Below, in pieces: positions 1 through 64,000 of a stretch of DNA of 64,000 nucleotides. Each line of letters starts with the position of its first letter. Within the stretch, counting starts at the first letter, position 1. Origin of the DNA: Escherichia coli (GTDB taxonomy: Bacteria > Pseudomonadota > Gammaproteobacteria > Enterobacterales > Enterobacteriaceae). Below the pieces are notes generated by a model. That model did not search any database and was not told where the DNA came from. It was given only the letters and a program-made list of their open reading frames with translations. The translations under genes were made by a program, and so were the position numbers. The DNA is taken from NCBI RefSeq assembly GCF_003334255.1, contig NZ_QOWU01000010.1; one strand, written 5' to 3'.

Positions 1-12321: not shown

Positions 12322-12903
12322 TTATGCAGCGAGATTTTTCGCTACGAATTCCCAGTTCACCAGCGCCCAGAAGTGCTCCAGATAGCCAGGACGTGCATTG
12401 CGATAGTCGATGTAATAAGCGTGTTCCCAGACATCAACGGTCAGCAGCGGAGTCGCATCGGTGGTCAGCGGAGTACCCGCGTTAGAGGTTGAAACGATAG
12501 CCAGTTTGCCATCGCTGTTTTTCACCAGCCAGGTCCAGCCAGAACCAAAGTTTTTGATCGCTGCATCAGTAAACTGCGCTTTGAAATCGGCAAAGCTGCC
12601 AAAAGATGCGGCGATAGCTTCAGCGACTTTTCCAGTCGGTTCGCCACCGGCGTTCGGTGCCAGGCAGTTCCAGTAGAAAGTATGGTTCCAGACCTGAGCT
12701 GCGTTGTTGAATACGCCACCTTCAGAGCTGCGAATAATCTCTTCCAGTGATTTACCTTCAAACGCGGTACCTTTAATCAGGTTGTTCAGGTTAGTGACAT
12801 AAGTCTGATGGTGCTTGCCGTAGTGATACTCGATGGTTTCCGCAGAAATGTGCGGTGCCAGAGCATCTTTAGCATATGGTAGTGCAGGTAATTCGAATGA
12901 CAT
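12322..12903 (-). CDS. sodB: Fe-superoxide dismutase, 193 aa
   Basis: [40 protein letters not shown]... Confidence 0.97.
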
Positions 12904-13030
12904 TGCTACTCTCCTTTATTATTAATTTGCATACGTACAATAGCCTTATTGTGCGTATGGATAGGGTAGCAAATTAAAAGGTGAGACAAAAGATGAACTT
13001 ACCCTGTTGCCGTAACAACAGGGTAAAGTT

Positions 13031-13846
13031 TTAGCGAAGTGTTTTTGGGGTCATTACCCGACGAGCGCCAACATAGTGGCGCTGCCAGTAGTCTTCACTG
13101 AGAGAAGTGATTTGAATTTCCTGACCTGTGCGCGGTGACTGAATAAATTTGCCGTTGCCGACATACACGCCGACATGATCGGCTGTGCCGCGTCCCTGAG
13201 TACGGAAAAAGACCAGGTCGCCGTTTTTCAGTTCACTACGTTCGATTGGCGCTGCATCACGCAGGTGATACATTTCATTCGCCGTACGCGGAATACGAAT
13301 TTTCACCAAATCTTTATAAGCGTAATAAACCAGGCCGCTGCAATCAAAACCGGTACGCGGTGAGCTGCCACCCCAACGATATGGCTTACCAATTTGCTGC
13401 ATCAGTTTATTCATTGCCACTTTCGTAGCTTTTTGCACCTTCGCTTTGTGCGCGTCGGCAAGAGTTCCTGACGCGGCATTTTTGACTTTCACACAATGCG
13501 ATTTATAGCCCTTACGTTTGGTACACTTTTCGGTAAAGCTGGCTGAGGCCGTTTTATTGACGGCGTGTTTGCTGCGAGTTTTGGCGTTTTTAGAAGCGGT
13601 AATGGAAGATTTTTTAACGGAAGAAGCGGTTTTGCTTTTGGTCGTACTTTTACTGGCGGCTTTTTTCGCTGTTTTCTGGGTCTTTTTGGTGGTTGCCGTG
13701 CTTTTCTTTTTATCTGCTTTTTTGGTGATATGAGTGGTAGCAGAACTCTCCCTGGCTTGCTTTGAAGCATGGGCCATAGGCGTTAAAGGCAGGGTGGTAA
13801 AAAGTAAAGCACAGAGCGTGATCGAAATACGGTTTATCCGCGCCAC
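13031..13846 (-). CDS. mepH: NlpC/P60 peptidoglycan endopeptidase MepH (YdhO), 271 aa
   Basis: Signal peptide, Lys/Thr/Ser-rich linker, C-terminal NlpC/P60 domain (GFDCSGLVYYAY ... HVGVYVGNGKFIQSP). Confidence 0.92.
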   Translation of the reverse strand: MARINRISITLCALLFTTLPLTPMAHASKQARESSATTHITKKADKKKSTATTKKTQKTAKKAASKSTTKSKTASSVKKSSITASKNAKTRSKHAVNKTASASFTEKCTKRKGYKSHCVKVKNAASGTLADAHKAKVQKATKVAMNKLMQQIGKPYRWGGSSPRTGFDCSGLVYYAYKDLVKIRIPRTANEMYHLRDAAPIERSELKNGDLVFFRTQGRGTADHVGVYVGNGKFIQSPRTGQEIQITSLSEDYWQRHYVGARRVMTPKTLR

Positions 13847-14179
13847 TGAGCGTCCCTCTGTTAAGGCAGGTCTATCATGCCTGCGTCTGATTTACAAAAC
13901 TTGATGATTCTAATGCATAGAAGAAGAGAAAGTTAATAGCTTTTATTGTTAAAAAATACGTTTCGTTGGCGAGCGCAAAAAAATGCAGCAGTGAAAGCTA
14001 AAAATGGTTATAAATACGCCAGTTTGCCGGCATCAGAGAAGAAACGAATATTTGAAATGCAACAAATAGAGCAAAGGGATAAAATAGCAAAAGCGTGATG
14101 AAAATGTTATTTTCCGATGCCGCACTGACCCGCTACAATGTCAGATTACTGCCGTAAAGAAGTTTGAGGAAGCAAGACA

Positions 14180-14527
14180 ATGAGCACCACTATCGAAAAA
14201 ATCCAACGCCAGATTGCTGAAAACCCGATCCTGCTGTACATGAAAGGTTCACCGAAACTGCCGAGCTGCGGTTTCTCTGCCCAGGCAGTCCAGGCGCTTG
14301 CCGCATGTGGCGAACGTTTTGCCTATGTTGATATTCTGCAGAATCCGGACATTCGTGCGGAACTGCCGAAATATGCTAACTGGCCGACCTTCCCGCAACT
14401 GTGGGTTGACGGCGAGCTGGTCGGCGGTTGTGATATCGTGATCGAAATGTATCAGCGTGGCGAACTGCAGCAGCTGATCAAAGAAACTGCCGCTAAATAC
14501 AAGTCTGAAGAGCCGGACGCGGAATAA
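14180..14527 (+). CDS. grxD: Monothiol glutaredoxin Grx4, 115 aa
   Basis: CGFS active-site motif (KLPSCGFSAQAVQAL). Confidence 0.96.
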   Translation: MSTTIEKIQRQIAENPILLYMKGSPKLPSCGFSAQAVQALAACGERFAYVDILQNPDIRAELPKYANWPTFPQLWVDGELVGGCDIVIEMYQRGELQQLIKETAAKYKSEEPDAE

Positions 14528-14542
14528 TCCGTCCTGCAATAC

Positions 14543-14575
14543 TGACGGATGCGAACGGGCATCCGTCAGTCCTTT
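14543..14575. terminator. Hairpin between convergent grxD and lhr
   Basis: CTGACGGATGC-GAACGG-GCATCCGTCAG, 11-bp stem, followed by TCCTTTCTC. Confidence 0.55.
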
Positions 14576-14577
14576 CT

Positions 14578-17500
14578 CTATCCCCAATCCAGCCCTTGTG
14601 GCGAACTTGAAAATCCCGCCTCACGCAGCAGCGTAAACATCGGCGTTTGCCGGACCGGTAGATCATTCACTTCTGTTAGCGTAAAGCGCAGCCGTGGTTC
14701 GCGACGCAGTGCGGTAGTCAGCGCGTGGAAAACCTCTGGGGCGAGTAATTCCTCTTTTTCCTGCCAGACCAGCATTTTTTTGCCACCTTGCGCCAGATAG
14801 AGTAACAATTTGCCGCCAGAAACGACCACCAGCGCACCCGCCCGACGCGTTGGAACCAGCGTTGCCGGATGTGCAGGCCAGGGCAGAAGATTTCCCCACA
14901 CATTAGCCGGATCGTTGGCAGAGAGCGCCACTGGTGTATAGTGGCGCGTTTGCGTGGCTTGTGTCGCCAGATCGCGCAATCGGTCAATAGTCAGACGTTC
15001 AGCGAATTGCGCGCCACCCAGACCTTCTACAAAACGACCTCGCATAATTCGCCCGGAGTCTTCCATACTTCGACAAAGCGTTTGCATCGATGGAAACCCG
15101 CCAGGGATATTTTCGGCTATCACCGCCTGACGACTGATGATGCCGTAGCGGTCGAGCATATTTTCCGCCAGCGCCAGCATCCTTTCGGTATCGTTTAGTG
15201 GCTCCACCTGCAATAACGACCAGCGTCCAGCCAGATTTGGTGTGTTGTAAGATACCCGCGGCGAGACGGGTTGCGCATAGACAGGACGTCCACGACGAGC
15301 CCGGTGACTGCGGCGAGTTGAGGTGCGTGCGTTGGAACTGCTGCGGGTGAGGGCGCGTAACGGTGCCCAAATGTCGCTGGTGATGACGCCTTGCCAGACC
15401 AGCGCCCATAACGCCTCTTGCAGGGCAGAGAGATCAACCGATTCGCCGATTTTGTCGCGTATCCGTTGGCTGATTTGTTGTGCAAACCAGGCTCCTCCGT
15501 CAGCCAGAACAGCGACTATCGCTTGTTGCAGCGCCGAACGATTCGCCTGATCCGCTTCGGCGGGAGTGAACGATTCTGCAGCATATTCCTGTAGATGCAG
15601 TGCCACCAGGCCGTCATCTTCACCCAGTTTTTTTTGCCCCGACCAGATAACCGCACCGGTTGCCAGTAATTCATCGAGCATTTCTGACGAATAGTCGCGT
15701 ACGCGGGCAGGCAGGATCTGGCTTTCCCAGAGTGAGGCGGGTAAACCGACTCCGGCAAGCTGTTCGATCACCCGCATCACGCCATCTACGCCCTCATAAA
15801 CGCCTGGCGATGTTGAGGCAAAGAGCGCCGGGCTACCATCGGTGGCGGGTAATACGCCCTGACGTTCCAGCAGCAATCGCGCATAGGTCGTGGCTGCAAC
15901 GGGACGCGTCGCTTCTCTGGCGGCTTGCAGCGAGCGCAAACGCAGACGACGAAATACTTCATCGCTCACCCAGATGTCTTGTTGCAGATTCATCACCAGA
16001 CCCTGTTCACGCAGTTGCTGAAGCTGCTCTTCGACAATGGCAATACCGAGACTAAACTCATGAGCCAGTTGTTCAGCCGTGACCAGAGCATGAGCCCGGA
16101 GATAGCGCAGAAAGAGGTCGCGAAGCGGGTAACTGACTCTATGTAAATAAATCTCTGGCAATGACTCTGGTAGTCGTACGCCGAGGGCATCACGCAGCCT
16201 GGCGGCATCATCCATACAGGCAAGACGCTCCTGTCCGCTAATCATCGCTGGGAAGATTCGTTTTACTGCAAGAAGATTTTCCAGATACGACGTAACCTCT
16301 TCACTGCTGCCTGTATGCCGTTGCGCCAGGTCTTCAACGGTCATTGGCCCCAGTTCGCGCAGCAGGTCGAACAATCCTTCTTCACCTTTCGCTCTTCTGC
16401 CAGGAGCCAGTCGTTGCAACTCTTCTTCCACCTGGCGAATGACCTGCGGGTCGAGTAATTCCCCCGGATCGACCTGTCCGAGTAGATTGCGCAGTAACTC
16501 GCTGTCCAGCGACAGTACGGATGCCCGGCGCTCTGCCAGCGGGGCGTCGCTCTGGTACATAAATTCCGCGACATAGCCGAACAATAAACTTGTGGCGAAA
16601 GGCGAGGGCGTAGTGGTCGTTACATCGGATATTTGAATTTCGCCACCGTTCAGGCGACGCATCAAACGTTCCAGTGCGGGAAGATCATAAACATCTTGCA
16701 GACATTCGCGTAGGGTTTCGAGAATGACCGGAAAATCCGGATATCCCTGAGCGATTTCCAGCAACTGACTGGCGCGCAGCCGTTGTTGCCAAAGCGGGGT
16801 GCGATGGCCCGGAGTGCGCCCCGGCATTAATAATGCCCGCGCGGCGCATTCGCGAAAACGGGCGGCGAAAAGTGCCGAGCTGCCTACCGCCTCGCGGACA
16901 ATTTGCAGCAACTTTTCTGGTTCAAACAAAAAAATCGCGGCATCGGGCAATTTACCATCGGTGTCAGGAATACGTGCAACAATGCCGTCATCACTGGCGA
17001 CCACCGACGCGTCAGCGCCCCATAGCGCATGTATTCGCCCGGCAATCGCCACCGCCCAGGGTTCATGCACCCGTCTTCCATAGGGAGAGTGCAAAATAAT
17101 ACGCCAGTCACCAATTTCATCACGGCACCGTTCGAGGACCAGATGGCGACTCCCCGGAACGATGCCCGTCGCGTTGCGCTGCTCCTCAATCAACCCCTGA
17201 ATATTGGCGATCGTATTTTCTTCTGCCAGCCACGGGGGAATAGTCCCGGAAAAGAACGCGCCATCCGCCAGCAAATGAAGAAAATCGCCGATCATCTCGC
17301 CTAATTCAGCCGGACGTCCGTTACCTTCACCACGCCAGAAGGGGAGCCGGGCAGAACGACCCGGAGCAGGAGTCACAATCACCTGATCGCGGGTGATTTG
17401 CTGGATCCGCCATGAGGTAGCGCCGAGAGTGATAATGTCGTTCACCCGCGACTCATATACCATCTCCTCATCCAGTTCACCCACCCGCCGCGAACCGGCC

Positions 17501-19194
17501 TTTTCTTCACCTTCGGGTAATAACACGCTATACATGCCACGATCCGGAATGGTGCCGCCGCTGGTAACCGCCAACAATTGAGCGCCAGGTCGGGCGGTCA
17601 ATATCCCGGTCTCCCTGTTCCAGACCAGTTTGGGGCGAAAAGCAGAAAAATCGCCAGAGGGATAGCGCCCGGAAAGCATATCCAGCGTGGCGTCAAAAAC
17701 ACGTCTTGGCAGATCTTTCCACGGTGCGGCACGGCGTACGCGGGAGTACCATTCGTCTACCTGTAATGCATCCATCGCCGCGGCGGCAACGGTTTGCTGC
17801 GCAAGGACGTCGAGAGGATTATGCGGTGGTGTCAGGTTTTCCAGCCTGCCTGCGAACATACACTCTACAATGACTGCGGAATCGACTAAATCACGCCGGG
17901 TACGGGGGAAAAACAGCCCTTTAGATACACCGCCAACCTGATGTCCGGCGCGACCAATGCGTTGTAACCCACTGGCAACAGAAAGCGGCGTTGCCACCTG
18001 AATCACCAGATCCACCGCGCCCATATCAATCCCCAGTTCAAGACTGGAGGTTGCGACCACGCAGCGTAATTCACCCGATTTCAGCGCCTGTTCGGTGATT
18101 GCTCGTTGTTCTTTAGAGACGGAGCCGTGGTGTGAGCGGGCAATAAAAACGTCGCTACTTTGTACACGGTTAGAGGTTGCGCCGGAGGTCGACTCGAAAT
18201 GGGCCGCATCAACGGCGATAGACGGGGAACGCTGTAAGCGTGCGGCGTAAAGCTCATTTAATCGTGCCGTCAGTTTTTCCGCCAGCCCCCGCGAATTAGT
18301 AAAGACAATGGTCGAGCGATGGCGCAACACTTCATCAAGGATACCCGTTTCAATATATGGCCAGATGGAGCCTTCCCGGCCGGCATGGCTGTCTTCGCCG
18401 GTGCCGCTGGCGACCGATGAGACATCATCCATATTGGCGACCGGTACGACAATTCGTATCTGCGGATGGCGCATTGCGGGCGGGTTGACTACCGTAACCG
18501 GGCGATCGCCACCAAGAAATGCTGCCACATCGCTGGCTGAGCGCACAGTGGCAGAAAGGCCAATTCGCTGTGCTGAGGTGTGGAGCAGCGCATCGAGCCG
18601 CTCCAGACTTAACGCCAGATGCGCACCACGTTTACTGCCCGCTACCGCGTGGACTTCATCAATAATTACCGTTTCGACGCCGCGTAGCGTTTCGCGCGCG
18701 CGGGAGGTCAGCATCAGATAGAGTGATTCGGGTGTGGTGATCAGAATATCCGGCGGATTACGGGTGAGTTTGCTGCGTTCCTGTGCAGGCGTATCGCCAG
18801 TACGGATCCCTACGCGAAGATTGACTTCCGTTTCGCCGCGCCGCCGCCGTTCATCGGCAATACCCTTCAACGGGATCTGCAAGTTGCGCTGAACGTCGGT
18901 GCCCAGGGCTTTTATCGGTGAAATATAGAGGATGCGTGAGGTTTTACGCTTATGCGCCTCGCGGGTATCTTCGCCGCCTTCGCGGAAGAGCCGATCGAGG
19001 GCGTAGAGAAATGCTGCCAGCGTTTTCCCGGAGCCGGTCGGTGCAATCACCAGCGCATGTTCGCTTCGCGCCGCCACATGCCAGGTTTGCGGCTGGACAG
19101 CGGTCGGCTGTTTAAAGGCGCGAAGAAACCAGTCGCGGGTCGCCGGTGAAAACACGTCCGGCAGGAGCGATGAAGGGTCTGGATTATCTGCCAT
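14578..19194 (-). CDS. lhr: Lhr, large ATP-dependent helicase (superfamily 2, DEAD/DEAH box), 1538 aa
   Basis: Walker A (APTGSGKT), DEVH box (IIDEVHAV) in translation; size matches. Confidence 0.95.
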   Translation of the reverse strand: MADNPDPSSLLPDVFSPATRDWFLRAFKQPTAVQPQTWHVAARSEHALVIAPTGSGKTLAAFLYALDRLFREGGEDTREAHKRKTSRILYISPIKALGTDVQRNLQIPLKGIADERRRRGETEVNLRVGIRTGDTPAQERSKLTRNPPDILITTPESLYLMLTSRARETLRGVETVIIDEVHAVAGSKRGAHLALSLERLDALLHTSAQRIGLSATVRSASDVAAFLGGDRPVTVVNPPAMRHPQIRIVVPVANMDDVSSVASGTGEDSHAGREGSIWPYIETGILDEVLRHRSTIVFTNSRGLAEKLTARLNELYAARLQRSPSIAVDAAHFESTSGATSNRVQSSDVFIARSHHGSVSKEQRAITEQALKSGELRCVVATSSLELGIDMGAVDLVIQVATPLSVASGLQRIGRAGHQVGGVSKGLFFPRTRRDLVDSAVIVECMFAGRLENLTPPHNPLDVLAQQTVAAAAMDALQVDEWYSRVRRAAPWKDLPRRVFDATLDMLSGRYPSGDFSAFRPKLVWNRETGILTARPGAQLLAVTSGGTIPDRGMYSVLLPEGEEKAGSRRVGELDEEMVYESRVNDIITLGATSWRIQQITRDQVIVTPAPGRSARLPFWRGEGNGRPAELGEMIGDFLHLLADGAFFSGTIPPWLAEENTIANIQGLIEEQRNATGIVPGSRHLVLERCRDEIGDWRIILHSPYGRRVHEPWAVAIAGRIHALWGADASVVASDDGIVARIPDTDGKLPDAAIFLFEPEKLLQIVREAVGSSALFAARFRECAARALLMPGRTPGHRTPLWQQRLRASQLLEIAQGYPDFPVILETLRECLQDVYDLPALERLMRRLNGGEIQISDVTTTTPSPFATSLLFGYVAEFMYQSDAPLAERRASVLSLDSELLRNLLGQVDPGELLDPQVIRQVEEELQRLAPGRRAKGEEGLFDLLRELGPMTVEDLAQRHTGSSEEVTSYLENLLAVKRIFPAMISGQERLACMDDAARLRDALGVRLPESLPEIYLHRVSYPLRDLFLRYLRAHALVTAEQLAHEFSLGIAIVEEQLQQLREQGLVMNLQQDIWVSDEVFRRLRLRSLQAAREATRPVAATTYARLLLERQGVLPATDGSPALFASTSPGVYEGVDGVMRVIEQLAGVGLPASLWESQILPARVRDYSSEMLDELLATGAVIWSGQKKLGEDDGLVALHLQEYAAESFTPAEADQANRSALQQAIVAVLADGGAWFAQQISQRIRDKIGESVDLSALQEALWALVWQGVITSDIWAPLRALTRSSSNARTSTRRSHRARRGRPVYAQPVSPRVSYNTPNLAGRWSLLQVEPLNDTERMLALAENMLDRYGIISRQAVIAENIPGGFPSMQTLCRSMEDSGRIMRGRFVEGLGGAQFAERLTIDRLRDLATQATQTRHYTPVALSANDPANVWGNLLPWPAHPATLVPTRRAGALVVVSGGKLLLYLAQGGKKMLVWQEKEELLAPEVFHALTTALRREPRLRFTLTEVNDLPVRQTPMFTLLREAGFSSSPQGLDWG

Positions 19195-19286
19195 TAACGC
19201 TATTCCCCGTGAATATCATGCAGGATGCGTGGAATAGCCTCACTATAGATGCCTGAATCATTGCATGTCATCAGGCATCGACTCGA

Positions 19287-19934
19287 TTACACCTCTTCGG
19301 CGGCAGATAGCGGCCAGCCTCCCAGACGTTTCCAGCGGTTGACGATTTCACAAAACAGCACAGCAGTGCGTTCGGTGTCGTACAGCGCGGAGTGCGCCTG
19401 GGTGCTGTCGAAGTCCATGCCAGCGGTCTGGCAAGCCTTTGACAATACGGTTTGTCCGAGTGCCAGCCCGGCCAGTGCAGCAGTGTCAAAAGTGGCGAAA
19501 GGGTGGAACGGGTTACGTTTCAGTGAGGCGCGTTCTGCGGCGGCCATCATAAAGCTGTGATCAAAATTGGCATTGTGCGCCACCATAATGGCGCGGTTAC
19601 AGCCGCTCGCTTTAATACCTTTACGTACAACTTTAAAAATTTCGTGCAGCGCCTCGTATTCGCTGACCGCGCCGCGATCGGGATCGTTCGGGTCAATGCC
19701 GTTGAAGGCGAGGGCTTCTGGTTGCAAATTTGCGCCGACAAATGGTTCGACGTGGAAATGTAATGTGGTGTCCGGCATCAGCCAGCCTTGTTCATCCATT
19801 TTCAGGGTGATGGCGGCAATCTCAAGCAGCGCATCGGTTTTGGCGTTAAATCCGGCTGTTTCAACATCGATCACAACAGGATAAAAACCACGAAAACGGT
19901 CGCACAGACCGGTAAGTTGAGCGTTATCGGACAT
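19287..19934 (-). CDS. rnt: Ribonuclease T (DEDDh exonuclease), 215 aa
   Basis: [42 protein letters not shown]...; immediately upstream of lhr (rnt-lhr operon). Confidence 0.96.
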
Positions 19935-20036
19935 CTGATTCTCTTAATACGGATAAATTGCAGCGCGCATTATGACAAATATTACTTGTCGATGCAGTAA
20001 AGATGCGGGCGCGATGAGTTCACGCCCGGCAGGAGA

Positions 20037-20444
20037 TTAGTTGCCCAGACCGCGACCGGCGTCTTTCTCTTCGATTAACTCAATTTTGTAACCGTCCGGA
20101 TCTTCCACAAACGCGATAACCGTAGTACCGCCTTTTACCGGACCCGCTTCACGGGTCACGTTACCCCCGTTTTGACGGATTTTTTCGCACGCTTCAGCGG
20201 CGTTATCTACGCTAAGCGCGATGTGACCATAAGCAGTGCCGAGTTCGTATTTATCCACGCCCCAGTTGTAGGTCAGTTCAATCACCGCTTCTTCGGTTTC
20301 CGGGCCGTAGCCAACAAACGCCAGTGAGTATTTGTATTCCGGGTTTTCGCTGGTACGCAGCAGTTTCATGCCCAGCACTTTGGTATAAAAATCGATGGAG
20401 CGTTGCAAATCGCCAACGCGCAGCATGGTATGAAGAAGACGCAT
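20037..20444 (-). CDS. gloA: Glyoxalase I (lactoylglutathione lyase), 135 aa
   Basis: [47 protein letters not shown]... Confidence 0.97.
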
Positions 20445-20524
20445 CTTTTTATCCTCAAAATGGCTAACAGATTCAAAATGTTGTTTTAGTATAGCGGCGG
20501 CTTTACGCCGCTCGCAATGTTGGA

Positions 20525-21622
20525 TTACAACGTCGGGTAATCGGTATAGCCTTCCGCGCCGCCACCGTAGAAACTTTCGGCACGCTGTGGGTTAAGCTCA
20601 GCTTTGCGCTGCAAGCGGGCGACCAGATCCGGGTTCGCAATCCAGTCACGACCAAATGCCACCGCATCAATTAACCCTTTGCCGATCAGCGTTTCAGCTT
20701 TTTCTACTGTGTATGCACCTGCGCCGATAATCGGACCGTGGAAACGGGCGCGTACTTTTTCGCGGAACGCATCAGTATACGGTTCACCCCCCGCCCAATC
20801 TGGTTCTGACATATGCAGATAAGCAATGCCGCGTTTACCCAGTTGTTCAATCAGATACAGTGCATCGGCTTCTTCATTCGGGCCGTTATCTGTGTTCTGG
20901 AAAGTACCGATTGGTGAAACGCGAATGCCAATGCGATCGGCACCCCATTCTTCAATCCCGGCATCGACCACTTCCAGTACCAAACGTGCGCGATTTTCCA
21001 CGCTGCCGCCGTACTGATCGGTACGATGGTTTGAAGAAGGAGAAAGGAACTGATGCAGCAAATAACCGTGAGCAGAGTGGAGCTCTACCAGATCAAAACC
21101 GGCTTCACGCGCGTTAGCAATGGCCTGACGGAAATCATTGACGATACCTGGAATCTCTTCCAGTTCAAGCGCACGCGGCATGGATGTTTCAACACGGATC
21201 GCCTGACCATTTTCATCGCGCAGAGAAGTACGTGTTCCCGCGCTAAGTGCTGAAGGCGCTACCGGTGCCTGACCGCCAGGTTGCAGGCTGGCGTGAGAAA
21301 TGCGTCCGGTGTGCCACAGCTGCACGGCCATATGACCATTTTCAGCATGAACGCCAGCGGTGATTTTTTTCCATGCGGCAATTTGCTCCGGACTATGGAT
21401 GCCAGGCGCACCTGCATATCCTTTTGCCTGGGCAGAAATTTGCGTGGCTTCACTAATAATCAAACCGGCACTGGCACGTTGGCGATAGTATTCCGCCATC
21501 AACGGGGTAGGAATGTCACCCGGTTCAATACTGCGCAGACGCGTCAGCGGTGCCATAAAAATACGGTTTGCCGCCGTGATCGCGCCCACTTTCAGTGGGG
21601 AATACAGTTTTTCAGATGACAT
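20525..21622 (-). CDS. nemA: N-ethylmaleimide reductase (Old Yellow Enzyme family), 365 aa
   Basis: [31 protein letters not shown]...; OYE family. Confidence 0.96.
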
Positions 21623-21658
21623 AAAGGCTCCCGGTCGTCTGGTGATAAAAAATGCCTG

Positions 21659-22258
21659 CTAAACGGCAGGCGTCGCAATAATGTTTTTTACATGGGCCAG
21701 CGCGTTTTCCAGTGGCTCGAAACTGCGCGAAATTTTGGCCTGCAGATTCGCGCCAAGCCACAGTGCGTAAAGCACTTGTGCCTGTTGCAGCGGTTCGCCA
21801 CAAAAGGTTAAACAATGGTTCTCACGGCCATTTTCCAGCGCCTGAGAGAGCAGGGCGATCACGCCGCGAGCACCTTTATCCATCGCGCTGCGCATATCTT
21901 CTGACAGATCGCACACTTCGGCAGAGAGTTTTACTGTCAGGCAACCACTGATGGTTCCATGTTGGCAAAACTGGTTCAGTGTTTGCTGGTAATAAGCCAG
22001 TATGCGGTCGCGGTAGTTACCTTCGCCGGATTGCAGCAACTCAGTCAGTCGCTGGTGATATGCGGCGTAATGACGCTCAAGCATGGCAACGCCAAACGCT
22101 TCTTTAGAGCGAAAGTAGTGATAGAAGGACCCTTTCGGCACTTCAGCGGTTTTTAGTAATTCGCTTAGCCCCATCCCGGTGAATCCACGTTGCAGGCAAA
22201 GTTGCTCGCCCGTCGCCAGGAGATGTTCGCGAGTATCATGTTCGGTGTGTTTGTTCAT
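21659..22258 (-). CDS. nemR: TetR-family repressor NemR, 199 aa
   Basis: N-terminal TetR HTH; operon nemR-nemA-gloA. Confidence 0.95.
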   Translation of the reverse strand: MNKHTEHDTREHLLATGEQLCLQRGFTGMGLSELLKTAEVPKGSFYHYFRSKEAFGVAMLERHYAAYHQRLTELLQSGEGNYRDRILAYYQQTLNQFCQHGTISGCLTVKLSAEVCDLSEDMRSAMDKGARGVIALLSQALENGRENHCLTFCGEPLQQAQVLYALWLGANLQAKISRSFEPLENALAHVKNIIATPAV

Positions 22259-22272
22259 GCGTTGGAGTGTAG

Positions 22273-22288
22273 TAGACCAGTCGGTCTA
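22273..22288. promoter_or_regulatory. NemR-box-like inverted repeat upstream of nemR
   Basis: TAGACC-AGTC-GGTCTA inverted repeat 15 bp upstream of the nemR start codon. Confidence 0.6.
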
Positions 22289-22360
22289 GTGCAAGCAAAG
22301 TTGCTACTTTGGACATTAACAGCTTCAATAATGGTAATAATCTTATCTGAGGAGGGCGAA

Positions 22361-22600
22361 GTGGCGGAGCAATTAGAGTTCTTTCCCGTCCAGAGCCCGT
22401 GCCGGGGAATTTGCCAGTCTGACGAACGCGGGTTTTGTCGCGGCTGTTTTCGTAGTCGTGATGAGCGTTTTAACTGGAATAAAATGAGCGATGGCGAAAA
22501 ACAAGAGGTGCTGCGCCTTTGTCGGCAGCGATTAATGCGCAAATTACGCGCAAATAAGCCAGCGTCATCAGACGAACCGGAGCAACCATCACTCTTTTGA
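22361..22600 (+). CDS. ydhL: YdhL, DUF1289 Cys-rich small protein, 79 aa (GTG start)
   Basis: Translation (M)AEQLEFFPVQSPCRGICQSDERGFCRGCFRSRDERFNW...; GAGGAG RBS upstream of GTG; the longer ATG-initiated ORF in the track overlaps nemR and is rejected. Confidence 0.8.
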   Translation: MAEQLEFFPVQSPCRGICQSDERGFCRGCFRSRDERFNWNKMSDGEKQEVLRLCRQRLMRKLRANKPASSDEPEQPSLF

Positions 22601-22648
22601 ACCTAATCTTGCGTATACTCCTCTCATATCTGATAAGAGGAAGCGATT

Positions 22649-23545
22649 ATGGTTCAGCGTATTACTATTGCGCCGCAAGGCCCGGAGTTTTCCCGTTTTG
22701 TGATGGGCTACTGGCGATTGATGGACTGGAATATGTCCGCCCGCCAGCTGGTCAGTTTTATTGAAGAGCATCTGGATCTCGGCGTGACCACCGTGGACCA
22801 TGCTGATATTTATGGTGGCTATCAGTGCGAAGCGGCGTTTGGCGAGGCACTGAAACTGGCACCTCACCTGCGTGAACGGATGGAAATCGTCAGTAAATGC
22901 GGTATCGCGACGACCGCGCGTGAAGAAAACGTCATTGGTCATTACATCACTGACCGCGATCACATCATTAAGAGCGCCGAACAGTCGCTAATTAATCTCG
23001 CGACCGATCATCTGGATTTGCTGTTAATCCACCGACCAGACCCGTTAATGGATGCCGATGAAGTGGCGGACGCGTTCAAACATCTGCATCAGAGCGGCAA
23101 AGTGCGTCATTTTGGCGTATCGAACTTTACGCCTGCGCAATTTGCCCTGTTGCAATCACGTCTGCCGTTTACCCTTGCCACTAATCAGGTGGAAATATCC
23201 CCGGTGCATCAGCCGTTACTGCTGGATGGCACGCTCGACCAACTACAACAACTGCGTGTTCGTCCGATGGCGTGGTCCTGCCTTGGTGGTGGTCGTCTGT
23301 TTAATGATGATTATTTCCAGCCGCTGCGTGATGAACTGGCTGTGGTGGCAGAGGAGTTAAACGCGGGCTCGATTGAACAGGTGGTTTACGCCTGGGTATT
23401 ACGTTTACCATCGCAGCCGCTGCCAATTATCGGTTCAGGTAAAATTGAGCGCGTACGGGCAGCTGTCGAAGCAGAAACACTGAAAATGACCCGTCAACAA
23501 TGGTTTCGTATCCGTAAAGCGGCACTGGGGTACGACGTACCGTAA
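22649..23545 (+). CDS. ydhF: Aldo-keto reductase YdhF, 298 aa
   Basis: AKR family translation MVQRITIAPQGPEFSRFVMGYWRLMDW... Confidence 0.93.
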   Translation: MVQRITIAPQGPEFSRFVMGYWRLMDWNMSARQLVSFIEEHLDLGVTTVDHADIYGGYQCEAAFGEALKLAPHLRERMEIVSKCGIATTAREENVIGHYITDRDHIIKSAEQSLINLATDHLDLLLIHRPDPLMDADEVADAFKHLHQSGKVRHFGVSNFTPAQFALLQSRLPFTLATNQVEISPVHQPLLLDGTLDQLQQLRVRPMAWSCLGGGRLFNDDYFQPLRDELAVVAEELNAGSIEQVVYAWVLRLPSQPLPIIGSGKIERVRAAVEAETLKMTRQQWFRIRKAALGYDVP

Positions 23546-23625
23546 GCACTTTTAGGAATAGCCGCCGTTCAAAAATGTGTCACTGGTTTACACTTATTCA
23601 GGAATGCACAATGAACGGAGGTCCT

Positions 23626-36122: not shown

Positions 36123-36758
36123 TCAGATGTCAACTTTCTCTTTGTATTCACAAAGATCTTCAATAATACAAGAGCCACAGCGGGGCTTGCGGGCAATGCA
36201 GGTATAACGCCCGTGCAGGATCAACCAATGGTGGCAGTCGACTTTAAACTCTGCTGGAACCACTTTCAGTAGCTTTTCTTCTACCTGTTCGACGTTTTTC
36301 CCCGGCGCAAATTGAGTACGATTACAAACGCGGAAAATGTGCGTGTCGACAGCAATAGTCGGCCAGCCGAATGCAGTGTTTAATACGACGTTGGCTGTTT
36401 TACGACCTACGCCGGGCAGGGCTTCAAGCGCAGCACGATCTTCCGGAACCTCGCCATTATGCTGCTCCAGCAAGATACGGCAGGTTTTGATGATATTTTC
36501 TGCTTTGCTGTTATAAAGCCCAATCGTTTTGATATAGGTTTTCACCCCTTCAACGCCCAGTTCAAGCATCGCTGCAGGCGTATTCGCCACCGGGTAGAGT
36601 TTCGCCGTCGCCTTATTAACACTGACATCGGTCGCCTGAGCGGAAAGCAGTACGGCAATCAGCAATTCAAAAGGCGAACTGAAATTAAGCTCGGTGGTGG
36701 GATGAGGATTGTTCTCACGCAGGCGAGTGAGGATCTCCAGGCGTTTTGCTTTATTCAT
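36123..36758 (-). CDS. nth: Endonuclease III (DNA glycosylase/AP lyase), 211 aa
   Basis: HhH-GPD domain and C-terminal 4Fe-4S cluster motif (CIARKPRCGSCIIEDLC). Confidence 0.96.
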   Translation of the reverse strand: MNKAKRLEILTRLRENNPHPTTELNFSSPFELLIAVLLSAQATDVSVNKATAKLYPVANTPAAMLELGVEGVKTYIKTIGLYNSKAENIIKTCRILLEQHNGEVPEDRAALEALPGVGRKTANVVLNTAFGWPTIAVDTHIFRVCNRTQFAPGKNVEQVEEKLLKVVPAEFKVDCHHWLILHGRYTCIARKPRCGSCIIEDLCEYKEKVDI

Positions 36759-37453
36759 CAGACATTCCCTGTTTCACCGTTTGGCAATGCACGTTCTGCA
36801 GCTGCTTCAGCACGGCGCTTTTTCATTCTTTCATCAATCAGGTATTTTCCTGCCAGCATCAGTCCCAGGCCAATAAATGCACCTGGTGGCAGCATCGCCA
36901 GCAGGAAAGGGGAGTCGGTGTGGAAAATCTCCACGCGTAATACTTTTGCCCAGCTACCTAACAGCGCATCTGCACCGTCAAACAATGTGCCATTGCCGAT
37001 AATTTCGCGTAGTGAACCCAGCACGAACATGGCGCAGGTTGCGCCCATACCAATTGAAAAGCCGTCCAGTGCCGAAAGCGCCGGACCTTTTTTGGCGGCG
37101 AAGGCTTCAGCGCGGCCCACAACGATACAGTTAGTGACAATCAGCGGAATAAAAATCCCTAATGATTGATACAGGCCAAAGGCGTAGGCGTTGATCAGCA
37201 TCTGTACAGCGCTGACCACCGAGGCGATGATCATCACGTAAATGGGAATGCGGATCTCGGCTGGCGTCCAGTGACGCAGCGTCGAAATGGTCAGGTTGGT
37301 CAGCGTCAGTACCAGCGTAGTCGCAAGTCCTAAACCCAGAGCGTTAGTGGCAGTGGACGTGACCGCCAACAGAGGACAAAGGCCGAGCAACTGGACCAGC
37401 GCAGAGTTGTTTTTCCACAACCCCTGAACAATAACGTCTTTAATTTCGCTCAC
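36758..37453 (-). CDS. rsxE: Rsx/Rnf electron transport complex subunit E, 231 aa
   Basis: Polytopic membrane protein; operon position rsxABCDGE-nth. Confidence 0.93.
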
Positions 37454-37456
37454 GCT

Positions 37457-38077
37457 TTATTCTCCACAGGCAGGAAGTTGAGAAAGTTGTGCCGGTAACG
37501 TCTGAGCGTACAATCCGGCGCGTTTTACCGCATTAACCACCGCGCGGGGAGTAATCGTCGCGCCGGTGAACTGGTCGAAATCACCACCATCTTTCTTCAC
37601 CGCCCAGTGCGCATCATCTGCACCACTGATTTTTTTACCCGCAAAATGGGTGATCCAGTCAGAAAGGCGCAGTTCGATTTTATCGCCAAGCCCTGGCGTT
37701 TCGTGGTGCTCTGTCACGCGCGTGCCAAGTACCGTGCCGTTAAAATCGGCTCCCACCAGCAGCTGAATCGCACCGGAATAGCCATCTGGCGCGGTTGCTT
37801 CCAGAACGGCGGCTACCGGTTTGTCATCCTGTTTGGCGATGTAAACCCGATGCTCACCTTTACCTAACTCTGGCGCAGTTACCAGATAGCAACTCTGTGC
37901 CAGCGCATTGTTATAGCGTTCGGCTGGCAGCACCTGATCAAATAACGCCTTTTGTTGCAGACTGGCCTGTTCAGCAATCGTCGTTTTGGTCATCTGGTTG
38001 ATGGCCGCAGTTAACCCTGTTGAACCCGCTGCAAATAGCGCCAACGTAATGCCGTGTTTTCGGATAGTTTTCAGCAT
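37457..38077 (-). CDS. rsxG: Rsx/Rnf complex subunit G (FMN-binding), 206 aa
   Basis: Translation and operon position. Confidence 0.93.
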
Positions 38078-38080
38078 GGT

Positions 38081-39139
38081 TTACCCTTTGCGATGGCCGT
38101 AGACGCGCGGACGCGTGTAGTAATCGATCAGAGGAACCGTGATGTTCGCCAGCAGGACGGCAAAAGCCACGCCGTCAGGATAGCCGCCGAAACTGCGGAT
38201 CAACCAGACTAATAAGCCCGCAAGCGCGCCGAAAATAAGACGACCACGATTGGTCGTAGAAGCGGTAACCGGGTCAGTCAAAATAAAGAATGCGCCGAGC
38301 ATGGTCGCTCCAGACAGCAGATGAATTTGCGGTGCTGCCAGTGTTTCTGGTGAGAACAACCAGCCCAACATTGCGCATAACGCCAGCGTTACTAAGAAGC
38401 TGAGGGGAATATGCCAGCGAATCGCTTTCTGCCATAGCAACCATACGCCGCCAGCCAGCCAGGCGAGATTTACCCATTGCCAACCAGCGCCCGCCAGAAT
38501 ACCGCTGTAGATCGGATATTGCATAATCTGTTCAACCGAATGACCGGCACGGACAGAGGTTTTAAATGTATCCAGCGGTGTCGCCTGACTAATGCCATCA
38601 ATACCTAAGCGTAGTGTGTTCATATCACCACCACTGGCGGTATGACCGCTAAAAATAACCTGGATGGCGTCGATAAAACCAGGGATGTTGACCGCAATTT
38701 CATGTGGCGGTAACCAGCTGGTCATCTGCACGGGGAAGGAGATCAGTAAGACCACATAACCAATCATTGCCGGATTAAACGGGTTTTGTCCCAGACCGCC
38801 ATACAACTGTTTAGCGATGATCACCGCAAACACCGTACCCAGCACGACCATCCACCATGGCGCGAGGGGGGGAATACTTACCGCCAGCAATAAGCCTGTC
38901 AGCAATGCTGAGTTATCTTTCAACGTTGCGGCTACCGACTGCTTGCGTAGTTTGAGTACGAGAGCTTCGGCTAACAGAGCACTAACCGATGCCAACAGGA
39001 TCTGAACGAGAGTACCCCAACCAAAAAACCACAGTTGCGCTGCGATTCCTGGCACGGCTGCGAGCAACACCAACAGCATAATGCGCGATGTCTGGCGCTG
39101 GTTATGGGTATAAGGGGAGCTAGCTATTCTGAATACCAT
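38081..39139 (-). CDS. rsxD: Rsx/Rnf complex subunit D, 352 aa
   Basis: Polytopic membrane protein (NqrB/RnfD family). Confidence 0.93.
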
Positions 39140-41932
<2,793 letters not shown>

Positions 41933-41933
<1 letters not shown>

Positions 41934-42514
41934 TACAACTTCACCAAACCACTAAAGCCCATAAAGGCCAGAGACATAAGACCTGCGGTAATTAACGCAA
42001 TGGCATTACCGCGAAAAGGTGCCGGGACATCAGCCACAGCAAGGCGTTCGCGGATGGCGGCGAAGAGCACCATCACCAGCGAGAAACCGACAGCGGCGGA
42101 AAAACCGTACAGCGCCGACTGCAAGAAATTGTGCCCGAGATTGATATTCAGCAACGCCACGCCGAGCACTGCACAGTTGGTGGTGATAAGCGGCAAAAAA
42201 ATCCCCAGCAGACGGTAAAGCACCGGGCTGGTTTTGCGCACCACCATCTCGGTGAACTGCACGACCACAGCAATCACCAGAATAAATGCCAGGGTGCGCA
42301 GGTAAATCAGATTAAGTGGGATCAAAATCCACGTATCGATAAGCCAGGCGCAAATAGACGCCAGCGTCATCACAAACGTTGTTGCCAGCCCCATGCCCAT
42401 CGCGGTTTCCAGTTTTTTGGAAACCCCCATAAACGGACAGAGACCGAGAAACTTGACCAGTACAAAGTTATTGACCAGTACAGTTCCGACAAACAGTAAC
42501 AGGTAGTCAGTCAT
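41933..42514 (-). CDS. rsxA: Rsx/Rnf complex subunit A, 193 aa
   Basis: 6-TM membrane protein; first gene of rsx operon. Confidence 0.94.
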
Positions 42515-42590
42515 TTTTCGGCCTGAAATAAAAAAGCCGCCTATTATCCGTTAATCCAGAGCAGGCGACAACAGGTTAACTGTAAGGTTA

Positions 42591-43031
42591 TTACGGATTC
42601 ACAAACGTCGCTTTTACCCGCGACGAGCGTTTGAAATAGGGGACGATCAATGCGGTTGCCAACAAAGTAAACAGCAACTGGCGAACGGCTATGCCATCTT
42701 CCACGGGTGAAAAAGCGAATGCTTTTACTGCCAGCAATACGGAAATAAGCAGCCAGATAATATAGTGTTTAGGAACACAACGCCGACGTTTAAAGAAAGC
42801 GATGGTCAACCACAGTGTGTAATACCACAAGGCGATAGCGGTAATAAAAGAAACGCCCCATAAGATTTGTGTCGTCAGTGCTTGTCCGCCGAGCGTTTGA
42901 AATGTTTGCGGAGAAGATAACGCAGCGGTATACAGCAACAACGCCAGCGTCGTACTCAACAGAGCGACTAAAAGCCAGGCCAACGGGCCAAGCAACCAGC
43001 CTCCAATACGTTGTGGCGTTGTGGTGGTCAT
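42591..43031 (-). CDS. ydgK: Inner membrane protein YdgK (DUF2569), 146 aa
   Basis: Start set at MTTTTPQRIGGWLLGPLAWLL; 4-TM small membrane protein. Confidence 0.85.
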   Translation of the reverse strand: MTTTTPQRIGGWLLGPLAWLLVALLSTTLALLLYTAALSSPQTFQTLGGQALTTQILWGVSFITAIALWYYTLWLTIAFFKRRRCVPKHYIIWLLISVLLAVKAFAFSPVEDGIAVRQLLFTLLATALIVPYFKRSSRVKATFVNP

Positions 43032-43116
43032 AGGTTCTCCAGAATAGCGACGCAAACAGGCAAATCTAATTTTAGGGGCGTTATTATAAGGCTTTTATAA
43101 CCGATCGCTACTTTCT

Positions 43117-43332
43117 TTATTGGACATAGTGCCAGACGGACTTCGGTACCTGGCCGAGGTCAAACAAACGCCCGCCAGAAACCAGCTCTGCGCGACGGTG
43201 ATCGGCAGCACGATACATATTGATCAGTTCCTGATCGTCCGTCAGGGTGTAATTAAGATGGTCGTAGAGTTTTTCCAGACTTTCGAGTGAACTGATTTTG
43301 CGAAATTTTAATAAGTAGTCCTGAACAGTCAT
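43117..43332 (-). CDS. cnu: Cnu (YdgT), Hha-family nucleoid-associated modulator, 71 aa
   Basis: [50 protein letters not shown]... Confidence 0.95.
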
Positions 43333-43604
43333 AAAAGGTCCATAAAATAATTAATACCAAAGGGGTAGGTATTATTAGTGATGATAAAATTTCACCAAAA
43401 GTGAACGCTTGTGTTATTACAATAATAAGAATGCACTGATGGCAAATATTCAGGGATGAAAAACTGCTCTGAAAAGAGTAACGCGCTTTACTATCCCTGA
43501 CAATCACCAACAACATCGAACAAGATAATAAATTCCTGGTTTAATATCCGACAAGTGAAAACATGCACCCGGACGGGCAGCATGTCGCTCCACAAGTGCA
43601 GAGC

Positions 43605-43730
43605 TTACTTGTGTTGTACCGAAGCACTCTGTTCAGGTGGCTGATAGTTGTCAATGTGACTCGCCACGCCAAGAAGAATGACTGAAACGACAAGAACGAT
43701 CCAACCTGTTAATTCAATAAGACGATTCAT
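43605..43730 (-). CDS. blr: Blr, small divisome-associated membrane protein, 41 aa
   Basis: MNRLIELTGWIVLVVSVILLGVASHIDNYQPPEQSASVQHK; the 66-aa ORF in the track is an upstream extension. Confidence 0.8.
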   Translation of the reverse strand: MNRLIELTGWIVLVVSVILLGVASHIDNYQPPEQSASVQHK

Positions 43731-43972
43731 TACAGCCCACATCTCTCTTGATTGATCCATTAACTTCAGGGGGTAAATGTTACTTAGCAATAATAGCTCC
43801 AGCAAGATTTTTACTGAGGTTTTTGCGATATTTAGCTTTTGTCGTTGGAAAATTCGCTATTTTTTTGACTTAAGTTAAACAACATCCCTTATTGCTGGCA
43901 GGTTATTAAACTGTTGAGCGTGGGTAAAGGATAGTGTCAAATAGCCATCATACTTCAATGAGAGGCAATGAC

Positions 43973-45013
43973 ATGAGCGACAACATCCGTGTTGGGTTGA
44001 TTGGGTATGGTTATGCGAGCAAAACCTTCCATGCGCCCCTGATTGCGGGCACGCCCGGGCTGGAACTGGCGGTAATCTCCAGCAGTGATGAAACAAAAGT
44101 AAAAGCCGACTGGCCAACGGTTACGGTTGTCTCTGAGCCGAAGCATCTGTTTAACGATCCCAACATAGACCTGATTGTCATTCCTACACCCAACGATACC
44201 CATTTCCCGTTAGCCAAAGCGGCGCTTGAGGCGGGTAAACATGTGGTCGTTGATAAACCCTTTACCGTGACACTGTCACAAGCGCGAGAGCTGGATGCGC
44301 TGGCAAAAAGCCTGGGGCGTGTGCTGTCTGTATTCCATAACCGTCGCTGGGATAGCGATTTCTTGACGCTAAAAGGTTTACTCGCGGAAGGCGTGCTGGG
44401 TGAAGTTGCTTACTTTGAGTCTCATTTTGACCGCTTCCGTCCGCAGGTGCGCGATCGTTGGCGTGAACAGGGCGGCCCAGGCAGCGGTATCTGGTACGAT
44501 TTAGCACCACATCTTCTTGATCAGGCCATTACGCTTTTTGGTTTACCGGTCAGCATGACGGTAGATTTGGCACAGTTACGGCCCGGAGCGCAGTCGACCG
44601 ATTATTTCCACGCCATCTTGTCCTATCCACAGCGGCGAGTCATTTTACACGGTACCATGCTGGCAGCCGCTGAGTCAGCACGGTATATCGTGCATGGATC
44701 CCTAGGCAGTTATGTGAAATATGGCCTCGATCCACAGGAAGAACGTCTGAAAAATGGCGAGCGTCTACCGCAGGAAGACTGGGGCTACGATATGCGTGAT
44801 GGCGTACTTACCCGCGTGGAAGGTGAGGAACGTGTCGAAGAAACGCTGTTGACGGTGCCTGGGAATTATCCGGCTTACTATGCGGCTATTCGTGATGCGT
44901 TAAATGGCGATGGTGAAAATCCGGTTCCGGCAAGCCAGGCAATCCAGGTAATGGAGTTGATTGAGCTGGGCATCGAATCCGCCAAACATCGCGCGACTTT
45001 GTGCCTTGCATGA
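43973..45013 (+). CDS. ydgJ: YdgJ, Gfo/Idh/MocA-family NAD(P)-dependent oxidoreductase, 346 aa
   Basis: N-terminal Rossmann fold (RVGLIGYGYASKTFHAPLI); start set at MSDNIRVG. Confidence 0.9.
   Translation: MSDNIRVGLIGYGYASKTFHAPLIAGTPGLELAVISSSDETKVKADWPTVTVVSEPKHLFNDPNIDLIVIPTPNDTHFPLAKAALEAGKHVVVDKPFTVTLSQARELDALAKSLGRVLSVFHNRRWDSDFLTLKGLLAEGVLGEVAYFESHFDRFRPQVRDRWREQGGPGSGIWYDLAPHLLDQAITLFGLPVSMTVDLAQLRPGAQSTDYFHAILSYPQRRVILHGTMLAAAESARYIVHGSLGSYVKYGLDPQEERLKNGERLPQEDWGYDMRDGVLTRVEGEERVEETLLTVPGNYPAYYAAIRDALNGDGENPVPASQAIQVMELIELGIESAKHRATLCLA
44267..44279. other. matS-consensus site (GTGACACTGTCAC) for MatP, inside ydgJ
   Basis: Exact match to GTGACRNYGTCAC read directly in the sequence. 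Confidence 0.6.
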
Positions 45014-45046
45014 AAAATGGATGGTGCATTTGCACCATCCATTTTG

Positions 45047-46048
45047 TTACTTCGCGGCGACTTTTTCTCGCAGTGCGCGTTTTTCCTCAGCGCTGAGGAA
45101 AGCCATTTCCAGACCATTAATCTGTGCCTGGCGGATTTGCTCGCGGGATAACCCAGCAGCTGGCGCGGCAACGGTATATTCGTGAATGATATCCACTCCC
45201 TGTACGCCGGGATCGTCAGTGTTAATGCTGGCACGAATGCCATGCTCAAGGAACGTTTTCAGCGGATGTGCAGCCAGCTCTGCTACGGTGCTGGTCTGAA
45301 TATTGGAGGTCAGACAGGATTCAATACCAATTTGTTGCTCGGCGAGAAAATCCATCAGCGCCCGATCTTCAATGGCTTTTACGCCATGTCCAATACGCTC
45401 CGCACCCAGTTCACGAATCGCCTGCCAGATGCTTTCCGGCCCGGCAGCTTCGCCTGCATGGACGGTAATATGCCAGCCCGCATCACGCGCGCGGTTGAAG
45501 TGAGAAAGGAACAGACTTCCCGGGAAACCAAGTTCATCACCGGCTAAATCAAGTGCGGTAATCTGGTCACGGTGGGCTAAAAAGGCCTCCAGCTCTTGCT
45601 GACAGGCGGCTTCGCCGAAGGTCCGGCTCATAATGCCGATAAGCTTCGCCTGCACACCAAAGGTGCGGCAACCTTCACGTACGCCATCGATCACCGCTTC
45701 GACAACACCCGCTACAGGCAGCTGATGTGCCATTGCCATGTAGCCTGGTGAAAAACGCAGCTCGACATAGTGCAGGCCGTGACGGGCTGCATCTTCAATG
45801 TTTTCAAATGCCACGCGGCGACAGGCATCAAGAGAGGCGAGAACTTTAACGCCCCAGTCAAGTTTGGTCAGAAAGCTCACCAGATCGGGTTCGTTGGCAA
45901 TGACCTGAACGTGGGGAATCAGTGTTTCCAGGGATTGTGCAGGAAGCGAGATATTATACTGGCGGCCAAGTTCAAGAATGGTCTGGGGACGAATGTTGCC
46001 ATCAAGGTGGCGATGGATATCAGTTAATGGCAGGGTGGTATCAATCAT
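45047..46048 (-). CDS. add: Adenosine deaminase, 333 aa
   Basis: [31 protein letters not shown]... (metal-dependent hydrolase HxH motif). Confidence 0.96.
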
Positions 46049-46151
46049 GGTCGCACTCTTTTTCTGGATATAAAAGTGCGCACCATTATAAAAACAAAGC
46101 AGGGTAAAAATCCACGATTGCGCAACGATTTTTTACGTTGCGCAATTGGGG

Positions 46152-47324
46152 TTAACGAACAGCGCGGATGGCGTTAATTAATCCAGCCACACCTTTTTCC
46201 AGTTTCGAACGTGGGCAGCCGGCATTGAGACGGACAAAACCACGACCTTCTTCACCGTAGGTATACCCCGGCATGATCGCGACTTTTTCTTGTTCGATAA
46301 GTGCTTTTTGCAACGCGTTGTCGTCAATATTCAACGGACGTAAATCAAGCCATGCCAGATAAGTGGATTGTGGGATCTGCCAGTTGAGTTCAGGAAACGC
46401 GGCGTTCATTTTATCTGCGATATACGTCAGGTTATCTTTCAGATAGATGCGTAAGGCATCCAGCCACGGCGCGCCTTGCTGATAGGCGGCGATATGGGCA
46501 GTTAACGCCAGTACCGAAGGGGAAGAAAGCCCATCACGGCCTTTCAGTGCCGATAAATAGGCATCGCGGCTACTGCTATTTTCTATAATCCCGTAAGCAC
46601 CGGTCAGGGCGGGAATATTGAAACTTTTCGAGCCCGACGTTAGCAACGCCCAGTCTCCGCGAGCCACATTACTCCAGGGAATATGCGGCTGCTCGCCCCA
46701 AACCATATCCATATGGATTTCATCGGAAATAACCCGCACACCATGACGCTCGCACAGGTCAGCCATGATCTCCAGCTCATCGCACGTCCACACTTTCCCG
46801 GTAGGATTCTGTGGGCTACACAGGAGCATAATTTTACATTCTGGTTTCGCCAACACGGCTTCCAACTTGCCCATATCGCAAAACCAACCATCAGCCTGCT
46901 TCTCTAAAGCAACGGGCATTACTGTGCGCTGGTTACCTTCAATGGCCTTGTAAAATGCGTCATAGGCGGGTGTGTGGATCACCACGCCTTCACCTGTTTC
47001 AGACCACTGACGAATCAGTTCTGAAACCATATAGATGACAGAAGGGCCATACACCACCGTCTGAGAATCGATGGCGGTGTAATGCTGGGTGGAAAACCAG
47101 TGGGCAATAGCCGCGAGAAACTCATCGTTTTTCCAGCGGCTGTAGCCAAATACGCCGTGCATCAGGCGCTGATTCAGCGCCTCGATAATGCAGGGGGCAG
47201 TGGCAAAATCCATGTCTGAAATCGTGAACGGTAACAGGTCAGCAGTGCCGAAACGGTCAGCGACATAATCCCACTGTGTACACCATGTGCCATGACGATC
47301 CACGACCTTTGAAAAATCGAACAT
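46152..47324 (-). CDS. malY: MalY, PLP-dependent cystathionine beta-lyase / maltose regulon modulator, 390 aa
   Basis: Aminotransferase class I/II fold translation; operon malXY. Confidence 0.94.
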   Translation of the reverse strand: MFDFSKVVDRHGTWCTQWDYVADRFGTADLLPFTISDMDFATAPCIIEALNQRLMHGVFGYSRWKNDEFLAAIAHWFSTQHYTAIDSQTVVYGPSVIYMVSELIRQWSETGEGVVIHTPAYDAFYKAIEGNQRTVMPVALEKQADGWFCDMGKLEAVLAKPECKIMLLCSPQNPTGKVWTCDELEIMADLCERHGVRVISDEIHMDMVWGEQPHIPWSNVARGDWALLTSGSKSFNIPALTGAYGIIENSSSRDAYLSALKGRDGLSSPSVLALTAHIAAYQQGAPWLDALRIYLKDNLTYIADKMNAAFPELNWQIPQSTYLAWLDLRPLNIDDNALQKALIEQEKVAIMPGYTYGEEGRGFVRLNAGCPRSKLEKGVAGLINAIRAVR

Positions 47325-47333
47325 ATCTTATCC

Positions 47334-50129
<2,796 letters not shown>

Positions 50130-50240
50130 TCCTCTCTTTATCTGCTATACCTGGTAGTGTCCTTTCCTCAAGGTTAATGATAAAAAATGTGGCACACAGG
50201 CGGTGCCTTTTATTTTTACTGAAGTTCACAGGAGGTTTAT

Positions 50241-51008
50241 GTGTTTAATTCTGACAACCTGAGACTCGACGGAAAATGCGCCATCATCACAGGTGCGGGT
50301 GCAGGTATTGGTAAAGAAATCGCCATTACATTCGCGACAGCTGGCGCATCTGTGGTGGTCAGTGATATTAACGCCGACGCAGCTAACCATGTTGTAGACG
50401 AAATTCAACAACTGGGTGGTCAGGCATTTGCCTGCCGTTGTGATATTACTTCCGAACAGGAACTCTCTGCACTGGCAGACTTTGCTATCAGTAAGCTGGG
50501 TAAAGTTGATATTCTGGTTAACAACGCCGGTGGCGGTGGACCTAAACCGTTTGATATGCCAATGGCGGATTTTCGCCGTGCTTATGAACTGAATGTGTTT
50601 TCTTTTTTCCATCTGTCACAACTTGTTGCGCCAGAAATGGAAAAAAATGGCGGTGGCGTTATTCTGACCATCACTTCTATGGCGGCAGAAAATAAAAATA
50701 TAAACATGACTTCCTATGCATCATCTAAAGCTGCGGCCAGTCATCTGGTCAGAAATATGGCGTTTGACCTGGGTGAAAAAAATATTCGGGTAAATGGCAT
50801 TGCGCCGGGGGCAATATTAACCGATGCCCTGAAATCCGTTATTACACCAGAAATTGAACAAAAAATGTTACAGCACACGCCGATCAGACGTCTGGGCCAA
50901 CCGCAAGATATTGCTAACGCAGCGCTGTTCCTTTGCTCGCCTGCTGCGAGCTGGGTAAGCGGACAAATTCTCACCGTCTCCGGTGGTGGGGTACAGGAGC
51001 TCAATTAA
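50241..51008 (+). CDS. hdhA: 7-alpha-hydroxysteroid dehydrogenase (SDR family), 255 aa
   Basis: SDR motifs TGAGAGIG and YASSKAA in translation. Confidence 0.95.
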   Translation: MFNSDNLRLDGKCAIITGAGAGIGKEIAITFATAGASVVVSDINADAANHVVDEIQQLGGQAFACRCDITSEQELSALADFAISKLGKVDILVNNAGGGGPKPFDMPMADFRRAYELNVFSFFHLSQLVAPEMEKNGGGVILTITSMAAENKNINMTSYASSKAAASHLVRNMAFDLGEKNIRVNGIAPGAILTDALKSVITPEIEQKMLQHTPIRRLGQPQDIANAALFLCSPAASWVSGQILTVSGGGVQELN

Positions 51009-51020
51009 TACACTAACGGA

Positions 51021-51051
51021 CCGGTAAACAACCGTGCGTGTTGTTTACCGG
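51021..51051. other. Perfect 12-bp inverted repeat with 7-bp spacer immediately after hdhA (stem-loop / possible protein site)
   Basis: CCGGTAAACAAC-CGTGCGT-GTTGTTTACCGG; no U-tract follows. Confidence 0.5.
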
Positions 51052-51228
51052 GATAAACTCATCAACGTCTCTGCTAAATAACTGGCAGCCAAATCACGGC
51101 TATTGGTTAACCAATTTCAGAGTGAAAAGTATACGAATAGAGTGTGCCTTCGCACTATTCAACAGCAATGATAGGCGCTCACCTGACAACGCGGTAAACT
51201 AGTTATTCACGCTAACTATAATGGTTTA

Positions 51229-51819
51229 ATGATGGATAACATGCAGACTGAAGCACAACCGACACGGACCCGGATCCTCAATGCTGCCAGAGAGATTTTT
51301 TCAGAAAATGGATTTCACAGTGCCTCGATGAAAGCCATCTGTAAATCTTGCGCCATTAGTCCCGGGACGCTCTATCACCATTTCATCTCCAAAGAAGCCT
51401 TGATTCAGGCGATTATCTTACAGGACCAGGAGAGGGCGCTGGCCCGTTTCCGGGAACCGATTGAAGGGATTCATTTCGTTGACTATATGGTCGAGTCCAT
51501 TGTCTCTCTCACCCATGAAGCCTTTGGACAACGGGCGCTGGTGGTTGAAATTATGGCGGAAGGGATGCGTAACCCACAGGTCGCCGCCATGCTTAAAAAT
51601 AAGCATATGACGATCACGGAATTTGTTGCCCAGCGGATGCGTGATGCCCAGCAAAAAGGCGAGATAAGCCCAGACATCAACACGGCAATGACTTCACGTT
51701 TACTGCTGGATCTGACCTACGGTGTACTGGCCGATATCGAAGCGGAAGACCTGGCGCGTGAAGCGTCGTTTGCTCAGGGATTACGCGCGATGATTGGCGG
51801 TATCTTAACCGCATCCTGA
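51229..51819 (+). CDS. uidR: UidR (GusR), TetR-family repressor of the glucuronide operon, 196 aa
   Basis: TetR HTH (RILNAAREIFSENGFHSASMKAICKSCAISPGTLYHHF). Confidence 0.95.
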   Translation: MMDNMQTEAQPTRTRILNAAREIFSENGFHSASMKAICKSCAISPGTLYHHFISKEALIQAIILQDQERALARFREPIEGIHFVDYMVESIVSLTHEAFGQRALVVEIMAEGMRNPQVAAMLKNKHMTITEFVAQRMRDAQQKGEISPDINTAMTSRLLLDLTYGVLADIEAEDLAREASFAQGLRAMIGGILTAS

Positions 51820-52158
51820 TTCTCTCTCTTTTTCGGCGGGCTGGTGATAACTGTGCCCGCGTTTCATATCGTAATTTCTCTGTGCAAAAATTATCCTTCC
51901 CGGCTTCGGAGAATTCCCCCCAAAATATTCACTGTAGCCATATGTCATGAGAGTTTATCGTTCCCAATACGCTCGAACGAACGTTCGGTTGCTTATTTTA
52001 TGGCTTCTGTCAACGCTGTTTTAAAGATTAATGCGATCTATATCACGCTGTGGGTATTGCAGTTTTTGGTTTTTTGATCGCGGTGTCAGTTCTTTTTATT
52101 TCCATTTCTCTTCCATGGGTTTCTCACAGATAACTGTGTGCAACACAGAATTGGTTAA

Positions 52159-55391
<3,233 letters not shown>

Positions 55392-55429
55392 TATTCAATA
55401 AAAATAATCAGAACATCAAAGGTGCAACT

Positions 55430-64000: not shown

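Follow-up and report, generated by a model that had tools for sequence, protein, structure and literature searches.

The stretch of DNA analysed here (64,000 nucleotides in full length, hereafter the window) is Escherichia coli Ter DNA and corresponds roughly to MG1655 1,684,281-1,748,300, reversed. The gene ydgJ is carried on its plus strand and at 1,703,268-1,704,308 on the minus strand of MG1655, so the window runs opposite to the MG1655 numbering. This coding sequence is labelled ydgJ by RefSeq in essentially all E. coli genomes; the program-made open reading frame begins at a GTG at 43934, 13 codons 5' of the annotated ATG at 43973. Two Pfam domains are present in the product (PF01408 at residues 5-122 and PF02894 at residues 134-344).

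Within ydgJ, the bases at window 44267-44279 read GTGACACTGTCAC, a 13-bp near-palindrome that is a perfect match to the matS consensus GTGACRNYGTCAC (Table 1). The site is in frame with the gene, covering V99-T100-L101-S102 plus the first base of Q103, and the residues that it encodes lie near the end of the NAD-binding Rossmann domain of YdgJ, just after the DKP motif.

Table 1. Coordinates of the features discussed, in window numbering
Feature	Position	Strand	Basis or remark
matS site GTGACACTGTCAC	44267..44279	.	exact consensus; predicted MatP-dimer binding site; MG1655 1,704,002-1,704,014
matS site GTGACAGTGTCAC in ydhQ	3045..3057	.	exact consensus; MG1655 1,745,151-1,745,163
ydgJ coding sequence, 346 aa, Gfo/Idh/MocA-family oxidoreductase	43973..45013	+	open reading frame and RefSeq annotation
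ydgJ codons 99-103, GTG ACA CTG TCA CAA = V T L S Q	44267..44281	+	synonymous positions constrained by overlapping matS
Two-mismatch candidate GTAACAATGGCAC	2277		within window 1515-37840
Two-mismatch candidate GTGCCATTGCCAC	2307		within window 1515-37840
Two-mismatch candidate TTGACGATTTCAC	19339		within window 1515-37840
Two-mismatch candidate GTGACCCTGTAAC	26352		within window 1515-37840
Two-mismatch candidate GTGACGTTGGCAT	34618		within window 1515-37840

By pattern search, exactly two exact matches to GTGACRNYGTCAC were found in the window, at 3045-3057 and 44267-44279. An earlier note on this DNA had described the second as a perfect match about 41 kb from the first, and their measured spacing is 41,222 bp. 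Simple arithmetic assuming uniform composition gives a chance expectation of about 0.015 matches per 64 kb, and no exact match was seen in any of 100 windows produced by dinucleotide-preserving shuffles. When two mismatches were tolerated, the window contained 9 sites against 7.4 expected, which is the background level, so the signal resides in the exact matches. The two sites belong to one array of MatP sites. A Tus-binding Ter site was also sought in the window, and only partial matches at chance level were found. The same pair of sites is 41,149 bp apart in MG1655; this difference in spacing indicates that the strain behind the window is not K-12 and has small indels between the sites.

Position in the terminus region and catalogue identity

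The ydgJ site lies 113 kb from dif (1,590,750), in the terminus region that bears both dif and the matS array. MG1655 positions 1,100,001-1,950,000 were scanned for exact and one-mismatch occurrences of GTGACRNYGTCAC, which yielded 20 exact consensus sites and 15 one-mismatch sites; about 0.2 exact occurrences would be expected in 850 kb. The outermost exact sites fall at 1,136,538 and 1,916,864, in agreement with the 1135-1914 kb published, in older coordinates, as the interval that carries matS (PMC3140498), and the ydgJ site is the 16th of the 20. A Ter density of roughly one site per 35 kb had been claimed, and this was borne out by the exact sites (one per 39 kb) and by the figure of 23 per 800 kb given in the literature (PMC3330122). 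The host genome encodes MatP: matP lies outside the window, at MG1655 1,018,485-1,018,937, and every one of the 5,426 complete E. coli genomes was found to carry it.

Because the usable published data consist of one oligonucleotide and a set of transposition breakpoints, the catalogue number of the ydgJ site was obtained by counting. The 19-nt context of the site at 3045 (MG1655 1,745,151) is identical to the oligonucleotide AAAGTGACACTGTCACCTT, named 'matS19' of Mercier 2008 (PMC6538776). Since this neighbour is matS19 and MG1655 has neither an exact nor a one-mismatch site between 1,704,002 and 1,745,151, the ydgJ site should be matS18 of the 23 in that catalogue. In Seba et al. 2024, 28 ChIP-seq matS are split 13/15 by a breakpoint at 1,596,000 and 19/9 by a breakpoint at 1,710,441 (PMC10945525). 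Six ChIP-seq matS are thereby implied between these two positions, the same number as the four exact sites (1,600,472; 1,619,966; 1,630,324; 1,704,002) and two one-mismatch sites (1,665,175 and 1,679,136, both GTTAC) found there. As the interval counts agree, the ydgJ site would be matS19 of 28 in the numbering of Seba 2024. The counting approach is supported by the spacings of matS25-27 in the same study, 13 and 65 kb (PMC10945525), which fit the sites at 1,838,826, 1,851,199, and 1,916,864. The site in ydgJ is thus probably the one numbered matS18 by Mercier 2008 and matS19 by Seba 2024.

Counting against the published ChIP-seq numbers also suggests that the ydgJ site is occupied by MatP. 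In Nolivos et al. 2016, the 26 strongest MatP ChIP-seq peaks included 21 of the catalogued matS; matS5 showed no enrichment, so a consensus match does not guarantee occupancy (PMC4738335).

Conservation of the site within E. coli and across genera

Conservation within the species was determined by using a 43-nt query with the 13-mer centred, for which every 28-nt megablast seed word must include the whole 13-mer. This query matched 5,419 of 5,426 genomes, 924 of them with mismatches in the flanks. At least 5,419 of the 5,426 E. coli genomes (99.9% or more) thus carry the 13-mer unaltered, and the adjoining bases vary. In a divergent allele from strain GN05652, 9 differences were counted in 243 nt, of which 8 were synonymous and none fell in the site; the closest was a GCG to GCA change in codon 104. 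The comparison of 13-mer conservation with synonymous drift across E. coli ydgJ, proposed in the earlier note, thus showed an invariant 13-mer between flanking codons that vary.

A 2-kb region around the site (window 43500-45500), annotated blr-ydgJ-add, was matched in 5,425 of 5,426 complete E. coli genomes. Strain ES3 keeps only 26% of this region, the match in strain J6 is broken into two pieces with an IS1 element annotated under it, and in one E. coli genome the record that holds the region is classified as plasmid. About five E. coli genomes have ydgJ and lack a match to the 43-mer; these may carry natural matS variants.

For the comparison across species, GTDB species representatives were scanned and 80 ydgJ orthologues with 84-99% amino-acid identity were collected, so that 81 sequences from 22 genera were compared. 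Gene order was largely maintained: of the 80 loci, 79 have ydgK upstream and 77 have add. The median nucleotide identity to the window was 77.5%, and the median identity at third positions 49%. Recent horizontal transfer was excluded as the source of the conservation, given third positions that are only about 49% identical and retained ydgK-ydgJ-add synteny.

The consensus was retained in 70 of the 81 sequences (44 with GTGACACTGTCAC, 25 with GTGACGTTGTCAC, and 1 with GTGACATTGTCAC), and among these 70 only the degenerate R and N positions varied. The peptide FTVTLSQA was invariant save for one L-to-P change. Codons on either side of the site vary freely, with F encoded by TTT or TTC, T by ACC, ACT, ACG or ACA, Q by CAA or CAG, and A by all four GCN codons. 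When the same degeneracy mask was applied to all 1,023 13-mer windows of ydgJ, the matS window ranked first, with 86% conservation; the median window reached 4%, and the 99th percentile lay at 49%.

Third-position changes were counted by Fitch parsimony on a neighbour-joining tree made without codons 99-102, with 161 comparable third-position columns. The third positions of codons 99-102 required 4, 9 (only 1 of them a transversion), 2, and 7 changes, respectively, against a column median of 21, and ranked 3, 11, 1, and 6 among the 161 columns. In 100,000 draws of random column triples, none summed to 13 or fewer. The serine codon TCA was found at codon 102 in 88% of sequences, compared with a share of 5.4% among Ser codons in the rest of these genes, and its retention was the highest among all rare-codon columns. 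Codon bias could account for part of the conservation of GTG and CTG, which are preferred codons; the conservation of TCA and ACR cannot be explained in this way. The site DNA is under purifying selection that is independent of the protein sequence and goes beyond coding need, as the conservation, the parsimony counts, and the TCA codon all show. The constraint on codon choice in ydgJ that had been claimed from one sequence is thus upheld in 22 genera, among which synonymous positions outside the site approach saturation.

The consensus was lost about seven times, in 11 sequences that belong mostly to Enterobacter and Lelliottia. In these sequences the peptide is still VTLS (VTPS in one), and two or three additional synonymous changes are present in several of them. 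Since the peptide is unchanged where the site has been lost, the enzyme does not need these particular codons, and since the losses number about seven independent events among 81 sequences, the site is dispensable in some lineages. No replacement matS was found in the flanks of about 3 kb in the 11 site-losing species. The orthologous flanks, 552 kb in all, contain a single further consensus site. It is GTGACAGTGTCAC in Yokenella regensburgei (locus L018, 4090-4102), about 46 nt past the ydgJ stop codon, and is carried besides the intragenic matS.

The taxonomic labels of a few records (L051, L010, and L071) did not fit their ydgJ genes. They include a contig labelled Chryseobacterium sp. 18061 that carries an enterobacterial ydgJ (88% at the amino-acid level) with an intact matS, probably reflecting contamination or mislabelling, and an 'uncultured Raoultella' MAG with a Citrobacter-like ydgJ allele (94%).

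Competing explanations and proposed role

A sequence of this form could also be conserved as RNA, as an mRNA hairpin with a 5-bp stem and 3-nt loop (GUGAC-ACU-GUCAC) that affects translation or stability of ydgJ. The hairpin is drawn in the minimum-free-energy fold, and the variation seen falls in loop positions with the stem arms conserved. The 61-nt region nevertheless gave a z of +0.96, with 175 of 200 shuffles folding at least as well. A stem would tolerate a change from TCA to TCG through a U-G wobble, and TCG is the commoner codon gene-wide (16% vs 9%), yet it occurred in only 4 of the 81 sequences, three of which had other breaks. Likewise, a free loop would permit the common ACC, but a purine was kept in 80 of 81 sequences with one transversion step, and among the 81 no compensatory stem changes were seen. 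Neither a stability above background nor covariation or wobble tolerance, as a structured mRNA element would display, was therefore found, and we consider a role as a hairpin very unlikely.

It is less probable still that the site is a chance palindrome in coding sequence, unbound and under no selection as DNA. A conserved peptide can by itself yield a palindrome, and FTVTLSQA is nearly invariant; moreover, the catalogued matS5 is without ChIP-seq enrichment. Given VTLS and gene-wide codon usage, however, the chance of matS-compatible codons is 0.95%, and against this expectation of about 1% the compatible codons are kept in 70 of 81 species, with neighbouring synonymous sites varying freely. 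The low expectation for the window and the absence of the motif from all 100 shuffles argue in the same direction. That the palindrome instead serves some other DNA-binding protein, or is held by a DNA-level constraint unrelated to MatP, is a formal possibility only (many dimeric regulators bind short palindromes) and equally improbable, because the allowed variation (R at 6, any base at 7, G at 9) is precisely that of the matS consensus, both variants GTGACACTGTCAC and GTGACGTTGTCAC recur elsewhere in the E. coli Ter array, and the exact motif is so strongly over-represented in Ter.

The site in ydgJ is thus very probably a functional matS, one of the approximately 23-28 sites for MatP by which the E. 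coli Ter macrodomain is defined. It is an already known and ordinary matS, and the synonymous constraint is a confirmation of this and not a new kind of element. From the conserved consensus in Ter we infer, with the backing of the catalogue counting, that MatP is bound at this coordinate.

In ter, MatP bound to matS drives MukBEF out of the region (PMC4738335), and MatP has been described as a sequence-specific MukBEF unloader (PMC8669397). Inhibition of MukBEF is graded with matS number and density (PMC10945525), and MatP further acts to delay ter segregation, with ZapB as an interaction partner (PMC7394560). Solved structures are available of MatP-matS and MukBEF-MatP-matS complexes (4d8j, 3vea/3veb, and 7nyw). 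According to the literature, the 13-bp palindrome is recognised by a MatP dimer, and MatP on matS displaces or unloads the SMC complex MukBEF from the terminus region; through ZapB it also ties Ter to the divisome, so that segregation of the sister termini is delayed until division. Because matS overlaps ydgJ codons 99-103, upkeep of MatP binding would force GTG, ACR, YTG, and TCA on VTLS, a peptide that the enzyme presumably requires anyway.

As matS is the means by which MatP marks the terminus, excludes MukBEF, and holds sister termini at mid-cell until division, the catalogued status of the ydgJ site adds nothing new on the MatP/matS system. A further proposal, that selection acts on the individual matS position and not only on regional density, is in our judgement evenly balanced; it draws on the same four codons being kept across at least 22 genera, on the rare codon that is forced, on the fast decay once the site is broken, and on the lack of a replacement within 3 kb. 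If it were true for other intragenic matS, synonymous conservation would reveal the sites important to Ter organisation and to the exclusion of MukBEF. As the comparative result shows, the codon preference of an unrelated enzyme gene can be overridden over long evolutionary times by a signal of chromosome architecture; the same result suggests a cheap ranking of individual matS by selective importance. No report of per-site codon constraint by matS was returned by a shallow and unspecific literature search. Retention of one site at the same codons, against codon preference and in at least 22 genera, may be under-reported, and is not surprising to specialists.

Related systems and other matS-like sites

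Like matS, the KOPS sites of FtsK and the parS sites of ParB are short words for segregation proteins that often lie in coding sequences, in tension with codon choice. KOPS differ from matS in being polar, non-palindromic 8-mers that are distributed genome-wide with a strand skew. The parS sites, unlike matS, are origin-proximal and serve to load SMC, whereas the matS side unloads it.

The closest comparison is with the other E. coli Ter matS sites (Mercier et al. 2008 Cell 135:475; Seba et al. 2024, PMC10945525), with which the ydgJ site shares its sequence, region, neighbour spacing, and MatP-encoding host, and from which it differs in nothing of kind. What is added here to the E. coli matS catalogue is a quantitative account of the positional conservation of one site, at four ydgJ codons in at least 22 enterobacterial genera. 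The XDS sites of Bacillus subtilis, which are bound by XerD (Karaboja et al. 2021, cited in PMC10945525), are likewise short, terminus-proximal, present in multiple copies, and sites of site-specific SMC unloading. They differ from matS in that the binder is XerD and not MatP, the complex Smc-ScpAB and not MukBEF, the motif unrelated, and the phylum a different one.

Two sites with GTTAC in place of GTGAC, GTTACAGTGTCAC and GTTACACCGTCAC (MG1655 1,665,175 and 1,679,136, respectively), lie just outside the window. They are needed for the published ChIP-seq totals, so that GTGACRNYGTCAC alone misses some real matS (20 exact sites, compared with the 23-28 reported).

Window positions 1515-37840 correspond to MG1655 1,710,441-1,746,766, an interval in which the numbering of Seba 2024 implies two ChIP-seq sites (matS20 and matS21). 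Of sites with at most one mismatch, this interval holds just the one at 3045. Since two are implied and one was found, a weak non-consensus MatP site should lie in this part of the window, and the five two-mismatch candidates for it are those listed in Table 1.

Follow-up and report, generated by a model that had tools for sequence, protein, structure and literature searches.

A stem-loop without a U-tract downstream of hdhA in Escherichia coli as a probable protective 3′ element of the hdhA mRNA

The hypothesis behind 3′-terminal protective stem-loops that lack a U-tract is reportedly that of Peters et al. (2012). Stem-loops of this U-less kind mark where Rho-dependent transcripts end and are barriers to PNPase and RNase II, with termination itself occurring farther downstream (Dar & Sorek 2018, NAR 46:6797). 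Stops at which the same two exonucleases cease trimming have been tabulated from a re-analysis of SEnd-seq libraries of wild type, Δpnp, Δrnb and Δrnr strains (Liu 2023, Adv Sci 10:2301459). Here we analysed a perfect inverted repeat located directly after hdhA (7-alpha-hydroxysteroid dehydrogenase) in a 64,000-nucleotide stretch of E. coli DNA, referred to as the window, whose positions are used throughout together with those of the MG1655 chromosome. The best reading of the hairpin is that of a U-less protective 3′ stem-loop or exoRNase stop site belonging to the class of Dar & Sorek (2018), the testable features of which it displays. We put the probability of this reading as a whole at roughly 0.7, namely that the hairpin is the last structured element of the hdhA mRNA and that it defines and protects the 3′ end against processive 3′→5′ exonucleases. 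The hairpin is in this respect already known, since published tables give its exact 3′ end and the dependence of that end on PNPase and RNase II, and the principle is established; the present analysis adds strand-specific covariation evidence and allele frequencies.

The inverted repeat and its gene context

The repeat spans positions 51021-51051 and reads CCGGTAAACAAC-CGTGCGT-GTTGTTTACCGG, with two arms of 12 nt that are 100% complementary and 7 nt between them. It is separated from the hdhA stop codon by a gap of exactly 12 nt (51009-51020), as the initial annotation had described, and the sequence bears out that description in full. Six of the 12 perfect base pairs in the stem are G-C pairs. 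Folded as RNA, either strand of the hairpin reaches -17.1 kcal/mol (z = -4 to -5, one value being -4.05), and 0 of 200 dinucleotide shuffles folded as well. Perfect inverted repeats with arms of at least 12 and loops of 3-12 occur on average 0.03 times in shuffled 64-kb windows and five times in the real one, mostly beside gene ends. The hairpin is a non-chance repeat, yet it is one of a class that is common in real E. coli DNA and, given five such loci in the window, it is not individually exceptional. The DNA around it is base-identical to E. coli K-12 MG1655, in which the hairpin lies on the minus strand at NC_000913.3 1,697,260-1,697,230; the two coordinate systems are related by NC_000913.3 coordinate (minus strand) = 1,748,281 - window position, which was verified base by base.

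The tail that follows the stem on the + strand (GATAAACTCATCAAC) has a d'Aubenton-Carafa-type T-score of 0.37, compared to a median of 0.43 and a 95th percentile of 2.09 for the window background, while the - strand tail scores 1.34, and a T-tract after the hairpin is present on neither strand. The sequence GAUAAACUCAUCAAC after the stem does not contain the 7-8-nt U-tract of canonical terminators, a single U is found within the first 8 nt of the tail GAUAAACUC, and the U-tract is also absent after the stem in the other alleles and species. A consensus promoter and terminator scan of the window made no call at the hairpin, so that, with no U-tract behind the stem, the earlier judgement that this is not a classical intrinsic terminator stands. 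An Rfam scan at a permissive E-value returned no match at the hairpin, and two chance snoRNA-like matches were returned elsewhere in hdhA. A 49-nt query centred on the hairpin was found at exactly one place per genome in 5414 of the 5426 complete E. coli genomes, which rules out a dispersed-repeat family; within the window there are no other exact copies of the arms and only 2-mismatch chance matches. A mechanically predicted ORF at 51038-51202 (54 aa), with a GTG start inside the hairpin, has no support.

The genes and transcript features around the hairpin are collected in Table 1. Liu 2023 treats malI-hdhA-uidR (1,696,415-1,699,241) as one 'complex' operon (Adv Sci 10:2301459). A row of the same data set at 1,698,087 (-) is, on our reading of the column layout of the table, the transcription start of hdhA and thus marks a promoter of its own; the first nucleotides listed for it are A-C-A, and the window also reads ACA at 50194. 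The reported start lies inside the terminator hairpin of malI (GGCACACAGGCGGTGCC followed by a T-run, 50191-50207), and the terminator of one gene would therefore overlap the start of the next. On the other side, the reported uidR promoter (51107-51135) is downstream of the hairpin, which is at least 56 nt upstream of its -35 hexamer. A perfect TATAAT is also present 6 nt before the annotated uidR ATG (51217-51231); its use would imply a leaderless mRNA, and the published promoter is farther upstream. HdhA orthologues with more than 90% identity are confined to Escherichia, and the next-best relatives (~69%) come from Rheinheimera, Stenotrophomonas, Pseudomonas, Shewanella and others, a distribution which suggests that hdhA was horizontally acquired by the Escherichia lineage.

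Table 1. Features of the malI-hdhA-uidR region in window coordinates.
Feature	Position	Strand	Source or remark
malI	49101-50129	+	ORF list / annotation
hdhA transcription start (our reading of the table)	50194	+	Liu 2023: 1,698,087 (-), hdhA<->malI spacer, RppH-processed TSS table
hdhA CDS (7-alpha-hydroxysteroid dehydrogenase), stop TAA 51006-51008	50241..51008	+	ORF list; RefSeq b1619, 1,697,273-1,698,040 (-)
5′ arm of stem, CCGGTAAACAAC	51021..51032	+	sequence and fold
Loop, CGTGCGT	51033..51039	+	sequence and length vary among alleles
3′ arm of stem, GTTGTTTACCGG	51040..51051	+	sequence and fold
Steady-state wild-type hdhA mRNA 3′ ends (stem +4, stem +6)	51055..51057	+	Adams 2021 Term-seq; Liu 2023
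3′ end in RNase II deletion mutant, stem +9; start of final 5-nt RNase II nibble	51060	+	Liu 2023 Table S4
Reported constitutive sigma-70 uidR promoter, TTAACC-17-TATACG	51107..51135	+	Shimada 2014 genomic SELEX table
uidR	51229-51819	+	ORF list / annotation
uidA	52210-54021	+	ORF list / annotation

Published 3′ ends and exonuclease dependence

Term-seq places a 'primary' hdhA end at 1,697,224 (51057, stem +6) in LB at OD 2.0 (Adams 2021, eLife 10:e62438, Supplementary file 1) and at 1,697,226 (51055, stem +4) in M63 at OD 0.4 (Adams 2021), and the hdhA 3′ end is absent from the same listing for LB at OD 0.4. The initial annotation had proposed a Term-seq check and had named a simple terminated 3′ end together with a lack of regulator binding as evidence against its suggestions; an hdhA 3′ end just after the stem is what these data contain, and this corresponds to the first half of that statement. 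The position 1,697,226 (-) is listed in Liu 2023 as both a 3′ pnp stop and a 3′ rnb stop. The proportion of ends there, which is the number of reads ending at a nucleotide divided by the coverage at that nucleotide and which comes from single replicates of the exoRNase mutant libraries, is 0.386 in wild type versus 0.105 in Δpnp (sheet 'PNPase ends in WT', FDR 0.011) and 0.386 in wild type versus 0 in Δrnb (sheet 'RNase II ends in WT', FDR 1.5e-4). About 39% (38.6%) of log-phase coverage thus ends exactly at 1,697,226, and as it is just this share of the coverage that ends at the site, read-through exists. Table S4 of Liu 2023 pairs the stop at 1,697,226 with a start at 1,697,221, a distance of 5 nt, in a row whose format matches that of the RNase II sheet. 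The wild-type end at stem +4 to +6 is depleted in Δpnp and absent in Δrnb, in which the end is found at stem +9. Among the functions offered for the repeat by the initial annotation, those of an RNase-processing structure or an mRNA stabiliser are the ones that fit ends located 4-6 nt after the stem at a stop of both PNPase and RNase II.

Liu 2023 lists no RNase E-dependent end at the hairpin and no Δpnp-enriched precursor end in the hdhA-uidR spacer. The sole Δpnp-enriched 3′ end in the malI-hdhA-uidR unit is 1,696,805 (51476), which together with a Δpnp-enriched 5′ end at 1,697,032 (51249) bounds a 227-nt decay fragment inside uidR that is normally degraded by PNPase. A further RNase II stop is listed at 1,696,416 (51865), after the hairpin of uidR. 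With respect to Rho, Adams 2021 has no termination region that covers the hdhA hairpin or directly follows it, the nearest peak being 1,696,336 (~51945), which belongs to a strong Rho region in the uidR-uidA spacer (Rho score 5.8, p = 1e-12). The windows flanking 1,697,041 have a bicyclomycin Rho score of 2.06, flagged as not significant (Adams 2021, eLife 10:e62438), a hint that transcription reads through from hdhA into uidR to some degree in a bicyclomycin-sensitive manner. At 1,697,041 (51240), 11 nt inside the uidR ORF, there is a Term-seq 3′ end in LB at OD 0.4 and in M63 (Rho score 2.06, intrinsic terminator score 2.05). The spacer after the hairpin is weakly structured (z = -0.9), and the C/G ratio downstream of the hairpin is 1.2-1.5, the 77th percentile of the window.

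If the hairpin is a protective 3′ stem-loop, RNA polymerase would mostly pass it, because no U-tract follows, and transcripts would end farther 3′, either diffusely, possibly via Rho in the weakly structured spacer or early uidR, or alternatively at the terminator of uidR as part of the malI-hdhA-uidR unit. PNPase would trim these transcripts back to ~9 nt from the stem and RNase II would then remove ~5 nt more, and the outcome would be a stable monocistronic hdhA mRNA of ~860 nt accompanied by a lower level of uidR read-through message. The roadblock part of this mechanism is directly supported by the published mutant tables. Downstream termination or read-through is favoured by the missing U-tract, the unconserved tail, the PNPase dependence of the end, the operon call taken with the end fraction of 39%, the weak structure of the spacer and the Rho score of 2.06; speaking against it are the non-significance flag on that score, the position after uidR of the one Rho region called nearby, the modest downstream C/G ratio and the lack of a listed precursor end in the spacer.

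The alternative that survives best is termination in situ, in which the hairpin itself would release the transcript ~9 nt after the stem without a U-tract, perhaps with NusA/NusG, and RNase II would nibble 3-5 nt from the released end. The hairpin would then be a weak, partial Rho-independent terminator that stabilises the message too. Termination driven by the hairpin would equally place an end at stem +9, where the Δrnb end lies, this being the canonical release distance of intrinsic terminators; the hdhA end is precise in two independent data sets, a share of ~39% of coverage ending at the site fits a weak terminator, and neither the RNase E-dependent end nor a nearby Δpnp start is listed. 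Such sites may indeed be inefficient intrinsic terminators backed up by Rho (Dar & Sorek 2018). Nevertheless, we consider release at the hairpin unlikely: the tail, with its single U in the first 8 nt and its low T-score, is not conserved, being altered by an 8-bp insertion in the majority E. coli allele and unrelated in E. whittamii and in the divergent strain SCPM-O-B-8794, though the stem is kept, and the hdhA end falls 3.7-fold when PNPase is lost, an effect not expected of a site of release alone.

It is also conceivable, though in our estimation distinctly improbable, that the hairpin, instead of passively capping the 3′ end, works as a tunable, condition-dependent intercistronic valve on malI/hdhA-driven transcription reaching uidR. 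The fraction of transcripts ending at the hairpin would in that case set the dose of the UidR repressor and hence the inducibility of beta-glucuronidase, and it is relevant here that the hdhA 3′ end is called in stationary phase and in minimal medium and not in LB at OD 0.4. If true, such a valve would tie transcription related to bile acids and maltose to the use of glucuronides, the bile-acid and glucuronide traits being gut-specific and found together only in Escherichia. For glucuronidase regulation, the amount of transcription that continues into the gene of the UidR repressor is a question of modest interest.

Evolution of the helix

The K-12 type allele, which has the perfect palindrome, is present in 2228 genomes at >=99% identity to the 49-mer. 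The majority E. coli allele (574 + 2593 genomes, ~59%) has A->G at arm position 11 and a loop of either CGTACGT or CGTATGT, and its stem is followed directly by 8 inserted bp, GCGTGTGC or GCGTGAGC; the loops found within E. coli are thus CGTGCGT, CGTACGT and CGTATGT. The change at arm position 11 gives a G·U pair in the hdhA-sense RNA and a C·A mismatch in both the antisense RNA and the DNA palindrome, and the majority allele is predicted to fold at -17.1 kcal/mol as sense RNA versus -12.8 kcal/mol as antisense RNA. In a rare allele, that of OkiPb01713, arm position 1 is changed from C to T, which gives a U·G pair in the sense RNA only, and this C->T is common to OkiPb01713, E. whittamii and the divergent 'E. 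coli' SCPM-O-B-8794. The element reads (G)TCGGTAAACAAC-CGAGTGAGT-GTTGTTTACCGA(C) in E. whittamii and (G)TCGGTAAACAAT-CGAGTGAGC-ATTGTTTACCGA(C) in SCPM-O-B-8794, with loops (CGAGTGAGT and CGAGTGAGC, respectively) of 9 nt. Both have U-A in place of the outermost C-G pair and gain an extra G-C pair, and the stem is kept next to an unrelated tail; in SCPM-O-B-8794 the innermost C-G pair is replaced by U-A as well. An allele of the SCPM/whittamii type is carried by none of the RefSeq E. coli complete genomes.

In an alignment of six distinct alleles, a small sample for covariation with few substitution events, 72 of 72 cells are paired on the + strand, compared to 26-49% pairing in slid-register controls, and three cells on the - strand are C·A-mismatched. 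Arm complementarity across strains, which the initial annotation had suggested examining, is therefore complete in the sense direction. Two of the pairs are changed on both sides (C-G -> U-A), and the two one-sided changes give G·U pairs in the sense RNA only. All arm substitutions keep sense pairing while loop and tail vary, the pattern left by an RNA helix under selection, which is read in the direction of hdhA and whose function would reside in the stem alone. The spacer between hdhA and uidR (50900-51300) is unusually diverged for a core locus, as 2902 of 5417 genomes are 90-95% identical over the 401 bp, and its variation consists of two haplotype classes that differ by an 8-bp indel.

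The uid genes next to the hairpin differ among close relatives. SCPM-O-B-8794 is without uidABC (window ~52212-56815; locus L012), yet both uidR and the hdhA hairpin are kept. In E. albertii uidRABC is absent (window 51037-56880), homology ends inside the loop so that the left arm only survives, and no replacement hairpin is found within ~170 nt after hdhA. In place of uidR-uidA-uidB-uidC, E. albertii has 129 bp of unrelated sequence (L013:2297-2425), and the right junction falls at the 5′ edge of a further 12-bp inverted repeat, likewise perfect (56880-56911). With the left junction in the loop of the hdhA hairpin and the right junction at this second repeat, both ends of the deletion touch palindromes.

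This junction inside the loop, the apparent horizontal acquisition of hdhA and the ability of any stable hairpin to stall PNPase and RNase II are all in keeping with a functionless palindrome, whether due to chance or as a rearrangement relic at the edge of the uid block, at which exonucleases merely happen to stall. We regard this as very unlikely: sense pairing is held at 100% by compensatory and wobble changes next to a diverging loop and tail, 5414 of 5426 E. coli genomes carry the element, and a perfect 12-bp repeat is very improbable by chance.

Least probable of all, and not supported by the sequence comparisons, is the suggestion of the initial annotation that the repeat is a protein-binding palindrome in the uidR upstream region, i.e., double-stranded DNA bound by a dimeric regulator (UidR, for instance, or some other factor that controls uidR): the palindrome, which is perfect in K-12, lies within the hdhA-uidR spacer and has an arm 8-mer, CGGTAAAC, that is found again upstream of uidR at 51192-51199, but it is made asymmetric by a one-arm A->G in ~59% of E. 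coli genomes, its arms are spaced 7 nt apart versus 9 nt in E. whittamii and SCPM-O-B-8794, the arm changes (compensatory or G·U) are of the type that preserves RNA pairing, the reported uidR promoter begins downstream at the distance given above, E. albertii keeps the left arm alone, and the uidR-uidA spacer, the reported site of the UidR operators, contains no exact copy of an arm. These UidR/GusR operators, O1 and O2, have been reported upstream of uidA. A text search of the literature for hdhA together with uidR, which is weak negative evidence, returned no report of regulator binding in the spacer and only an RNAP (RpoD) holoenzyme SELEX list and a pan-genome paper, and a looser query for regulator binding at hdhA returned irrelevant papers only.

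Two other elements of the spacer were observed. The copy of CGGTAAAC at 51192-51199 is invariant in E. coli, E. whittamii and SCPM-O-B-8794, and may be a coincidence. An imperfect palindrome at 51136-51161 in the uidR upstream region, GAATAGAGTGTG-CCTTCG-CACTATTC, has an invariant core (GTGCCTTCGCAC) and may serve as a site for a protein instead of forming a helix in RNA; as its outer arms do not stay paired in E. whittamii, it was not counted as part of the hdhA hairpin.

Comparison with described classes

For annotation, hdhA gains an experimentally anchored 3′ boundary at window 51055-51057, which matters little beyond careful annotation. Read as a protective stem-loop, the hairpin is a clean natural case of a U-less hairpin that blocks exonucleases, its pairing preserved by compensatory substitutions and by wobble changes specific to one strand as loop and tail drift, and a perfect palindrome without a U-tract after a gene should be read first as a stabiliser of the mRNA 3′ end and not as a regulator site.

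REP/BIME elements resemble the hairpin in being extragenic palindromes able to stabilise the upstream mRNA against 3′ exonucleases. The hdhA hairpin differs from them in that it is single-copy in each genome, is unlike the REP consensus and has no match to Rfam or a repeat family. It has in common with canonical intrinsic terminators the stem length, the loop length, the folding energy, the place after the stop codon and the Δrnb end at stem +9; those terminators have a 7-8-nt U-tract and an upstream A-tract, whereas the hdhA hairpin is without both and its tail is not conserved. The likeness to the PNPase and RNase II trimming stops of Liu 2023 extends to the listing of its exact position, the 5-nt RNase II nibble and the complex operon, although the hdhA site appears there as table rows only, individually unvalidated, and the worked examples have an RNase E cut, which the hdhA site does not.

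The class of Dar & Sorek (2018) consists of Rho-dependent or processed mRNAs, and for hdhA a dependence on Rho, also suggested by the initial annotation, is putative and the downstream C enrichment weak. Unlike the members of that class, some hdhA transcripts appear to continue into uidR, and the hairpin would therefore be intercistronic as well. What the hdhA hairpin shares with the class is a stable stem-loop directly upstream of a precise steady-state 3′ end, reduced uridine after the stem (T-score 0.37) with no uridine-rich tail and no upstream A-tract, an end that depends on PNPase and RNase II, and downstream RNA that is weakly structured and has slightly more C than G.
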